Part shown: in pieces, positions 1 through 64,000 of the stretch
Position numbering within the stretch: the stretch's first letter is position 1
Layout of the letters: the number at the start of each line of letters is the position of its first letter
DNA from: Gemmatimonadota bacterium
GTDB lineage: Bacteria > Gemmatimonadota > Gemmatimonadetes > Gemmatimonadales > GWC2-71-9
Reading direction: 5' to 3'
NCBI GenBank assembly: GCA_039586365.1
Contig: JBDHKN010000007.1
Location: forward strand, 30,358-94,357
DNA: 64,000 nt
Made by a program: the position numbers and the translations under genes
Notes under the pieces: model-generated
What the model was told of the DNA's origin: nothing
The model's input: only the letters and a program-made list of their open reading frames with translations
Database searches by the model: none

Positions 1-644
1 AAAACGGCAAAGCAGGCGACGAGACTCCGCGTGGGGACCAGCGCGGGGTTTCTCGGCGCGGCTTCTTGACCTCGGTAGGTACAGGGGCTCTGTCGGTTGC
101 AGCTGCCAGCAAAATTGCAGCCCAACCTCTGGCGCCCACCGAGGTACTCGACGCCCACGAGATGTCGAAGATCACGCTCCACATCAACGGTCGCAGCAAA
201 GAGGTCCTGGTGGAACCGCGCTGGTCACTCGCCTTCGTTTTGCGAGAGAAGCTCGGCATCACCGGAACAAAGATCGGTTGCGACAGGGGCGAGTGTGGTG
301 CATGCACAGTTCTGATAGACGGGATCCCGCGCTATGCCTGCTTGACCCTCGCTGTTGAGACCGAAGGTGCTGAGATTGTGACGGTCGAGGGACTCATGAA
401 CGGCGAGGAAATCGGACCCGTCCAGCAGGCATTCGTCGAGCAAGATGCTTATCAGTGCGGGTATTGTACTTCGGGTCAGATCATGGCTGCCGAAGGCTTG
501 CTCCGGGCCAGCCCAGACCCTTCACTCGCCGAGATCCAGCATAATATGTCCGGCAACCTGTGCCGCTGCGGCACGTATCCCCACATCTTCGCGGCCACTC
601 AGAGGGCGGCGGAGTTGAAACGCGGCGGAGGAGGTGAGTCATGA
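1..644 (+). CDS. (2Fe-2S)-binding subunit of xanthine dehydrogenase-family aldehyde oxidoreductase (PaoA/YagT-like), Tat signal; 5' end outside the window
   Basis: Frame is open to the window edge (NGKAGDETPRGDQRGVSRRGFLTSVG). Tat motif SRRGFL at about 51-68. Fe-S motifs GTKIGCDRGECGACTV, QCGYCTSG and NLCRCGTY. Confidence 0.92.
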   Translation, partial: NGKAGDETPRGDQRGVSRRGFLTSVGTGALSVAAASKIAAQPLAPTEVLDAHEMSKITLHINGRSKEVLVEPRWSLAFVLREKLGITGTKIGCDRGECGACTVLIDGIPRYACLTLAVETEGAEIVTVEGLMNGEEIGPVQQAFVEQDAYQCGYCTSGQIMAAEGLLRASPDPSLAEIQHNMSGNLCRCGTYPHIFAATQRAAELKRGGGGES

Positions 645-2968
645 GATCCGAACCTGACAGACCTTACTGGGTTGAGGGAGAGCCGCCTGAGACTCCACAG
701 CAGCAAGTCCAGCAGGAGCCGTGGGGTGAGACCAAAGTCGTCGGCAAGCCACATGCGAGAGTGGATGGTTACGAGCGGGTGAGCGGCAGCGCGGTCTACC
801 CGGCCGACATCACCCTTCCTCGGATGCTGTACGGTGCGATCCTGCGGTCACCGCATCCGCATGCGACGGTTACAGGCGTCGACACATCCGCGGCCGAGCA
901 GATGCCGGGCGTACACGCTGTGATCTCGGCGTTCACACCCGACGACGAAGCAACGAGGCCACACTCCGAGTTCATCAGAAGCCAACTATTCAACCCAACT
1001 TGTCGTTACGAGGGCGAGGCCGTCGCAGCAGTGGCAGCAGACGACCCCTATGTTGCTCACGACGCCCTGCGGGCGATCGACGTCGAGTACGAAGTACACC
1101 CATTCGTGGCCGACGAAAGGAAGGCACTCGAGCCCGGCGCGCCACTGGTGTACGAGAGAGGGAACCTAGGCAGGGAACCACGTACCTACGAACGGGGAGA
1201 CGTGGCACGAGGCTTCGCTGAAGCCGACGTGGTACTGGAAGAGGAGTACCGCTGCGAGTGCGAGATCCACACGCCTATGGAGGCCCATGGGTGTGTGGCC
1301 AAGTGGGACGGGGACAGCCTGACAGTCTGGGAGTCGACCCAAGGTGTGTACAATGTGCAGACCGGTGTTGCCGCAGCTCTCGGTATGCCGCTGTCCAAGG
1401 TCAGGATCATAGGGCATTACATGGGAGGCGGATTCGGTGCCAAGCTGCAAGCCGGCAAGTACACCACCGCTGCGGCCCTGCTCGCCAAGAAGACAGCGCG
1501 CCCAATCAAGATCACCCTAACCCGCGAGGAAACCTACCTCGCTGTTGGCAACCGTCCGCCCGCCAATATGAGGCTCAAGGCTGGTGTGAAGCGCGACGGG
1601 ACGATCACGGCCTTCGAGTTCGCCGGATCCGGAACCGGCGGGGCCTACGGTACCGGCGGAGCGTCCTCTCTGGACTGGGTCGTCAGGGACCTTTACCTAT
1701 GCCCCAACGTAAAGACCGAGCTGACGGACATCTATATCAACGCCGGACCGTCTCGCCCGTTCCGCGCGCCGGGTCACCCCCAGGGCGCCTGGGCACTGGA
1801 GCAGATGATGGACGCTCTGGCCGCAGCAATACAGATGGACCCCGTCGAATTACGACTCAAGAACATCCCGTCGGTCAGCCAAGGGCGCGAGGGGGCTCCA
1901 CCCTACACCACGACCGGCCTCAGCCAGTGCCTGGAAGATGGATCCACTGCTTTCCGCTGGCGTGAGACCAAGCAGCAAATCGAGCGGGCCGGCAACGGCG
2001 GGCATATCCGCCGCGGCGTGGGAGTGGCGGCTGGGCTCTGGTCGGGCGGCGCCGGCGGACCTCCGTGCACGGTGATCATCAAGGTATTCTCGGACGGCAG
2101 CATCAATCTCAACATGGGTGCGAGCGACATCGGCACCGGCACCAAGACCATCATGGCAATGGTTGCCGCGGAAGAGTTGGGTGTCGCGCCGGAAGCTATT
2201 CAGATCGAGCACGCCGACACCGGCACCACCCAATACGCTTCCGCCAGTGGAGGTAGCAAGACCGTTCCAACCGAATCACCCACGGTGCGTGCGGCCGCAA
2301 TCGATGTGAAGAGACAGCTGCTTGCACTGGCCGCCGACGAGCTGGAAGTGGCCGTCTCTGACCTGACGCTCAGTGACGGCAAGGTCGTCAATACGACAGA
2401 CCCGTCGCAGGAAGTCGAGATCTCACGGCTGCGAAGCCTGCAAAGACGCAGGTCGATTACCGGCATCGGCTACCGCGCTCCAAACCCTGCCGACAAGGCG
2501 ACCTGCCCGTTTGCCGCGCATTTCTGCGAGGTCGAGGTAAATACGAGAACTGGCGAGGTGAAGATCGTCCGGTTCCTCGGCGCCCATGACAGCGGACGCG
2601 TAATGAACCGGCTGACCTATCAGAATCAGGTGTTTGGGGGAATCACCATGGGCATCGGGTACGGTATGACGGAGCGACGGATCCTCGATGTCGATCAGAC
2701 AGGCAAGATGGTGAACAAGAACTGGCACGACTACAAGCTCGCCACGGCCCTGGACGTGCCGGCCGATATGACTTGCGTGCCCATCGATGTCGCGGACGAC
2801 GAGGCAAACATCGCCGGCTGCAAGGGGATTGGTGAGCCCGCTACGATTCCGACCGCCCCAGCGGTGGCAAACGCCATCCACCATGCCACAGGGGTGAGGG
2901 TAGCGAACACACCGATCGATCCCAGCATGCTCGTGCAAGCCATTGCCACTGCGAGAGAGGGGGATTGA
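641..2968 (+). CDS. Xanthine dehydrogenase-family molybdopterin-binding subunit (PaoC/YagR-like)
   Basis: 775 aa; motifs STQG, GGGFGAK, FRAPGHPQG, DIGTG, QNQVFGG and KGIGEP (catalytic Glu); ATGA overlap with the Fe-S gene. Confidence 0.93.
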   Translation: MRSEPDRPYWVEGEPPETPQQQVQQEPWGETKVVGKPHARVDGYERVSGSAVYPADITLPRMLYGAILRSPHPHATVTGVDTSAAEQMPGVHAVISAFTPDDEATRPHSEFIRSQLFNPTCRYEGEAVAAVAADDPYVAHDALRAIDVEYEVHPFVADERKALEPGAPLVYERGNLGREPRTYERGDVARGFAEADVVLEEEYRCECEIHTPMEAHGCVAKWDGDSLTVWESTQGVYNVQTGVAAALGMPLSKVRIIGHYMGGGFGAKLQAGKYTTAAALLAKKTARPIKITLTREETYLAVGNRPPANMRLKAGVKRDGTITAFEFAGSGTGGAYGTGGASSLDWVVRDLYLCPNVKTELTDIYINAGPSRPFRAPGHPQGAWALEQMMDALAAAIQMDPVELRLKNIPSVSQGREGAPPYTTTGLSQCLEDGSTAFRWRETKQQIERAGNGGHIRRGVGVAAGLWSGGAGGPPCTVIIKVFSDGSINLNMGASDIGTGTKTIMAMVAAEELGVAPEAIQIEHADTGTTQYASASGGSKTVPTESPTVRAAAIDVKRQLLALAADELEVAVSDLTLSDGKVVNTTDPSQEVEISRLRSLQRRRSITGIGYRAPNPADKATCPFAAHFCEVEVNTRTGEVKIVRFLGAHDSGRVMNRLTYQNQVFGGITMGIGYGMTERRILDVDQTGKMVNKNWHDYKLATALDVPADMTCVPIDVADDEANIAGCKGIGEPATIPTAPAVANAIHHATGVRVANTPIDPSMLVQAIATAREGD

Positions 2969-2971
2969 GCC

Positions 2972-3949
2972 ATGATTCCGAGATTCACATACGTACGTGC
3001 GACGTCCCTCGATGAAGCGATGACCCAGCTCTCCTCGGATGGAGCGCGAGTGCATGCCGGGGGATCGGACCTGCTGGGCTGCCTGCGCGATGAAGTATTT
3101 GAGTGCGGGAAGGTGGTGAGCATAGCCGGACTCACCGAACTCAAAGGCATCACGAGAACTCAGGAAGGTGGAGTGCGAATCGGTGCACTCACCAAGGTTG
3201 CTGAGGTTGCCGGGAATCCCCTTGTGCAAGAGTTATATCCAGGGTTGTCTCAGGCCGCCTCGGAGGTGGCAAGCCCTCAGTTACGCAATCAGGGAACCAT
3301 CGGCGGCAACATCTGCCAAAAGCCGAGGTGCTGGTACTACCGGGGAGAGTTTCACTGCCTGCGCAAAGGCGGGAACACCTGTTACGCCCTCGCCGGTGAG
3401 AGCCAGTACCACTGTATCCTGGGCGGTCACGGCTGCTACATCGTACATCCCTCCGACACCGCTCCTGCTTTCCTAGCATTCGATGCCGTGGTTCACATTG
3501 CTGGTCCGCGGGGGCGCAGGACCGTGCCAATTGACGCGTTTTACGTAGCCCCCAGAGACAACGCTCAACGGGAAACCGTGCTGGAGGCAAACGAGATCGT
3601 AACAGAGCTCATCCTACCCCAACCGGCATCCGGCCAACGCAGCTCTTATCGCAAAGTCCGAGCCCGCGGCGCCTGGGACTTCGCACTCGCAGGTGTAGCG
3701 CTGGCTCTCCGTCTCGACGGTGACCGAGTCGACGGGGGACGTGTGGTGTTGAGCGGCGCCGCTCCGGTACCGTGGCGGTCGCAGGAGACGGAGCGGGTCA
3801 TAGCTGGTAGACGCATTGACGCGGCATTAGCGGCAGAGGCAGCTGAAGCAGCAGTAAGCAACGCAACGCCGCTCAAACGAAACGGCTACAAGATTCCGCT
3901 CTTCAAGGGCGTGATCGAGGAAGAGTTACTCAAGATCGCACAGGCCTAG
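2972..3949 (+). CDS. FAD-binding subunit (PaoB/YagS-like) with Cys-rich 4Fe-4S insertion
   Basis: AGGSDL, ASPQLRNQGTIGGNI, insertion CQKPRCWYYR...CLRKGGNTC...HC...C, HPSD, YRKVRARGAWDFA. Confidence 0.92.
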   Translation: MIPRFTYVRATSLDEAMTQLSSDGARVHAGGSDLLGCLRDEVFECGKVVSIAGLTELKGITRTQEGGVRIGALTKVAEVAGNPLVQELYPGLSQAASEVASPQLRNQGTIGGNICQKPRCWYYRGEFHCLRKGGNTCYALAGESQYHCILGGHGCYIVHPSDTAPAFLAFDAVVHIAGPRGRRTVPIDAFYVAPRDNAQRETVLEANEIVTELILPQPASGQRSSYRKVRARGAWDFALAGVALALRLDGDRVDGGRVVLSGAAPVPWRSQETERVIAGRRIDAALAAEAAEAAVSNATPLKRNGYKIPLFKGVIEEELLKIAQA

Positions 3950-4030
3950 CCCAGTCCCGACGACAGGGAGCAGTGGCAGGGGCAGGGGCAGGCGCAACGC
4001 ACAGGCAGAACACTGTAAGACCCAACATCC

Positions 4031-4063
4031 GACAAATCCCGGCCGCCCCGCCCGGGATTTGTT
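4031..4063 (+). terminator. Probable intrinsic terminator of the molybdoenzyme operon
   Basis: Inverted repeat GACAAATCCCGG...CCGGGATTTGTT about 80 nt after the stop. Confidence 0.65.
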
Positions 4064-4326
4064 GTGCAGAGCAATCAGCCGCTCAGCATCACAACCTCAG
4101 TGCAGCCGACAACCCCGAACCACCGTCGGATTCCGTGACAACTGTCAGGGAGACTCGGTCGAGGCAACCGTCGCGACTCGCCGCACCCTCTTGCGCACCA
4201 GTTGAGGTAGCGTCGGCAGCTCCCACCCTAGGTCGTCTGGTCAACGCATTCGCTGTAACCGCACCTCCTGGTATCCCTATGCACAGTTGACTCGTCTCAG
4301 CGAGAGCCGGCCCCTCCTGAAACGAC

Positions 4327-4355
4327 TTGACGATAATCGGAAAAACGTTTACCTT
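4327..4355 (+). promoter_or_regulatory. Putative sigma70 promoter of the TetR-MMPL operon
   Basis: TTGACG-N17-TACCTT; the AAACGTTT palindrome lies between the boxes and may be a TetR operator. Confidence 0.5.
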
Positions 4356-4406
4356 ATATTCGTTCCGGCCGCCTGCAAGATTAGCCGGACTCTGGAAACG
4401 GTAACA

Positions 4407-5093
4407 ATGGACAACGCCACTGACCCGCACTCGCCGAATCAGACAGAAGGGCCCCGGCCGGTCTCACCGGTGGACGCCAGGCACCGCCGGTTCTTCGCGG
4501 CCGCCGAGCCGCTGTTCGAGCGCTTCGGCTACCGCAAGACGACGGTAGAAGACGTCTGCCACGCCGCCGGAACCAGCAAGCGGACCTTCTACGAGCTGTT
4601 CAGTGACAAGAAGGACCTGCTGCTCCAGTTAGCCGAGTGCGTCTTCAACGACCTGACCGTGGAGTGGGAAGCGAGCCTACCGAAGCAGCTAGATCCTCTG
4701 GGACGCCTTCGCTCCCTGCTCGACTTGTACGCCACGGCTATGCGCCTACATCCCTTTTTCCGAGTCCTGGTTGAGGACCTCGACCTTATGCGTCTGTTCG
4801 GTGAGCATGTAGACGAGATCCGCATGGCACAGATGGGTGGGCCTTTCGATCAGATCCTTCGGGACGGCATGGCTGCTGGACAGTTCCGGTCCGTGGACCC
4901 GCACGCCGCAATGTGGGTGGTGCTTGGCCTGCTTGATACGGTCTACCTACTGATGCCGAGGGTGATGAACGAGCCGGGTCCCCTGGAGGATCCGGTGCTG
5001 GCGAAAGAGGTAAAGGATTTCATTGTACACGGGCTTGGAGCCCGCCAGGCAACCGACCACGAACTGAATCTGACACCACACACGACTGACTAA
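4407..5093 (+). CDS. TetR/AcrR family transcriptional regulator
   Basis: HTH AAEPLFERFGYRKTTVEDVCHAAGTSKRTFYELFSDKKDLL. I placed the start at ATG 4407, downstream of the promoter. Confidence 0.9.
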   Translation: MDNATDPHSPNQTEGPRPVSPVDARHRRFFAAAEPLFERFGYRKTTVEDVCHAAGTSKRTFYELFSDKKDLLLQLAECVFNDLTVEWEASLPKQLDPLGRLRSLLDLYATAMRLHPFFRVLVEDLDLMRLFGEHVDEIRMAQMGGPFDQILRDGMAAGQFRSVDPHAAMWVVLGLLDTVYLLMPRVMNEPGPLEDPVLAKEVKDFIVHGLGARQATDHELNLTPHTTD

Positions 5094-5097
5094 TACG

Positions 5098-7878
5098 ATG
5101 AACGAGGACGATATCGACTCCATCGAGTCACCGACAACATCGCGACGTCGGTACAGCCGCTGGGTGACGGTGTTGACGCATCTCGCCACGCGCAGGACAG
5201 GTTGGACACTGTCGGCCGTGGGCGTGTTGACGTTGTGCAGCATGCTGCTGGCCGAGCGACTCCAACTGAACATGAACTGGACCGATCTGCTCCCGTCGGA
5301 CCATCCCCAGGTACGGCTCTATCGTGACGTCCTCGACCGCTTCGGCGAGACGTCAATCGTGATCGCGCTCGAAGGGGAGCGCGACTCCATCGTCGCCATG
5401 GCTGAGGAGCTGGAGCCCAAGCTTCACGCGCTGGAAAGCTTGCACAACGTGATCGGCAAGATGCCTGTGGAATTCTTGCTCGATCACGGGTTCGTTTTAC
5501 TGAAACCGGAACAGTTCGACCGCACCCTCCGCTCGCTGGAGAACTGGACGGTCCTCGGGTCACTACGAGGCATGAACGACGACTACGAACGGGAGTACAC
5601 CGAGAACGAATCCAACATTAGGCGCGACGAAGTCGAGATCGCGCGCGGAATCCTGGGACTTACCCGTAGCCTCGAGTTGCTTTCCGCTGGGCTGGCTGGC
5701 GAGGCGGGGCCCGAAGTCATGGTCGAAGCGGCTGACGCGCTGTCTATTGGCGATCCTTGGTTGCTTGCACTCGACCGGCAGATGCTGCTCATCGCCGTTA
5801 CCCCAGAAGCTTCGACCACGCAGATAGATGAAACCCTCGCCACGGTGGCCGAGGTCGACGCCGTGATGCAGGAAGTGACAGCCAGTCACCCCGGGGTCTA
5901 CGCCAGCATGACAGGGATGGGGAAGATCAGTCAGGACGAAATGAATAGTGTGGGTGGCTACACCGTACTGCTCTCCATTTTGGCCCTGCTGCTGATCTAC
6001 TTACTCCTTGCCAGAGCGTTCCGCGGTTGGGTCATCCCACTCCTTGCCTTACTTCCGCTGATAGTAGGGATTTTCTGGACCATGGCGGTGCTCCAGATCC
6101 TGTTTGGCGCCCTCAACCTGTTCACCGCCATGATGATGCTCGTGCTGTTGGGACTCGGCATAGACTTCTCCATCCACTTAATCAGTCGCTTCCAGGAGGA
6201 GACCGCCCGGGGCACTGACCTTGAAGCCGGGATCGCAACCACGTTTGCAGGCACAGGTGTCGCGGTCATGATGGGAGCGGCGACAACCGCGATTGCGTTT
6301 CTGACCCTCATGGTGGGTGATACCAAGGGTGTGTTCGAGTTCGGGGTTGCGGCGGGCCTTGGCGTTGTCATCACTCTGATTGCGATCTTCCTCACGCTCC
6401 CAGCGCTACTCGTCCTGCGGTATCGCAGGCTGGAAAAGGCCGGTGCTGTGCAGACCAGCACTGCGTCCTGGAACCACGGCCACAGGTGGATTGGGAACGT
6501 GGTGCGAGCCGGCTGGAAGCACCCGTCAGTCTTCCTCGTAGCGACCGCAATCGTGGTGGCCGCATCGATCTGGGCAATGCGCCACACGGCCTACGAATAC
6601 GACTTCCTTGAGCTGGAGGCCAAAGGACTGCGGTCGGTGGAGTTGCAGCGGCAGATACCGCGACGGTTCGGCACCTCGGATCACAGTGCCTGGCTGGTTG
6701 CCAACTCGATCGAGCGCAGCCGCGAGTTGAAGCAGGAACTCCGCAACTTGCCTGAAGTCGGCGACGTGAACGCCATTAGTGACTTCGTGCCCTCGTCCAC
6801 ACGGTTCGCTGAATACGCCCCCAGACTGGAGCAATTCCGGCGTACGGTTCTCACGCGTGACCGGCCTGCATGGATACCGGGTGACGCCGCACGCCTCTCC
6901 GTCGAGATGGGGCGCCTGTGGGACAACCTAGACCTGATCTCCAACTTGGCCTACACAGCGGGACTCGATCGCATAGTCAGCGTAATCGACGGCATAACCG
7001 GAGTCGATTCTGAAACCGGCGTTACCGACACTTCAGCGCTACTGCCGACACTGTCGCGGCAATTCGCCAACATCACGGACGATTCCACCCTGCGATCGTT
7101 TGCCGAAATGTGGGCAACGCACCTCAAGCAGAATCTCCACCGCATGAGCAATCCCGCGCCCGTGAGCCTTGAGGAGGTACCCGATAACATGCTGCAGAGC
7201 TTCACGCCACGATCAGGCGAAGATTACCTGGTGCACGTGGTGCCGCGGCGCTCGCTCTGGGACCGACCCAGCCTGGAGCGCTTCGCATCTCAGGCCGAGA
7301 GCGTGGACCCCAACGTGATCGGCAGTGAGCAGTTGATGTTGGTCATGATGGACGCAACCCTCGAGGATGGGCGCAACGCGGCATTTCTCGCGCTCGCAGT
7401 GATCGCGCTCCTCCTGATCATTCACTTCCGGGGACCTGTCGGCCTGGTGGCGCTGGTACCACTCGTCGTTGGCACGCTGATCATGCTCGGCATGATGTAC
7501 GCGCTGCATATGAAGTACAACTACATGAATCTCATTGCGACTCCGATCATCCTCGGCATAGGCATCGACGACGGGGTGCATGCCCTGCACCGCTACCGGG
7601 AGGCGGGCGGCGGCAGCCAAGCCGTGGATCGGTCCTTCCAATCGGTCGGTAGGGCAATTCTGTTGACCTCCCTAACGACGATGATCGGGTTCGGCAGCGT
7701 GGCATTCTACGAGATGCGCGGGATGGCGAGCTTCGGTCAGGTCTTGTTCATGGGTGTAGGCGCTTGCTTCCTGGCAACGGTGCTCGTGCTACCCGCCCTA
7801 CTTCGCGTGGTGTTACGGCAGCCCAGAGCCGCGCCAATCAGAGAACCAGGAGAGGAGGTGGGTGGTGCAGCGACATAA
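5098..7878 (+). CDS. MMPL/RND family lipid transporter
   Basis: 926 aa with two hydrophobic TM blocks carrying GLGIDFSIH and GIGIDDGVH motifs, plus two large periplasmic loops. Confidence 0.9.
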   Translation: MNEDDIDSIESPTTSRRRYSRWVTVLTHLATRRTGWTLSAVGVLTLCSMLLAERLQLNMNWTDLLPSDHPQVRLYRDVLDRFGETSIVIALEGERDSIVAMAEELEPKLHALESLHNVIGKMPVEFLLDHGFVLLKPEQFDRTLRSLENWTVLGSLRGMNDDYEREYTENESNIRRDEVEIARGILGLTRSLELLSAGLAGEAGPEVMVEAADALSIGDPWLLALDRQMLLIAVTPEASTTQIDETLATVAEVDAVMQEVTASHPGVYASMTGMGKISQDEMNSVGGYTVLLSILALLLIYLLLARAFRGWVIPLLALLPLIVGIFWTMAVLQILFGALNLFTAMMMLVLLGLGIDFSIHLISRFQEETARGTDLEAGIATTFAGTGVAVMMGAATTAIAFLTLMVGDTKGVFEFGVAAGLGVVITLIAIFLTLPALLVLRYRRLEKAGAVQTSTASWNHGHRWIGNVVRAGWKHPSVFLVATAIVVAASIWAMRHTAYEYDFLELEAKGLRSVELQRQIPRRFGTSDHSAWLVANSIERSRELKQELRNLPEVGDVNAISDFVPSSTRFAEYAPRLEQFRRTVLTRDRPAWIPGDAARLSVEMGRLWDNLDLISNLAYTAGLDRIVSVIDGITGVDSETGVTDTSALLPTLSRQFANITDDSTLRSFAEMWATHLKQNLHRMSNPAPVSLEEVPDNMLQSFTPRSGEDYLVHVVPRRSLWDRPSLERFASQAESVDPNVIGSEQLMLVMMDATLEDGRNAAFLALAVIALLLIIHFRGPVGLVALVPLVVGTLIMLGMMYALHMKYNYMNLIATPIILGIGIDDGVHALHRYREAGGGSQAVDRSFQSVGRAILLTSLTTMIGFGSVAFYEMRGMASFGQVLFMGVGACFLATVLVLPALLRVVLRQPRAAPIREPGEEVGGAAT

Positions 7879-8665
7879 TCGGGCGACCCCGACCGGCCAG
7901 CGGATCGGACGGCTGGCAGTTGTCGGTTGCATGGCCGCATCGCTCCACACCGAGACGGGCTCGGCTCAGGACGATGGAGCCCTGTGGCTGCAACGGATCG
8001 ACACTGCCGAACGGATACCCCACTCCTACGGCGTAATGAGGCAGACAATCACCACCTCGGGTGGATCACTTAGGACCTTCACCATACGGACCTGGTCTGC
8101 CGAGAACGGTGACGTCTCACTAATGGCCTATGTCGATCCACCGAGAGTCGCCGGGGACAAGATCCTTCAGCTCCAGGGCGGAGACGACTTCTGGTACTAT
8201 ATGAAACGGCGCGACGTAACACGTCATTTTGCCGGACACAACCGTAGGCAGAGTGCCATGGGTTCGGACTTTTCCTATGAAGACATGGCGACGGGCGACC
8301 TCACTGAAGACTATACCGCTGAAGTGCTGGGCTTCGAGGAAGTCGACGGAGTTGAGACCGTCAGGCTCCGGTGCACTCCCACTGAGAGCGGGCCTTCATA
8401 CGATCACCTGGTCCTGTGGGCCAGCGTGGAAGACAATCTCACACGCAAGATCGAGTATTACGATGAGCAGCACCATCTGAAGACGCTCCTCCTCAGCGAT
8501 ATCCGAGTCATCGAGGACAGGAAAGTGGCCATGAAGCTGGAGATGGTGAACCACCGGGAAGGGTCGAAGACGTTGCTGGAGACGATCGAGATCACATTCG
8601 CTGAGGAACCCGACCCTTCGCTATTCACTCAGGCAGCTTTGAGTCGCCGGATTCCTGGCGATTGA
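7862..8665 (+). CDS. Outer-membrane lipoprotein-sorting (LolA-like) periplasmic protein
   Basis: Signal peptide; family motifs PPRVAG, WYY, MGSDFSYEDM and KIEYYD; strong GGAGG RBS before the GTG. Confidence 0.82.
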   Translation: MVQRHNRATPTGQRIGRLAVVGCMAASLHTETGSAQDDGALWLQRIDTAERIPHSYGVMRQTITTSGGSLRTFTIRTWSAENGDVSLMAYVDPPRVAGDKILQLQGGDDFWYYMKRRDVTRHFAGHNRRQSAMGSDFSYEDMATGDLTEDYTAEVLGFEEVDGVETVRLRCTPTESGPSYDHLVLWASVEDNLTRKIEYYDEQHHLKTLLLSDIRVIEDRKVAMKLEMVNHREGSKTLLETIEITFAEEPDPSLFTQAALSRRIPGD

Positions 8666-8681
8666 ACTATCCGGGGCAGCT

Positions 8682-9890
8682 ATGATCCGGTCGTCAACCC
8701 AGGAGCACACCAGCCCAGCCAAGCGGGACTCGCTCACCGCCATGGCCCTGGCCAGTATCATGTCGGCCGCACCGGTCTCGGCTCAGACGGTGGATATCTC
8801 GGGCTACTTCGAGAACACCCTCCAGATCGACTATACTGTTCAGACAAAGGAACAGCTTCTCAATGCTGCAAAACTCCGGCTGGACTTCTCGAGCAGCATC
8901 TCGAATGGCCTCGAGTTCACCGGCAACATCAACTTCATCGTGAACGTGGGTGCGATCGAGCGGGACATAAGGCCCTATTTGCCTGATGCAACCGCACGCG
9001 AGCTAGAGTCTGCAGGTGCAACCGCTACGTATGCTCTCGATGCGACCCGGACCTTCCTCGACAATGCCTATCTCACTTGGCTAGCGGGACCAGTGCGGCT
9101 CCGGCTGGGCAAGCAGCAGCTTTCCTGGGGACCAGCCTACAGCTACAACCCCACTGACCTGTTCCATCGGAAGAATCTGCTGGACCCCACGTATGAGAAA
9201 GAAGGCGTCACCGCGATACGCACCGACTACGGGTGGGGAGTCAGCGGCCAGCTCTCGGTCATCGCCACACCGGCCGAGGACCTAGCAAGCAGCGGTTACG
9301 CCGTCCGCTTCGCAACGCATGTCGAGTCAATCGGTTACGACTTCGCAGTTACCGCACATCATGTCAGAGACTCCACGGCAATCGATCCCACAACGTTGCA
9401 ACCAACTATTCAACGACGCTCTGCACTGGGCATGGAGCTATCGGGAGAGCTGCTTGGCCTTGGTGCCTGGCTCGAAGGGAACTACAACTGGATGCAGCAC
9501 GATTCAGACTTCACCCGGTTCGTGCTGGGGATCGACTACACTCTGGAAGATGGGACGTACCTACTGGCTGAAGCACTCTACAACGGCCGGAACCAGCTTG
9601 ACCGACCATATGCTCTGGAAGACTGGTTGGCGAACCTGTATTTCGGAGAGCCGATTGGCACTGGGTGGATCATGGCTGGCATTAGACGAGATATCAGTGA
9701 GCTTACGTTGGCCAGCATCTATCTTTTCGCCACTCCGGACGGCTCGCTTTTGGTTAATCCCCGGGTGGATGCATCCATCGCCCAGAACGCGGATCTGGTG
9801 GCGTTCAGCGCGTTCACCATCGGTAGAGAGGATGGTGCTTTCCCCTCCGGCCTCTACTCACTGTTTTGCCGAATGACGGTGTACTTTTGA
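8682..9890 (+). CDS. Putative outer-membrane beta-barrel (DUF1302-like)
   Basis: Signal peptide, DNAYL..RLRLGKQQLSWG..NPTD motif, alternating beta-strand pattern, C-terminal VYF. Confidence 0.7.
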   Translation: MIRSSTQEHTSPAKRDSLTAMALASIMSAAPVSAQTVDISGYFENTLQIDYTVQTKEQLLNAAKLRLDFSSSISNGLEFTGNINFIVNVGAIERDIRPYLPDATARELESAGATATYALDATRTFLDNAYLTWLAGPVRLRLGKQQLSWGPAYSYNPTDLFHRKNLLDPTYEKEGVTAIRTDYGWGVSGQLSVIATPAEDLASSGYAVRFATHVESIGYDFAVTAHHVRDSTAIDPTTLQPTIQRRSALGMELSGELLGLGAWLEGNYNWMQHDSDFTRFVLGIDYTLEDGTYLLAEALYNGRNQLDRPYALEDWLANLYFGEPIGTGWIMAGIRRDISELTLASIYLFATPDGSLLVNPRVDASIAQNADLVAFSAFTIGREDGAFPSGLYSLFCRMTVYF

Positions 9891-10045
9891 CAGTCTCGAT
9901 TCAAATCACGGTGTGACTGCTAAGCAATGAGCCGCATAGCAGCCATCAGGAAGGTGTCCCTGGAGGTGGGCTACCACCGGCGTAGATCCACCAATAGCAA
10001 GGGCCCACGGCGGGTTCCCGGATTACACATCATAACACGTGCACC

Positions 10046-11695
10046 ATGAGAACATGCCATCTAAGAACCCGTGGGGCAATCTCCGTGGCGCTGGGGCTAT
10101 TTGTTGTCGCGTTCACCGTCACACTAGGCTGTGAACCCGCCGTGACCGGCTACCACGTCATTCCGCTGCCAAGACAGGTGACACCGAGGTCCGGCTCCTT
10201 CTGGGTGGATCAGTCAACGATCATAGCTCTGTCAAATCCCTCGGACGAAGAGTTGCTCTACCTAGGGCAGTACGGTGCGAGAATGATCGCTGACGCAGTG
10301 GGAATCCAGATCCCAGTCTCGAGTGAACCGGTGACTGGTGATGGACCTAATCAGATCGTTCTGGCCCTCTCCTCAGACAGTGCGGTGTCAAGTCCGGAGC
10401 AGTACACGCTCATCGTGGATGAGCGTTCGGTCACTATCTCTGCTCCGTATCACAGAGGGATCTTCTATGGACTGCAAACGCTGCGGCAGTTCCTCTCGGC
10501 TGAGAGTCCAGGTGTGATCCCCGCGGTCGAGATACAAGACCGTCCGAGATTCCCATATCGAGGCATGCACTTGGACGTCGGGCGTCATTTCTTCCCGGTA
10601 TCGTTTGTCAAGAAATACATCGACCTGATCGCGATGTACAAGATGAACACGTTTCACTGGCACCTCACCGAGGATCAGGGGTGGCGCATAGAGATCAAGA
10701 AGTACCCACGGCTTACGCAGATCGGAGCTTATCGCAAGGAAACCGTGTTCGAGAGGAATTTCGACCCTTACATAGGCGACGGCATCCCGCACGGTGGATT
10801 CTACACGCAGGACGAGATTCGCGAGGTAGTGAAGTACGCACATCAGAGATATGTGACGGTGATCCCAGAGATCGAGATGCCGGGCCATTCCACTGCCGCT
10901 CTTGCAGCCTATCCGCAGCTCGCGTGTACCGAGGGTCCCATAGAAGTATCCACCAACTGGGGCGTCCACGATGACATCTACTGCCCGAGAGAAGGGACTT
11001 TCACCTTCATACAGGACGTCTTGACTGAAGTGATAGATCTGTTTCCGAGCCAGTACATCCACATCGGAGGTGATGAGGTACCGAAGGATCGCTGGCACGA
11101 CAGCGAGGTCGCTCAGGAGATAATCCGCAGAGAGGGTCTGGCGGACGAGCAGGAGCTGCAGAGCTACTTCATCCGGAGGATCGAGGCATTCCTGCTGCAA
11201 CACGGCCGACGGCTTATCGGATGGGACGAGATCTTGGAAGGAGGACTAGCCCCGGAAGCGACGGTGATGTCCTGGCGCGGCCTGGAAGGTGGGATCGAAG
11301 CGGCTCACCAAGGCCACGACGTAATCATGACACCAAACAGTCACGTCTACTTCGACCACTATCAAGGTGAACAGGAGAGCGAGCCGCTGGCAATCGGCGG
11401 ATACTCTCCGCTGGACAAGGTATACCAGTTCGAGCCCGTGCCGGAAGGACTCACTGACGAAGAAGCTCGACACGTGTTGGGTGCCCAGGGAAACGTCTGG
11501 ACCGAGTACATGAGGACCACGGACTACGTCGAGTACATGGTATTTCCTCGCATGCTGGCCCTATCGGAAGTCGTGTGGTCACCTAAGGAGGCACGCAACT
11601 GGGATTCCTTCCTCCAGCGCCTGGGGCCCCACATGGAAACACTGGACAGAATCGGCGTCAACTACCGCGTTCCGGAGGAACTGCGTGACGACTAG
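10046..11695 (+). CDS. Beta-N-acetylhexosaminidase (GH20), lipoprotein
   Basis: PRFPYRGMHLDVGRHF, HWHLTEDQGWR, catalytic HIGGDE; lipobox TLGC. Confidence 0.95.
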   Translation: MRTCHLRTRGAISVALGLFVVAFTVTLGCEPAVTGYHVIPLPRQVTPRSGSFWVDQSTIIALSNPSDEELLYLGQYGARMIADAVGIQIPVSSEPVTGDGPNQIVLALSSDSAVSSPEQYTLIVDERSVTISAPYHRGIFYGLQTLRQFLSAESPGVIPAVEIQDRPRFPYRGMHLDVGRHFFPVSFVKKYIDLIAMYKMNTFHWHLTEDQGWRIEIKKYPRLTQIGAYRKETVFERNFDPYIGDGIPHGGFYTQDEIREVVKYAHQRYVTVIPEIEMPGHSTAALAAYPQLACTEGPIEVSTNWGVHDDIYCPREGTFTFIQDVLTEVIDLFPSQYIHIGGDEVPKDRWHDSEVAQEIIRREGLADEQELQSYFIRRIEAFLLQHGRRLIGWDEILEGGLAPEATVMSWRGLEGGIEAAHQGHDVIMTPNSHVYFDHYQGEQESEPLAIGGYSPLDKVYQFEPVPEGLTDEEARHVLGAQGNVWTEYMRTTDYVEYMVFPRMLALSEVVWSPKEARNWDSFLQRLGPHMETLDRIGVNYRVPEELRDD

Positions 11696-11847
11696 GCACT
11701 GGTGGATGTCACCAAGCTGTAGGCTGTAGTTCCCCGCCAGCGCCGTGCGCAGCGCTCGCTCAGCTACGCGTTGCAGTTCAGTGTGAGTGACAGATGCTCC
11801 CGTCCAGCCTCCGCTCACGCCCATCTCGCTGCGTTAGGCGGTATACG

Positions 11848-12558
11848 TCAATACTTGATATCATCTCTGCCTACGGTCATGCCAATGTGACCCACGCGCC
11901 GACCCATAGTATAGAACTCACCGCTACCTGCCGTCATCCCGAAGAACGACACTGCCGAAACAACGAGCCTACCGGTATCGTCACAGACTCCTTGGTGAAC
12001 GGTCGACGCCATGACCTCAGCCAAGAACACCGTCCTCGCTGGTGGGACCCGTATAGTGTCGAATACTCTACACTCGACTTGAATGGGTGACTCTTCGATT
12101 GTAGGAGCGTTTACCGTGACTGCCCGTCCACGCGTCAGCCCCGACAACATGTACTTGTCAGCGACCCTCGAGGAATTCATGTCTACGGTGTCGAACTCGC
12201 GAACGATGTCCGCCGTCGGTACGTTCAACACGAATTCCCGATGAAGAGTCACGAGGTCACGCGCTACATGCTCATCTCCCACACTGATCCCGATCTGCGG
12301 AGGGGTGCCGTTCACCACAAAGGTCCAGACCACGGAAACCTCATCGGGATCTCCCGGCTTGCCGTTAACAGTGAGGAGGATGGCAGGAACGGGTGGTAGC
12401 ATCGGACCGGGCTCTGGGAGCGTCGCTCTGGGACCGCCACCGACACTTGCTTCCCTCCTCGGTGTGCAATTGAGCATCCCAAGACTGGCTGCTACGGCAG
12501 CCGCAGACGTCCGCTTGAAAAAAACCCGCCGGGGAATCGTCTGTACGTAGTTCATCAT
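11848..12558 (-). CDS. Flavin reductase-like (flavoredoxin family) protein with Tat-like N-terminus
   Basis: PVPAILLT, PPQIGISV, EFVLNVP and APTIEESPIQVEC motifs; N-terminal RRVFFK followed by a hydrophobic stretch and LNC. Start placed at ATG 12558. Confidence 0.8.
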   Translation of the reverse strand: MMNYVQTIPRRVFFKRTSAAAVAASLGMLNCTPRREASVGGGPRATLPEPGPMLPPVPAILLTVNGKPGDPDEVSVVWTFVVNGTPPQIGISVGDEHVARDLVTLHREFVLNVPTADIVREFDTVDMNSSRVADKYMLSGLTRGRAVTVNAPTIEESPIQVECRVFDTIRVPPARTVFLAEVMASTVHQGVCDDTGRLVVSAVSFFGMTAGSGEFYTMGRRVGHIGMTVGRDDIKY

Positions 12559-12726
12559 AAGGCCTATTCTGCCATGGTACGCCTGTGCCACACTAGCGAC
12601 TCTCCTGGTCAGACTCCACTGTCTGCCTAGCCTGCTCACACTATCCGCGACACAGGCTACCATCTGAGATGTTCCGTTAGGCAGAGCCGCTCCGGATGGA
12701 GACCTGGAGTCTCGATCGCAGCCGGA

Positions 12727-14289
12727 TCAGCGTCCCAGAGGCGGAGTTGTCGCCGGCGCTCTGCGATGCATTGTCGCCTGCTCATACGAGTAGGCGAGCG
12801 CGATGAGTCTGGGCTCCGACCATGCGTCCCCGAAGATCTGCAAGCCCACCGGGAGATTCCCCCTCACATAACCCATCGGGACAGTTATCGCCGGGAAACC
12901 AGTCCCGGGGGCGAGGTCCTGGCTGTTGTCTCCGTGGGGGGTATTCAAGTCACCAATCAAGCGCGGCGGGTTGCTCCACGTCGGATAGACCATTGCGTCC
13001 AGCTGATGAGTTTCCAGTTGGGTCCGAACCGCAGATCTCAGCTGCTCGCGGTTCGGCAACGATCGTAGGCAACTTTCGTCCTGATCCGGTGGATCTTCGA
13101 CTTGCTGGAATAACTCGAGCCGTGGCCTGATCGTCGGGTGCGTTCGTCCCGATGCTATGATCTCGTCGAGGTCCTTGACCGGCGCCTCAGGACCCAACGT
13201 GGCAAGGTAGTTGTTGATGTCATACTTGAAACGGCGACACCACAGACCGTCCCGACGCAACTCGTTCATCGCCGGAATCGTGACCGGATCGACGATCGTG
13301 GCTCCCTGACGCCGCATATCATCCAGGGCTGCCTCGAACCGCTCCAATACTTCAGGGTCTGCGCCGTCCCGATCCGACCATTGCCTCATAATGCCTATCC
13401 GGGCACCATTCAATGCAGTCGCATCGAGAAAGTCAGTGTAGTGCTCCGCCCTGTGCTCTAGGGCAGACTCAGTGACAGGATCGGCAGGATCGTGGCCTGC
13501 GATGACGTCGAAAACCGCTACCGCATCGGCCACGGTCCGCGCCATCGGACCACCTATGTCCTTGTCGTAGTACAGTGGAATGATGCCGTCTCGGCTCGTG
13601 AGGCCCATGGTCGAGCGTATGCCGACCAACGCCTGATGGGACGAAGGCCCACGGATTGAATTACCCGTGTCAGTACCCAATCCAACAGCGCCCATGCTTG
13701 CTGCAACTGCAGCCGCGGTTCCCCCACTGGATCCAGCTGTCACCCGGTTCAGTGCGTAGGGGTTTAGTGTATATCCGGGCAGCATGGATCCCACCGTCTC
13801 GTAGGGCGTGAACGCGAACTCAGCCATATTCGCCTTGGCGAGCACGATTGCCCCCGCCTCGCGAATCATCTTCACCTGGAAGGCGTCGTCTTTTGGTAGC
13901 GACCCTTCGAGGGACAGTGATCCAGCTGTCGTCGGTAGGTCGTGGGTGTCGTAGTTGTCCTTGACTATGATGGGGATTCCATGTAGTGGACCCACCATTC
14001 CAGATTGAACGAAGGCTCGATCGAGATCGTCAGCTCTCTTCAACGCATCAGGATTGAGCGTGATGATCGCATTGATGGCCGGCCCCTGCTTGTCGTACGC
14101 CTCGATCCGATCAATGTAGAGCTGCACCAGCTCGCTTGCCGTTATCTCCCCCGCCGCCATCGCCCGGTGTATCTCGGCAATGGTCGCCTCGACCACGTCG
14201 AAGTTCTGGCCTCGAATCGCGCCAGTCGACCCGACATTCAATGCAAGGAATATGGCCAACGACGATAGTACCAACGCTGTCATGCGCAT
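12727..14289 (-). CDS. Amidase-signature family protein, exported
   Basis: IIVKDN (Lys), GSSGGTAAAVA and GTDTGNSIRGP; signal peptide; AAGGAG RBS before ATG 14289. Confidence 0.92.
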   Translation of the reverse strand: MRMTALVLSSLAIFLALNVGSTGAIRGQNFDVVEATIAEIHRAMAAGEITASELVQLYIDRIEAYDKQGPAINAIITLNPDALKRADDLDRAFVQSGMVGPLHGIPIIVKDNYDTHDLPTTAGSLSLEGSLPKDDAFQVKMIREAGAIVLAKANMAEFAFTPYETVGSMLPGYTLNPYALNRVTAGSSGGTAAAVAASMGAVGLGTDTGNSIRGPSSHQALVGIRSTMGLTSRDGIIPLYYDKDIGGPMARTVADAVAVFDVIAGHDPADPVTESALEHRAEHYTDFLDATALNGARIGIMRQWSDRDGADPEVLERFEAALDDMRRQGATIVDPVTIPAMNELRRDGLWCRRFKYDINNYLATLGPEAPVKDLDEIIASGRTHPTIRPRLELFQQVEDPPDQDESCLRSLPNREQLRSAVRTQLETHQLDAMVYPTWSNPPRLIGDLNTPHGDNSQDLAPGTGFPAITVPMGYVRGNLPVGLQIFGDAWSEPRLIALAYSYEQATMHRRAPATTPPLGR

Positions 14290-14384
14290 GACTTCTCCTT
14301 TGGAGAGTTGCTTCCACCTGGGAATCACGCACTGTTCCGACCCGTCGCAATGCCGCGGGACGACTTGATATCTGGATGCCACGA

Positions 14385-16481
14385 CTATCGTAAGTATCTC
14401 TGCCACCACTCAAGCTCCGAGCGGTGCGCGTGCAGTTGACGCCACGGAGTCCAACCACCGTGATACGAGTCGGGATAGCGGATGAACTTGGCCTGGACCC
14501 GCCGCTTCTTCAGAGCCACGTACATCTGTTCAGCCTCTTCAATCGGCACCCGGTGATCCAGTTCTCCATGTAGGAACAGTGTCGGAGTTGTCACGGAGCC
14601 AGCATAGGTGAGCGGTGACAGCTCAATCATCAAATCGCGGCTCTGCTTCTCCCAAGGAGGTCCGAAGAATTCACTCTCCTTGGTGCGCGGAATGTCGGCA
14701 GTCCCATAGTCGCTCATCCAGTTCGAGATCGACGCTCTCGCGACAGCAGCCGCAAACCGGGTCGTGTGTCCTATGATCCAGTTCGTCATGAAGCCACCGT
14801 ACGAAGCACCAGTAACACCAAGTCGGTCCGGATCGACTGGATAGCGCTCCAGGACGTAGTCAACTCCTGCCATGATGTCCTGGTAGTCCAGGACACCCCA
14901 CCCGCCCCAGATCGCCCACTTGAAGTCTTCGCCGTACCCGGTCGAGCCCCGTGGATTGATGTAGAGAACGAAGTACCCGTGGGCAGCCAAGAGTTGACGG
15001 CTGAACGAAAACTCATTCCCGTAGGATCCGTGCGGGCCACCATGAATCGCAAGGACCAGCGGATATACCCGACCCTCCTCATAGCCGTGCGGATACATGA
15101 GCCACCCTTCAACCTGGGTACCGTCTTGGCTCGGGAACAAAAGGCGTTCGGCTCCACTCAATCCAAGGTCACCTGGCAGATTTCCGTTACTCCGTGTGAG
15201 CTGAGTTTCACCGGACCCATCAACCTCTGCCGTGTAGATTTCGCCAGGATGAGTAGGGTCAGCTGCACTGTAAGCGATTCGATTGTAACGCGAAGAGAGC
15301 GAAATGCCACTCAGCCGACGGTTCCCCTCAGTAATTTGCTCCACTGGCCCGCCGGACGCAGGTACACGAAACAGATGAGTGTTGCCTCCGATTCCTGTGC
15401 TGAAGTAGATGTGCCTGCCATCGGGACTCCAGCTCGGAGCACCAGGCATGAGATCCCATTCCGCAGTGATATTGCGCAGTTCATCTCCCGAGGCGGGAAC
15501 GAGAAAGAGATCGATCGGTGAGCCATGAGACTGTTTTCGTGCTATGATGCGGTCCAGACCTTCAGAGCCACGCACCACGATCGACTGCCCGTCGGGTGAC
15601 CAAGCGGGATTCGAATAGTTGAACCAGTCGTCTGTCAACCGAGTGACATTCCCCTGCAGATCCACAATCCACACGTCGGCTCTCTCATAAGAGTATTCAT
15701 CTCGCTGGTGAGAATCAGCAGTGAACACCAGTGCCCTAGTATCGGAGCGCCAAGCAGGCGTCTGCACATCGACGCCCAGGTCCGTCAGCCGCCGCGGCTC
15801 CCCACCCTCCCGCTCCACGACATACAGCTCCCTCGGCGGTGTGGCTGTGAGATCACGAGGGTCACGCAAATAGCCGCGGCGATCGAACCTGTAGTTCATC
15901 CAGTCGTAGATCCGCCCGTCGAATCGTTCGTCGATCTGCCGATCGAAATCCGATCGTGCGTCCGGCACCTTGTCCTGCAGCGGGGGTGTTGGATCGACGA
16001 ACGCGATCCACCGATTATCTGGACTAAATATCGGTGTTCCTTCCACCCCCTCGATGCGAAATGCTTCACCCGCCGGCAGATCCATCCTGAGAAACCAGAT
16101 CGAGTTGTCGGTCTCGCCGTTGGTTTCGACTACGCTACGGGCAGATGAAAAACTCAGCAGAGCCCCATCTGGGGACCACCGTGGATTCGAGGCGCTGAAG
16201 GCTGGGCTGGAAAGCTGGATTGCCGTTGCAGAACCATCGCTGCTCGCGAGCCAGATCTCACTGTGTATTCTGTTCTGTACCTCAATGACACGGCTGCGGA
16301 CGTACGCGACGCGACGACCGTCGGGAGAGATCGCAGGACTACTCACGGACACGAGTCGATAGTAGTCCTCGAGTTCTAGCCTCCGTTGCGCCACCAGCAC
16401 CGTGGGCATAACGAGTAGGAGAACGCTGAAAGCTGACATTAGGAGCTTGCGGTAGTTGGCGAGGAAGCGAGGCGACGGCAT
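14385..16481 (-). CDS. S9 family peptidase (acylaminoacyl-peptidase-like) with TolB/PD40 propeller
   Basis: Repeated WSPDG, HGGPH, nucleophile GASYGG, DHRV, H in YHGG; signal peptide. Confidence 0.92.
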   Translation of the reverse strand: MPSPRFLANYRKLLMSAFSVLLLVMPTVLVAQRRLELEDYYRLVSVSSPAISPDGRRVAYVRSRVIEVQNRIHSEIWLASSDGSATAIQLSSPAFSASNPRWSPDGALLSFSSARSVVETNGETDNSIWFLRMDLPAGEAFRIEGVEGTPIFSPDNRWIAFVDPTPPLQDKVPDARSDFDRQIDERFDGRIYDWMNYRFDRRGYLRDPRDLTATPPRELYVVEREGGEPRRLTDLGVDVQTPAWRSDTRALVFTADSHQRDEYSYERADVWIVDLQGNVTRLTDDWFNYSNPAWSPDGQSIVVRGSEGLDRIIARKQSHGSPIDLFLVPASGDELRNITAEWDLMPGAPSWSPDGRHIYFSTGIGGNTHLFRVPASGGPVEQITEGNRRLSGISLSSRYNRIAYSAADPTHPGEIYTAEVDGSGETQLTRSNGNLPGDLGLSGAERLLFPSQDGTQVEGWLMYPHGYEEGRVYPLVLAIHGGPHGSYGNEFSFSRQLLAAHGYFVLYINPRGSTGYGEDFKWAIWGGWGVLDYQDIMAGVDYVLERYPVDPDRLGVTGASYGGFMTNWIIGHTTRFAAAVARASISNWMSDYGTADIPRTKESEFFGPPWEKQSRDLMIELSPLTYAGSVTTPTLFLHGELDHRVPIEEAEQMYVALKKRRVQAKFIRYPDSYHGGWTPWRQLHAHRSELEWWQRYLR

Positions 16482-16617
16482 TCCGATTACCTCCGAGAGT
16501 GACAGTCAGAGTCTGGCTACCGGCACTCGTCAGACTCAGTCACGAGTTGACTCACACCAAGATGTGGGCGGTAACCGAAGCTCGCGAGTGGCATCAGTTA
16601 GGTTCCTTAATGAGAGC

Positions 16618-16641
16618 GGGGCCGCTCCAATGGGCGGCCCC
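16618..16641. terminator. GC-rich stem-loop downstream of the lipoprotein gene
   Basis: GGGGCCGC-TCCAATGG-GCGGCCCC; no clear U tail. Confidence 0.4.
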
Positions 16642-16667
16642 TAATGACTGCAGTCGCAGCTCTCACG

Positions 16668-17102
16668 CTATTCCTGTCTGATAGGGGTGAAGAATCCCGA
16701 TGAGGCGATATTCGGTGGTATGCGAAGCTCCACCAGGTCACCAGGCTGTACGGGTATCTCGTCCGATACGTACCTACCGGGAATAGTTATCATGTCGATT
16801 TCAAAGGCGAGTTCCTCAATGTGCCACGGTATTGTGAACGGCCCATTCTCACGTTTCATGCCCATCACACCCAACGGGTAACGGAGGCCCTGGTTATAGA
16901 CAGCGTGCACCCGCGCTTCGTAGAAGTGATCGTTAATGACCGTAACGATGATGCTATCGCGGACCAGGGGAGTTGGTGTGTGGGCAATTGTGATGGGGTT
17001 GCCCCGGGAACAGCCTGCGACAACAATTACCAGCGCCGCTGCAATGGTATTGCTCGACCGCAACATCCGCCCACCTCCGTAGGGCCGAGGTGCATTCGTC
17101 AT
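16668..17102 (-). CDS. Small hypothetical lipoprotein (beta-sandwich)
   Basis: Hydrophobic segment ending VVAGC and a beta-rich mature part; the real start may be at the downstream MLRSS. Confidence 0.65.
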   Translation of the reverse strand: MTNAPRPYGGGRMLRSSNTIAAALVIVVAGCSRGNPITIAHTPTPLVRDSIIVTVINDHFYEARVHAVYNQGLRYPLGVMGMKRENGPFTIPWHIEELAFEIDMITIPGRYVSDEIPVQPGDLVELRIPPNIASSGFFTPIRQE

Positions 17103-17134
17103 GTCGAAACCCTGGTTGTGGTAGCGGGTGGCTC

Positions 17135-19027
17135 TCAGCTACCACCTCCACCACCCATGTGCGTTTCCAGAAAATCGAGGACCGCCGCGTAGCCGCGTTC
17201 CTGGTTCTCCTTCTTCACGAAGCCGTGCCCTTCGTCATCAAACACTATGTACTCCACCGGAACACCATTGGCACGCACTGCGTCGACTATTTCATCTGAC
17301 TCGACCTGCAGCACTCTGGGATCATTAGCTCCTTGCAGAACCATTAGAGGCCTGACGATGTCGTCTGCGTGGAACAGCGGAGACTTGGCGCGGAAGAACT
17401 CCTCGTCATTAAAATCGCCCATCTCATCCTCCAGAGCCTTCCGCTGTGCCTCCCACCACGGTGGAATACTCTGCACCGTTCGGTGCCAATTCGAAATGCC
17501 GAACATGTCTACGCCGACCGCGAACTCCTCAGGCCTGAACGCTAGGGCAGCAAGAACCATGTAACCCCCGTAGCTGCCACCGATGATGCCGATCCGAGCT
17601 GGATCCACGTAACCCGTCTCAATCAGCATCTGCTTTGAAGCCACACAATCGTCGAGATCGGCGCCGCCGTGCTGCCGGTCATCCATATGGGAGAAAGTCT
17701 TACCGTATCCCCCACTCCCCCGGTTGTTGATGGCGTAGACGACGTACCCATGGTTCACCAAATACTGTATGAGACCGTTATAGCCGACACGGGACTGCCC
17801 CCCCGGACCTCCGTGCACCGACACCAAGGCGGGGGCCGGGGCGGACGAGCTGGCCCCGTACGGTTTGTAGAGAATCCCCGGAATCTCCACACCATCAAAA
17901 GAGTTGAACCGAACCACCTCAGCATCTACCAGATGACTGGGATCGATATTCGGGTTCAGCGAGTGGGTCAGCTGCCTCGGTTCGCCGCCGCCGAGGTCGT
18001 ACACGAATAGGTCACCTGGCATCCGGCTGCTGCTGGCATAGAATCGCATCTGGCTCTCGTCATTGGAGAAACCAACGCTAGTTACTTGAGCATCCGGTAT
18101 TGCAGGTGTCTCGATCGGCTGGAATGACGTACCGTCGAGGATCTTCAGTTCGGTGCGGGAATCATTGTTGATCGCATATGCGAAGTACCGACCAGCGCGG
18201 GAAAACCCCGCGTACATCACATCCCAATCCGGTTGCGCGACAACAGCCCGCTCGCCGGTCGTCAGATTGTACTTCTCCAGAAAATCGAACTCGCTATCAC
18301 GATTGGTCGTGTAGTAGAGTTCAGATCCGTCTGGGCTGAAGTCCTGCAGGAAGTAGTTGACATCGCCCTCATCCGGAGTGATCAGCTGCGTCGTTCCCGC
18401 GTCCCGGTCGTGCAGGTGGATGTCGGCGTCCGCGTTGGAGTTGACTCTGATGAGGGCGACGTAGCGCCGGTCCGGCGACACCAGAGTCACCACGTAGGCT
18501 TCACTGTTGTCGAAGATCATCGCTCGTTCATAGGTATCGGGCGAATACTCATATACGTCCATGAACCTCGAGTTCCGCTCGTTCGTGCTAATGAAGAAGG
18601 ACCTGCGATCTACGGCCCACCCCTGGAACATCGCCCTGTGATCTTCGCCAGGTGTGAGGTCAACGACTTTCCCATCCAGTTCTCGCACGAAAACGTGGTA
18701 CAGTTCGTTACCCCCGCGATCACTCATGTACAGGAAGCGCTCGTCATCCGGGAAATAGCTGAGCGCCAGGATGGACTCCTCAGTCGAGTTGGTGAGTTGA
18801 ACCGGTTCACCGCCCTCTACCGGAATCGCGTATGCGTTGTAGATCCCCGTCCGGTTGCTGCTGACCAGGATGCTTTGGTTATCAGGTGAAAACGATCCAC
18901 CCCTGTAGTCGGTTGTACCCAAGAATTCCTGGATGGAATATTGCGGTACATCCACCACGCGCTGGCACCCCGCGACGAGGGCTCCAATTGTCAGGAGCGC
19001 TAGCGCTACGACCGGCCGTCGAATCAT
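17135..19027 (-). CDS. S9 family peptidase, lipoprotein
   Basis: Lipobox LVAGC, HGGPGGQ, GGSYGG, NDPRV, DEGHGF; start placed at ATG 19027. Confidence 0.92.
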   Translation of the reverse strand: MIRRPVVALALLTIGALVAGCQRVVDVPQYSIQEFLGTTDYRGGSFSPDNQSILVSSNRTGIYNAYAIPVEGGEPVQLTNSTEESILALSYFPDDERFLYMSDRGGNELYHVFVRELDGKVVDLTPGEDHRAMFQGWAVDRRSFFISTNERNSRFMDVYEYSPDTYERAMIFDNSEAYVVTLVSPDRRYVALIRVNSNADADIHLHDRDAGTTQLITPDEGDVNYFLQDFSPDGSELYYTTNRDSEFDFLEKYNLTTGERAVVAQPDWDVMYAGFSRAGRYFAYAINNDSRTELKILDGTSFQPIETPAIPDAQVTSVGFSNDESQMRFYASSSRMPGDLFVYDLGGGEPRQLTHSLNPNIDPSHLVDAEVVRFNSFDGVEIPGILYKPYGASSSAPAPALVSVHGGPGGQSRVGYNGLIQYLVNHGYVVYAINNRGSGGYGKTFSHMDDRQHGGADLDDCVASKQMLIETGYVDPARIGIIGGSYGGYMVLAALAFRPEEFAVGVDMFGISNWHRTVQSIPPWWEAQRKALEDEMGDFNDEEFFRAKSPLFHADDIVRPLMVLQGANDPRVLQVESDEIVDAVRANGVPVEYIVFDDEGHGFVKKENQERGYAAVLDFLETHMGGGGGS

Positions 19028-19119
19028 TTGATCCCCCCGGAAACGCGTTCTGTGCAGGTTAATCTCCATGGGCACTACTCTACCGCAAGGCGATGTTCCG
19101 GCTTGAAACCGATGCCTGG

Positions 19120-20541
19120 TCAGCTCTCCCGCAGCAACCAACATACGACTTTCATCTCGGTCATCTCCTCGATCGAGAATCTAATCCCTTCTCGGCCCAA
19201 CCCCGAATACTTGATGCCGCCAAACGGCATCGTATCGAGTCGGTAGTCGGTGCTGTCGTTGATCATTACGCCGCCGCATTCGAGCCCGTTCGCCAGTCTG
19301 AAAGCCATGTCCACGTTCTGTGTGAATAGAGCGGCGTGGAGCCCGAAGGGCAGGCTGTTTGCTTCGACAATGGCCTCATCCGCATCACGGATCGAATAGA
19401 GATTCACTGTCGGCCCAAACACCTCCTGGCAATGCACTTGCACCGACTTCGGTACCCTTTCCAGCACGGTTGGCTGCACCAAGGCGCCGCTGCGCCCGCC
19501 ACCCGTAAGAACCTCGGCTCCCGCTTCACTCGCAGCTCGGACCCATTTCACCACCCGGTCGGCCTCCTGTTCGGTGATCATAGGCCCCATATCGGTAGCT
19601 TCGTCTAGCTTGTCCCCAATCCTATAAGAAGCAGCGCGCTCCACGACGTCATCACGGAACTTGGTGAAGATTTCTTCGTGAATGTAGATCCGTTGCACGC
19701 CGATGCAATTCTGACCCGCAGCCCAAAATGCTCCCGATACGCACGACTCCACCGCCCAGTTGATGTCCGCGTCCTTCCAGACGATGACCGGGGAATTCGA
19801 TCCCAGCTCCATGCCGATCTTCTTTACGCCTGCACGGGATGTGATGTGCTTGCCAGCTTCGACGCCACCAGTGAACGAGATCATACGGACCCGCTCGTCG
19901 GAGACCAGGGGATCACCGATCACAGAACCGCTGCCAGTGAGGGTTTGCAGTGTCAACTGAGGCAGGCCAGCCTCGACAAAGGCTCGGGTCAACTCAAGTG
20001 CAGAGAGAGGAGTCACTGTAGCGGGTTTGAGGATGACAGCATTGCCAGATGCAATCGCGGGACCCAGTTTGTGCGCTACCAGGTTCAGCGGATCATTGAA
20101 TGGCGTAATCGCCAGGACGACACCGACCGGGACTCTCTCGTAGTATCCACGTCGCTGCTCACCTCCTGGGAAGGTGTCGAACGGAATCGTCTCCCCGTGA
20201 ATCCTTCGAGCTTCTTCGGCGGAGCTGCGCAAGGTGTTGACGCAACGAGACACCTCCTTGCGGGCCTCTCTGATCGTCTTGGAACCCTCACGTGCGATCG
20301 TCTGGGCAAAGTGGTCGCCGCGTTCCTCAACCATCCCGCCGACTGCAGCCAGTATCCGAGCGCGTTCAAAAGCCGGTAGGTCCCGAGCGATTTTGGCACC
20401 CTCCACAGCGGCGGCCAACGCCGTCTCGACATCGGCCATCGTAGCCGACGGAACGGTATCTATCAACGAGTTGTCGAACGGATCGACGACCTCGATCCGT
20501 TCGGCGCGATCCACCCATGCACCAGCCAATAGCATTTCCAT
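19120..20541 (-). CDS. NAD(P)-dependent aldehyde dehydrogenase
   Basis: ITPFNDP, FTGG, MELGSNSP, catalytic GQNC, EVFGP, PFGGIK.SG.GREG. Confidence 0.95.
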   Translation of the reverse strand: MEMLLAGAWVDRAERIEVVDPFDNSLIDTVPSATMADVETALAAAVEGAKIARDLPAFERARILAAVGGMVEERGDHFAQTIAREGSKTIREARKEVSRCVNTLRSSAEEARRIHGETIPFDTFPGGEQRRGYYERVPVGVVLAITPFNDPLNLVAHKLGPAIASGNAVILKPATVTPLSALELTRAFVEAGLPQLTLQTLTGSGSVIGDPLVSDERVRMISFTGGVEAGKHITSRAGVKKIGMELGSNSPVIVWKDADINWAVESCVSGAFWAAGQNCIGVQRIYIHEEIFTKFRDDVVERAASYRIGDKLDEATDMGPMITEQEADRVVKWVRAASEAGAEVLTGGGRSGALVQPTVLERVPKSVQVHCQEVFGPTVNLYSIRDADEAIVEANSLPFGLHAALFTQNVDMAFRLANGLECGGVMINDSTDYRLDTMPFGGIKYSGLGREGIRFSIEEMTEMKVVCWLLRES

Positions 20542-20555
20542 GCCCAGACTCCAGT

Positions 20556-21617
20556 CTACCGAACAGGCTTGATCCGGCTCACCATCCCTACCGGTTCGCC
20601 CTCGCTCACCGGGGGTGTATCCACCACATAGTTCACGACGCCCGCGAAGGGTGCTCTGATCTCTTGGATTGGCTCGCCAAAGAAATCGATCAAAAGCCCC
20701 AATAGTCCACCTTCGGCAATAGCGTATCCGTCCCGAACCTTGGCCTGAAATATCCCAGTTGCAGGACTCCGGATCACCTCATAGTCTTCGAGCCAGACTA
20801 TCTCGCCCGGAATGGTCACCTGCCCTGCTACCATATCTAGGTAGTGCAACACGTTCCAGACTCCCCGCACTGCCATATCTACCCAGACGGGATCATTCGA
20901 TCCCAGGCGCCCGGTTTCCGTGGTGATTCCAGGCTTCCCCCGGGTGAGCGCAGTGTTTGATGTGTAGACAGAGGCGTTGGCATCCTGTGGTCGGTCGCCA
21001 TCGATCACGATGTGATCCAAGCCAAACGCAACCACTAGACCTTTGGTCGCCGAATCGAGTTGTGCATTTCCACTAACCATCCAGTAACAGTACGGCCTGA
21101 GCGCCTCATTGCCGTCTCCGCCATGCATGTCGATCACGTAATCGGCCCGATCGATCACTTCCGTGGTGATAGCGTATGCGATACGATCGCTCACGGTCCC
21201 GTTGGAGTCCCCTGGGTATACCCGATTCAGGTTCTTCCCATCCACTGGGCTGTAGTAGATCGTCCGCTGCAGAAACGATGGCATGTTGGCGATGTGCACC
21301 ATGATGACAGTGCCGGAGAGTTCTGCTGGATCAATGTGCTTACGCACTTGCTGCAGGGCAGTAATCGGAGGATACTCATAGCCGTGTGTGCCTGCAATGA
21401 GAGCGAGCACAGGACCAGGACGGGCACCATGCACCACAGTAACGGGTATCTTGGCCCCCTCGTCGACTCCCCTGGGAACTTCGATGAAACCTGATACCTT
21501 TTCACCAACGCTGGCTCGAATCGGCCCTACGCTAAAGGCCTGTGGCCGCTGCGCATGCACCGGGTGGAGCCCGAACAGCAGACCCGACAACAGTAGCCAT
21601 CCAATGTGCCTTTTCAC
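20556..21617 (-). CDS. M14 succinylglutamate desuccinylase/aspartoacylase family protein, exported
   Basis: GTHGYE, NLNR, DMHGG, ETG, C-terminal barrel-sandwich hybrid. Likely GTG start at 21617; the ORF extends to 21644. Confidence 0.88.
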   Translation of the reverse strand: MKRHIGWLLLSGLLFGLHPVHAQRPQAFSVGPIRASVGEKVSGFIEVPRGVDEGAKIPVTVVHGARPGPVLALIAGTHGYEYPPITALQQVRKHIDPAELSGTVIMVHIANMPSFLQRTIYYSPVDGKNLNRVYPGDSNGTVSDRIAYAITTEVIDRADYVIDMHGGDGNEALRPYCYWMVSGNAQLDSATKGLVVAFGLDHIVIDGDRPQDANASVYTSNTALTRGKPGITTETGRLGSNDPVWVDMAVRGVWNVLHYLDMVAGQVTIPGEIVWLEDYEVIRSPATGIFQAKVRDGYAIAEGGLLGLLIDFFGEPIQEIRAPFAGVVNYVVDTPPVSEGEPVGMVSRIKPVR

Positions 21618-21740
21618 TTTCTCTCTCCCCGTGCGACTCTTCATGGTCGGCTGATATGTTTTGAGCAGACGTGACCATCAGCCACGCGCTGTAAGATGGG
21701 GCAGGAATGCTCACCACGCGACAAGTAGGATGGTGAACTC

Positions 21741-23183
21741 ATGGTCAACCCAGAAGAAAGACGCGCCGAGTCGAAAACGCAACGTCACCTCCTAGTCGGC
21801 CTTGGGATTCCATCCGTGGTAGCCTTGGCGATCTGGTTCGTACCACCACCGAGGGGAGTGGAGCCGGCGGCGATGCATCTTCTGGCTATCTTCGCTGCCA
21901 CAATCACCGGCATCATCCTTCAGCCCATCCCAATGGGTGCCGTGGCGATTTTGGGTATCACCGCAACTGCTGCCACTCATACCCTCTCCATTGATGAAGC
22001 CTTGACTGGATTCGGCAACCGAGTGATCTGGCTGATCGTGCTGGCGTTCTTCATCTCGCGTGGCTTCATCAAGACGGGTCTGGGAGCCCGGATCGCCTAT
22101 CTGTTCATGGCGTGGCTCGGCCGGCGGACTCTTGGACTTGGCTACGGACTCATTGCCACGGACTTGGTGTTGGCTCCCGCAATACCGAGCAACACGGCTC
22201 GTGCCGGCGGAGTGATCTTTCCAATCCTACAATCGGTGGCTCGAGCCTATGAGAGCCGTCCCGATGATGGAACTGCTCGTCGTATCGGTGCATTCCTGAC
22301 CAAGGCATCGTATCAAGGGACGGTCATTACCAGCGCGATGTTCCTTACAGCCATGGCCGCCAATCCGCTTGCGGCCCAGCTGGCTGGAGATCAGGGCGTG
22401 CAAATCAGTTGGACGGTCTGGGCAATTGCCGCGCTGATTCCGGGCCTTGCCAGTCTCTCTCTCGTGCCGTACCTGATCTACAAGATTTATCCGCCTGAGA
22501 TCGGAGAGACACCGGAAGCAGCGGAGCTGGCGAAGGATAGACTCCGTGAGATGGGACCGGTGCAACGTGACGAATGGGTCATGTTGAGCTGCTTCGTGCT
22601 CCTCCTAACTCTGTGGGTACTCGGTGAGCAACTGTCGCTACACAGCACCGTGACGGCGATGGTAGGCTTGGCAGTCTTGCTGGTGACGGGCGTTCTCAGG
22701 TGGGACGATGTGCTGAACGAAACAGGCGCTTGGAACACGCTCGTGTGGTTTTCTGCCTTGGTGATGATGGCGTCGTTCCTCACCAAACTCGGCCTGATTC
22801 CATGGTTCAGTACCGCCGTCGGAACAGCGTTCGGCGGTGTCGGATGGCTCACTGCATTCGTGGCCTTGAGCCTCATTTACTTCTACAGCCACTACTTTTT
22901 CGCCAGCAACACCGCCCACGTCAGTGCCATGTATGCACCGTTTCTCGGCGTTGCTCTTGCCGTTGGCACCCCGCCGCTATTGGCTGCATTGGTACTGGGC
23001 TTCTTCAGTAACCTGTTCAGTAGCATGACCCACTATGGCACAGGACCGGCACCGGTGCTGTTCGGCGCCGGCTACGTGAAGATCGCTGACTGGTGGAGAG
23101 TCGGCGTGATTGTCAGCCTGGTCAATGTGGTCATATGGCTTGGCCTCGGCGGCCTCTGGTGGAAGGTTCTTGGTTACTGGTAG
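21741..23183 (+). CDS. DASS family (CitT/2-oxoglutarate-malate translocator-like) anion permease
   Basis: PSNTARAGG, MFLTAMAANP, HYFFASNTAH, THYGTGPAP; many TM helices. Confidence 0.94.
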   Translation: MVNPEERRAESKTQRHLLVGLGIPSVVALAIWFVPPPRGVEPAAMHLLAIFAATITGIILQPIPMGAVAILGITATAATHTLSIDEALTGFGNRVIWLIVLAFFISRGFIKTGLGARIAYLFMAWLGRRTLGLGYGLIATDLVLAPAIPSNTARAGGVIFPILQSVARAYESRPDDGTARRIGAFLTKASYQGTVITSAMFLTAMAANPLAAQLAGDQGVQISWTVWAIAALIPGLASLSLVPYLIYKIYPPEIGETPEAAELAKDRLREMGPVQRDEWVMLSCFVLLLTLWVLGEQLSLHSTVTAMVGLAVLLVTGVLRWDDVLNETGAWNTLVWFSALVMMASFLTKLGLIPWFSTAVGTAFGGVGWLTAFVALSLIYFYSHYFFASNTAHVSAMYAPFLGVALAVGTPPLLAALVLGFFSNLFSSMTHYGTGPAPVLFGAGYVKIADWWRVGVIVSLVNVVIWLGLGGLWWKVLGYW

Positions 23184-23246
23184 GATCAAATGTGTTGCCG
23201 CGGTGAACTCAAGGCGTGGACGATTGGCTGACGAGCTCGACTCTCC

Positions 23247-23275
23247 TTGACGCACGGCCAGCAACTGTCGAGAAT
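23247..23275 (+). promoter_or_regulatory. Putative sigma70 promoter of the cyclophilin gene
   Basis: TTGACG-N17-GAGAAT, followed by a GGAG RBS and ATG 23307. Confidence 0.4.
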
Positions 23276-23306
23276 GCACGGTCTATCCTAACCGGAGATG
23301 TAGAAT

Positions 23307-23921
23307 ATGCGGAGTTCCGTAGGTGCGATAACACTAATGTCTTTGGCCTTCACCGCAGCGTGTGTCAGTGACCGTACGGAGGAAGCGGACGAAGCAACTG
23401 CTACGGCGGAACCGGCGGCCACGGATTGCGGAGGAGGAGCTTCGAACGAGGTCGTGTTTTCCACCAGCATGGGCGATATCACTCTTGAACTCTATCCCGA
23501 ACAGGCACCCATCACGGTGGAGAATTTCCTGGCCTATGTAGAATCCTGTTTCTATGACGGCACAATCATCCACCGTGTTGCCCCTGGCTTCGTCATCCAG
23601 GGCGGCGGATTCACACCGGAGATGCAGCGGAAAGCCACGCGTCCACCGATCCAGAACGAAGCAGACAACGGATTGAAGAACGTGCGGGGGTCTCTCTCCA
23701 TGGCCCGTACTGTGGCCGTCAATGGCGCCACTTCACAGTTCTTCATTAACGTCGCGGACAACGAGGTGCTCGATCACGGCGTGCGTGATTTCGGCTATGC
23801 GGTGTTCGCGCGAGTAACTGAAGGAATGGACGTCGTTGACGAGATCGCAGCTGTCCGGACCGGAGCCGGCAGCGAAACACCAATAGAGCCGGTTGTCATC
23901 AGGTCGGCGAGACGTAAATAG
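23307..23921 (+). CDS. ppiA: Cyclophilin-type peptidyl-prolyl isomerase, lipoprotein
   Basis: [46 protein letters not shown] lipobox. Confidence 0.93.
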
Positions 23922-23958
23922 GCACTGTCGTTCCGAACTCAGCGTTGACTCATGGTGC

Positions 23959-23986
23959 AACGGGCGGCCCCACTAAGCCGCCCGTT
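23959..23986. terminator. Stem-loop between convergent genes (probable bidirectional terminator)
   Basis: Perfect 10-bp stem AACGGGCGGC-N8-GCCGCCCGTT. Confidence 0.65.
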
Positions 23987-24032
23987 CACACACTATTTCA
24001 GTGCCTAATAGTCACTAGAACTCCCTACCTTC

Positions 24033-25574
24033 TCACCGCGCAGTCCTGGGATAATCGTCGATATCCTCCAGGCTCCATGCGATGAAGCTCCGCAGGTCGT
24101 TGTTCGCGTTGGCGAGGTCCGGCTTCCGGAGATACATCATGTGACCACTCTCATACCAGGAAAACCGGAAGCGATCCCGGAACTCTCCACCGGGCTGAAT
24201 GTGAGAGATCGTGTAGACGGCGCTGTAGTAGTCGGTGGCGGCGTCGTAGTATCCCCCCTGGATCATGACCTTGAGATACGGGTTGTCCCGCATAGCTTGG
24301 CGGAGCATCTCTCCAACGTTGACCCCTTGGTCCCGGTTCCAGGGCCGCACGCTACCCCAAACATTGTACTCGAGGTCTGGGTTGTAGTTGAGTTCTTCCC
24401 GGAGATAGCGGTTCACAGCATCCGAGAACGGGCCATTCCAGTCCGACATGGCCGGATCATATTCGGGATTCTCCCCGGCAGCATCCTTGTCCACCCCAAT
24501 GTAGCGGCTGTCAAGGCGCCCCACTGTGAGGCGCTGATCGCGTAACAGTTCTTTCCAGAAGCGTCGCGAGTCGATGCGAAGGTTCGCGGAGAGCACGTAG
24601 TCTGAGGTGAGGCCGGTGTACTGAGCCACTCTCCGAGCAATCTCGTCGCGCTCAGCGTCCTCTAGCCGGTCGCCCTTCACCAAGGCCTGTAAGTAATCAC
24701 TCATGGCAAAGGTCTCCACCTCGTCCAGGAAGTCCCGGATGGCCCGAGATTGGAACTCACCGGAGAGCTGACCGTGGTACCAAGCCGTGGCGGCACGCTG
24801 AGGGAGGGACGTGGCGTAGGAGATATCCGGCCCGCGGTCCACGTCCAGCCCTGTCATAGAGACCAGGATGACCCCGTTCAAGAAGATGCGGTGCTGGCTA
24901 AGTAGGTAGCCGGCAAGCCCAGACGCACGAGTCGTCCCGTAGCTCTCCCCGATCAGGAATTTGGGAGACATCCACCGGTCCTTGCGGAGAATGTAGAGAC
25001 GAATGAACTCTGCCACAGATTGAATGTCAGTCACCGTTCCGTGATACTTGTGAAGTTCCTCTCCCTCCAGCATGCGGCTGAAACCGGTAGCTATCGGATC
25101 AATGTAGACTATGTCCGCCACGTCCAGGATCGAGTGCGGGTTGTCTTCTAGGTTGCCAGGAGGCCGCAGCGCGAACCCGTCATCATCGTAGACGACCCTC
25201 CGCGGGCCGGTGTAGCCAATGTGCATCCAGACAGAGGCGGTTCCCGGGCCGCCGTTGAATGAGAATACCAACGGCCGGGTATTCAGATCGTCGATACCGT
25301 CACGGGTATACGCGATGTAAAACATCTTGGCGGTCACCTTGCCGTCGTCGCGGATCGGGAGCCAACCAGCTTCGGCGGCGTAGCTGACGGTCTGCCCGCC
25401 GATGCGGGTGCTGTGTTGGGTCACGACCGGCTCATCCGGCAGTAACTCCGCTTCCTTGCCCGCCTTACCCGCCGCGGGCGGTGGGGGGCTGGTGGGCTGC
25501 TGTGCCAATGTGGGAATGGGCCACAACGCAAACGCACAGATGATGAGCGCAGAGAGAACGCTTCGGTTCCTCAT
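24033..25574 (-). CDS. S10 family serine carboxypeptidase, exported
   Basis: FNGGPG, IDPIATGFS, GESYG, GYYD, SGHMMY; GGAGG RBS before ATG 25574; signal peptide. Confidence 0.92.
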   Translation of the reverse strand: MRNRSVLSALIICAFALWPIPTLAQQPTSPPPPAAGKAGKEAELLPDEPVVTQHSTRIGGQTVSYAAEAGWLPIRDDGKVTAKMFYIAYTRDGIDDLNTRPLVFSFNGGPGTASVWMHIGYTGPRRVVYDDDGFALRPPGNLEDNPHSILDVADIVYIDPIATGFSRMLEGEELHKYHGTVTDIQSVAEFIRLYILRKDRWMSPKFLIGESYGTTRASGLAGYLLSQHRIFLNGVILVSMTGLDVDRGPDISYATSLPQRAATAWYHGQLSGEFQSRAIRDFLDEVETFAMSDYLQALVKGDRLEDAERDEIARRVAQYTGLTSDYVLSANLRIDSRRFWKELLRDQRLTVGRLDSRYIGVDKDAAGENPEYDPAMSDWNGPFSDAVNRYLREELNYNPDLEYNVWGSVRPWNRDQGVNVGEMLRQAMRDNPYLKVMIQGGYYDAATDYYSAVYTISHIQPGGEFRDRFRFSWYESGHMMYLRKPDLANANNDLRSFIAWSLEDIDDYPRTAR

Positions 25575-25835
25575 CAGTTTCCTCCAGGCAACGGTAGGTG
25601 GGGCGGGACGGGTGCTGCCGCACGCAGCTCGAGCGCCCGGCGACCCCAAACCTCGGAGCCCGTCCCAAGAGTCGTGATAAGTCTAACCGCACCGCCCCAG
25701 CACGCGAGGGTCCGCACCAGTCCCATGGACAGCCCCCACGCTCATCGCGATACTTGAGATGGGACCATCGAGATATCTATCTTGGACAAGACCTGTCCTG
25801 ATTACAGCGCTCCTCAGCAGCCACACACAACAAGG

Positions 25836-28181
25836 ATGACTATGCGATATCGTGCGTTGTTACTCGCCATGCTCGCCGTCGCTTCCCCAGCCGTCGCCCA
25901 GGAGGCATCACGGCAGGGAGCCCGGCGAGCCGTCACTGCTACCGACTACGCCCGCGCCGAGAAGTTCTTGCGCGCCAATACGAACCCTTTGGTTTTCGGG
26001 GCGACGGTCCGCCCGACCTGGCTCACAGACGACCGCTTCTGGTATGGGAACCAGATGTCGGAGGGAACCGAGTTCGTCCTCGTGGATCCGAGGACGCGCA
26101 CACGGGTGCGAGCTTTTGACCACGTCAGGTTGGCTGCAGCTCTCTCAGCAGAGTCGGACACGACGTACGATGCCTTCCACCTGCCATTCACCGAATTCGC
26201 GTTCTCGGCGGACGGCCGGTCGATCGAGTTCGACGTCGGACCCCGTCACTTCACCTGCGACGTGCAGGGCAACCAGTGCACCGCTGACCAGCTTCACCGC
26301 CCCAGGTCAGACCGCAACGTTGTGCTCTCACCTGATAGCGCGACGGCCGCTTTCATCCGCGACCATAACCTGTGGGTGCGCGATCTCGCTACCGGTAGCG
26401 AGACCCAGCTCACCGTTGATGGGGTGGAGGATTTCGGCTACGCTACAAACAACGCTGGGTGGACCAAGAGTGACCGGCCGGTCCTCCTCTGGTCACCTGA
26501 CTCGAAGAAGATCGCCACGTTCCAGCATGACGGCCGGGGTGTGGGAGAGATGTACCTGGTTACGACCGAGGTGGGGCACCCGACGCTGGAGGCCTGGAAG
26601 TACCCACTCCCGGAGGACAGTGTCATTTTCCGGATCCATCGGGTAGTGATCCATCTCGATGGCCCTCGTGTTGTCCCTCTCCAGATGCCGCCTGATCAGC
26701 ACCGCTCAACCATCTGCGACCACATCGCTTGCCGAGGCGCGGGATTCTCTGACGTCGAATGGAGCCCAGATGCCTCCCAGCTCGCGTTTGTTTCCACATC
26801 GCGTGACCACAAGCACGAGGTTCTCCGAGTTGCCGATCCCGAGACGGGCTTGGTGCGCGACGTTATGGAGGAAACGGTGGAGACCTTCTTCGAGTCCGGG
26901 TTCAACATGGTCAACTGGCACTTTCTCCCAGGATCGAACGAAGTGATCTGGTTTTCCCAACGCGACGACTGGGGACACCTGTACCTCTATGACCTAGCGA
27001 CCGGCCAGCTCAAGAACCGCATCACCAGCGGCGACTGGACAGTGCTTCAGCTTCTGCGGATCGATGAGGAGAACCGCAGGCTCTACTTCACTGCAGCGGG
27101 GCGCGAAGCCGGAGACCCGTACTTTCAATACCTCTACAGCGTTCAGATGGACGGAAGGAACCTCACTCTGCTCACCCCGGACAGCGCGAACCACACCATT
27201 ACGTTGTCTCCTTCCGGTCGGTACTTCGTCGATAGCTACTCCACGCCGGTTGTACCTCCAGTCACAGTGGTCCGAGACACCCGGGGCCGGTCCAGGCTCA
27301 CTGTGGAAGAGGCCGACATCTCGCGCCTTGTGGCCAGCGGATGGCAACCGCCGATTCCCATCACGGTAAAGGCCCGTGACGGCACGACCGATCTCTACGG
27401 ATTGATGTACCAGCCAACGAACTTCGATCCCAACCAGAAGTACCCGATCGTCAACTACATCTACCCTGGACCGCAGACGGGAAGCGTGGGGAGTCGCAGC
27501 TTCAATCCATCACGGGGTGACAAGCAGTCGATAGCCGAACTGGGCTTCGTTGTCGTTGAGATTGACGCCATGGGGACGCCGATGCGCTCGAAATCCTTTC
27601 ACGCCGCGTATTACGGCGACATGGGTGACAATGGACTCCCCGATCAGATCGCCGGGATGAAGGAACTGGCCCGGCGCCACCCCTGGCTCGACATTGATCG
27701 CGTGGGAATCTACGGACATTCCGGTGGCGGATTCGCCTCAACCGATGCTATTCTCCGCTACCCCGACTTCTTCGATGTGGCGGTCTCGGGGGCAGGAAAC
27801 CACGACAACCGGAACTACGAGGATGACTGGGGAGAGAAGTGGCAGGGGCTGCTCGAGACCTACCCCGATGGTACCACCAATTATGACAACCAGGCCAACC
27901 AGTTATTGGCCGAGAACCTCAAGGGCAAGCTCCTCGTCGCTCACGGCACGATGGACAGCAACGTTCCGCCGTACAACACCCTGGTCGTGGTGGACGCGTT
28001 GATCGCCGCCAACAAGGACTTTGATCTGATCCTCTTCCCCAACCGTGGCCACGGGTTCGGCAGCGAACCTTACATGATGCGGCGCCGCTGGGATTACTTC
28101 GTGCGCCATCTATTGGGTGCCGAACCGCCAGAGGAATACCAGTTTCAGGTGGATGCAACACCAAGAAGGCCACCCATGTAG
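25836..28181 (+). CDS. S9B dipeptidyl-peptidase IV family protein, exported
   Basis: DPPIV N-terminal propeller, YPGP, GHSGGG, DSNV, GHGF; signal peptide. Start at 25836 or 25842. Confidence 0.92.
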   Translation: MTMRYRALLLAMLAVASPAVAQEASRQGARRAVTATDYARAEKFLRANTNPLVFGATVRPTWLTDDRFWYGNQMSEGTEFVLVDPRTRTRVRAFDHVRLAAALSAESDTTYDAFHLPFTEFAFSADGRSIEFDVGPRHFTCDVQGNQCTADQLHRPRSDRNVVLSPDSATAAFIRDHNLWVRDLATGSETQLTVDGVEDFGYATNNAGWTKSDRPVLLWSPDSKKIATFQHDGRGVGEMYLVTTEVGHPTLEAWKYPLPEDSVIFRIHRVVIHLDGPRVVPLQMPPDQHRSTICDHIACRGAGFSDVEWSPDASQLAFVSTSRDHKHEVLRVADPETGLVRDVMEETVETFFESGFNMVNWHFLPGSNEVIWFSQRDDWGHLYLYDLATGQLKNRITSGDWTVLQLLRIDEENRRLYFTAAGREAGDPYFQYLYSVQMDGRNLTLLTPDSANHTITLSPSGRYFVDSYSTPVVPPVTVVRDTRGRSRLTVEEADISRLVASGWQPPIPITVKARDGTTDLYGLMYQPTNFDPNQKYPIVNYIYPGPQTGSVGSRSFNPSRGDKQSIAELGFVVVEIDAMGTPMRSKSFHAAYYGDMGDNGLPDQIAGMKELARRHPWLDIDRVGIYGHSGGGFASTDAILRYPDFFDVAVSGAGNHDNRNYEDDWGEKWQGLLETYPDGTTNYDNQANQLLAENLKGKLLVAHGTMDSNVPPYNTLVVVDALIAANKDFDLILFPNRGHGFGSEPYMMRRRWDYFVRHLLGAEPPEEYQFQVDATPRRPPM

Positions 28182-28326
28182 TCTCAGGCCACAATGAACC
28201 GGGGGTGAGTGACGCATTCATGGCGATATTCGAGAGGTCGGACCAGCTCTCGGAGGGCGATGGACTGTGACGATACCAATTCAACGGATTTGATGTGCTG
28301 AAACGATCAGAGATGGTCGAGCGTAG

Positions 28327-28602
28327 CTAGCCAGCACTCCGGAAATACATCAGCCCGAAGAGCACGAAGGCCAACAATCCGAGGCCTACAGCAAGCACGA
28401 CCACTGCGGCCCTCTGTCTGAGTTGACCTGCGCCCGCCCTCATCCCCACGATCCGGATGGCCTGCTGAACATCCTTGGCGTCAATCCTCGGGTGACGGTC
28501 CTGGAACTCTTCGATCAGGCACTCGAGTTCTCTCGCCAGTTCCTGCGCCTCCAATGTCGCCTGAGGTGGAGGCACATAGGTAGTGGGAGGAATGAACGTC
28601 AT
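28327..28602 (-). CDS. Small hypothetical protein with a single C-terminal TM helix
   Basis: Helical acidic N-terminal part (ELARELECLIEEFQDRHP) and a hydrophobic C-terminal segment; GGAG upstream of ATG 28602. Confidence 0.65.
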   Translation of the reverse strand: MTFIPPTTYVPPPQATLEAQELARELECLIEEFQDRHPRIDAKDVQQAIRIVGMRAGAGQLRQRAAVVVLAVGLGLLAFVLFGLMYFRSAG

Positions 28603-28778
28603 CCTGCACTCCAATCTTGCTGATGGGGACGTTTCGGGAGCCCGACCGTACTGCTCCCACATCTATAGCCTAGAGCCCGACATACCCGCGCCAGAAACGG
28701 AGTTCCCTCACATGTCAGATCGAATCCCACTAGTCGTCAGCCGCGTCCATCCATAACGATCAGCGTATCTCTGCAACT

Positions 28779-31205
28779 CTAAGCTGATGTCAAGGCAGAA
28801 ACCGGATCGACGCGAGTGACACGTTTCGCCGGAATGAAGCTCGCCAGGATTCCCGCACTCGCCAGAGTGAACAGGACCGTCCCGAACACCGCCGGATCGC
28901 GCGCGTTGACCTCGAACAGAATTATCTGCAGTCGACCGGCTGCGAGCACTGCGAGTGCGAGGCCGAGTCCAAGCCCGATCGCAAGTTGGACCGCGCCCTT
29001 TCTCATCACCAAGCCGACTAGCTGGCGACCCTGTGCACCCAAGGCCATGCGGACCCCCATCTCATGCGTGCGCTGCGCTACTGCGAATGACATCACTCCG
29101 TATAAGCCCACGGCTGCGAGGAACAGGGCTGAGAACCCAAATGCCATGAACAGCTTGCCAAACACCGAGAAGAAGAACGTCTGGCGGTCGATCACCCCTT
29201 CCATGGACATCACTTGGAAGATCGGCAGGTTGGGATCGATTGACGCCACGGCAGCCCGTACCTCTGCAGTCTTGGACATCGGTGGGCCCTGTGTCCGCAG
29301 CGCCAGGCTGACGAAGTTACCGACACCGCTCTGTGCAATCGGAATGTAGAACCCTGCGGGGCTCGCATCGTTGTTGCCGATGCCCTCCATGCGCATGTCG
29401 GGTACTACACCAACAACCGTCAACCAATGAGCCGTGGTGTCGCGCTGGCCCATACGAATGCGCCTGCCCAAGGCGTTTTCGTTTGCGAAGAACGTCCGCA
29501 CGAACGTCTCGTTGACAACGCAAACCGGAAGGGCCCCCTGGCGGTCGGCAAGGCCGAAGGCTCTGCCCTGCAGAACTTCCGTTTGGAAGGTGCGGAAGTA
29601 TCCCGGCGTTACGATGCCTTCCCGCGCCGTTGGGAAGTCATCATCCTCTGCATAGTCCTGTCCTTCGACTTCAAACACCCTGGCTCCGTTGCCTGAAGCG
29701 GGAAGGCCGTCAGAGAGTGTTGCCGCCTCGACACCTGGTATTGCTTCGAGCCGCGGCAACAGCTCCGCATAGAACTGCAGACGGCTCACGGTGTCTGGGT
29801 ATTCGACTTGGGGCAGGTTGATCCGCGCCGTGAACACGTTGTCAGTGGTGAATGGGAGGTCTACCGTTTTGAGCTGGGTGACGCTCTTGATCATCAGACC
29901 GGCGGCGATCAAGAGACCGCAGGATAGGGCAACCTCCGCAACGACCAAGCCTCCAGTCACTCTGCTCATCCGAAAACTCGATGAGCCACGATTCTCGTCC
30001 TTCAGCGCTTCGCCGACCTTGTTTCTGGTCGCCTGCAGCGCAGGAACAACACCTGAGGCCACCGCAGCTATGAGCGTCGCAGCGATTACGAACAACATCA
30101 CCCGGTGATCGAGATCGAACCGAATCCAGAATGGAGGCGGATTCACCTGTATCACCATCTTGAACCACTCGATCCCAAGTATGCCCAGACCGAGTCCCAG
30201 CACACCCCCGGCAAACGCCAGCACCAGGACTTCGGTCAGCAGCTGACTGATGACACGGATGCGGGCTGCGCCCAGCGCCGTTCTGACCGCAACTTCTCTT
30301 GTCCTGACGGATGTCCGGGCAATCAGAAGATTGGCAACATTTACACAAGCGATGAGCATCACACCCAACACCGCCCCCAGCATCGTGTACAGCAGGGCGT
30401 ACACCTGCGTGCCTATGAGCTCAGTGAACGGTCTGACGTCGGCACCAATACCATCGTTGCTCTCCGGATAGGCCTGCTCGAGTCGAGCCGCGATGGCAGC
30501 AATTTGGCTTCTGGCTTCCGCTACTGAAACGCCCTCTTTCAGGCGACCCACGAGGGGATACGCCGGACCTTCTCCTCTCGCATGCGCCGTGGGATCCAGC
30601 TCCAACGGCAGCCATACCTGCTCGTTGCCCGGAAACTCGAACCCCTCGGGCATGACACCGACGATGGTACGCGTTTCACCGTTGGCACGGAGGGTCCGGT
30701 TGAGGATATCGGGCGCACCTCCGAAGCGTTGTTGCCACAGTTCGTAGCCGATGATAATCACCGGCTCGGCTCCCGAGCGGGCTTCCTCCTCCCTAAACGT
30801 GCGACCTATTACAGGTTGCACCTTCAGTATCTCAAACATGTTGGGGGTGAATGTGCCACCCGTGAACCGTTCCGGCTGCCCCTCGGACCACGACAGATTC
30901 ACGGGACTGGTACGCCAGGCAGCTAGGTCCTCGAACGTCGTCTGCTGCTCCCTCCAATCGCCGTAGTCGTGGGTGCTCACACCCATGAACTCGATGTCGC
31001 GCGATGGATTGGTGCGACCCAACGACATGATCAGGTGGGAGTCCTCAAATGGGAGTCCCTTGTAGATCACTCCGTTCACTATGCTGAAGACCGTTGTCGT
31101 GAGTCCGACACCGAGGCCGAACGTGAGGACTACTATCGCCGTGAGACCAGGAGATTTCAGAGCCATCCTGAGACCAAAACGCAGGTCCTTAAGCAGCGCT
31201 CCCAT
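28779..31205 (-). CDS. Duplicated MacB/FtsX ABC permease (ADOP-type)
   Basis: 808 aa; DLRFGLR start, IACVNVANLLIAR...REVAVRTALGA, second repeat QRTHEMGVRMALGA, end PAKRVTRVDP..AL. Confidence 0.95.
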   Translation of the reverse strand: MGALLKDLRFGLRMALKSPGLTAIVVLTFGLGVGLTTTVFSIVNGVIYKGLPFEDSHLIMSLGRTNPSRDIEFMGVSTHDYGDWREQQTTFEDLAAWRTSPVNLSWSEGQPERFTGGTFTPNMFEILKVQPVIGRTFREEEARSGAEPVIIIGYELWQQRFGGAPDILNRTLRANGETRTIVGVMPEGFEFPGNEQVWLPLELDPTAHARGEGPAYPLVGRLKEGVSVAEARSQIAAIAARLEQAYPESNDGIGADVRPFTELIGTQVYALLYTMLGAVLGVMLIACVNVANLLIARTSVRTREVAVRTALGAARIRVISQLLTEVLVLAFAGGVLGLGLGILGIEWFKMVIQVNPPPFWIRFDLDHRVMLFVIAATLIAAVASGVVPALQATRNKVGEALKDENRGSSSFRMSRVTGGLVVAEVALSCGLLIAAGLMIKSVTQLKTVDLPFTTDNVFTARINLPQVEYPDTVSRLQFYAELLPRLEAIPGVEAATLSDGLPASGNGARVFEVEGQDYAEDDDFPTAREGIVTPGYFRTFQTEVLQGRAFGLADRQGALPVCVVNETFVRTFFANENALGRRIRMGQRDTTAHWLTVVGVVPDMRMEGIGNNDASPAGFYIPIAQSGVGNFVSLALRTQGPPMSKTAEVRAAVASIDPNLPIFQVMSMEGVIDRQTFFFSVFGKLFMAFGFSALFLAAVGLYGVMSFAVAQRTHEMGVRMALGAQGRQLVGLVMRKGAVQLAIGLGLGLALAVLAAGRLQIILFEVNARDPAVFGTVLFTLASAGILASFIPAKRVTRVDPVSALTSA

Positions 31206-31283
31206 TGGTCAACTCCAGGTTCGGGGAGAGGGAAGCCGCCACTTGGTATCTAGCTATAGAAGATAGTCAGTGGCATTGGACTC

Positions 31284-31310
31284 TACGGATGAAACGAACG
31301 TGTGGTTTCA
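31284..31310 (-). promoter_or_regulatory. Putative ECF-sigma promoter upstream of the stand-alone ADOP permease
   Basis: Minus strand TCC-TGAAAC-N17-CGTA, about 80 nt upstream of ATG 31205. Confidence 0.55.
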
Positions 31311-31416
31311 GGAGGCAACCATCCATGGCTCTGGTGCGGATCGTTCCTGATTGGAACGAGACCTATTCCTTGCCCGTGGGTCAAGCTCTGGACTCTTAGG
31401 GTGTCGGCGCAGTGAC

Positions 31417-32157
31417 CTAGGGATGCTCGGGTTGGGCTTTTGGACGGAGCTGCACGATCGGCCCCAGAGCTAGCTCCACGGCATTTACAATTCGTGCTTT
31501 GTCTACAAACAGGCTGCTGTCGGGTACGGATGCGTAGTCCCCAACCATTCTGTCCCACCTCTCGATCAATTCCAAGCCACCGCGTCCTATGTACAACCCG
31601 ACTCCGTCCATATCCTCGATAACTACAGACAACGACAAGGCATAGAAGACGCCCCAACCCCTGACTCCCACGGACTGTGACACTCCATCCCACCTAGCTT
31701 GAGAGTAGTCTGACTCTGCTTCCACCACCTGTATCTCCGGGTAGAGCAATGCGTCGGGGTCAAACTTCTCCCGCAGCTCCTCCTTGAGTTGTCCGACGGC
31801 AGTCCTGAAACGCTCTTCGTCAAACGCGCCAGTGTAGGGGTTGTAGAGGCCGCCGATCTCCTCCACAACGCGCGCCCATATCTCTGCGTGGACCACTGAG
31901 GGAAGCGTCTCGAAGCCGGCGTCGTGGACCTTAGCTGCGATGAGTGAGTCCAGCTCCAGAAGCACTGCTTCGGGCACCTCAGCACCCTCTCCCAGGACAA
32001 CCGGAGTAAGTGCAATACGATCAATCTCGGCGTACACTTGTTCGCGAGGAGCCACGAACCTATGTGTCGTCGGCACAGGACGACAGCCGGAACACAAGCC
32101 AGCTATCAGGCTGGTGATCAGCAACAGACGCAAGCGCTCCAATAGCAGTACTGCCAT
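31417..32157 (-). CDS. Hypothetical lipoprotein (alpha/beta fold)
   Basis: 246 aa ORF with a hydrophobic signal ending CSGC; no family recognised. Confidence 0.7.
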   Translation of the reverse strand: MAVLLLERLRLLLITSLIAGLCSGCRPVPTTHRFVAPREQVYAEIDRIALTPVVLGEGAEVPEAVLLELDSLIAAKVHDAGFETLPSVVHAEIWARVVEEIGGLYNPYTGAFDEERFRTAVGQLKEELREKFDPDALLYPEIQVVEAESDYSQARWDGVSQSVGVRGWGVFYALSLSVVIEDMDGVGLYIGRGGLELIERWDRMVGDYASVPDSSLFVDKARIVNAVELALGPIVQLRPKAQPEHP

Positions 32158-32294
32158 CGCCGTTACCTGGTCTGCCGGTTGTCAAACACCGAAATTGCCC
32201 ACTGTTGATATTCTGGTAAAACATATAAGACCGCCGGTGTAACACCAGACACGCTTGTCCAGCTGTGATCCCTACTCACCAAGCAGCACCACAA

Positions 32295-32324
32295 TTGACG
32301 GACCCGTCGCACCGACCCTATAAT
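32295..32324 (+). promoter_or_regulatory. Near-consensus sigma70 promoter
   Basis: TTGACG-N18-TATAAT, about 80 nt upstream of ATG 32406. Confidence 0.7.
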
Positions 32325-32405
32325 TCCAGCTCACTCCGGGTTCGCCGTACCGCTCAACGGGCCTGGGCCTAGGCCAGCGAGTGCCGGTGCAAGTAGGGTA
32401 AGGTC

Positions 32406-32948
32406 ATGCCAAGGAAGAAACGTATCCCAAAACGTGACAAGCGAGGCAATCCCTACTTGGATGTGACCCAAGGGGAAGATCATAGTGGGGTGCGTGTCAC
32501 TTTCGAGCGCGCGTGGTATTCCCCACCCCTAGACGACAACCTCGAAATCGACTTTGAGAAAGCTGCCGAAGAACTGCAAGCAGAAGTCACGGCTGGGACG
32601 CTGTGGTTTCAGAACTACCTCGACAACGACGATCTGACGCACCCAGTTGTGTTCACCTTGGAGTCGCGTAATGGCTTGGAGGCCTTGATAAGCACCATAC
32701 GTCAGGTATTCAAGGATGGCTTGCGTGAGAGCAACGCCGTGCGGGAGGCAGGTCTTGCCAAGTGCCAAGCGGCACTCGTTGATCGTCGCAAGGGAGCGCG
32801 CCGGCGAGGACGTGATCGCCGAGTAAATGGTGATCGCCGCAACGCAAGCCAACGCGTATTCGACAAGCTGCGGATCCGCAATCTCCGCAAGAAGCAAAGA
32901 AGGCAGATCGCCGACCGCCGCAGGGGAACCGAGCGTCGGGCTGCCTGA
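32406..32948 (+). CDS. Hypothetical protein with a C-terminal [D/E/Q]RR arginine-repeat tail
   Basis: 180 aa with its own strong promoter; tail DRRKGARR..DRRVNGDRR..QRRQIADRRRGTERR. Confidence 0.7.
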   Translation: MPRKKRIPKRDKRGNPYLDVTQGEDHSGVRVTFERAWYSPPLDDNLEIDFEKAAEELQAEVTAGTLWFQNYLDNDDLTHPVVFTLESRNGLEALISTIRQVFKDGLRESNAVREAGLAKCQAALVDRRKGARRRGRDRRVNGDRRNASQRVFDKLRIRNLRKKQRRQIADRRRGTERRAA

Positions 32949-33032
32949 TCCGTTCCCAGATCAGTTCAGCAAGTTCAGGGCAGGATGCTGACTGTTCATC
33001 GAAGGAACAGCGAGGCAACAGTATACGCATGG

Positions 33033-36000
33033 CTACTCATACCGCAGCACCGAAGCGGCATCCACTCGACTAGCACGCATTGCCGGGACGACGCTGGCCA
33101 GGGTGGCTACCGATACAAAGATCACCACAACACCCAAGAACGTGATCGGATCGAATGGCCCAATCCCAAACAGCACAGAAGCCATCGCGCGACTCGCCAC
33201 GAGCGCCAGTAACAGACCCAGACCCAACCCTACTCCGCTGAGCTTCAGGCCTTCGCTCAAAAAGAGCCGACGAATGGTTGTCCCGCTAGCTCCTAACGCC
33301 ATGCGCACTCCGATTTCTCTGTGCCGTTGTGCAACAGAGTAGGCCACCACACCGTAGAGTCCCAAGACCGCAAGTAACAAGGAGGCACCCCCCAACAAAG
33401 CCAACAACACCGAGCTGATGCTCCACGGCAGGGTCTGCTCGCTCACGACACTGTTCATGGTCCGAATCGTGACAGGCAGATCACCGTCGACGCTGCGCAG
33501 TACACTCCGTACGGAGCTCACGGCTGTACCGGGAGCACCATGAGCCGCGATGACTAAGAACCGGCGTCTAACGGCCTGCTGCGCCACCGGCACATAGAGC
33601 TGGGGACGCTGATCGGCTGAGATACCCTCAAACCTAACGTCGCCCACCACGCCTACTATCGTAGCGGCTGTCTGTTGGTCGGACTCGGCAAGCACGATCG
33701 TTCGGCCAATTGGATCATCTCCGAGCCACGGTTCTCTTGCCAATCGCTCACCGACAATCACGACCTGCGGCGCATCGGTGTTGTCGGCCGCAGTGAAGTC
33801 CCTTCCTGCAAGGAGCGGGACCTCCATTACTTCGAAGTACCCTGGAGAGACAATATGGAACAGGCCCACGGACCAGTCTTCCCGCTCGGCCGGCACCTGA
33901 GCCGGATCGGAATAGCCCGTCAGGGAGTTCTCGTTATTGAGCGGCAGCCGGTCAACTGTCGACACCGACCTAATCCCGGAAAGTGCCTCGAGCTCTGCCG
34001 TCGCTCTTCCGTAGAACGCCTGCACATCGGTTGCTTCCGGATAGCTCAGTTGCGGTGGCGTGACGGTTACCGTCAAGACGGAATCCGGTTCGAAGCCCAA
34101 GTCGAGATGTTGCATTGCCAACAGGCTACGTGCAGCGAGGCCCATTCCACTGATCAGGACCGCCGCAACAGCGATCTGGAAGACGACCAGGGCGCGCCGC
34201 GTCCGCATCGATCGCATTCCGGATCCTGCGCCGCGTCCTTCCTTGAGCGCGGCACTCAGGTCCGTCCGCGTGACGGAGAGCGCCGGTGCCAGTCCGAACA
34301 TGAGAGCCGTGAGAACCGTTACACCCATCGCAAACATCAATACTGTCCCGTCGACGGACGCCTCACCGACCCGATACCAATCCTCCGGGATCAGTGGACC
34401 GACGGTCTTCGAGCCCCACTGCGTCACCGCCAATCCCAGGATTCCACCAACCGCAGCCAACATTACGCTCTCAGTCAACAGCTGCCTTATCAGCCGCCCC
34501 CGCCCCGCACCGAGAGCCGTGCGCACTGCCACTTCACCCTTCCGTGCCGTCCCGCGCGCCAAGATTAGGCTCGCGACGTTGGCGCACACGATTATCAGCG
34601 CGAAAGCTACCGAGACCATGAGCAGTGTGAACATTATGCGGAAGATGTCCCACACGAAGTTCAGTGCCTGCCGAATCGGCAGTACGCTGATCCCGGAATA
34701 TCTGCCATCTTCCTCAGGGTAAGCCTCAGCTAGGTTCCTCTGGATCGCGTTCAACTCCTCCCGCGCAACTTCCGGACTCCAGCCATCCTTCAACCGCCCC
34801 ACGATGATGCTGCCCATGCGCCCGCGGAGATCCTGCTCGGAGTTCATCCTGATCGGAAGCCATAGATCGATGCCACCGAACGGGAACACGAAGTCGCGCG
34901 GCATCACGCCCACTACTGTACGGGAAACACCGTCGATCGTGATCGACCGGCCCACGATCTCCGGATCTCCTCCGTAACGTCTCTGCCACAAGCCGTGATC
35001 CAGCACCGTCACTTCGCCCGCTGTGGGCTCGCTCTCTTCAGGCAGGAGGGCGCGGCCGAGCAAAGGGGTCACCTGCAGCAGCGAAAACATGTTGCCGGTA
35101 ACGTAGCCGACCAAGATGCGCTCGGGCCCTGCTACACCGGTCAGGTTCCGCGACCCGTAGTAGTACGCGCCCAAATCGCTGAACGCACTAGTTCGCTCCC
35201 TGTAATCTGCCAGTTGCGGGAGAGAGAACCTCATACGACCCCATCCGAGCGCATCGTCCACCTGGCCCAGTTGCACCAGTCTGTCCGATTCTCCGAACGG
35301 TAGGGGCCGGATGAAGTAGGGGTTCATGAGGCTGAACACCAGCGCAGTGGCGGCAATTCCGAATGCGAGAGTGAGCACCACCACGGTGGTGAACAGGGGA
35401 GTCCGCGACAGGTTACGAAGTGCGTAGATACAGTCTTGCTTGATGGAACCGAGCATCTGTCGTCCTCTGGTCAGTAGGGGATAACCGGCACGTGTCCGTG
35501 GAGCTTTGGCCGTGTCTCCCAACAAGCGTCTAGTGAGAGCCGATAGACGGGGACCGAGCAGCGATAATTTCTCACGGATGGGTGATACGTGCCCGACTCC
35601 CCGTTCCAGCGACGCAACCAACTCGGTAGGTGAGGCGTGGCGCCGCTCCAATTCCAACGACATCCCACGCTTCACCGCTCTTTCAACTCTGCTGGGTATT
35701 CCGGGCACGAAGGCCCCTAGATCGGGTGCCTCTGAGGTGAACCGCTGTGACACGATGGCCAGCGTCGTCGTTCCAACGAATGGCGGACGCCCGGAGAGCA
35801 TCTCGAACACCATACACGCGAGGCTGTATACATCCGAGCGCGCACCCAGGTGATGCTCGCCGCTCGCCTGCTCCGGACTCACGTATGCCGGAGTGCCGGC
35901 GGACGAGTCCACAGCTGGAGGTTTCCCCCATTCAAACGCCTCGGCGTGAATCGCTCGTGCGATCCCGAAGTCAGCCACGAAAGCGTGATTGCCGGACAGC

Positions 36001-36644
36001 AACACATTGGCCGGTTTGACATCACAATGCACTACTCTGCGCTCGTGCGCATACTCCAGAGCGGCGGCGACGCCACGGGTGATGCTCATGGTCTCGTCTA
36101 CCGAGAGCCTCTGCTTGCGGTCCAGAAGATCCCGCAATGACCCGTCGCGGATGTACGGCATTACATAGTAGGGATAGCCGGCTGCCTCCCCCGCATCGTG
36201 AAGTGGCAGGATGTGATGGTGCTCCAGGCGGGCAGTATTGCGAATCTCTTTGAGGAACTGTTGGATACCTATCCCGCTGACGGCCTCTGGAGAGACTACC
36301 TTGATCGCCACCTGTCGACCGAGCTTGACGTCACGCGCTAGGTAGACTGTTCCCATTCCACCGTGCCCCAACTCACGATCGATCAGGTAACGGTCCGACA
36401 TTGCGGCGTGGAAGTTCTGGTCCGACCACCCGCCTGACTCCGCTTCGAACAGATCGTCGAAGTCGACCCGGAACACCTCAAGCATCCGTTCGCGCGTCTT
36501 GGGGGATGGATAAGGATGCTTACCGTTGACTATATCGGACCAGTGACCACGCGACAGTCCGAGCTTCATGGCCCAGTGGTTCTGGGAGAGATTACTCCGG
36601 GCTATGAGGTCGAGCAGTTGTTCTCGCTTCAGTCGAACACGCAT
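33033..36644 (-). CDS. Fusion protein: XRE-family HTH + Hanks-type Ser/Thr kinase + duplicated MacB/FtsX (ADOP) permease
   Basis: One uninterrupted frame. HTH LSQNHWAMKLGLSRGHWSDIVNGKHPYPS (about 36644-36445). Kinase LGHGGMGTVY, VAIK, HCDVKPAN, DFG, GTPAYVSPEQ, DVYSL (about 36400-35610). Permease from M at 35456 (QDCIYALR, CANVA, GVRMALGA, PAMRASRVD..LRYE). Confidence 0.9.
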   Translation of the reverse strand: MRVRLKREQLLDLIARSNLSQNHWAMKLGLSRGHWSDIVNGKHPYPSPKTRERMLEVFRVDFDDLFEAESGGWSDQNFHAAMSDRYLIDRELGHGGMGTVYLARDVKLGRQVAIKVVSPEAVSGIGIQQFLKEIRNTARLEHHHILPLHDAGEAAGYPYYVMPYIRDGSLRDLLDRKQRLSVDETMSITRGVAAALEYAHERRVVHCDVKPANVLLSGNHAFVADFGIARAIHAEAFEWGKPPAVDSSAGTPAYVSPEQASGEHHLGARSDVYSLACMVFEMLSGRPPFVGTTTLAIVSQRFTSEAPDLGAFVPGIPSRVERAVKRGMSLELERRHASPTELVASLERGVGHVSPIREKLSLLGPRLSALTRRLLGDTAKAPRTRAGYPLLTRGRQMLGSIKQDCIYALRNLSRTPLFTTVVVLTLAFGIAATALVFSLMNPYFIRPLPFGESDRLVQLGQVDDALGWGRMRFSLPQLADYRERTSAFSDLGAYYYGSRNLTGVAGPERILVGYVTGNMFSLLQVTPLLGRALLPEESEPTAGEVTVLDHGLWQRRYGGDPEIVGRSITIDGVSRTVVGVMPRDFVFPFGGIDLWLPIRMNSEQDLRGRMGSIIVGRLKDGWSPEVAREELNAIQRNLAEAYPEEDGRYSGISVLPIRQALNFVWDIFRIMFTLLMVSVAFALIIVCANVASLILARGTARKGEVAVRTALGAGRGRLIRQLLTESVMLAAVGGILGLAVTQWGSKTVGPLIPEDWYRVGEASVDGTVLMFAMGVTVLTALMFGLAPALSVTRTDLSAALKEGRGAGSGMRSMRTRRALVVFQIAVAAVLISGMGLAARSLLAMQHLDLGFEPDSVLTVTVTPPQLSYPEATDVQAFYGRATAELEALSGIRSVSTVDRLPLNNENSLTGYSDPAQVPAEREDWSVGLFHIVSPGYFEVMEVPLLAGRDFTAADNTDAPQVVIVGERLAREPWLGDDPIGRTIVLAESDQQTAATIVGVVGDVRFEGISADQRPQLYVPVAQQAVRRRFLVIAAHGAPGTAVSSVRSVLRSVDGDLPVTIRTMNSVVSEQTLPWSISSVLLALLGGASLLLAVLGLYGVVAYSVAQRHREIGVRMALGASGTTIRRLFLSEGLKLSGVGLGLGLLLALVASRAMASVLFGIGPFDPITFLGVVVIFVSVATLASVVPAMRASRVDAASVLRYE

Positions 36645-36746
36645 GTTTCCTAGCCCCATACCCAAGTCGAGTTGCCAGAAGGGCGGTACCGGCCAGTTGG
36701 CTGTAGGGCGCAAACGGACACAGCCGCACGGCCTCTGAAACTAAGA

Positions 36747-36772
36747 TACGGCTCGGAGCACGGAGCGTTTCA
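36747..36772 (-). promoter_or_regulatory. Putative ECF-sigma promoter upstream of the HTH-kinase-permease gene
   Basis: Minus strand TCC-TGAAAC-N16-CGTA. Confidence 0.55.
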
Positions 36773-36865
36773 GGATCGGCCGAAGAAGTGTTCGGTGAAG
36801 TTCGGAATGGGGCAAGATCGACCTATCAACCACAGTACGGCCCGAAGCCATGCGGCTAGCGCTCC

Positions 36866-39754
36866 TCAGCGGGTCCCCTCACGCGGTTCTCCCGTCAGTC
36901 GTGCTAGCGCGGTTCGTGCTTCCTCAACCAGTGGCTGAAGGTGAGGGTCGGCATAGCGCCAGGCATCCACAACGTAGGAGAAAGACCTCACTGCCTCCTC
37001 AGTGTTGCCAAGCCGCTCGTTGACCCGACCCCGCTCGAGCGCGACGATGACCGCTTCAGCGGGAGGCGCAAATTGCCGGGTGTATGGCATTTGACGCAAC
37101 AGCGATGCTGCCTCGCTGTCCCTACCGATGGCCGCCAGCACCTGCGCCCGGACGAGCCATGGGCCGTATTGCCAGTAGGAAAAAGGCCAGTTCGGGATCG
37201 CCTCGAGTTCATGCAGGGCTGTGACCGTATCACCCCGCACAAGTGCCAAATAGGCCGGCCCGGCCCGAACCAGCCAGTCCCACACGCCCGACCGCTCGGG
37301 CGGAGCCTGGGCCCGTTGCGAGTCCAGCGAGGCGACAGCCTGTTGGAGTGACAGGCTGTCGCGCTCCTGCAGCCACCAGCGAAGTCCTATGTATGTTCGG
37401 AAACCGTCACCGCTGCGGAGCCAACCGTCGTATAGCGTCGCCGCAGAATCGCGCGACAGCGCACCCAGCCGTGTCAGAGTACCGACGAGCGCAGGCCAAT
37501 CGTCGCCGGCTACCTCGTAGGCTGCGCCCAGTCGGCCACGATAGGCCAATGCCAGGGCGAGTGGCTGCCGCCCCATCATTGAGTCAGACAGGGCCCAAAC
37601 GCGGGCGACCTGCGTAGCCGTCTCCGCTGAGTCGACCCACCACTTGAGATCATACCACACCTGGTACATAGCATTGCCAGGCAGCGGCTCGAGCACCGCA
37701 GCTAGATCGGCACCCCGGGCCCGGTCGGGATCCAGTAAGCTGAGGGTGACTCGTTCCGCATCGGTAAGAGGGTTGGAGCCAGCCCGGGCCAGATATGCCT
37801 CAACAACGCGCGCGGCAGGCGTGGCTCCCTCAAGTACTAGCGTCAGTTCAATGACATGTTTGTAGGCGGGAACGAAAGCCGAGTCCAGTTCCACCGCCTT
37901 GGAGAAAGCCGCTAGCGCCTGCTCGTCCGTGACCCCCAGATAGGGACCGAAGTGATAGCGGGCCTCGCCGAGTTCATACCACACCTGCGGATCCAGAGGA
38001 TACTGCCTGACGGCGTATTCCAGCGTGGGTAGCAGTCGCTGTAGCCGCGGCCAGCTGCTCGAATCTCCCCTGAAATAGGCAAGCGCTCCCCAAATAGAAT
38101 CTGATACCAGCAAGAGGCTTTCACGCCGAGCCAACCCCTGATTCAACTCTCCGGCGCGCAGTAGGGAGGCGACGAATTCTGTGTCACCATACAGATCCCA
38201 CCCTAAGGTGGCTGCACGGCGGCTGTGGGCCAACGCGAAGGTACTGTCCAGCTCGATGGCCCGTTCGTAGTAAGCCTGTGCAGAGTCCAAGTCGAAACGG
38301 CGGTAGTGTTGTTCTCCCTGCAGGAAGGCCTTGAGCGCGGCCGGCGAGGACGAACCGAGCGAGGCGAGCCTCCAGGCTCCAAGCGGCCGGCTACGACTGA
38401 GGTCCCCCATCAGCCGGACCGCCAGGGAGTCAGTGAGCCGGTCGATCCGATCCGAGCGGTCTCGCACGTCAAACTCGGAAATGACCCGACGATTCGCGAC
38501 GTCGTACAGAGTTGCCAGCGCTCGGGCGGAGTCTTCCCCAGTTCCCACGAGACGGCCGTAGACAACCAAACCAGCCTGCAAGCTCGCCCCGAAATCTGCC
38601 GCCGAAGGTGGATCGGCTCGCCCACTCCAACTCTTGATGGCCACCGAGGGAGAGACTGTCCTGAGAGGACCCGCGCCGTCCAGGCTGGCCGAGAGCATAT
38701 CGACCACCCCCTCACTCCACGTTTCCAGCTCGGGACTCAACACGTCGAACGGTGCGACCGCAATGACGTTGGGATTGAGTTCCGGCCTGGGCCGCAACAG
38801 GAACACCCCTGCGACCACTACCGCGACGGCCAAGATCCCGGCAATCCAGAGGAGGGGCCGTATCTTCCGCCGTGAAACCTCCTCTGGGGCGTCCCGCTCC
38901 GGCACTGGGACGGGTGTGTCGCTCCGGGTCGTGAGAGCTGTTACCAGCTCAGCGGCGGTGGCGAACCTGTCAGATGGGCGTTGAGCGAGTGCTTTGACGA
39001 GAATTGTCTCCACCGGATCGGGGAGGCTGTCCAGCTGTCTACGCTCTTCGGGCGACGCGTCAGCAATGCGCCCGGTTGTCACGGACTTGTCGTCTAACCA
39101 TCGCTCGAGCGCTTTGCCGACAACCATCTCATACAGCACGCAGCCTAGACTGTAGATATCCGTCCTGCCGTCCAGATCGCGGCTCCCAGCAGCTTGTTCC
39201 GGACTCATGTAGCCCAAGGTCCCCAGCGGGAGACCCGAAGCTGTAAGGTTGGGTCCGCCCGCTGCGCTGACCGCCCGGGCGATCCCAAAATCAGAAACCA
39301 CTGCCACCCCACCCGAGAGGAGGATATTCTCGGGCTTGATATCGCGGTGGATCACACTGCGGCCGTGAGCGTAACTCAGGGCCGTGGCCACTTCCCGCGC
39401 GATGCGCAGTGCCTCGTCGAGGGAGAGCTGCCGCTCCCGGTTCAGCCGAGCTCGCAGCGACTCGCCCTCGACGTAGGGCATGGTGTAGTAGAGAACACCG
39501 TTGGCCAGACCGGAGTCGTGCACCGGGATTATGTGAGGGTGGCTGAGCTGGGCGGCAATCTGGATCTCCCGCACGAAGCGGTCGCCGCCCAAGAAACCTG
39601 ATAACTCGGGTCGCATGACCTTCACGGCGACCTGCCGGCCATGCTTCGAGTCCCTGGCCAGATAGACGGTGGCCATCCCACCGCTGCCAAGCACACGCTC
39701 GATGGCATAGCGACCCGCGAGGGCCTGCTGCACCTGGTCGAACACCTCGTTCAT
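36866..39754 (-). CDS. Membrane-anchored Ser/Thr protein kinase with a TolB-N-like and TPR/helical C-terminal region
   Basis: LGSGGMATVY, VAVK, HRDIKPEN, DFG, GTLGYMSPEQ; TM LLWIAGILAVAVVVAGVFLL; IAVAPF; TPR-like repeats AIELDSTFALA and AVELDSAFVPA. Confidence 0.92.
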   Translation of the reverse strand: MNEVFDQVQQALAGRYAIERVLGSGGMATVYLARDSKHGRQVAVKVMRPELSGFLGGDRFVREIQIAAQLSHPHIIPVHDSGLANGVLYYTMPYVEGESLRARLNRERQLSLDEALRIAREVATALSYAHGRSVIHRDIKPENILLSGGVAVVSDFGIARAVSAAGGPNLTASGLPLGTLGYMSPEQAAGSRDLDGRTDIYSLGCVLYEMVVGKALERWLDDKSVTTGRIADASPEERRQLDSLPDPVETILVKALAQRPSDRFATAAELVTALTTRSDTPVPVPERDAPEEVSRRKIRPLLWIAGILAVAVVVAGVFLLRPRPELNPNVIAVAPFDVLSPELETWSEGVVDMLSASLDGAGPLRTVSPSVAIKSWSGRADPPSAADFGASLQAGLVVYGRLVGTGEDSARALATLYDVANRRVISEFDVRDRSDRIDRLTDSLAVRLMGDLSRSRPLGAWRLASLGSSSPAALKAFLQGEQHYRRFDLDSAQAYYERAIELDSTFALAHSRRAATLGWDLYGDTEFVASLLRAGELNQGLARRESLLLVSDSIWGALAYFRGDSSSWPRLQRLLPTLEYAVRQYPLDPQVWYELGEARYHFGPYLGVTDEQALAAFSKAVELDSAFVPAYKHVIELTLVLEGATPAARVVEAYLARAGSNPLTDAERVTLSLLDPDRARGADLAAVLEPLPGNAMYQVWYDLKWWVDSAETATQVARVWALSDSMMGRQPLALALAYRGRLGAAYEVAGDDWPALVGTLTRLGALSRDSAATLYDGWLRSGDGFRTYIGLRWWLQERDSLSLQQAVASLDSQRAQAPPERSGVWDWLVRAGPAYLALVRGDTVTALHELEAIPNWPFSYWQYGPWLVRAQVLAAIGRDSEAASLLRQMPYTRQFAPPAEAVIVALERGRVNERLGNTEEAVRSFSYVVDAWRYADPHLQPLVEEARTALARLTGEPREGTR

Positions 39755-39850
39755 TGCCCTATAAGATGGGCCAGTCGGTTATGAATTGGGAGACTCAGAG
39801 GTTATCGGGACCCCAACCCCGGCAACAAACGCAGTAGCGTTATAAACGAG

Positions 39851-39880
39851 AACCCCAATCGCTGCGGGAGCCATTGGGGT
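39851..39880 (-). terminator. Probable terminator after rpsU
   Basis: ACCCCAAT...ATTGGGGT stem followed on the minus strand by TCTCGTTT. Confidence 0.6.
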
Positions 39881-39900
39881 CCACATACCGAGTGCACGCG

Positions 39901-40095
39901 TCAGCGGCTACGTCGGTTGGCTCGATGTCTCCGCCTAATGGCAGCAGCCACCTTCATCCGTTTTGCCGTGCTTGGTTTGACGTAGTAACGCTTCTTCCCC
40001 AGATCCTTCAATATGCCCGATCTCTGAACAAGACGTCGAAATTTGCTTAGGGCCCACTCCAAGCGATCGGCTTCATCGATAATGATATGAGTCAT
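39901..40095 (-). CDS. rpsU: 30S ribosomal protein bS21
   Basis: 64 aa; LE.AL.KFRR...SGIL.DL.K.RYY.KPS..KR pattern with a basic tail. Confidence 0.85.
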   Translation of the reverse strand: MTHIIIDEADRLEWALSKFRRLVQRSGILKDLGKKRYYVKPSTAKRMKVAAAIRRRHRANRRSR

Positions 40096-40146
40096 GATTC
40101 TACCCCGTGCGAGTGCTCATGCGCACTCGAGTGAGCATCACTGCAC

Positions 40147-40359
40147 TCACTCCTCAAGCTTGGTGACGTTGCCCGCAGCGGGGCCCTTCTGGCCCTGCAC
40201 TATGTCGAACTCGACCCGCTCTCCCTCGCGCAATGATTTGAAGCCGGTGCCCTGGATGGCCGTGTGATGCACGAAGCAGTCCTTCTCTCCGTCATCACGC
40301 GTGATGAAGCCAAACCCCTTCTTCTCGTTGAACCACTTCACTGTTCCTGTGGTACGCAT
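40147..40359 (-). CDS. cspA: Cold-shock protein (CspA family)
   Basis: [16 protein letters not shown] (RNP1), FVHH (RNP2), GQKGPAA; AGGAG RBS before ATG 40359. Confidence 0.96.
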
Positions 40360-40486
40360 TGCCGTACTCCTACTTATTGGTGTCATGATGTCGTCGGAGT
40401 CCGGGGTCGACCGTACCTACCGAGCGGGCATCGTTTTCCGCGGAACTTCCCCCGCGTGGGCCCACCTTCTCTGGTGGGTTGTAGTC

Positions 40487-40521
40487 AAAAAAAACGGCAT
40501 CCAGCTCAGAGCCAGATCGCC
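40487..40521 (-). terminator. Intrinsic terminator-like element inside the csp leader
   Basis: Minus strand GGCG-ATCTGGCT-CTG-AGCTGGAT-GCCG followed by T8. Confidence 0.65.
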
Positions 40522-40578
40522 TTCCATCCCATTCACTGGCTGCAGATGGGCCCACTGCGGCGGGCCTTTCAACCGTAA

Positions 40579-40607
40579 AGCGTAGCCCCATATACTCGCC
40601 GCGTCAA
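40579..40607 (-). promoter_or_regulatory. Putative sigma70 promoter of the csp-rpsU operon
   Basis: Minus strand TTGACG-N17-TACGCT; implies a leader of about 210 nt. Confidence 0.6.
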
Positions 40608-40857
40608 TTGCTGCCCCTAGCCCCCTCAGACAGGCAAGAAACGGGTGCTTCCTTCAATCGCCGCTACGCCGTCATGCCCGCTTTCTCTCCCTCCCGCTGT
40701 GTCAGCAGTGGCATGTGGAATCCACGCGTTACCGGCGTTGCACGACTCCTTGTCGCCACGATCGCGTCGGAGCACAATACTCGTCGGCGTCGGCGAGTCT
40801 CGCCAGGTCCCTGGGCGGCTGCACGTGCCTGCACCAAGACCACCCACTACACTGCAG

Positions 40858-41649
40858 CTACGAGCTTTCGAACAGTGTGATGTTGCCATTTACGGTCGAG
40901 AGAGTCAGCACCGGCCCTCCGAGCCCGATAACGCCCTGCATCACACCGGGTGCAACCTCGGTCAGTGAGAAATCCGAGGTAATGATTCCGTTCACAGTGC
41001 TGGCATGGACTTCGGCATTGGTGTTAGACGGAATCTGAACGGTGACATTGCCATTGACTGTGGTGAACTCGAGTCCCCGGTCCCAGTTGGCTGACCCAAC
41101 TGCCGCGTTGATGAAACCATCTACCGTAGAGGCCGTGGCTTGACCAGTGGTCGACACGACAGCGTTGCCGTTCACGGTAGAGACGAAAGCATCACTCAGC
41201 AGCAGTTCTGCAGACACATTCCCATTGACGGTCCGACCAACGAAGACAACACCGGCTGGGACAGCAACCACGAAGACGACTTCCACGTCGTTGTCCCGGA
41301 CCGCCATGTGTCCCTGATCCCCGGGTAAGCACTCGTTGGCCGGTTCCCCAGGGACATCCGGATACACAGCACAAATAGTGACGCCCGCCGCGTGAGTGAT
41401 CACTTCAAAACTGACCTGAGACGGATCGATTTCATGTTCGGCGAGCACAGACACTCGCACTTCTGATCCTGTTGTCGGTGTAGCCAACACGTCGCCGTTT
41501 ACGCCCTTGATCTCAATCTGATCGCCCTGAGCGATCAGACTATCCCAGCTGAACGCCGCTTCCACCGGCTCGGTGGATTCGTCACACCCCAGTACCCAGG
41601 CGCTGGCGAGAACCAGCGATACAACCGTTGTCTTGAGCTTCACCATCAC
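40858..41649 (-). CDS. DUF4097-type beta-strand repeat lipoprotein
   Basis: Repeated (S)TVNG(N/D)V units; VLGC lipobox. Confidence 0.8.
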   Translation of the reverse strand: MMVKLKTTVVSLVLASAWVLGCDESTEPVEAAFSWDSLIAQGDQIEIKGVNGDVLATPTTGSEVRVSVLAEHEIDPSQVSFEVITHAAGVTICAVYPDVPGEPANECLPGDQGHMAVRDNDVEVVFVVAVPAGVVFVGRTVNGNVSAELLLSDAFVSTVNGNAVVSTTGQATASTVDGFINAAVGSANWDRGLEFTTVNGNVTVQIPSNTNAEVHASTVNGIITSDFSLTEVAPGVMQGVIGLGGPVLTLSTVNGNITLFESS

Positions 41650-41721
41650 CTCCGTTCAGGATGCACATTACACGTGAGGTAACCAGCACAGTCCCTGCTC
41701 ATGGCGACCAAAGCGACACGG

Positions 41722-43041
41722 TCAGTTGATCCCTCCAAGTCTCAAGACGGCAACATAGCGTCTGTCCTTGGGAACTGTAACGGGCTGTGGAATCTTGGTC
41801 AGCGTCACGGACCCGACCACGTCGAGATCACGGTCAAGTACCTCTCCCCCAAATACTCCATCAGAACTTGCAGAGCTGAGGACCAAGTAAGAGAAAGACC
41901 TTTCAATCAACAGCGGTAGCGACTGATAGAAGGAGAACTTCAGGCTATCTCCTAGGAACACACCATCAGTACTGGTATCAATACCACCGAACACCCATTC
42001 ACCCCTGACGAATGCAGAGAGGTCAGTTGTATCTTCACCAGTAGCCGCAACATAGAGCTCCAAGATGACGTCCACTTCCGCACCCTCGACGATCCCAACC
42101 ATGCGGTAAAAACCCTCGCGTTCGTCGTCGCGGCTACCGACCACCTTCAAGGTATCGGTCTCAGCTACTAAGCTGCCAAACACCCCCATGCCACCCGTCA
42201 GGTTGTTGATGAATCCGCGCCCTGACACCGGTATGTTCGCGGATCGGATAAAGTCGAAGTACTTCTCGTCACCCAGTCCCAGCGTAACCGTGTAGTAGCG
42301 ACCGGCGGTAAAGATCGGCCCAGCGTCCTCCAATGCTGTGGTGTCTTCTTCCCCGAGGAGTCCCTCCAGGAAGTTCGGGAGATTGCCGGGCAACATCACT
42401 TCGGTCGTATCGACGAAGAACCGGAATACTGATCGCGAGGTCCCCGCGCTGTCAGGACGACGCACCTCAAGATGCAGCGCCCGCCCGGACGCTACGGTTA
42501 TCCTGGCCTCGAGCGTGTCAGTGTCACGGTTCATTTGGAGCGGCGGGCCAGGCAGAGTGACTGTACTGTCGCCCACTCGCAGGATCATCTCCACCGCACC
42601 CGGAACCTCAGTCGTTCCGGTAACGACCTGACCATCCAAGGTCGCTATCCGAAGATTCAGCGTGTCACCGGTCCGCATCGTGGGACATTCCGGAGATCCC
42701 CAGTACAGGCCGGCGGCTTGCGGCAAATCACGCGTGGCGGGGGTCTCACTGAAATAGGTCACACCACAGGGATCATTCACCATGCTGAAGTTGGTCACAC
42801 TCACCGCGGCACCGATGACAGGGAGCTGAGGCGGGCTACCCGGAATCGCACCGCCCGCCAAGAAATTGTCGTCCGCCCCGGTTAGCGTCTGTTCGATCAA
42901 GATCCACTGCCTGTCCAAATCGGGGCGCAGCACGCCGTGGACCACAACCATAGGTTCACTCTTGGGAATCACGGTCTCGCCGAATTCACAAGCAGACAGC
43001 GCCACCACGCAAGCCAGAGCAAAGAGAGCCGGGTATCTCAA
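41722..43041 (-). CDS. DUF4249-like outer-membrane lipoprotein
   Basis: LSAC lipobox, VVVHGVL, NNLTGGMGVFGS; overlaps the TonB receptor stop (ATGA-type coupling). Confidence 0.7.
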   Translation of the reverse strand: MRYPALFALACVVALSACEFGETVIPKSEPMVVVHGVLRPDLDRQWILIEQTLTGADDNFLAGGAIPGSPPQLPVIGAAVSVTNFSMVNDPCGVTYFSETPATRDLPQAAGLYWGSPECPTMRTGDTLNLRIATLDGQVVTGTTEVPGAVEMILRVGDSTVTLPGPPLQMNRDTDTLEARITVASGRALHLEVRRPDSAGTSRSVFRFFVDTTEVMLPGNLPNFLEGLLGEEDTTALEDAGPIFTAGRYYTVTLGLGDEKYFDFIRSANIPVSGRGFINNLTGGMGVFGSLVAETDTLKVVGSRDDEREGFYRMVGIVEGAEVDVILELYVAATGEDTTDLSAFVRGEWVFGGIDTSTDGVFLGDSLKFSFYQSLPLLIERSFSYLVLSSASSDGVFGGEVLDRDLDVVGSVTLTKIPQPVTVPKDRRYVAVLRLGGIN

Positions 43042-45314
43042 AACTCGAACTCCAACCCTATACTCGGTAGCAGGGGCAGCTGCGATACGGATGTCCTCGT
43101 GGGTGGTGAGTCATTGTAGTCAAACGTGTACAGGAACACGTTCTTCTTGTTGAGTGCGTTCACGAACTGGATGTAAGGGCGGAGCACACCACCCCATTTC
43201 CGCTTCTCCCAACGGAAGCTGATATCGAAGCGACTGTAGTACGGATATCGTCCGCTGTTCAACATCGGGCTCGCAATTGGTTCCCTCTCAAAATCCTCGA
43301 ACGTGTGGTCCGTGGCGTTATAGTAGCGGTGCCGCCATTCCCCGACGAACGGAGTGAACGGTAGAGGTGACCCGTATCCCCACCGCACACTCATCTCACT
43401 CCCCAACGGTCCCGGGGCCTGCACGATAACGTTCAGGGTGTGGCGCCGATCGTGGATTGCAGGATACTCGCGATCTCTCGACCGCCGAATAGCCTTGGAT
43501 AGCCCGTAAGCGATCCATCCTGTGACGCGGCCGGCGTGCTTCATCACGAGGAGATCGGCTCCCCAAGCGTGGCCTTCAACTGGGACCGTCTCATCTCCCG
43601 TGATTCGCGGATCCTCCTCCAGATTGCCGTCGATGATGTCATCGAAGGTCTTCCAGTAACCCTCCAACGATAACGACACCTGAGAACCGAACCATCTCTC
43701 GAAGCCGACAACGAGATGATCTGATCTGGCCACTGGCGTAACGCTGTCCGCGCCGATCCAAAAATCGAATATGTTCCAGGGCAGGTTCTGATCTCTCAGG
43801 GAATGGATGGCCTGGTAGTATCTGCCAGCCGAACCCGTGATTGCCATGTCTTGCGAGAGGAATGCCTTGAGGCCGACTCGGGGCGCCCAGTTAACCACAT
43901 CTGGACCTTCTACCGCCTCCATTCGTATTCCGGGCCGCAGGAACAGCCAGGGAAGAGCGCGCCACTGGTCGTCGACAAACGCGGACCAGATGCGCGGGTC
44001 GTACGTTGTCGTGAAGAAGTCAGTTCCGAAGACCTCGCTAGACACATCGTAAGCCATCTGATAGTCATCGACGCCACCACCAATCCGGACGTCATGAGTT
44101 GCGCCTGGAGCCAGCGCGAGCTTGACCCGTGTCGATAGCATCCGGAGATCGTTGGAAGCCCGGAAGATTCCTGGTTCAAGGCCGAACGTAATGGAGAACT
44201 CACTGACACCGGCATCGACGGTTAGCTGTCTATTCCCGAATGGGTAGCGGAGATTCATACCAACCAGGCGATTGCCCCACCTCGCATCGAGATCCACTCC
44301 CTCCCGCCCTGGTTCTTGTTCGATCCACGGCCACTCGACTACATCACTTCCCCAGTACCCCGTGGCTGAGACGCTCCCTCCATCTCCCACCGGCAGCGAC
44401 AGCTTCGCCAACCCATCCCCGAAGTAGTAGGGCATCGTCTCATCACTCAGAGCCCCGATGAGGAAATCAGCATACGTGCGCCGTGCACCCAACAAAAACG
44501 ACGCCCCAGTTCCGAGTACTGGACCTTCGACGAGCAATTTGCTGGATATGAGCGAGATGTTGCCATCGACCCTAACTCGGTCTATCCGCCCTGGTCGCAC
44601 TGACACATCCATCACACTACTCAATCGTCCGCCGTACTCTGCCGGGAAAGCCCCGGTGATGAACTCTACATCTTCTACAGCATCCGCGTCGAATGTGCTG
44701 AACAACCCGCCCAGGTGAGATGGATTGAAGATGGTGATGCCATCGAGTTGGATTAGATTCTGATCCGGCTCCCCACCGCGCACATTGAAACCAATCGAGT
44801 AGTCATTCGTTGCGATTGTCCCAGGAAGCAGTTGCACTGCCCGGACTACGTCGGCTTCGGCGAGGCCAGGAACGCGCGTGATCGTTTCACGGCCAATGCT
44901 GACCACACTCGGCTGAACCAATTCCTCGAATCTCTCTCGCGCTGCTGGCCTGGCTCGAGTCACCACCGGAGCCAACTCGACTGCTGCCGTGCGTAGATAC
45001 ACCGTCAAGACGTCCCTGCCGGGGGGAAGCCACACTGTGTCGGGCCTGACTCCCAAACGATTGAAAGTGATAGCCAGTCTCGATCGCGGTACGCTGCGCA
45101 ACCGAAACATCCCCCCATCCCCCGTCACCGCTGTTAAGCCGAACGTGGGTACCAGCACACGCACGCCAGCGATCGGGACGCTATCACCCACAGTGAGTAC
45201 GGTCCCAATCACGTCGCGCACTTCCTGAGCAGCCGATGGTAAGGAGGTGCAGGACAGTGCCAACAGCGCACGCGCGACCCTGGACAGTTGCCGGTTCATA
45301 AACCTCATCACCAT
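43038..45314 (-). CDS. TonB-dependent receptor with N-terminal carboxypeptidase-regulatory-like domain
   Basis: LLPG..VRGG..DQN..LDG..IFNP.HLGGLFSTF plug motif, GGRLSSV, C-terminal FEF. Start near 45314-45299; the ORF-track extension overlaps the divergent gene. Confidence 0.9.
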   Translation of the reverse strand: MVMRFMNRQLSRVARALLALSCTSLPSAAQEVRDVIGTVLTVGDSVPIAGVRVLVPTFGLTAVTGDGGMFRLRSVPRSRLAITFNRLGVRPDTVWLPPGRDVLTVYLRTAAVELAPVVTRARPAARERFEELVQPSVVSIGRETITRVPGLAEADVVRAVQLLPGTIATNDYSIGFNVRGGEPDQNLIQLDGITIFNPSHLGGLFSTFDADAVEDVEFITGAFPAEYGGRLSSVMDVSVRPGRIDRVRVDGNISLISSKLLVEGPVLGTGASFLLGARRTYADFLIGALSDETMPYYFGDGLAKLSLPVGDGGSVSATGYWGSDVVEWPWIEQEPGREGVDLDARWGNRLVGMNLRYPFGNRQLTVDAGVSEFSITFGLEPGIFRASNDLRMLSTRVKLALAPGATHDVRIGGGVDDYQMAYDVSSEVFGTDFFTTTYDPRIWSAFVDDQWRALPWLFLRPGIRMEAVEGPDVVNWAPRVGLKAFLSQDMAITGSAGRYYQAIHSLRDQNLPWNIFDFWIGADSVTPVARSDHLVVGFERWFGSQVSLSLEGYWKTFDDIIDGNLEEDPRITGDETVPVEGHAWGADLLVMKHAGRVTGWIAYGLSKAIRRSRDREYPAIHDRRHTLNVIVQAPGPLGSEMSVRWGYGSPLPFTPFVGEWRHRYYNATDHTFEDFEREPIASPMLNSGRYPYYSRFDISFRWEKRKWGGVLRPYIQFVNALNKKNVFLYTFDYNDSPPTRTSVSQLPLLPSIGLEFEF

Positions 45315-45513
45315 GCGTATGGTTCCATTGTACAACTGCCCGAGAACGTAGTTCCCCCGGTTCTCATACTGGATGGTCCGGTTCACCAAACATAACCGCC
45401 ATCCGGAACCATAGAGAGCCATCCATTCATAGCCGCGACTGTTTCTTCGACCGGAACCGGATATCTTCCAAATCCAGACTGGGACCCTCGCCATCTCACA
45501 AGAGGAGTCGGCT

Positions 45514-46506
45514 TTGCTAACGCATAAGGTGTCCGTGAGTTCATCGATGACGTGGTGTGTGCCGTGGCGGGCTGCGTGTTGCTTCTCGGTGCTGGCCTTT
45601 GGCTGCGGGCAGAACCAGGAGGATGTACAGGTGAATCCACTCCGTGACTTCGGCATCACAGCGAACAACGTGTTCTTTTACTACGATAATCTGGAGCGGG
45701 CCACTGCATTCTACACACAAACTCTGGGTCTCTCCATCGCGGCAGACTACGGCTTTGCCAAGATCCTCCATGTGGCACCAACCTCATACATCACTTTGGT
45801 AGACGCCACCAAGGGAATGCACACTACCGCCGAGCCTAAGACCGTGGCGATCGCTCTGCTAACCGATCAACTGGACGAGTGGTACGAATACCTCGAAGGG
45901 GAGAACGTGGAGATCAAGTTTCAGTATGATCCGGTCGAGGGCCGTCCGCATCACGGTTTCGTCGCGCTCGATCCGGAGGGCTACTACCTAGAGTTCGAAC
46001 GGTTCAATGAGCATCCGGAAAACCAATACCTCATCCCACTGCTGGAAAAGACCGAGACGATTTTCCCAGATCCCGCGATCAGCACTTCAATACCGCCGGG
46101 GCTAGGTTTCAAAGCTACAGTCCTCTGGCTCTACTACAGAGACATGGAGGGCATCCAGCACTTCTTTGAAGAACACCTAGGCCTGAACATGATCGTCGAC
46201 CAGGGCTGGGCCAAAATCTATCAGACATCGCCGTCAGGGTATATCGGACCAGTGGATGCGACCAGAGGGATGCACTCATACACCGAGAGCAAGGCTGTCA
46301 CGGTATCGTTCCTGACCGATGACCTCGATGGCTGGTTTGACTATGTGAAGAGCCACGACGCGTTCGAACTACGACTCGAGGAGATCAGCGAGGACGACGA
46401 ACGGTATCGCGCTTTCGTGGGATACGATCCGGAGGGGTACTATCTGGAATTCGATACGTTTCTCGTCCACGAAGACAACGCTCGGCTGCTCGAGGCACTA
46501 CGGTGA
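45514..46506 (+). CDS. Tandem VOC/glyoxalase-domain lipoprotein
   Basis: Two internal repeats, each ending DPEGYYLEF; LAFGC lipobox; GAGGAG RBS before the TTG. Confidence 0.8.
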   Translation: MLTHKVSVSSSMTWCVPWRAACCFSVLAFGCGQNQEDVQVNPLRDFGITANNVFFYYDNLERATAFYTQTLGLSIAADYGFAKILHVAPTSYITLVDATKGMHTTAEPKTVAIALLTDQLDEWYEYLEGENVEIKFQYDPVEGRPHHGFVALDPEGYYLEFERFNEHPENQYLIPLLEKTETIFPDPAISTSIPPGLGFKATVLWLYYRDMEGIQHFFEEHLGLNMIVDQGWAKIYQTSPSGYIGPVDATRGMHSYTESKAVTVSFLTDDLDGWFDYVKSHDAFELRLEEISEDDERYRAFVGYDPEGYYLEFDTFLVHEDNARLLEALR

Positions 46507-46564
46507 TGACTCCTACCCAATAACTGCCTGGTACGACCCGACGAGAGTTCCGCCACCCGAACCT

Positions 46565-47758
46565 CTAGCGACCCTGTGCCATGATCGTGAACGTGTCCAC
46601 AATCCCGCCACCTAACTGCGTCACCATGACCTTCAACCGGTTCTCCGTGACATCGACTCGCGTGAGCATGTCCTTTCCATTGATTAGAATCGGGTACATG
46701 TTCTTCCCGGGCTCAGGGTCGAGGCGGGAAAACCGGTGAGTATGGCCGTTAAGGACGAGATCAACGCCGGCTTCATTGAGTAGCTCATTCCACGTCTCGC
46801 TCACATGTGTTGCACCGTGGCCGCGGCCGCCGAAGGGCGGGATGTGGAAGAGAGCCACCCTGAATCTGGCAGTCCTGGACGCCACTGTTTCGATATCCCG
46901 TCTTAGCCAATCCGCCTGCTCCTGCCGATACTGATCGAATTCAGCCAATCCCGCATAAACGGGATGCGAATCCTCCTTGTCTTCACCGGAATCGAGAACG
47001 ATGAAATGGACTGACCCCTGATTGAACGAATAGTAGAACCGACCGTTCCGCGTCGGGAAGAAATCCATCAAACGTCTTGCGTTCTTTCCTCTGGTTTCGT
47101 GATTGCCTCTGACCAGGATGAGTGGGATCTCGCGGGCGAAGTGCCTCACCGATGTATCGAGGAACCCATCGAACAACTGTGAGTCGTCTTCGTAATAGTC
47201 GATGAGATCACCGTTGTAGAAGACCAAGTCGATCTCGCCCCACGGGAGGTCCCGGAGCATGCCGTCGAGCTCGGTGGTATCCTGGTGGATATCGTTCAGC
47301 ACCACAAAAGAGAACGAATCCCTTTCCAAGTCCAGAGTTGTGAAGTGATGCACCCCACTCGCTGTACTGGCGCCATAAGTGACTTCATAGGGCTGAAACT
47401 CGAGAATCTGCTTCGAGAAAATACGATATCTGTACTGTGCACCAGGTTCCAGTCCTGAGATCAGCACTCGGTGAAGCTTCGTGTACGCTTCCACCAATCC
47501 ATGACTGCTGCTCTTCGCAGTCTGCACCACACTCCCATAGGTGGGGAAACTCCCCAAGTTCTCGCCAGTTCCGTATTCCACCCAGGAAATGGCTCTGTCG
47601 TTGGTGGTCCAGACAATCATGACCGAGGTCTCGGTAAGCTGTTGCAGGTAAGGACCGTGGGTCAGAGTGAAGTCGGGTTCCTGCGCGGCGGCACCAAATG
47701 CCAGCGTGGTAGTCGCCAGGATTGCTGCAAATGTGAACTCACATCCGTGTTTGGTCAT
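46565..47758 (-). CDS. Purple acid phosphatase-like metallophosphoesterase with FN3 N-domain
   Basis: GPYLQ, NDIH, GDLID, RGNHE, GHTH; signal peptide. Confidence 0.9.
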   Translation of the reverse strand: MTKHGCEFTFAAILATTTLAFGAAAQEPDFTLTHGPYLQQLTETSVMIVWTTNDRAISWVEYGTGENLGSFPTYGSVVQTAKSSSHGLVEAYTKLHRVLISGLEPGAQYRYRIFSKQILEFQPYEVTYGASTASGVHHFTTLDLERDSFSFVVLNDIHQDTTELDGMLRDLPWGEIDLVFYNGDLIDYYEDDSQLFDGFLDTSVRHFAREIPLILVRGNHETRGKNARRLMDFFPTRNGRFYYSFNQGSVHFIVLDSGEDKEDSHPVYAGLAEFDQYRQEQADWLRRDIETVASRTARFRVALFHIPPFGGRGHGATHVSETWNELLNEAGVDLVLNGHTHRFSRLDPEPGKNMYPILINGKDMLTRVDVTENRLKVMVTQLGGGIVDTFTIMAQGR

Positions 47759-48009
47759 TGCCTTGCTTCGAATTGCCGGTCTAACTCCGTCACGCCCCAA
47801 TCGTGCAGCACTGCGGCCGTAGGGCTCAGATGTATCGCCGAGCGCACGGGGGACATCGACAACTGGTGTAACCGATATCCCATTGAATCCGACGTCTCGA
47901 CATTACGAGACACCGGACAGCCCGACGAACGGTGAGAGTTGTCCGGTGTCCCACATCAATCCATCGATCCCGCGGATATCGGCTCAAGCACTCTCGCGAA
48001 GCCGTGACA

Positions 48010-49731
48010 CTAGCCTTCCCCCGCTCCGCGGCTGTACATCACTTTCCCCCCCACGATGGTGTACACCACTTCCGTGGTGGGAAGTTCCTCTTCCGGAACC
48101 GTCATGATGTCCTTGGAGAGTACGGTTATGTCAGCCAACTTGCCCGGTGTCAGAGAGCCCTTGATGTCTTCCTCGAATCCGGCGTACGCGGCATCCAGCG
48201 TGTATGATCTGAGGGCTTCCATCCGTGACATGCTTTGGTCCGGGAAGAAGACTGATCCATCCTTCAAGCGACGCGACACGGACGCGTAGTAACTTGCGAT
48301 CGGATCCACGTCCTCCACGGGAGCGTCTGTACCGTTCGAAATAACTGCACCCGTTTGGAGCAGCTTCTGCCAAACGTACGCACCCTCTTCGGCCCTTCTC
48401 TCACCGAGCCGAGCGAGCACGTAGGGGGCATCGGAGGTGCAGTGAATCCCCTGCATCGAAGCAATCACGCCCAACTCGCCGAAGCGCGGTATGTCATCGG
48501 GATGTAGGTGTTGTGAATGCTCGATGCGCCAGCGAAGCTCCGTCCTTTCGGGATTGGCCCGAAACGTCTGCTCAAAAATGTCGAGCACCTCCCTGTTGGC
48601 CCGGTCGCCGATCGCGTGGACGGCGAGCTGGAACCCGTGCTCCATCGCCAGCCTTGCAGTCTCCTCCACGCTGGCAACCTCACTGGTGTTCAGGCCCCTA
48701 CTGCTGGGCAGATCTTCGTATGGTGCAAGTAGCCACGCACCGTGCGGTCCAAGGGCTCCGTCGATGCTTCGCTTGATGGCCCGCACCGTGAGATGGTTGT
48801 TACCGTAGCCGATGATCTTGTACTCAGGTAGCCGTTCGGCGAGCCGCTCGTTTGAAGTCCGGATCATCACCCACATGCGGATTCCCAACGTCCCTTCGTC
48901 AATCATCCCCTTGAGCATGTCGATTGTTTCGAACGAGGAACCAGCGTCATGGAAAGTGGTGATGCCCTTGGATAACGCCTCCTCCGCAGCCACCATTGCC
49001 TGACGTTTCGGATCCGGTCGCACCGCATCACGCGTAGCCGGCCCCAAGAGTCCGGAAGCGGTCTCGCGGAAGACGCCGATAGGCTCTCCGTTCGCGTCTC
49101 GGACGATCTGACCACCTCGGGGGTCTGGGGTCTGCCGCGTGATGCCGGACATTTCCATTGCCTTGGCATTGGCAAATGACGCATGCCCACTGGCATGCCG
49201 GAGCACGACAGGGTTGTTCGGCGACGCGGCGCTCAGCGAATGGTGGCTAGGTAGGCCATCCACGGCGTTCTCAGGCGTCTTATCCCATTTTTCCTGATGC
49301 CACCCTCTACCTCGTATCAACTCTCCTGCAGGAGCGTCGGCCGCCACAGTCGCTACCATCCCCACGACCTCGTCCCAGTTGGTGACATCCATCAGGTCGA
49401 GCTGCATCTTTGCGTCGCCTACACCCAGGAAATGACCGTGGCTATCGATGAAACCTGGGATAGCCAGCTTACCGTCAAGATCGATGACCTCCGTCCCCCG
49501 CCCGATATAGGCATCGATCTCTTCGACGGTCCCCACTGCGAGGATCGTATCTCCCTTGACCGCGATGGCCTCACCATCAGGAACAGCGTCGTCGACCGTC
49601 ACCACTTTCCCGCCACGCAGCACCAGATCTGCTGCAACCTCAGGCTCTGGCGCACAGGACGCAGTGACACTAAACACAAGGAATAGAAAGAAACCAACGA
49701 ACGAACGGACATGCCCGATGGCTGATGCCAT
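48010..49731 (-). CDS. Amidohydrolase_3 (YtcJ-like) family lipoprotein
   Basis: PGFIDSHGH, DGALG, HAIGD, RIEHSQH, GTDAP; GGAGG RBS before ATG 49731. Confidence 0.92.
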   Translation of the reverse strand: MASAIGHVRSFVGFFLFLVFSVTASCAPEPEVAADLVLRGGKVVTVDDAVPDGEAIAVKGDTILAVGTVEEIDAYIGRGTEVIDLDGKLAIPGFIDSHGHFLGVGDAKMQLDLMDVTNWDEVVGMVATVAADAPAGELIRGRGWHQEKWDKTPENAVDGLPSHHSLSAASPNNPVVLRHASGHASFANAKAMEMSGITRQTPDPRGGQIVRDANGEPIGVFRETASGLLGPATRDAVRPDPKRQAMVAAEEALSKGITTFHDAGSSFETIDMLKGMIDEGTLGIRMWVMIRTSNERLAERLPEYKIIGYGNNHLTVRAIKRSIDGALGPHGAWLLAPYEDLPSSRGLNTSEVASVEETARLAMEHGFQLAVHAIGDRANREVLDIFEQTFRANPERTELRWRIEHSQHLHPDDIPRFGELGVIASMQGIHCTSDAPYVLARLGERRAEEGAYVWQKLLQTGAVISNGTDAPVEDVDPIASYYASVSRRLKDGSVFFPDQSMSRMEALRSYTLDAAYAGFEEDIKGSLTPGKLADITVLSKDIMTVPEEELPTTEVVYTIVGGKVMYSRGAGEG

Positions 49732-49968
49732 GTGGACCTCCCTGCACGCGGCAGCTTGAGTTCTGAGTGAAGAGCCCGGAGCCTGAAACATCCATCCCAA
49801 CAACGAGCCCATCTGAAAACGGGCCCTCAACAACAAACATACAAGATTACGTTGATGGAAGCAGGTCGGTTGTATGGGTCTGTGAATGGTGAGTCACGCG
49901 CTGAGAGCCAAGAGCAGTGCCCTAGCTAGAAGGATAGTCCGCACCCGCTTGACCGTGATGCTCTTTGC

Positions 49969-50499
49969 TCACCGCTCCAAGTTCCTGACTCGCGGCTCAC
50001 CACTCCCCCGCTTCACATTCAATAGGCCCCCAGCGATCGACAGCGCGAACAGAATGACTCCCACGGCCACAAAGCTCTGGCCGATGCCCTGATCGCGGTG
50101 CAGCAAGCCCAGCTCGCCGAGTATGTAGGCCCAATCATGCTCACCACCACCCACGAGGGGCAATTCCAGACTGCGAGCATCCTTCACATATACCGAGATA
50201 TTCCAGAGGTTCTGGGCAACCCACCAAAGTACGACATAGGCTGCATAGCGATTGCCGTGATAGAGGAAATAGCCCAAGAAAGTGAGGGGAATGATCAGCT
50301 GGAACAGCGTCCCACCGAGGAATCCGACGAACTCCCCCAATAGCCCGAAGAACACGTGCCCAGCCTCGTGAATCGCGAGATCTACATTATCGAGTAATCT
50401 GAATGTGCTGGGGTCGTGCAGAATGATGAGCCCGTAGACCGCCAAGAACAGCATGAGAGCAGCCTTAGCTTTCGGAGTCAGATCTGTGGACAGATCCAT
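49969..50499 (-). CDS. Membrane protein with HExxH motif (M50B-like)
   Basis: IHEAGH, Y..DA...LPL.GG..HDW motifs; 4-5 TM helices. Confidence 0.75.
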   Translation of the reverse strand: MDLSTDLTPKAKAALMLFLAVYGLIILHDPSTFRLLDNVDLAIHEAGHVFFGLLGEFVGFLGGTLFQLIIPLTFLGYFLYHGNRYAAYVVLWWVAQNLWNISVYVKDARSLELPLVGGGEHDWAYILGELGLLHRDQGIGQSFVAVGVILFALSIAGGLLNVKRGSGEPRVRNLER

Positions 50500-50571
50500 G
50501 ATCGCTTGCTACGCCACACCTTAGAGTGTCGGAATCGAAGTTCTCCAGCTGGCTCCGCGATGCTGGATGGG

Positions 50572-53500
50572 TTACTCCCGTGGTACGACCACCGCTGGAA
50601 TGCCACTTTGCGCAACCAGGGAGTTGAACCTTCCCAAGTCTTCGCCCAGAAGGCCCTCCAACGCCGCCCGGAAGACTGACCATTGTGCCTTGAGGTCTTC
50701 GAACATCTGCCGGGCCCCGGCGGTCACAACCCCTTCAGCGCCCTCGACCACTCCCATGAGGTACGTGTAGTGGAAGTTGAGCCGTGAGGGGAAGTTGATT
50801 ACAGTCTGGCCGTCCACCGTTCGGTTCTGAACCAGTGAGTCCTCCATCGCAGCCAGTCTCTCAACCAACTCGGTAGCTGCTTCGGACACCACCTCCGCTC
50901 CATCTATCTCACTGATGCGTTGCATGAGATCCTCGAGCTGCTTCCGGACGGAGCGAAGCTGGATCACTCTCTCGTGAATCTCCAATAGCTCGCCAGAAAT
51001 CTCCGCCACCAGGTGATCTTGCTCCGTGAATTCCTGGTCCGTCGCATCCACTCGCGGATCTTTGAGCACGTTGAATACCTCTGTCCGAGTCTCCTCCCCA
51101 CTGGTGATGCGAACAGTATATGATCCCGGCACTACTCTCCGGCCCTGTAGAGTCCCGAATACGTACTGTCCGGGTACGTTCTTCACCGCCTCGTGGCGCA
51201 GGTCCCAGGCGAACCGATTGTGACCTTCTTTGACCTTGAGTAGCGTAGTTGAATCCGCCTCCTCTTCGTCTCTTGTGGCGCTCGAGAAAGACCGCACGAC
51301 GTTCCCCACTTCGTCTAGGAACTCGAGGGCAACGGTGCTGGAATCGGACACGGCCGACAGATAGAAGTCGACTACGGCACCGACCGGCGGGTTCTTGCCG
51401 AGGCCCGGGGCCGGCCCGCCGGACCCGCCACCTCCAGCAACTCGGTAGGCGTCACCCGGCCTGAACAAGTACGGCCCAGAAGTGGCGACCTGGTCGCTGA
51501 TCTGCTGGAGTGGTGACAAATCGTCGAGTATCCAGAATCCACGCCCACCTGTTGCGGCCACTAGGTCGTTGTCGCGCTGCTGCACTTCGAGGTCCGTGAT
51601 CGGAGTCACGGGCATATTGAGCTGGAGCGACTGCCACTGATTGCCTTCGTCCCACGATACATACACTCCGGCTTCGGTCCCGGCGTACAGAAGCCCGCGA
51701 CGTAGTGGGTCTTCCCGGACCACCCTTACGTGAGCTTCCGCCGCGATCCCAGTCACGACTCGCCGCCAACTCTGACCGTAGTCATCCGTCTTGTATATGT
51801 GGGGAGTGAAGTCATTGAACTTGTAGCGACTGAAGGCGATGTACGCAGCGGCAGGACGGTGCGGTGATACCTCGATGGCGTTGACGATTCCTTCCTCGAG
51901 ATCTGCCGGGGTCACATTCTCCCATTGCGTGCCACCGTTGCGAGTGAGGTGTACAAGTCCATCATCACATCCCACCCAGATGGTCTGTGCGTCATGCGGA
52001 GACTCGGCGACGTACATGATTGTGTTGTATATCTCACCACCGGCACCCTCATTTGTGATGGGGCCGCCTCCGGGACCTTGCTTGTCGTCTTCATCCCGCG
52101 TTAGGTCCGGACTCACCTCCGCCCACGTCCGGCCCCGATCGGCCGACCGCAACAACACATTGCCGCCATGGTATATCACTCTGGGGTCATGTTGCGACAC
52201 TACAATCGGGGCACTCCAGTTGAAGCGGTACTTCATATCGCGGGACGCCAAAGCTGCCGGAAGGATCGGGTAGGCCATGATATTGCGCGATGACTTAGTG
52301 CGCTCGTCGAACTCCTCTATCTGGCCCATGTAACAGCCACCGTAGTTCAGCAGAGGATTGTCGGGATCGAATGCCACGACCGCCGTCTCGCACCCCGCAA
52401 CCGCATACCAATCCTTCCATCCGATACCGCCAGGAGCCTGGCTCACGATGGCAACCGAAGTGTTGTCCTGTTGACCCCCGTACACGTAGTAGGGAAATCG
52501 GTTGTCGGTATTCACGCGATAGAATTGACCCGTGGGTTGGTTGTTCTGCGTGGACCATTTCCTTCCACCGTTCAGCGAGATGTTGGCACCACCGTCGTTC
52601 GCGTTTATCAGGTAGGCACTATTGGTCGGATTGATCCAAAGATCGTGGTTGTCTCCATGAGGAGTGGGAACCCTCGTGAAGCTCTTCCCTCCGTCGATTG
52701 ACTTCATCATCGGCGCGTTGAGAACCCACACCACGTCCGGATTCTGGGGGTCGGTGTGGAGGTGAATGTAGTACCAGGCGCGCGCTCGCAGTGTCCACGA
52801 CTCGTTGATGTTCTGCCAACTCTCGCCACCATCATCCGAGCGGAACAGTCCTCCGCCCGGGTCAGCCTCGATGAGGGCATATACGCGACTCGAGCTGGCC
52901 GACACCGATACCGCTGTCTTTCCAATCAACTCGGGCAGCCCGTCGGTGAGTCTCTTCCAACTGTCGCCACCATCAGTCGATTTGTAGATGCCACTTCCTG
53001 GTCCACCACTTCGCACCTTCCAAGGCAATCGCAAGTGATCCCAGAACGAAGCGTAGAGCACACGTGGGTTGTTGCGATCCAAGCTCAACGAGCTGGGGCC
53101 CGCTGTCTCACTCACATAAAGCACCTTGTCCCATGTCTTGCCTCCATCCCTGGAGACGTACACGCCGCGATCCTCCGTTGCGCCGTACGGCGTCCCCTGC
53201 GCCGCCACGTACACGATATCCGGATTGTGTGGATGCACTCTTATGCCGGAGATCTGCCGCGTGCGCTCCAACCCCATGTGCTGCCAAGTGCGACCAGCAT
53301 CGGTCGACTTGTACACCCCGTCGCCGTGCGACGTCATGACACCTCGGACAGCGTGTTCTCCCATTCCCACATACACCACGTTTGGATCCGACTCGGCCAC
53401 GGCGATTGCCCCTACCGACGATGTGCCGAATGTCGAGTCGGAAACGTTGTCCCAAGTCACACCGGCATCGGTGGTCTTCCACACCCCGCTTCCCACACCG

Positions 53501-53703
53501 CCGAAGTAATAGGTGATTGGGTCCGTCGCCACACCAGCGACTGCCACTGATCGACCGCCACGGAACGGGCCAATGTTGCGCCACTCCATCCCCTGAAACA
53601 GCTTGGGGTCGACCTGCTGCGCAGCGACGACAGTGGCAACGCACTCCAGCACAATTATCGACAGTCCGATGCAATGGCGATCAACACCGTGCACTTGTCT
53701 CAT
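50572..53703 (-). CDS. VPS10/BNR-repeat (sialidase-like beta-propeller) exported glycosyl hydrolase-like protein
   Basis: WRNIGPFRGGRS and repeated Asp-boxes KSTDAGxTW / RSDDGGESW; start placed at ATG 53703. Confidence 0.88.
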   Translation of the reverse strand: MRQVHGVDRHCIGLSIIVLECVATVVAAQQVDPKLFQGMEWRNIGPFRGGRSVAVAGVATDPITYYFGGVGSGVWKTTDAGVTWDNVSDSTFGTSSVGAIAVAESDPNVVYVGMGEHAVRGVMTSHGDGVYKSTDAGRTWQHMGLERTRQISGIRVHPHNPDIVYVAAQGTPYGATEDRGVYVSRDGGKTWDKVLYVSETAGPSSLSLDRNNPRVLYASFWDHLRLPWKVRSGGPGSGIYKSTDGGDSWKRLTDGLPELIGKTAVSVSASSSRVYALIEADPGGGLFRSDDGGESWQNINESWTLRARAWYYIHLHTDPQNPDVVWVLNAPMMKSIDGGKSFTRVPTPHGDNHDLWINPTNSAYLINANDGGANISLNGGRKWSTQNNQPTGQFYRVNTDNRFPYYVYGGQQDNTSVAIVSQAPGGIGWKDWYAVAGCETAVVAFDPDNPLLNYGGCYMGQIEEFDERTKSSRNIMAYPILPAALASRDMKYRFNWSAPIVVSQHDPRVIYHGGNVLLRSADRGRTWAEVSPDLTRDEDDKQGPGGGPITNEGAGGEIYNTIMYVAESPHDAQTIWVGCDDGLVHLTRNGGTQWENVTPADLEEGIVNAIEVSPHRPAAAYIAFSRYKFNDFTPHIYKTDDYGQSWRRVVTGIAAEAHVRVVREDPLRRGLLYAGTEAGVYVSWDEGNQWQSLQLNMPVTPITDLEVQQRDNDLVAATGGRGFWILDDLSPLQQISDQVATSGPYLFRPGDAYRVAGGGGSGGPAPGLGKNPPVGAVVDFYLSAVSDSSTVALEFLDEVGNVVRSFSSATRDEEEADSTTLLKVKEGHNRFAWDLRHEAVKNVPGQYVFGTLQGRRVVPGSYTVRITSGEETRTEVFNVLKDPRVDATDQEFTEQDHLVAEISGELLEIHERVIQLRSVRKQLEDLMQRISEIDGAEVVSEAATELVERLAAMEDSLVQNRTVDGQTVINFPSRLNFHYTYLMGVVEGAEGVVTAGARQMFEDLKAQWSVFRAALEGLLGEDLGRFNSLVAQSGIPAVVVPRE

Positions 53704-54146
53704 CTTGTCACCCTGGTGTGAGTTTACTCTGGGATTCGAACATCCTATCTGCAATTGGCGATCTCGAGCAGATCGCCGAGGAGCGACGCAGAGTAAGATG
53801 CACCACCAGACCAGAGGACGCGAGTGCAGAGCAAGCCTGCGCCACACGCGTGGAAGCCCCATAGCTGCCATTTTTCCTGGTCACTACAAAGATCGGAACA
53901 TCGTTGTCAGAATGGACTCAGCTACTCCCTAGGCTAAATACGAACCGGCGCGGCGTATGATTCCAACCAGGCGTCAAAGCACGGCCGCCAGAGCAACTCC
54001 AGACGCCCCTTGCAGTTGGCGGCTTCTGGGCCCACGTTACGTACCTTCCATATATCGAATCCCCAACATTTGAAACGGATTTTTGCGTTGGGAAGGCGAA
54101 CGGTGAGGGCTCGCCAGTATGGCGAGCCGGAAAGGAGAAACAGAAC

Positions 54147-55244
54147 ATGCCCAGCCACATTTCGCGCCGGCTCTTCTTCCGTCAAGGCGCCACGCTGGGT
54201 GCGGGCGCCCTGTTGTATCAACCCTCCAACCTGTTCCCGAGCCCAGGTACCACGGTCAACAGGTTCGGCGCCTCCCAGAGAAATACCACACCGTTCATAA
54301 TCACCAGCCACTCGAACGATACCGGGAGAGCTGGGGTAGAGGCGGCCTGGGATATCCTGGCCGGTGGTGGCTCCTCCCTGGACGCAGTCGAGAAGGCCGC
54401 GAACATCATAGAAGTCGATCCGGAGGACACCAGCGTGGGCTATGGAGGTCTTCCCAACGAGCGAGGCGTGGTGCAGCTGGATGCATCGATCATGGATGGT
54501 AAGACCTACAGTGCCGGATCGGTCGCTGCGCTCGAAAACATCAAGACTCCTTCTTCAGTAGCTCGCCTCGTCATGGAGCGGACTGACCATGTGATGTTGG
54601 TGGGTGCCGGAGCTCTTGAGTTCGCCAAATCATGGGGGTTTCAAGAGGAGGATCTACTTACTGACAAGGCCCGTGAGCGTTGGCTCAGGTGGAGAGAGAT
54701 GCACAGCGAACAGGACGACTGGGGACCTCCGGAGCATCTGAAACGGCCGGCTGACCGTGGGTCCTCGAGCAACCAACTGCTCGACTTCACCTATGGAACC
54801 GTCAACGTGCTGGCAGTGGACGCAAGTAGCAATGTCGCGGGAATCACAACCACCAGCGGTCTGAGCTACAAGATCCCAGGTCGGATTGGTGACTCCCCCA
54901 TCATCGGAGCAGGCCTGTATGTCGATAATACAGTGGGTGCAGCAGGAGCCACCGGGCGAGGTGAAGATGTTATCAAATCCTGCGCGTCCTACTATATGGT
55001 CATGCGGATGAAGGATGGACGCTCACCCCAGCAGGCGTGTGAGGACGCCCTGAACATGATCGCTGAGCGGTATCGGGCGGTAGGACTCGACTACCTGCCC
55101 GGGGAGAAGTTCGTAGCCATGAACGTGGAAGGTGCCTACGGCTGCGCCGCCACCAGTGGTCAGCGCCCGCCGCGCATGACCGTGAGGAACCAATCCGGTT
55201 CGAGCATCTACGAAGGCAGCATTGCGTTTCCGTCTGAAGGATAG
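54147..55244 (+). CDS. Asparaginase_2 Ntn-hydrolase (glycosylasparaginase/isoaspartyl peptidase family), Tat signal
   Basis: SRRLFF, SVGYGGLPN, LDASIMDG, nucleophile G|TVN, GRIGDSPIIGAG, TGRGE. Confidence 0.92.
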   Translation: MPSHISRRLFFRQGATLGAGALLYQPSNLFPSPGTTVNRFGASQRNTTPFIITSHSNDTGRAGVEAAWDILAGGGSSLDAVEKAANIIEVDPEDTSVGYGGLPNERGVVQLDASIMDGKTYSAGSVAALENIKTPSSVARLVMERTDHVMLVGAGALEFAKSWGFQEEDLLTDKARERWLRWREMHSEQDDWGPPEHLKRPADRGSSSNQLLDFTYGTVNVLAVDASSNVAGITTTSGLSYKIPGRIGDSPIIGAGLYVDNTVGAAGATGRGEDVIKSCASYYMVMRMKDGRSPQQACEDALNMIAERYRAVGLDYLPGEKFVAMNVEGAYGCAATSGQRPPRMTVRNQSGSSIYEGSIAFPSEG

Positions 55245-55313
55245 GGTGTTGCAGCGGATTGAGTTCCCTGCGCCAACCCTGAGAAAACCACGGCTATCTA
55301 TGAGGAGCAGACA

Positions 55314-56774
55314 ATGCGACCGGCCGTCAGGTTCCTAGACGACGAGCTGCTGGAGCGAATCGTCGCTGAGGCACGGAGTCTCCTGAGCGAACTCGGTGTG
55401 GAGATCCACAATCCCGCTGTACTGTCGCTGCTGTCGGATCACGGAGCGCGCGTTGAGGCCGGAAAGAACCGGGCCTTCATATCCGCAGACATCGTGGACA
55501 TGGCGCTGAAAACCGCTCCCAATGGTTTCGCACTCTACGATGTACACGGACGTCAAACGCATGACCTGTCAGGCACCAACGTCCATTTCACGCCGGGCTC
55601 AGCAGCCATAAATGTCCTGGTCTATGACACACAGGACATCCACCCACCCACTACACGGGATTACCTCGAGTATGTAAAGGTCGTTGCTCAGCTGGACCAC
55701 ATAGCTTCTCAGAGCACAGCATTAGTTCCCGCTGACGTTCACCAGAACGTATCCGACAGCTACAGGCTCTTTCTCAGCCTCATGTTCGGCGAGAAGCCGG
55801 TGGTCACCGGGGCGTTCACCATCGACGCACTCAATATCATGAGGGAGCTGCAACTCGTCGTGCGTGGAACCAAGGAGGAGCTTGCAGCGAGACCGCTGAC
55901 AGTGTTTTCCTGTTGTCCGACCGCACCCCTCAAGTGGAGCGACGTCACCTCGCAGAATTTGGTTGACTGCGCCGCATACTCGATTCCGGTGGAGTATGTG
56001 GCGATGCCACTGTCTGGCTTTGTAGCTCCGGTCACACTCGTAGGTACATTGGTGCAGCATACTGCCGAAACCCTGAGCGGGATCGTCATCAGCCAACTAG
56101 CGAACCCCGGCACGCCGGCGTTGTACGGGGGGTCTCCGGCAATCTTTGACGTGCGCTATGAGACCACCCCCATGGGTGCGATTGAGACGATGATGATCGA
56201 CTGCGCCTATAACGAGATCGGCAAGTTCTTGGGGCTGCCTACGCAAGCTTACATGGCTCTGAGTGACGCCAAGCAACTCGATGCGCAGGCTGGGTTGGAG
56301 TCGTCGATGGGCGCTACTTTGGCCGCCCTGGCCGGCATCAACAACGTCTCGGGACCGGGGATGCTCGACTTCGAGAGCTGTTTCAGCCTCGAAAAACTGG
56401 TGGTCGATAACGAGATCTGCGGTATGGCGTTGCGACTCGTGCGGGGAATCGTTCCGCAAGAAGACTTTCCAGCTCTTGAGCGGTTCCAGGAACTACTCGA
56501 AGATCAACATCTGCTGATATCGAAGCACACACGCAAGTATCTCCGGCATGAGCACTATATGCCGGGGATTGCAATTGACCGTGCCAATCGTTCGCGCTGG
56601 CGCGAGGAAGGAAGCAGGACTCTCGACCGGCGAGCGCATGACGAGGTCATGAGGCTCATCGCCTCGCACGACCCCTCTCGACTGCCAGAGGACATCCGGC
56701 GAGAGATGACGAAGCTCATGTTGGATGAAGTGAGGCGCCATGGCATGGGCACGCTCCCCCACGAGAGCTCATGA
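55314..56774 (+). CDS. Trimethylamine methyltransferase (MttB) superfamily, non-pyrrolysine
   Basis: PVTLVGTLVQHTAETLSGIV..QL..PG.P, SDAK..DAQAG.E, GMLDF...S.EKLV.DNE; no in-frame TAG. Confidence 0.92.
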   Translation: MRPAVRFLDDELLERIVAEARSLLSELGVEIHNPAVLSLLSDHGARVEAGKNRAFISADIVDMALKTAPNGFALYDVHGRQTHDLSGTNVHFTPGSAAINVLVYDTQDIHPPTTRDYLEYVKVVAQLDHIASQSTALVPADVHQNVSDSYRLFLSLMFGEKPVVTGAFTIDALNIMRELQLVVRGTKEELAARPLTVFSCCPTAPLKWSDVTSQNLVDCAAYSIPVEYVAMPLSGFVAPVTLVGTLVQHTAETLSGIVISQLANPGTPALYGGSPAIFDVRYETTPMGAIETMMIDCAYNEIGKFLGLPTQAYMALSDAKQLDAQAGLESSMGATLAALAGINNVSGPGMLDFESCFSLEKLVVDNEICGMALRLVRGIVPQEDFPALERFQELLEDQHLLISKHTRKYLRHEHYMPGIAIDRANRSRWREEGSRTLDRRAHDEVMRLIASHDPSRLPEDIRREMTKLMLDEVRRHGMGTLPHESS

Positions 56775-57484
56775 GCGAGATCCTGGAATTATCCGTCGCT
56801 GAGCTCATGCCTGATACGACGGCCGTGTTGGAGAATCAAGGCGTTCCTGCCGGAACAACTGTCAGCGAGCAGATCGAGGATCTCTACTACGTGGCTTGCC
56901 GACTGCTTGCAGAAACGGCAACACCGGTGGGCGTGTTGAGCGAGATCTCCAACTCTGACTTCGCGCATGTGTACTCGGGGGAGGGCAGAAACGAACTACG
57001 AACCCCTGTCGGCGACATGTTCGAGCGAGCAGATCACCTGGCGCTTTTTGCGGTGACGTTGGGAGAACGGCCAGGTCATGAAATCGGGAGCCTTTTCGAA
57101 TCGAACGATTTCGCGCTCGCATGCATGCTTGACTCCACAGCATCGCTGGCGGCCGATAGAGCCGCCGCAGTCACCGAGCGACAATTCAGCGAGGTACTGC
57201 AAACAACCGGGCGCACGACACCGGCGACAGGGGTCCTGCGGTACAGTCCAGGTTATTGCGGCTGGCACATCAGCGGGCAGAAGAAACTCTTCGAGTTCTT
57301 GCGGCCAGAACAGATTGGACTGACACTGAGAGAGAGTTTTCTGATGGAACCGCTGAAATCAGTTTCCGGCGTCATCGTCGCCGGCCATAGAGATATCCAC
57401 AACTTTCCAATCTCTTATAACTGCTGCAGCGATTGCGACACGCGCAGCTGCCGCCGGCGGTTGCGGACGCTGTTTGCTGGTTAG
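56771..57484 (+). CDS. Stand-alone cobalamin-dependent methionine synthase activation (SAM-binding) domain protein
   Basis: FAVTLG, RYSPGYCGW..GQ, IG.TL..SFLM.P.KSVSG; Cys-rich tail CSDCDTRSC. Confidence 0.85.
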   Translation: MSEILELSVAELMPDTTAVLENQGVPAGTTVSEQIEDLYYVACRLLAETATPVGVLSEISNSDFAHVYSGEGRNELRTPVGDMFERADHLALFAVTLGERPGHEIGSLFESNDFALACMLDSTASLAADRAAAVTERQFSEVLQTTGRTTPATGVLRYSPGYCGWHISGQKKLFEFLRPEQIGLTLRESFLMEPLKSVSGVIVAGHRDIHNFPISYNCCSDCDTRSCRRRLRTLFAG

Positions 57485-57487
57485 AGT

Positions 57488-58150
57488 GTGAACCAAGTAC
57501 GGAGTCTAAACATGGATCTTCTTGCCGAGATCGCCAACGGCGTGATCAACGGAGATGACGAACGGATTGCACGAATGACCCGAAAGGTAATTGACCAAGG
57601 TACCTCGCCAAAAACCATATTGGATGACGGGCTCATCGCCGGAATGAACGTGGTGGGGGAACGATTCAAGGCGCACACTATCTTCCTGCCGGACGTGCTC
57701 CTTGCGGCCAAGGCGATGTATGCGGGCCTGGATCTGCTGAAGCCCCTGTTGATCGAACAAGGATTCCCTCCGATGGGCAGGGTGGTCATCGGTTCGGTGC
57801 GGGGAGACCTACATGACATCGGCAAGAACCTGGTCAGCATAATGTTGAAGGGGGCTGGGTTTGAGATCATCGACTTGGGCAACGACGTTCCACCAGAGAC
57901 AATGGTTGAGTCAGCCGTAAGAAACGAAGCCACTGTCATCGGTATGTCAGCCCTGCTCACCACGACCATGCCAGTGATGGGTCAGGTCGTTGAGATGCTG
58001 TCTCAGAAAGGGTTAACCGGCAAGATCAGGACTATCGTTGGTGGTGCACCCGTGAGTAGCGAGTTTGCCCGGGAAATCGGCGCCGACGCATATGGCTTTG
58101 ACGCTGCAAATGCGGTGGACCGAGTTAAGAGTCTCTTCAACGTTGTCTGA
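57488..58150 (+). CDS. Cognate corrinoid (B12-binding) protein
   Basis: Cap domain GLIAGM..VG..F, DLHDIGKN (DxHxxG), SALLTTTM, VGGAP. Start at 57488 (GTG) or 57512 (ATG). Confidence 0.93.
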   Translation: MNQVRSLNMDLLAEIANGVINGDDERIARMTRKVIDQGTSPKTILDDGLIAGMNVVGERFKAHTIFLPDVLLAAKAMYAGLDLLKPLLIEQGFPPMGRVVIGSVRGDLHDIGKNLVSIMLKGAGFEIIDLGNDVPPETMVESAVRNEATVIGMSALLTTTMPVMGQVVEMLSQKGLTGKIRTIVGGAPVSSEFAREIGADAYGFDAANAVDRVKSLFNVV

Positions 58151-59033
58151 CAGAACACCGCTGGACCAGCGACTCGCCTCCGGTGAGATACTGGTAGCTG
58201 ACGGCGCAATGGGCACTCTGCTGTTCGAGAGGGGCCTGGACCCGGGTGCGTGCCCTGAATCCATCACACTTGCCCATCCGGAGGTTCTCGAGGAAATCGC
58301 GCGCCTCTACTTGGAAGCCGGTGCAGACATAATCGGGACCAACACCTTCGGCGGCTGCCCCCTGAAGCTAGCTGCCTACGGGCTCGCGGACAGCACCAAC
58401 GAGATCAACACACGCGCTGTAACCGCTGTCCGCAACGCGGTGGAGGACCGCGCATACGTGGCCGGGTCCGTTGGTCCCTGCGGCAAGCTGCTCACACCGT
58501 ACGGCGATGCCAAGCCGGAGGAAGTGTACGGGAGTTTTTTGAGGCAGGTTGAGAGCCTCATTGCCGCCGGAGTTGACTGCATTTGCGTTGAGACCATGAT
58601 CGATCTCACGGAGGCGAAACTGGCTGTGCGAGCCGTAAAGGATGTTTCCCCTCGGACACCGGTCACTGCCAGCATGACGTTCGATGCCACGCCTAACGGG
58701 TTCTTCACGATCATGGGAGTGAGCGTTGCGGACGCCGTAGCCGGACTCACCGAAGTAGGGGCCGACGCGATCGGGTCAAACTGTGGTAACGGCAGCGAAA
58801 AGATGGTTGAGATCGCGCGAACCTTCCGGAGCGTCAGCCAGCTCCCTCTCACTATTCAGCCCAACGCGGGCCTTCCTCACATAACCAACGGCAAAGCGGT
58901 GTATGACGAGACGCCCACATTCATGGCCGAGCAGGCGAGGGCGCTAATTTCGATCGGCGTATCAATCATCGGTGGGTGTTGTGGGACCACGCCGGAACAT
59001 GTCGCCACACTAAGAGCGATGATTGACGAATGA
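58143..59033 (+). CDS. Homocysteine S-methyltransferase (MetH N-terminal Hcy-binding domain, stand-alone)
   Basis: DGAMGT, AGAD.I.TNTF, GS.GP, ETM.D, Zn ligands GSNCG and GGCCGT. Likely TTG start at 58143, overlapping the corrinoid gene stop. Confidence 0.92.
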   Translation: MSDRTPLDQRLASGEILVADGAMGTLLFERGLDPGACPESITLAHPEVLEEIARLYLEAGADIIGTNTFGGCPLKLAAYGLADSTNEINTRAVTAVRNAVEDRAYVAGSVGPCGKLLTPYGDAKPEEVYGSFLRQVESLIAAGVDCICVETMIDLTEAKLAVRAVKDVSPRTPVTASMTFDATPNGFFTIMGVSVADAVAGLTEVGADAIGSNCGNGSEKMVEIARTFRSVSQLPLTIQPNAGLPHITNGKAVYDETPTFMAEQARALISIGVSIIGGCCGTTPEHVATLRAMIDE

Positions 59034-59049
59034 CGGTTCCTGTTTGGCG

Positions 59050-60735
59050 TCAGGTCCGACGCAGCACCATGCCAGGACGCACACCCGTGTGGTGACCCTC
59101 GTCGACCACAAGTTTGCCGTTGACGAGCACGTACCGGACTCCGACTGGGTACTGGTGCGGGTCATCGAACGTCGCCTGGTCCCTTACCTCTGCGGCGTCA
59201 AACACCACTAGGTCAGCCTTGCTACCGCGGGCAATGCGACCACGGTCCCGTAATCCCACGTGGTCAGCAGCCATACTCGTCATCTTCTTAATTGCCGTGG
59301 TCAGATCGAAGATCTTGCGTTCGCGACAATAATGACCGAGCACGCGAGGACAGGTTCCGTAAGAGCGTGGGTGTGGCCTGGTCTCGGCTGCCCTACCAGT
59401 TGGCGCCATGCTCGATCCGTCAGAGCCAATCATGACCAGGGGATGGGCGAGCACGAGCTCAACGTTCTCCGGACTCATCCCGTGTCCGACTATGCTCACG
59501 CGCCCCTCCTCCTCCGACACCAACCTGAGGGCAGCATCAACCGGATCGAGATCCCATTCAGCACCAAGCTGCACCAGGTCCATGCCGACTAGGTGACGGT
59601 TCTTCTCTGAGCGCGTCGAGGCGAGCACGATCAGATCGTAGTCCCCGGGATCGACCGCGATTTGGGAACTGTACGCTTCCCGAATCCGCGACCGGTCTGC
59701 AGGGTCCTCGAGTCGCTTAGCGAGCTGTGGCCACCCCCCTTCCAGCGCCCAGGAGGGCATGAAGATCGTCAGCCCGGTGGAATAGGCCGTGTAAGGATAG
59801 GCGTCAGCCATCACATCGACACCGTCACTGCGGGCCGCTTCGATTAGGTCCAGCGCAGCACGCTGCTTGGCCCAGTTTGGCCTTCCCGCGGCCTTCAGAT
59901 GCGAGATCTCGACCCGCACACCGGCATCCCGCCCCACCTGAATTGCTTCGTGTACCGCAGCCAGCAGATTCGCTTCTTCGTTCCGAATATGGGAGGCATA
60001 GAGGCCACCGCGCCGCGCCACAAGCCGCGCTAGTGCAACGATCTCCGCCGTGGGCGTGTATCGTCCCGGCGTATACTCAAGGCCGGTCGAAAGACCAAAA
60101 GCACCCTGGTCGAGACCTTCCTCAACAGCCCGCAATACGCTCGTCAATTCGCCTTGGGACAGACCCCGGTTCTCGAGCCCGACAGCGTTTTCCCTCACCG
60201 TACCCTGACCCAGGAGCATTGCCTGATTGGTGGCAACACCGATCTGCTCCAGCGTCTGGTAATAGGAGTCGACTCCTGTCCACTCCACATAAACACCATG
60301 GTCTTCCAGCACTTCAGCGCGAAACTCCTCTGCACTCGGTCCCTCCAGGGGAGCAGCGGAAGAGCCACAATTCCCGGTAACCTCGGTAGTGATCCCTTGG
60401 CGCACCCGACTGTCGGCACTGGGATAGGCGAAGATACTCGAGTCGGAGTGGGTGTGAACGTCGATGAAACCAGGTGCCACGTAGAAATCTGCGGCGTCCA
60501 GTGCGCGCCTGCCCTGCTCAGGAGCGATCGAGCCGACTGCAGCAATGGTATCACCGATGATACCCACGTCCACCCGCATTGCCGGGCCACCGGTACCGTC
60601 CAGCACATTCCCGTTCACGACGACCACATCGAAACTAGGCGACGGTAGGATACGAGATACCGGGTACATAGCTACACCCAGGGTCGCTGACACTCCTGTA
60701 CTCAGAAAGTCCCGGCGACTGACTTCACGCCTCAT
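59050..60735 (-). CDS. N-acyl-D-amino-acid deacylase (D-aminoacylase), Tat signal
   Basis: SRRDFL, PGFIDVHTHSD, GNCG, HIRNE, SHLK, GSDG, HPRSYGT. Confidence 0.92.
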   Translation of the reverse strand: MRREVSRRDFLSTGVSATLGVAMYPVSRILPSPSFDVVVVNGNVLDGTGGPAMRVDVGIIGDTIAAVGSIAPEQGRRALDAADFYVAPGFIDVHTHSDSSIFAYPSADSRVRQGITTEVTGNCGSSAAPLEGPSAEEFRAEVLEDHGVYVEWTGVDSYYQTLEQIGVATNQAMLLGQGTVRENAVGLENRGLSQGELTSVLRAVEEGLDQGAFGLSTGLEYTPGRYTPTAEIVALARLVARRGGLYASHIRNEEANLLAAVHEAIQVGRDAGVRVEISHLKAAGRPNWAKQRAALDLIEAARSDGVDVMADAYPYTAYSTGLTIFMPSWALEGGWPQLAKRLEDPADRSRIREAYSSQIAVDPGDYDLIVLASTRSEKNRHLVGMDLVQLGAEWDLDPVDAALRLVSEEEGRVSIVGHGMSPENVELVLAHPLVMIGSDGSSMAPTGRAAETRPHPRSYGTCPRVLGHYCRERKIFDLTTAIKKMTSMAADHVGLRDRGRIARGSKADLVVFDAAEVRDQATFDDPHQYPVGVRYVLVNGKLVVDEGHHTGVRPGMVLRRT

Positions 60736-60915
60736 AAACCCTCCACGCATGATTTGAAGAGGCTCAAATCAGCGGGCAGCGGTCAGCTGCTGCTCTCCGC
60801 TCCCCACTTTCCACTCACGTAACAGGCCGCTCCAGGATTGCCCGCAGTCGACTCATCAAGGTCGAGAATTGACGAGCGTAGAGACTCCAACTTGCCTCCA
60901 GCGGCCAAGGTAGGT

Positions 60916-62271
60916 CTACATACGCCGCGATTCGACCTTGGCCTTGTGCATCGGCAGATTGAGAGACGCACGACACCCAGTACGGTCCTCACGGTTCATC
61001 AGAGCTATTGTGCCACCATGCGCTTCTGCGATTTCCAAACAAAGTGAGAGACCGATACCAGATCCCTTCGCCTTTGTAGTGTAGAATGGAACGAACAGGT
61101 TGGAGGTATCGGTCAAGCCAGGACCCTCATCCTCAACGAGCACTTCCAAGTGACCATTCTTGGCGTGCCAGCCGACATCTACGCAGCCGCCGGTTTCGAG
61201 AGCTGCATCGACTGCGTTGTCGATCAGATTGATCAGCAACTGATCCAATTGGTCACCGTCTGCCAGAATCGTGACAGCACTGCCAGGAATGACGTTCACC
61301 TGCAGCCTGGTCTCGAGGGCAGCAACCCGCTGCACCCAGCTGGCCACGTCCACTGACTTGAGGATCGGAGGCGGCAGCCGCGCAAGTTGGGCGTATGATG
61401 CCATGAACCTACTCAGCGCCTCGGCTCGGGATGATATGATTGAGAGCCCCTGAATCATGTCTTGATCGCTGTCGGGTCCCATGTGGGATTTCTTGAGGAT
61501 GCTCTGCAAGCTATCGGCGAGCGAGCGAATCGGAGCGAGCGAGTTGTTTATCTCATGGCCCAGAACCCGGATCAATCGTTTCCACGCTTGGCGTTCCTCC
61601 TCGCGGAGGACCCGACTGAGGTCTGTGATGACGACGAGATGGTGCGGCCGTCCGTCCTGCCTGAACGTCGTTGCTCTGATCTCCCAGCGACCGGCCCTAT
61701 CGGGGAACGTGCGCTCGACGATCCGCGGGATCTCTCCGTCAAGACAGTCGGCGAGCCCGAGTTCTTCAGCCCTGAGACCGCGTACACTTCCTGCAGACTT
61801 CCCGATCAGCCGCTCACCACCTCGGTTGACCAGCCGCAACTGATGCTGTTCGTCAAAGGCGAAGATCGCAACATCGATTTCCTCCATGACCTTGCGGAGC
61901 AGCGCAGTCGCCTCGAGCGCTCCTAGTCGCTGGAGCCGCAGTGTCTCGCCCAGCGTATTTGCCTCGAGCATGGCCAGGCTGAGGGAGTCTCGTACGCCCG
62001 TCGGTCGCGTTCGCATCGAGAAATCTCCATCCTGAAGAGCCCCCAGCATGTTGGCCAGCGTCTGTAATGAGCGAGTCACCCGCTCCCGCAGCGCCACCGC
62101 GAATCCAATCCACAGAGCGCCAATTCCGATCGTCACAGTCCACTGCAACCTCGCCGCGAAGTCGCCAGTCCAGAGCATCACGAGTGCCACTCCACTGCCC
62201 GGCAACCCAGCTAGTAGGGCTAAGAAGAGGACATAGAAGTCAAACGAGAGACGTGACCGACCTGTGCTCAT
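60916..62271 (-). CDS. Sensor histidine kinase (2 TM, PAS-like, HATPase)
   Basis: AWKRLIRVLGHEINNSL, NLIDNA, DEGPG, FVPFYTTK..GSGIGL. Confidence 0.93.
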   Translation of the reverse strand: MSTGRSRLSFDFYVLFLALLAGLPGSGVALVMLWTGDFAARLQWTVTIGIGALWIGFAVALRERVTRSLQTLANMLGALQDGDFSMRTRPTGVRDSLSLAMLEANTLGETLRLQRLGALEATALLRKVMEEIDVAIFAFDEQHQLRLVNRGGERLIGKSAGSVRGLRAEELGLADCLDGEIPRIVERTFPDRAGRWEIRATTFRQDGRPHHLVVITDLSRVLREEERQAWKRLIRVLGHEINNSLAPIRSLADSLQSILKKSHMGPDSDQDMIQGLSIISSRAEALSRFMASYAQLARLPPPILKSVDVASWVQRVAALETRLQVNVIPGSAVTILADGDQLDQLLINLIDNAVDAALETGGCVDVGWHAKNGHLEVLVEDEGPGLTDTSNLFVPFYTTKAKGSGIGLSLCLEIAEAHGGTIALMNREDRTGCRASLNLPMHKAKVESRRM

Positions 62272-63659
62272 GTAGGTGCCCGCAGCCCGTACTCTTGTAG
62301 ACGGCGGTATAACGCACTTCGGCTGAGGCCGAGTGATTCCGCCGCGCGGCTGACGTTGCCCTCAAACCGCTTGAGAGCTTTCTCGATCAACAGCTTCTCA
62401 ACTTCTTCGAGTGTCAGCTCGTCCATTCGTTCACTGCCTCCCGAGACCGCCGCCAATCCCAGATCGTGAGCGCGTATCTTCTCTCCTTGGGCCATCAGCA
62501 CTGCACGCTCGATGGCATGCTCCAGTTCGCGGACATTGCCCGGCCATGGGTGGTCGAGCAGCATTGCGGTCGCGTCAGACGCAAAGCCGGTGACGTTTTT
62601 CCTGTAGCGCTCGGCGTGCCGTGGCAGAAAATGCATTGCTAGCGACATGACGTCTTCGCGCCGCTCACGCAATGGTGGTAGGTGAATCTCCACTGTGTTC
62701 AGTCTATACAGTAGGTCTTCGCGGAATCGCCCAGCGACGACTTCTTCCTGGATGTCCGCATTAGTAGCCGACAGAATTCGCACGTCGACTTTACGTATCT
62801 TGGACGAGCCAACCCGCTGCACTTCACCAGTTTCGAGGATCCGAAGAAGAGTTGCCTGCTGCTTCACCGGCACATTGGCGATCTCGTCGAGGAACAGTGT
62901 CCCACCATCGGCCATCTCGAAGCGACCGACACGATCGGCTTTCGCATCAGTGAAAGCCCCCCTCACATGGCCAAATAGCTCACTCTCGAAAACACCCTCC
63001 GACAAGCCACCTACGTTGACGGCCACGAGCGGGCGGGCGGATCGCTCCGACGACGCATGGAGCCATTGGGCTACTACTTCTTTCCCCGTGCCGTGCTCAC
63101 CAGTTATGAGAACGTTGGCCTCCGACGGACCAATTCGCCGCATCACTTCCAGGACCGGTTGCATCACTGACGATTCGGCTATGAACTCGGGGAGGCCCTG
63201 CCTTCGCAGGGTGCGGTTCTCGTCTTCGAGTCGCTGACTCTTGCGGAGCGCTCTTCCCAGCTCAATCTGAGTCGCCAGAGTGGCCAAGAGGCGAGCGTTG
63301 TCCCACGGCTTCTCGATGTAGTCCTTGGCGCCTCGCCGCATCGCCTCAACTGCACTCTCGACGCTCCCCCAGGCGGTCATGACCACGATGGGAAGAGTGG
63401 AATCCAGCGACCGAAGCCGCGTCAGCAGATCCATCCCCTCCAGTCCCGACGTAGTGTCGCGGGTGTAGTTCATGTCCATTAGGATGGCGTCGAACTCCTC
63501 ACCCTCTACGGCCCGCATAACTGCACCCGGTGACTTGGCCGTATCGATTCGATACCCCTCACCCTTGAGAAGCAGACGCAGAGCCTCGAGGACGTCCTGC
63601 TGATCGTCCGCAACGAGCACCCGCGGGGATGACGACTTCACTGTCACCTCAAGCTCCAA
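62268..63659 (-). CDS. Sigma54-dependent (NtrC-family) response regulator
   Basis: REC (ADD, MDMN, KPW), GEHGTGKE, ESELFGH..GAFTDA, FREDLLYRL, Fis HTH. The true start may be GTG 63641 or 63647. Confidence 0.94.
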   Translation of the reverse strand: MELEVTVKSSSPRVLVADDQQDVLEALRLLLKGEGYRIDTAKSPGAVMRAVEGEEFDAILMDMNYTRDTTSGLEGMDLLTRLRSLDSTLPIVVMTAWGSVESAVEAMRRGAKDYIEKPWDNARLLATLATQIELGRALRKSQRLEDENRTLRRQGLPEFIAESSVMQPVLEVMRRIGPSEANVLITGEHGTGKEVVAQWLHASSERSARPLVAVNVGGLSEGVFESELFGHVRGAFTDAKADRVGRFEMADGGTLFLDEIANVPVKQQATLLRILETGEVQRVGSSKIRKVDVRILSATNADIQEEVVAGRFREDLLYRLNTVEIHLPPLRERREDVMSLAMHFLPRHAERYRKNVTGFASDATAMLLDHPWPGNVRELEHAIERAVLMAQGEKIRAHDLGLAAVSGGSERMDELTLEEVEKLLIEKALKRFEGNVSRAAESLGLSRSALYRRLQEYGLRAPT

Positions 63660-63732
63660 CGCATTACGTGTCGGATTGCTCTCACACCTACAATTTGAGA
63701 CTTGTCAGGCGCGCGCGCCACGATTGCTGCTG

Positions 63733-63786
63733 CCTCAAATGTCCAACATGCCTCGGAAACCTCAAGTGTCCAGCGAACCTGGGATA
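63733..63786. repeat. Tandem imperfect 27-bp repeat (candidate bEBP upstream activating sites)
   Basis: CCTCAAATGTCCAACATGCCTCGGAAA / CCTCAAGTGTCCAGCGAACCTGGGATA, 20 of 27 identical by my count; each holds TGTCC-N10-GGA(A/T)A. Confidence 0.55.
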
Positions 63787-63888
63787 GACTCGCACACGCC
63801 TCGGAGTGGCCGGTTTGGCCCAGAGACGCACGCGCCTTTGATGAGGGTGCATAGTTGCTTGCGATACTCTGTCAGCCGCTCATAAAAG

Positions 63889-63925
63889 CCAGCAGCCATC
63901 AGATGTGGCATCTGGTGGCTGCTGG
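63889..63925. terminator. Long hairpin; terminator-like on the minus strand
   Basis: 17-bp stem CCAGCAGCCATCAGATG-TGG-CATCTGGTGGCTGCTGG (one G-U pair); the minus strand continues CTTTTAT. Confidence 0.55.
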
Positions 63926-64000
63926 TGATCTGGGAGCGGGTCAGTGGCCCGCGGCCGCCGCCTGCGGGCCACAACACACGGCGACCCACTCCGAGTCTAG

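Follow-up and report, generated by a model that had tools for sequence, protein, structure and literature searches.

A conserved fusion of an XRE-type HTH and a Hanks kinase to an ADOP permease in Gemmatimonadota, a candidate membrane-tethered self-activator

HAAS-MacB/FtsX permeases and PadR regulators have been put forward as a signalling pair and as an alternative to two-component signalling, which at present is a proposal (10.1101/2020.09.24.301986). In Bacillus subtilis, BceAB controls BceS (10.1101/2020.02.28.969956). One acidobacterial genome was described to hold 102 ADOPs, 80 of which are transcribed (PMC10564751), and duplicated permeases always have their ATPase on a polypeptide of its own (PMC5985334). 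The supplement of a survey of transmembrane transcription regulators lists 76 regulators with MacB_PCD. Among the first 30 of its 104 occurrences there are 19 MacB_PCD rows, all with an AraC-type HTH_18 on a MacB/FtsX permease. None of its 27 Pkinase rows includes MacB_PCD or FtsX, and the searched passages of the main text are silent on permeases (PMC10269533). The gene analysed here encodes a DNA-binding domain, a Ser/Thr kinase and an ADOP permease in one polypeptide. No description of such a three-part protein was found in the literature searched, outside of which lay most subscription papers and the bioRxiv supplements with the HAAS tables.

The fused gene and its domains

The gene occupies 33033..36644 on the reverse strand of the window, the whole stretch of 64,000 nucleotides that was analysed, and all features of this locus described below lie on that strand. 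The first-pass annotation had proposed a single continuous reading frame of about 1200 aa with HTH, Hanks kinase and permease. Accordingly, we found a stop-free frame of 1,203 aa starting with the ATG at 36644. No RNA record was listed for the stretch, which bears in neither direction on expression. Pfam profiles placed HTH_31 at aa 15-64 and Pkinase at aa 88-296 (E 1.3e-45), followed by two MacB_PCD and two FtsX domains.

The N-terminal region (36435..36644, aa 1-70) is an XRE/Cro-type HTH whose HTH_31 match stays under the Pfam threshold (E 2.7e-5, 24.8 bits at a cut-off of 27); the relatives P0143 and P0259 score above the Pfam HTH cut-off. Comparison with the PDB gave weak XRE-type matches (E 0.003-0.009), while Atlas matches of 0.8 are leads only. 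The domain forms a separate family of its own with a median pairwise identity of 68%, which occurs almost exclusively on ADOP permeases. Since DNA-binding domain and membrane segments share one chain, the protein classifies by its architecture as a predicted transmembrane transcription regulator, with the caveat of the sub-cut-off HTH score. Five Ser/Thr positions of the HTH (aa 17, 20, 31, 36 and 47; also T50) are kept in more than 90% of 112 rows. Some of these residues persist in proteins lacking the kinase and may therefore serve DNA contact only.

The kinase (35607..36398, aa 83-346) shows the complete Hanks motif set, catalytic residues included, as claimed before: Gly-loop, VAIK (K115), HCDxKxxN, DFG and SPE. 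K115, H206, C207, N213, D225, F226 and G250-Q259 are identical in 112 of 112 rows and D208 in 111, and the helix-C glutamate E133 is invariant in 45 rows. On this conservation of the catalytic residues across the 112-row alignment, a pseudokinase was rejected. The catalytic loop reads HCD instead of HRD in 124 of 125 family proteins, whereas HRD is found in 70 of the 74 motif matches of this genome. With 254.7 bits against a cut-off of 450 for NF033483, the protein falls outside the PknB/Stk1 RD/PASTA class. Judged by its catalytic residues, the kinase is intact and of the non-RD type.

A basic linker follows (35457..35606, aa 347-396) which is the least conserved segment of the protein (mean identity to the query 20%) and differs in length among relatives. 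The permease (33033..35456, aa 397-1203) matches the ADOP model TIGR03434 from aa 402 to 1203, covering positions 2-803 of 803 with 854.6 bits at a cut-off of 622.3. At its start lies a purine run resembling a Shine-Dalgarno sequence together with an in-frame ATG (M397; 35454..35468), a candidate internal start. This likeness was judged against the general bacterial anti-Shine-Dalgarno core, as the 16S tail was not found in the genome. A headless permease initiated at M397 is a possible second product besides the full chain.

The same run and ATG in front of the permease part would also fit an assembly join, or a stop codon lost between two separate genes. However, Logan contigs of other runs, four in all, bridge the two joints, those of two runs the HTH/kinase joint and those of three the kinase/linker/permease joint, at about 36440 and at 35460-35600, where the first-pass annotation had proposed to map reads. 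This check used assembled contigs rather than reads, and one of the four runs may be the source sample. No insertion or deletion within the frame is listed for these contigs; no single one covers the whole gene. Full-length homologues exist in other genomes as well, with 111 proteins of 1,150-1,260 aa aligned end to end, and a paralogue in the same genome is fused alike although its permease is only 33% identical. The join can thus be given practically no weight and is refuted by these three observations. The fusion of HTH, kinase and permease is real and conserved.

Permeases, ATPases and exchangeable heads

The only PDB relatives of the permease part were MacB structures (5lil, 5gko, 5nik, 5xu1), and it has nine hydrophobic segments that score above 1.6. 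Two coupling-helix motifs, 34467..34544 (aa 701-726) and 33249..33326 (aa 1107-1132), were placed from the MacB layout in PMC5985334, and both are conserved in fused ADOPs to the same degree as in stand-alone ADOPs. On sequence alone, the permease classifies as a type VII ABC membrane domain of the MacB type. It had been likened to the 808-aa neighbour at 28779-31205. Length and family do agree, but at 35.7% identity other ADOPs of the genome are at least as similar to the permease part as this neighbour, and a recent duplication of the latter was rejected.

The lack of an ABC ATPase in the window was borne out and extends to the whole contig, on which PF00005 had no match. Orthologues of the ATPases from related operons were not detected in this genome (86% complete; best match 49%). 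It encodes 69 ADOPs compared with about nine MacB/LolD/FtsE-like ATPases, seven of which sit in operons of their own. The frames listed around one ATPase (C52:21941-22762) include no permease, and this ATPase could be a shared one. For 13 related loci the DNA reached far enough downstream; four of them carry an ABC ATPase there, three of these also an adaptor, and nine have no ATPase nearby. The first-pass annotation had placed the head in the position of the ABC nucleotide-binding domain. Preserved coupling helices and the adaptor and ATPase at some loci argue against this, as does the separate ATPase of duplicated permeases (PMC5985334), so the kinase was rejected as an ATPase substitute.

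MacB_PCD was present in 119 of the best 120 homologues of aa 1-400, and all named homologues belong to Gemmatimonadota. In 301 genomes of the phylum the HTH gene was found in at least six, a lower bound since at most 19 candidates were scored per genome, and all eight HTH matches sit in frames of 1,193-1,338 aa. Of the 150 best HTH representatives, 77 are of a kinase-less sister architecture, HTH-ADOP. Nine further proteins consist of HTH and kinase and 30 of the HTH only; several end in unrelated letters or within the permease, and such head-only entries could not be distinguished from contig-end fragments.

The permeases below this head fall into 22 clusters at 45% identity and can be as little as 33% alike. 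A single clade of fused permeases was rejected (p-AU 5.5e-51), whereas the kinases of the same 16 fused proteins fall on one side of a branch with a support of 99. Therefore, the head has been swapped onto many permeases, with HTH and kinase moving together as one unit. As expected from the first-pass annotation, a PadR regulator is the usual neighbour of an ADOP: it lies upstream of 55 of the 69 in this genome and is absent at both fusion genes. In the related loci L001-L020, seven PadR queries had no match, a weak test which detected PadR at only 3 of 80 ordinary loci. By sequence, the head stands in for PadR and for the HAAS-like extension at the N-terminus. Apart from adaptor and ATPase in one subgroup, no conserved gene neighbourhood was seen in the 54 of 132 flanking frames that were scanned.

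Upstream repeat and promoter-like element

Upstream of the gene we identified a direct repeat, GAAC-N6-GAACAC, with a period of 10 bp (36788..36805), which runs into a T-rich tract reaching to 36783 and is a candidate site for the HTH head. It was present in 20 of 22 upstream regions. Six upstream regions taken by gene position alone showed the full 10-bp repeat (three), a worn first half (one) or a 12-bp period (two). When a matrix was built from 18 foreign sites, the two fusion genes took ranks 1 and 2 genome-wide (5.4 Mb). Strict matches in five gene-bearing genomes directly precede the gene in 9 of 11 cases. The negative control comprised 80 ordinary ADOP loci without the HTH, obtained from a metagenome scan aimed at kinase-less HTH-ADOP loci, and none scored above 18. 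Two intervals had been suggested for EMSA; 36645-36865 indeed holds the conserved site (matrix score 35.4), but 31206-31416 scores -16.5. In the phylum sample 15 of 21 strict matches had no HTH gene behind them, and the reversed control gave six. Unlinked sites were noted twice in the genome G303 (L141, L145) and once in G184 (L135); these are leads only and do not show a wider regulon.

A putative ECF-type promoter-like element, TGAAAC-N16-CGTAT (36746..36772), lies 15 nt behind the repeat and resembles the consensus of sigma-W-type promoters (PMC5758882). Such an element exceeded the threshold in 17 of 20 regions and in 2.7% of shuffles, by a score that was devised post hoc, after the sequences had been seen, and on loci several of which are close kin. 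In all 17 regions the distance to the repeat was 15, 16, 25 or 26 nt, two groups one helical turn apart. The element stayed below the threshold in the other three, and at two later loci its best match lay at 19 and 31 nt. Given the usual placement of the -35 box, these distances of 15-16 and 25-26 nt would put the site near -61 or -71. Class I activators act near -61.5 and -71.5 (PMC4132738). The spacing of the repeat suggests that of an activator site.

A predicted self-activator and its relation to known systems

We give about an even chance to a membrane-tethered self-activator, a reading of the sequence in which the state of the permease sets the kinase, the head binds the upstream repeat and the gene's own ECF-type promoter is turned on. 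The kinase would take its setting from the working state of the permease, a type VII ABC system; the permease would still cycle with an ATPase supplied in trans, and either this transport cycle or a periplasmic ligand would gate the kinase. Two HTH heads in tandem would occupy the direct repeat and, once bound, activate the promoter. The output would be more permease, in part headless via the internal start. The kinase would be a control added to an older HTH-permease switch. Several findings count against this model: permeases only 33% alike under one head, which speak against a tight, co-evolved head-permease interface; the missing orthologue of the operon ATPases in this genome and the nine loci with no ATPase nearby; the HTH score below the Pfam cut-off; and the exceptions and unlinked matches described above for the repeat and the promoter-like element.

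The first-pass annotation had favoured a receptor without ATPase, in which a ligand at the periplasmic domains switches the kinase across the membrane with no transport cycle. A contig free of ATPases, the excess of ADOPs over ATPases in the genome and a permease diversity as expected of ligand-binding receptors are in line with this. It is nevertheless rather unlikely, as the coupling helices are conserved as in stand-alone ADOPs, an ATPase follows the gene at some loci, mostly with an adaptor, and the ATPase on C52 could be shared. That the permease merely anchors the head, and a cut in the linker frees the HTH-kinase part under stress, would agree with the variable linker and with unrelated permeases carrying one head. 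We regard this as unlikely, since the alignment shows no conserved cleavage motif, no protease is a conserved neighbour in the flanking frames scanned, and an anchor would not need a complete permease whose coupling helices are preserved.

The repeat itself could serve another factor or be an additional ECF -35 element, with the head repressing or acting elsewhere. Its second half is like ECF -35 boxes, AAC followed by a T-tract (PMC5758882), and the 15 strict matches of the phylum sample that have no HTH gene behind them point the same way. However, the sole conserved element behind the repeat lies at two distances and not at one promoter spacing, and within genomes the site goes with the individual gene copies and is missing from the 80 ordinary ADOP loci, which makes this reading improbable. 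A pump with a built-in brake, whose kinase targets the permease, its ATPase or other proteins and sends no signal from permease to HTH, would explain that the sister architecture does without a kinase. It appears very unlikely in view of the conserved Ser/Thr residues of the HTH, even if some are also kept without kinase, and of HTH and kinase travelling as one unit.

Beyond this locus, we tentatively propose that the orphan duplicated permeases, of which there are dozens in Gemmatimonadota and Acidobacteriota, may be a large class of receptor-transporters with plug-in cytoplasmic outputs: HAAS and PadR in trans, XRE in cis, or XRE-kinase in cis. The gene described here might then be the fullest form, a receptor Ser/Thr kinase gated by an ABC permease, which from its place in the membrane activates an ECF promoter; the one gene would make both this sensor and, from an internal start, the headless permease induced by it. 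In two phyla abundant in soil and sediment, few unexplained protein families are larger than the ADOP permeases. The fused head with its predicted site and promoter opens the way to a first direct assay of ADOP signalling, with a 350-residue soluble fragment, an 18-bp site and a reporter. If the self-activator model is true, the receptor is a type VII ABC permease, its transducer is a Hanks kinase, and a phased activator works at an ECF promoter. These three elements were not found together in the literature searched and would form an undescribed route from envelope events to gene control.

The HAAS-PadR/ADOP pairs (TIGR03434) share the permease family and a cytoplasmic N-terminal module tied to a transcription factor. 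In contrast to them, our protein has neither PadR nor a HAAS-like extension (as judged from its HTH-kinase N-terminus) and instead carries an XRE-type DNA-binding domain in cis, a Hanks kinase in between and an upstream site of its own. The BceAB-BceRS flux sensor is alike in that the two halves of its type VII ABC permease are fused and that this permease is linked to a kinase which drives transporter expression (PMC5985334). There, histidine kinase and response regulator are separate and the BceB-type permease has one extracellular domain, whereas here Ser/Thr kinase and XRE HTH belong to the permease chain, two periplasmic MacB_PCD domains are present and most operons lack an ATPase, so the likeness is a claim about how the systems would work. 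Transmembrane regulators of the ToxR/CadC type also combine a DNA-binding domain and membrane segments on one chain. The MacB_PCD regulators in PMC10269533 have an AraC head, among the rows listed, and ours an XRE head. With MacB of MacAB-TolC the protein shares the permease fold, as predicted from sequence, the coupling helices and, in some operons, adaptor and ATPase. MacB, however, is a homodimer with a fused ATPase, while here both halves form one chain that carries a regulatory head at its N-terminus.

Architecture and conservation of the fusion gene

The fusion gene (window 33033-36644, reverse strand) is an uninterrupted frame of 1,203 residues. Pfam places an HTH_31 match at residues 15-64 (E 2.7e-5, below the cut-off), a Pkinase domain at residues 88-296 and two MacB_PCD/FtsX repeats in the protein, and residues 402-1203 form an ADOP permease above the curated cut-off of TIGR03434. 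The first-pass annotation had described a single HTH-kinase-permease reading frame, and the stop-free frame with its domains bears this out. Contigs from four public runs bridge both domain joints, which argues against an assembly join; no indels were listed within the frame among these contigs, although no single piece covers the whole gene. The proposed match between the permease and its 808-aa neighbour held insofar as both are ADOPs but not as a close sequence match, since identity is just 35.7%. This neighbour (28779-31205, reverse strand) has no N-terminal extension, PadR or upstream repeat and represents a naturally headless form. Three small frames of the window (31417-32157 and 28327-28662, reverse strand; 32406-32948, forward strand) gave no Pfam or NCBIfam match. 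One of them, of 246 aa, looks lipoprotein-like by eye, with an N-terminal hydrophobic stretch and a cysteine.

The fusion was also found in other genomes. Among the 120 best homologues of residues 1-400 (length range searched 661-2,106), 119 carry MacB_PCD and every taxon-named one belongs to Gemmatimonadota. HTH matches occur in at least 6 of 301 phylum genomes, and all eight sit in frames of 1,193-1,338 aa. Seven fusion copies were found in one other genome, and the genome studied here (G000) holds a paralogue (contig C64:26925-30608) with 63% identity in the HTH, 66% in the kinase and 33% in the permease. One of the 20 fetched loci, L004, has a frame break within the permease, away from the joints. 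By its sequences, the fusion is a conserved family and not an accident.

In the kinase, K115, H206, C207, N213, D225, F226 and G250-Q259 are invariant in all 112 aligned rows and D208 in 111; as aligned, the catalytic residue set is kept across the family. All but one of 125 family proteins have HCD in the catalytic loop, versus HRD in 70 of 74 motif matches of G000. Non-RD kinases are not known to require activation-loop phosphorylation. The only other HCD-loop kinase of the genome (C130:21494-22684) is 397 aa long and has neither HTH nor permease. A Ser/Thr kinase of 962 aa (window 36866-39754, reverse strand), which also has TolB_N-like and TPR regions, ends 61 nt before the upstream repeat and was not seen at the corresponding place in related loci.

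One head, many permeases

Over 6,216 pairs the HTH had a median identity of 68% and the kinase one of 61%, against 33% in the permease, and the distance between fused and stand-alone ADOPs is also 33%. Fused permeases form 22 clusters at 45%, and a tree built from 57 of them plus 67 stand-alone ones shows them scattered. With 16 + 16 permease rows, chosen after that tree was known, well-supported branches require at least 8 changes and a single fused clade was rejected (p-AU 5.5e-51). For these 16 fused proteins, the kinases fall on one side of a branch (support 99) against 24 genome kinases. This clade is partly built in because the head was used to find the proteins; the permease scatter is free of that bias. 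Phylogenetically, this is one conserved head with permeases swapped beneath it.

The 5.4-Mb genome contains 69 full ADOPs, 62 PadR domains and 88 kinase-matching frames. A PadR lies within 900 nt upstream of 55 of the 69 ADOPs, and the majority of these 55 bear a helical extension at the N-terminus; the 14 that lack an upstream PadR include both fusion genes. HAAS domains fused to MacB/FtsX permeases, with proposed signalling to PadR, have been described in a preprint (10.1101/2020.09.24.301986), and we read the extensions as putative HAAS. Searching the HTH profile over 1.84 billion representatives and classifying the best 150 with our own profiles (one 70-aa assignment being doubtful) gave 77 kinase-less HTH-ADOP proteins, 33 three-part proteins, 9 HTH-kinase proteins, 30 that have the HTH alone and are for the most part short, and one unrelated protein. 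Given 77 kinase-less against 33 three-part proteins, the HTH is, by domain content, a companion of ADOP permeases, and one branch carries the kinase as an insertion. Ten kinase-less clusters were looked up, of which three are named Acidobacteriota and seven nameless.

Of 21 fusion loci, 18 have an ATG at the permease start (control windows 30%) and 13 have Shine-Dalgarno-like pairing of -4 kcal/mol or below there (controls 21%). Methionine occupies this position in 84 of 125 three-part proteins (controls 24%) and 57 of 72 kinase-less ones (controls 19%); PadR-linked ADOPs show a weaker signal (22 of 55 versus 19%), and the paralogue has neither ATG nor GTG there. The ATG may function as an internal start, or it may be left over from repeated capture events.

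The upstream repeat and its promoter-like element

Of 22 upstream regions, 20 have a direct repeat, GAAC-N6-RAACAC followed by a T-tract, at 84-185 nt ahead of the start; L001 has none and the region of L015 is too short. With a matrix from 18 foreign sites, the window site (36788-36805, reverse strand; 35.4) ranks first in G000 and the paralogue site (22.0) second, and the third match (20.3) falls within an opposite-strand gene. At ordinary ADOP loci 0 of 80 scored above 18. Five gene-bearing genomes gave 11 strict matches, of which 9 directly precede fusion genes, accounting for 9 of 14 copies. Among blind-fetched regions (6 scored of 7) the second half-repeat is kept in 6 of 6 and the full 10-bp repeat in 3 of 6.

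Behind the window repeat lies TGAAAC-N16-CGTAT (36772-36746, reverse strand), a promoter-like element fitting the sigma-W-type ECF consensus (PMC5758882). Such an element exceeded the threshold in 17 of 20 regions versus 2.7% of shuffles, with a score defined after the sequences were seen and loci that are kin. The distance from repeat to element is 15 nt in nine regions, 16 in one, 25 in six and 26 in one; two later loci, with 19 and 31 nt, are counter-cases. By the usual -35 placing, the two spacing classes centre near -61 and -71. Sites so placed, one helical turn apart, mark class I activation (PMC4132738), so the candidate site shows a class I activator pattern.

The repeat could instead be owned by another factor: in the phylum sample 15 of 21 strict matches have no HTH gene behind them, compared with 6 control matches. 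A high-scoring repeat with no HTH gene (L135:1499-1523, genome G184; score 27.9) has surroundings that resemble, by eye, an ECF sigma/anti-sigma/TonB-receptor cluster. At L117:1499-2214 (G001) the repeat precedes roughly the first 22 HTH codons, fused out of frame to the final third of an ADOP, either a deletion remnant or a misassembly. A worn repeat at L141:1500-1520 (reverse strand, G303), with a promoter-like element 16 nt behind, stands before a 467-aa non-fusion frame, presumably peptidase-like, and is a possible second target.

ATPase supply, proposed switch and known systems

The first-pass annotation had suggested that the head stands where MacB has its ABC ATPase and that the permease may act as a receptor. 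Its observation that the window encodes no ABC ATPase extends to the whole contig, where none was found. The replacement itself is contradicted: the two coupling-helix motifs are as well conserved in fused permeases as in stand-alone ones. Among 13 loci whose downstream DNA extends to 3.8 kb or more, 4 carry an ATPase gene immediately 3' of the fusion gene: the close kin L002, L004 and L006, each with an adaptor as well, and L005. According to PMC5985334, the ATPase of duplicated type VII permeases is always a separate chain. Judged by these motifs and neighbours, the ATPase is not replaced by the head. G000 has about nine MacB/LolD/FtsE-like ATPases for 69 ADOPs, seven of them in operons of their own, and none is more than 49% identical to those of the four loci. 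One MacB-like ATPase (C52:21941-22762), with no permease among the frames above 200 aa listed nearby, is a candidate shared ATPase of the ADOPs.

We propose, giving it about an even chance and with every arrow conjectural, that the permease would cycle on a periplasmic substrate with an ATPase supplied from elsewhere, and that its state would control the kinase joined to it. Bound to the tandem repeat, two heads would then aid an ECF holoenzyme at the gene's own promoter, and the output would be more permease. Rival readings make the protein an ATPase-free receptor or the permease a tether from which the head is released, or let the kinase act on the pump.

By definition, the fusion protein, as predicted, is a transmembrane transcription regulator. 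The supplement of a survey of such regulators (PMC10269533) includes 76 with MacB_PCD, AraC-type among the rows examined, and a permease is missing from all 27 of its Pkinase rows. Permeases of this kind with a DNA-binding head are therefore on record, though undiscussed in the text seen. XRE and XRE-kinase heads on ADOPs were not found in the literature searched, nor was a description of the three-part protein. Described here are the phasing of repeat and promoter, the kinase-less sister, the permease swapping and the possible internal start. The proposed switch would follow the logic of BceAB-BceRS (10.1101/2020.02.28.969956), but on a single polypeptide and through a Hanks kinase. Whereas the survey rows examined have AraC-type heads, the fusion protein has an XRE-kinase head. 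Supplement file 2 of the survey lists AraC-type HTH domains fused to duplicated MacB/FtsX permeases from RefSeq genomes, in many cases several per genome, and these proteins offer an analogue in named strains that is open to testing.

Follow-up and report, generated by a model that had tools for sequence, protein, structure and literature searches.

The closest described system is a four-gene cluster reported by Williams et al. in 2022 (Environ Microbiol 24:2576, PMC9324843), in which an mttB-like gene is followed by genes for an activation protein, a corrinoid protein and a homocysteine methyltransferase. In the available part of that paper, the genes and their order are the same as in the locus analyzed here, no pterin module lies in the cluster, and the same hypothesis is put forward; neither the cluster nor the folate-free idea is new. 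The reported lengths (mttB, 1458-1461 nt; act, 711-765 nt; corrinoid, 639-645 nt; hcy, 876-891 nt) agree with ours (1461, 714, 639 and 891 nt), full MetH co-occurs, and the host groups overlap (WOR-3, Zixibacteria, Marinimicrobia and Stahlbacteria). The Electryoneota MttB of that study and ours are likened by gene order, lengths and host groups, not by sequence, and the host here differs in being a member of Gemmatimonadota. The locus is thus an added example and not an added concept, the idea having been in print since 2022. The pocket analysis, the four-cysteine motif and the genome-wide search for MetF and pterin partners are presented here and do not appear in the available text of Williams et al. 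In the literature searched, with most subscription journals outside it, no biochemical study that tests the cassette came to light, and the available parts of two further papers (PMC13222342, PMC12484752) are unrelated to it.

The cassette occupies positions 55314-59033 of the window, the whole stretch of 64,000 nucleotides that was analyzed, and consists of four open reading frames on the plus strand. The gene identities given in the original prediction were borne out by matches of the products to PF06253 (mttB-like), PF02965 (act), PF02607 and PF02310 (corrinoid protein) and PF02574 (hcy). The genes had also been described as tightly coupled through overlaps or a 3-nt gap. The overlaps are present: mttB-like (55314..56774) and act (56771..57484) meet in an ATGA overlap, as in 46/67 loci, and hcy (58143..59033) overlaps the stop of the corrinoid gene by 8 nt, given its most likely start, the inferred TTG at 58143. 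The 3-nt gap did not hold. The corrinoid gene can start at GTG 57488 (220 aa) or at ATG 57512 (212 aa), and we prefer the latter because GGAG lies upstream and 212 aa is the commonest length among homologues; the gene therefore most likely spans 57512..58150 and follows act after 27 nt. The predicted lack of a pterin module was confirmed, since a profile search found none among the genes of the cluster and the only PF00809 matches in this genome, which is 86% complete, were DHPS and, on another contig, a full-length MetH. A promoter and terminator scan of the locus stayed at chance level, no plasmid match was found at E 1e-60, and a search of sequencing runs listed no RNA data set containing it. 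An upstream asparaginase-family gene was rejected as a cassette member, being present in 0/80 genome and 1/80 metagenome loci.

The 486-aa mttB-like product is a predicted donor:corrinoid methyltransferase of the non-pyrrolysine MttB superfamily. It matched PF06253 with E 5.5e-75 (252.7 bits, cut-off 25) and is nearly equidistant from Methanosarcina barkeri MttB (196 bits) and Desulfitobacterium hafniense MtgB (191 bits); the top ten Foldseek hits of its model were all MtgB or MttB. The AlphaFold model has a mean pLDDT of 62.7, with residues 272-429 mostly below 50, and was relied on for the fold but not the pocket. The gene has no in-frame TAG, and the product scored 351.5 bits against TIGR02369 (Pyl-MttB), below the cut-off of 525. 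Alignments with 7xcl and 9yce (chain numbering of the latter offset by 2), together with conservation, define a clade pocket signature of S96, C201, E227, S274, Q311, Y313, L316 and E354, in which C201 and E227 are invariant and Q311 is present in 81/81 and 82/82 sequences. Mean identity among the clade proteins is 71%. A Cys-Cys zinc site in this pocket was considered and rejected, as C200 is Val or Ala in 7/163 aligned rows.

The other three products carry the marks of separate MetH modules. The act product is a 237-aa stand-alone activation (AdoMet) domain (PF02965, E 7e-10); its model (pLDDT 95) matched Thermotoga maritima TM0269 (1j6r, E 1.5e-12) and MetH activation domains, a profile search matched it to the genome's own MetH, and an ESM Atlas search returned PF02965 clusters only. 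The tyrosine of the PGY motif is kept (Y162). SAM binding is not assured, because the arginine preceding SPGY is kept in only 42/65 sequences. Four cysteines, C163, C219, C222 and C227, are nearly invariant (64-65/65 and 34/34 sequences) and form a candidate metal or Fe-S site, which could supply the reactivating electron. This detail is possibly new; no paper on a four-cysteine activation protein was found in the literature searched, most subscription journals lying outside it. The corrinoid protein, a cobalamin-binding cap plus Rossmann domain, is MtgC/MttC-like but below equivalog cut-offs, has 1y80 and 7xcn_M as structure matches, and carries the DxHxxG motif as DLHDIG, whose cobalamin-binding histidine (H109 in the 220-aa numbering) is invariant among homologues. 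The 296-aa hcy product is a stand-alone Zn-type homocysteine S-methyltransferase module (PF02574, E 2e-69) with the N-terminal part of T. maritima MetH as its best PDB match (1q7m, E 5e-52). It has N241, E150 and the zinc ligands C214, C279 and C280, which are invariant in 54/54 sequences. The cassette thus holds the corrinoid histidine, the three zinc-binding cysteines and the activation-domain tyrosine of MetH, and lacks the methyl-THF-binding module.

The order act-cob-hcy after mttB is kept in 43/56 informative genome loci (those with at least 3.5 kb downstream of mttB), and the cassette spans 14 phylum-level groups. The hcy gene is present in 47 of the 56; the genomes of the other nine have no close hcy orthologue either, and seven of them have only a relative of 36-43% identity in a frame of 291-475 aa. 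Between loci, the pairwise distances of one cassette protein track those of the others (r of 0.40-0.61, 50 loci); related loci are not independent. About nine metagenome loci have the clade mttB and no partner in the available DNA. No conserved neighbor beyond the four genes that might hint at the donor, and no linked transporter, was found. A query for pterin methyltransferases that did detect AcsE-like genes in loci L117-L119 found none in the 80 genome loci, and none was found in the 80 metagenome loci, many of which are short. The linked pterin gene that a required and conserved partner would call for was thus seen in none of the 160 related loci.

We then considered the host genomes as a whole. 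The genome check was called for by the original prediction. A stand-alone pterin module of the MtgD type and a RamA-type activator were not found in this incomplete genome, but the full MetH, flanked by a YitJ-like fusion of a homocysteine methyltransferase and MetF, means that the cassette is not the main methionine synthase here; two AhcY copies are also encoded. Among 50 cassette genomes, PF00809 matches comprised a MetH-type pterin domain in 33 and DHPS only in 13, with no match in 4. The cassette is therefore often redundant; in this genome it would supplement MetH, and in some relatives it would be the only recognizable route. In ten of the 50, neither MetH nor MetE nor any other methyl-folate module was seen, and in nine of these ten MetF was also not seen, which supports a non-folate donor. 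The comparison genomes are related and incomplete MAGs or a SAG, so such absences may be assembly gaps, and a binomial figure for the 33/50 was set aside on the same grounds. For example, the one MetF match of genome G075 lies in a 645-aa frame resembling the YitJ fusion beside metH here, and its metH may therefore sit in a gap.

These data suggest that the conserved cassette is probably a cobalamin-dependent methionine synthase divided among separate proteins, which takes its methyl group from a non-folate donor, probably not a betaine. From gene content, order, motifs and co-occurrence we infer the following chemistry. The MttB-like barrel would bind the donor and methylate the cob(I) form of the corrinoid protein, and the methyl-corrinoid would then dock onto the zinc homocysteine module to yield methionine. 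Once oxidized to cob(II), the corrinoid would be reactivated on the activation protein through reductive methylation with SAM, with the electron possibly passing through its four-cysteine site. Homocysteine would likely come from SAH hydrolase (AhcY in 46/50 genomes), and the cassette would therefore close the SAM cycle without methyl-THF. The folate-free transfer from donor to corrinoid to homocysteine that had been predicted is supported by the conserved order, the lack of linked pterin genes and the genomes that keep the cassette without visible MetH, MetE or MetF. MetH-type reactivation, also predicted, is supported by the conserved position of the PF02965 gene and the rarity of RamA/RACE (6/50 genomes). 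As to the donor, we guess at a carboxylate-free methyl compound, small or produced inside the cell and either cationic or neutral (methylamine-, choline- or sulfonium-like).

Glycine betaine, carnitine and proline betaine, which the original prediction had listed among possible donors, and other carboxylated betaines such as butyrobetaine are highly improbable donors. All characterized non-Pyl MttB members use acidic quaternary amines according to the available part of PMC13080624, and this genome encodes an OpuAC-family binding protein. However, Y97, R312, H348 and F356 of MtgB, its betaine-binding residues, are replaced throughout the clade by S96, Q311, a gap or S346, and E354, and, in the portions of the literature available, every MttB member with a known function retains R312, whose change to Leu abolishes MtgB activity. 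Moreover, OpuAC was found in 14 and BCCT in 1 of the 50 genomes, and neither in 36. It is very unlikely that the MttB-like barrel stands in for the folate module as a non-homologous substitute and itself uses methyl-THF or a related pterin, which would leave the system folate-dependent. The 71% mean identity would fit a universal internal substrate, MttB is a TIM barrel like the folate domain of MetH (PMC9842639, in the part available), and DHPS occurs in 44/50 genomes; against this stand the nine of ten cassette-reliant genomes without visible MetF, a metF-like gene in the flank of only 1/80 loci, and the lack of a report of folate use by an MttB member in the literature examined.

Two further explanations concern the fate of the methyl group. 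The corrinoid protein could be a common hub like that of Ruegeria MtgBCDE (PMC12478193, available in part), from which most methyl would pass to tetrahydrofolate by way of a pterin module supplied in trans, with the homocysteine module as a side branch. The MetH pterin domain in 33/50 genomes would allow this, and a nested paralogue locus (L119) adjoins an AcsE-like pterin methyltransferase gene, metF and Pyl-MtbB. We find it quite unlikely, since stand-alone pterin methyltransferases occur in only 3/50 genomes, all within other MttB clusters, and MtgA/MtrH above cut-off in 0/50. In addition, MtgBCD bacteria, as far as the available sources go, often have an unlinked mtgE and use RamA, whereas the homocysteine gene is linked here and RACE is rare. 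It is also quite unlikely that some thiol or selenol besides homocysteine accepts the methyl group, or that the main role of the cassette is to clear a methylated compound, methionine being an incidental product. Zinc-thiol methyltransferases can accept other thiols or selenide (Mlp clusters, in the available part of PMC10418091), most hosts already have MetH, and a UroD-family gene follows the clade mttB in loci L179 and L183. Yet the hcy product is closest to the MetH homocysteine domain and keeps NTFG, E150 and N241, and AhcY is present in 8/10 genomes without MetH and MetE. A UroD homologue occurs in only 4/50 genomes, a count on which the UroD-family protein of contig C49 was also rejected as a required partner.

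The split methionine synthase with a non-folate donor is therefore the reading we carry forward. If its chemistry holds, many uncultured sediment heterotrophs would draw on a methyl compound from the environment or from within the cell to remethylate homocysteine, with no need for folate. It would explain how the SAM cycle closes in genomes without MetH, MetE and MetF, and would assign a function to a large MttB clade often labelled trimethylamine methyltransferase. The testable details added here are that betaines are unlikely donors and that a metal centre may be present in the activation protein. More speculatively, and with considerable doubt, the cassette might represent a third, self-contained type of B12 methionine synthase, spread among sediment bacteria from at least 14 phylum-level groups. 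Its MttB would form a new specificity class (Q311/Y313/E354 pocket) that demethylates a donor lacking a carboxylate, perhaps a simple methylamine handled without pyrrolysine, and its activation protein would have its own four-cysteine Fe-S centre, needing no folate, RamA/RACE or corrinoid-docked flavodoxin.

The following comparisons draw on the available parts of the cited papers. MtgBCDE of Ruegeria pomeroyi (PMC12478193) and the split MetH of Phaeobacter inhibens (PMC5764234) resemble the cassette in that their corrinoid and homocysteine modules are separate and also serve an MttB-family methyltransferase. Both depend on the pterin module MtgD, employ RamA and DUF1638, are without PF02965 and often have mtgE elsewhere; in contrast, the cassette has no pterin gene, includes a PF02965 protein and has its homocysteine gene linked. 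MtgB/MtgC/MtgA of D. hafniense (PMC13080624) share the MttB fold without pyrrolysine and a cognate corrinoid protein, but here none of the four betaine-binding residues is retained, the acceptor module is of the homocysteine type instead of MtgA, and RamA was not found. Pyl-MttB/MttC of M. barkeri (PMC9842639) are alike in fold, give a similar score and have a loop without the MtgB histidine; Pyl334, Tyr364 and Gly110 of M. barkeri MttB correspond to Leu316, Ser346 and Ser96. Finally, T. maritima MetH and the stand-alone TM0269 are the best structural matches of the homocysteine and activation modules. T. maritima retains the folate domain, whereas the cassette has none, and TM0269 has Asp at the position of C163, its alignment ending before the C-terminal cysteine triad of the activation protein.

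The cassette is real and well conserved. ORF inspection of the window confirmed its four + strand genes at the predicted positions: an mttB-like gene (55314-56774), act (56771-57484, stand-alone MetH-type activation protein), cob (to 58150, corrinoid protein) and hcy (to 59033, Zn-type homocysteine (Hcy) methyltransferase). Profile matches agreed with the families proposed for them (PF06253, PF02965, PF02607 + PF02310, and PF02574, respectively). The original prediction spaced the genes by overlaps or a 3-nt gap; the mttB/act ATGA overlap is there, and in 46/67 loci, but the gap is probably 27 nt instead of 3, with cob starting at ATG 57512. The hcy start is probably TTG 58143. The corrinoid His is unchanged in 71/71 aligned sequences and the three Zn cysteines of the Hcy protein in 54/54. 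The MttB-like protein is about equally distant from M. barkeri MttB (196 bits) and D. hafniense MtgB (191 bits), scores 351 with TIGR02369 (cut-off 525), and has Leu316 aligned at the pyrrolysine position. The flanking asparaginase-2-family (54147-55244) and amidohydrolase (59050-60750) genes encode twin-arginine-like N-termini and are not conserved with the cassette; a glyoxalase-family protein of two domains, whose N-terminus resembles that of a lipoprotein, is encoded at 45514-46506.

In the tree, the window MttB falls in a group with 13 Gemmatimonadota rows (support 92). Close orthologues, at 75-78%, are present in 5/7 same-genus genomes; farther out they are patchy, in 13/61 genomes with any match. 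The best 80 of at least 594 genome matches cover 14 phylum-level groups, and 56 of these loci, having at least 3.5 kb downstream, are informative. act-cob-hcy follow in order at 43/56; the others have cob-hcy (4), cob only (4), act-cob (3), act only (1) or none (1). No neighbour other than the four cassette genes is conserved at the genome loci. The absence of a pterin-binding module, first noted for the window, extends to all 80 genome loci, where the query that detected pterin methyltransferases in other MttB clusters found none, and to 80 metagenome loci, which were picked by likeness to a paralogue, include many short contigs and show an Hcy gene in 34. No conserved pterin partner was seen.

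Several related genes were encountered elsewhere. A tandem pair of MttB paralogues (L112:7989-11163; 26% and 51% against the window's MttB) has no corrinoid gene in the 19 kb available. A UroD-family protein of the same genome as the window (L111:1417-2388, contig C49) has no obvious His-x-Cys zinc motif, has homologues in 4/50 genomes, and is 38% to the gene directly after clade mttB in L179 and L183 (L179:4656-5630). Another UroD-family gene (L070:5131-6171) lies about 4 kb upstream of the L070 cassette.

Folate dependence was examined in the genomes of 50 of the best 80 loci, picked because an Hcy gene lies alongside (all four genes are present in 49); the genomes are MAGs whose completeness is not stated, and some single-scaffold ones contain N gaps. 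A MetH-type pterin domain is present in 33/50, judged by frame length and score with three checked; DHPS is the only PF00809 match in 13 (all checked), and 4 have no such match. Stand-alone pterin methyltransferases occur in 3/50, in other MttB clusters, and MtgA/MtrH exceeds the cut-off in 0/50. RACE is found in 6, the MetE family in 10 and AhcY in 46. Neither MetH nor MetE was detected in 10 of these MAGs, although metH of G075 may have been lost in an assembly gap. Eight of the 10 have AhcY, and MetF was not found in 9, which argues for a methyl donor other than methyl-THF.

The window's own genome, 86% complete, encodes a full MetH of 1239 aa followed by a YitJ-like Hcy-MT/MetF fusion, the two genes overlapping (L009:9060-14611), so here the cassette is an additional route. 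MetE, RACE/RamA, MtgA/MtrH, BCCT, a second MttB and a second stand-alone corrinoid protein were not found in this 86%. Present are another stand-alone Hcy methyltransferase besides that of the cassette, which from its sequence we take to be MmuM-like, as well as DHPS, two SAH hydrolases and one OpuAC-family protein. The PF02574 proteins of the genome number four: MetH, the fusion, the cassette Hcy protein and the product of a gene on contig C35.

Betaine, one of the donors first proposed, was not supported. The betaine-binding residues of MtgB established by mutagenesis and structure (Y97, R312, H348 and F356; PMC13080624) align with S96, Q311, a gap or S346, and E354 of the window protein, and neither OpuAC nor BCCT was found in 36/50 cassette genomes. 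The donor is therefore probably not an imported betaine. Every MttB member whose function is known is reported to retain R312; these enzymes act on acidic quaternary amines (PMC13080624). Q311, Y313, C201 and E227 are unchanged in 81/81 and 82/82 rows, and E354 is found in 81/81 and 76/82. Judged from the alignment, an acidic residue at the cation-pi aromatic position of MtgB, without the carboxylate-binding Arg, would fit a cationic or neutral donor lacking a carboxylate; the pocket is poorly modelled in the predicted structure. Gly110 and Tyr364, the catalytic helpers of Pyl-MttB (PMC9842639), are both replaced. A hint towards methylamines comes from the L119 paralogue (62%, nested in the clade), whose neighbours are Pyl-MtbB, metF, a pterin methyltransferase and genes that look pyl-like from their sequence. 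This paralogue carries S274A with E354I, as do L121, L141, L176 and L177, in whose available DNA no Hcy gene was seen. The L119 contig (L119:229-12558, G072:C223, in a bin titled Gemmatimonadota) holds a corrinoid gene, an IclR-like regulator, an AcsE-like pterin methyltransferase, metF, pyl-like genes and a TAG-truncated dimethylamine methyltransferase, and may be foreign to its bin.

The activation protein is confidently modelled (pLDDT 95), with a fold resembling MetH activation domains and TM0269 of T. maritima. Aligned with the full MetH of the same genome, the two PGY motifs coincide; the tyrosine in this motif is reported to be conserved universally and to play an important part in reactivation (PMC10567725). 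C163 adjoins this tyrosine and, together with a C-terminal C219-x2-C222-x4-C227-x2-R230 motif, is present in 64-65 of 65 sequences. The four-Cys motif is also present in 34/34 sequences of another set, among them a 22% homologue that belongs to a pterin-linked MttB cluster (L117:11107-11793), so it is a trait of a wider family and not of the cassette alone. The cysteines suggest a candidate Zn or Fe-S site, and their owners could form a metal- or Fe-S-bearing subfamily of PF02965; an electron relay through the site is a guess. No account of such a protein was found in the literature searched, and it may be undescribed so far. L073 (G110) has a cassette without act in one of the only 6/50 genomes with RACE, which possibly stands in for it in this single case. 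At L096:11422-13338 an activation-protein N-terminus is joined in frame to PriA helicase, and neither cob nor hcy is there; misassembly or rearrangement is the probable cause.

We consider it likely, as the best reading of these data, that the cassette is a folate-free B12 methionine synthase whose donor is probably not betaine. Counting against this, MetH is already present in most hosts, 9/56 informative loci have no adjacent Hcy gene and no close orthologue in their genomes, clade mttB stands alone at about nine metagenome loci, and the Arg before SPGY is kept in only 42/65 activation proteins. No biochemical test of the cassette was found in the literature searched. Williams et al. 2022 (PMC9324843) describe this cluster in MAGs that include Ca. 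Electryoneota and hypothesize corrinoid-dependent methionine synthesis, leaving the donor unnamed; its order and gene lengths match ours, and the cassette is a further example of a cluster already in print. The tested relative, MtgBCDE of Ruegeria, is reported to require a pterin module and RamA (PMC12478193), and therefore differs from the window cassette.
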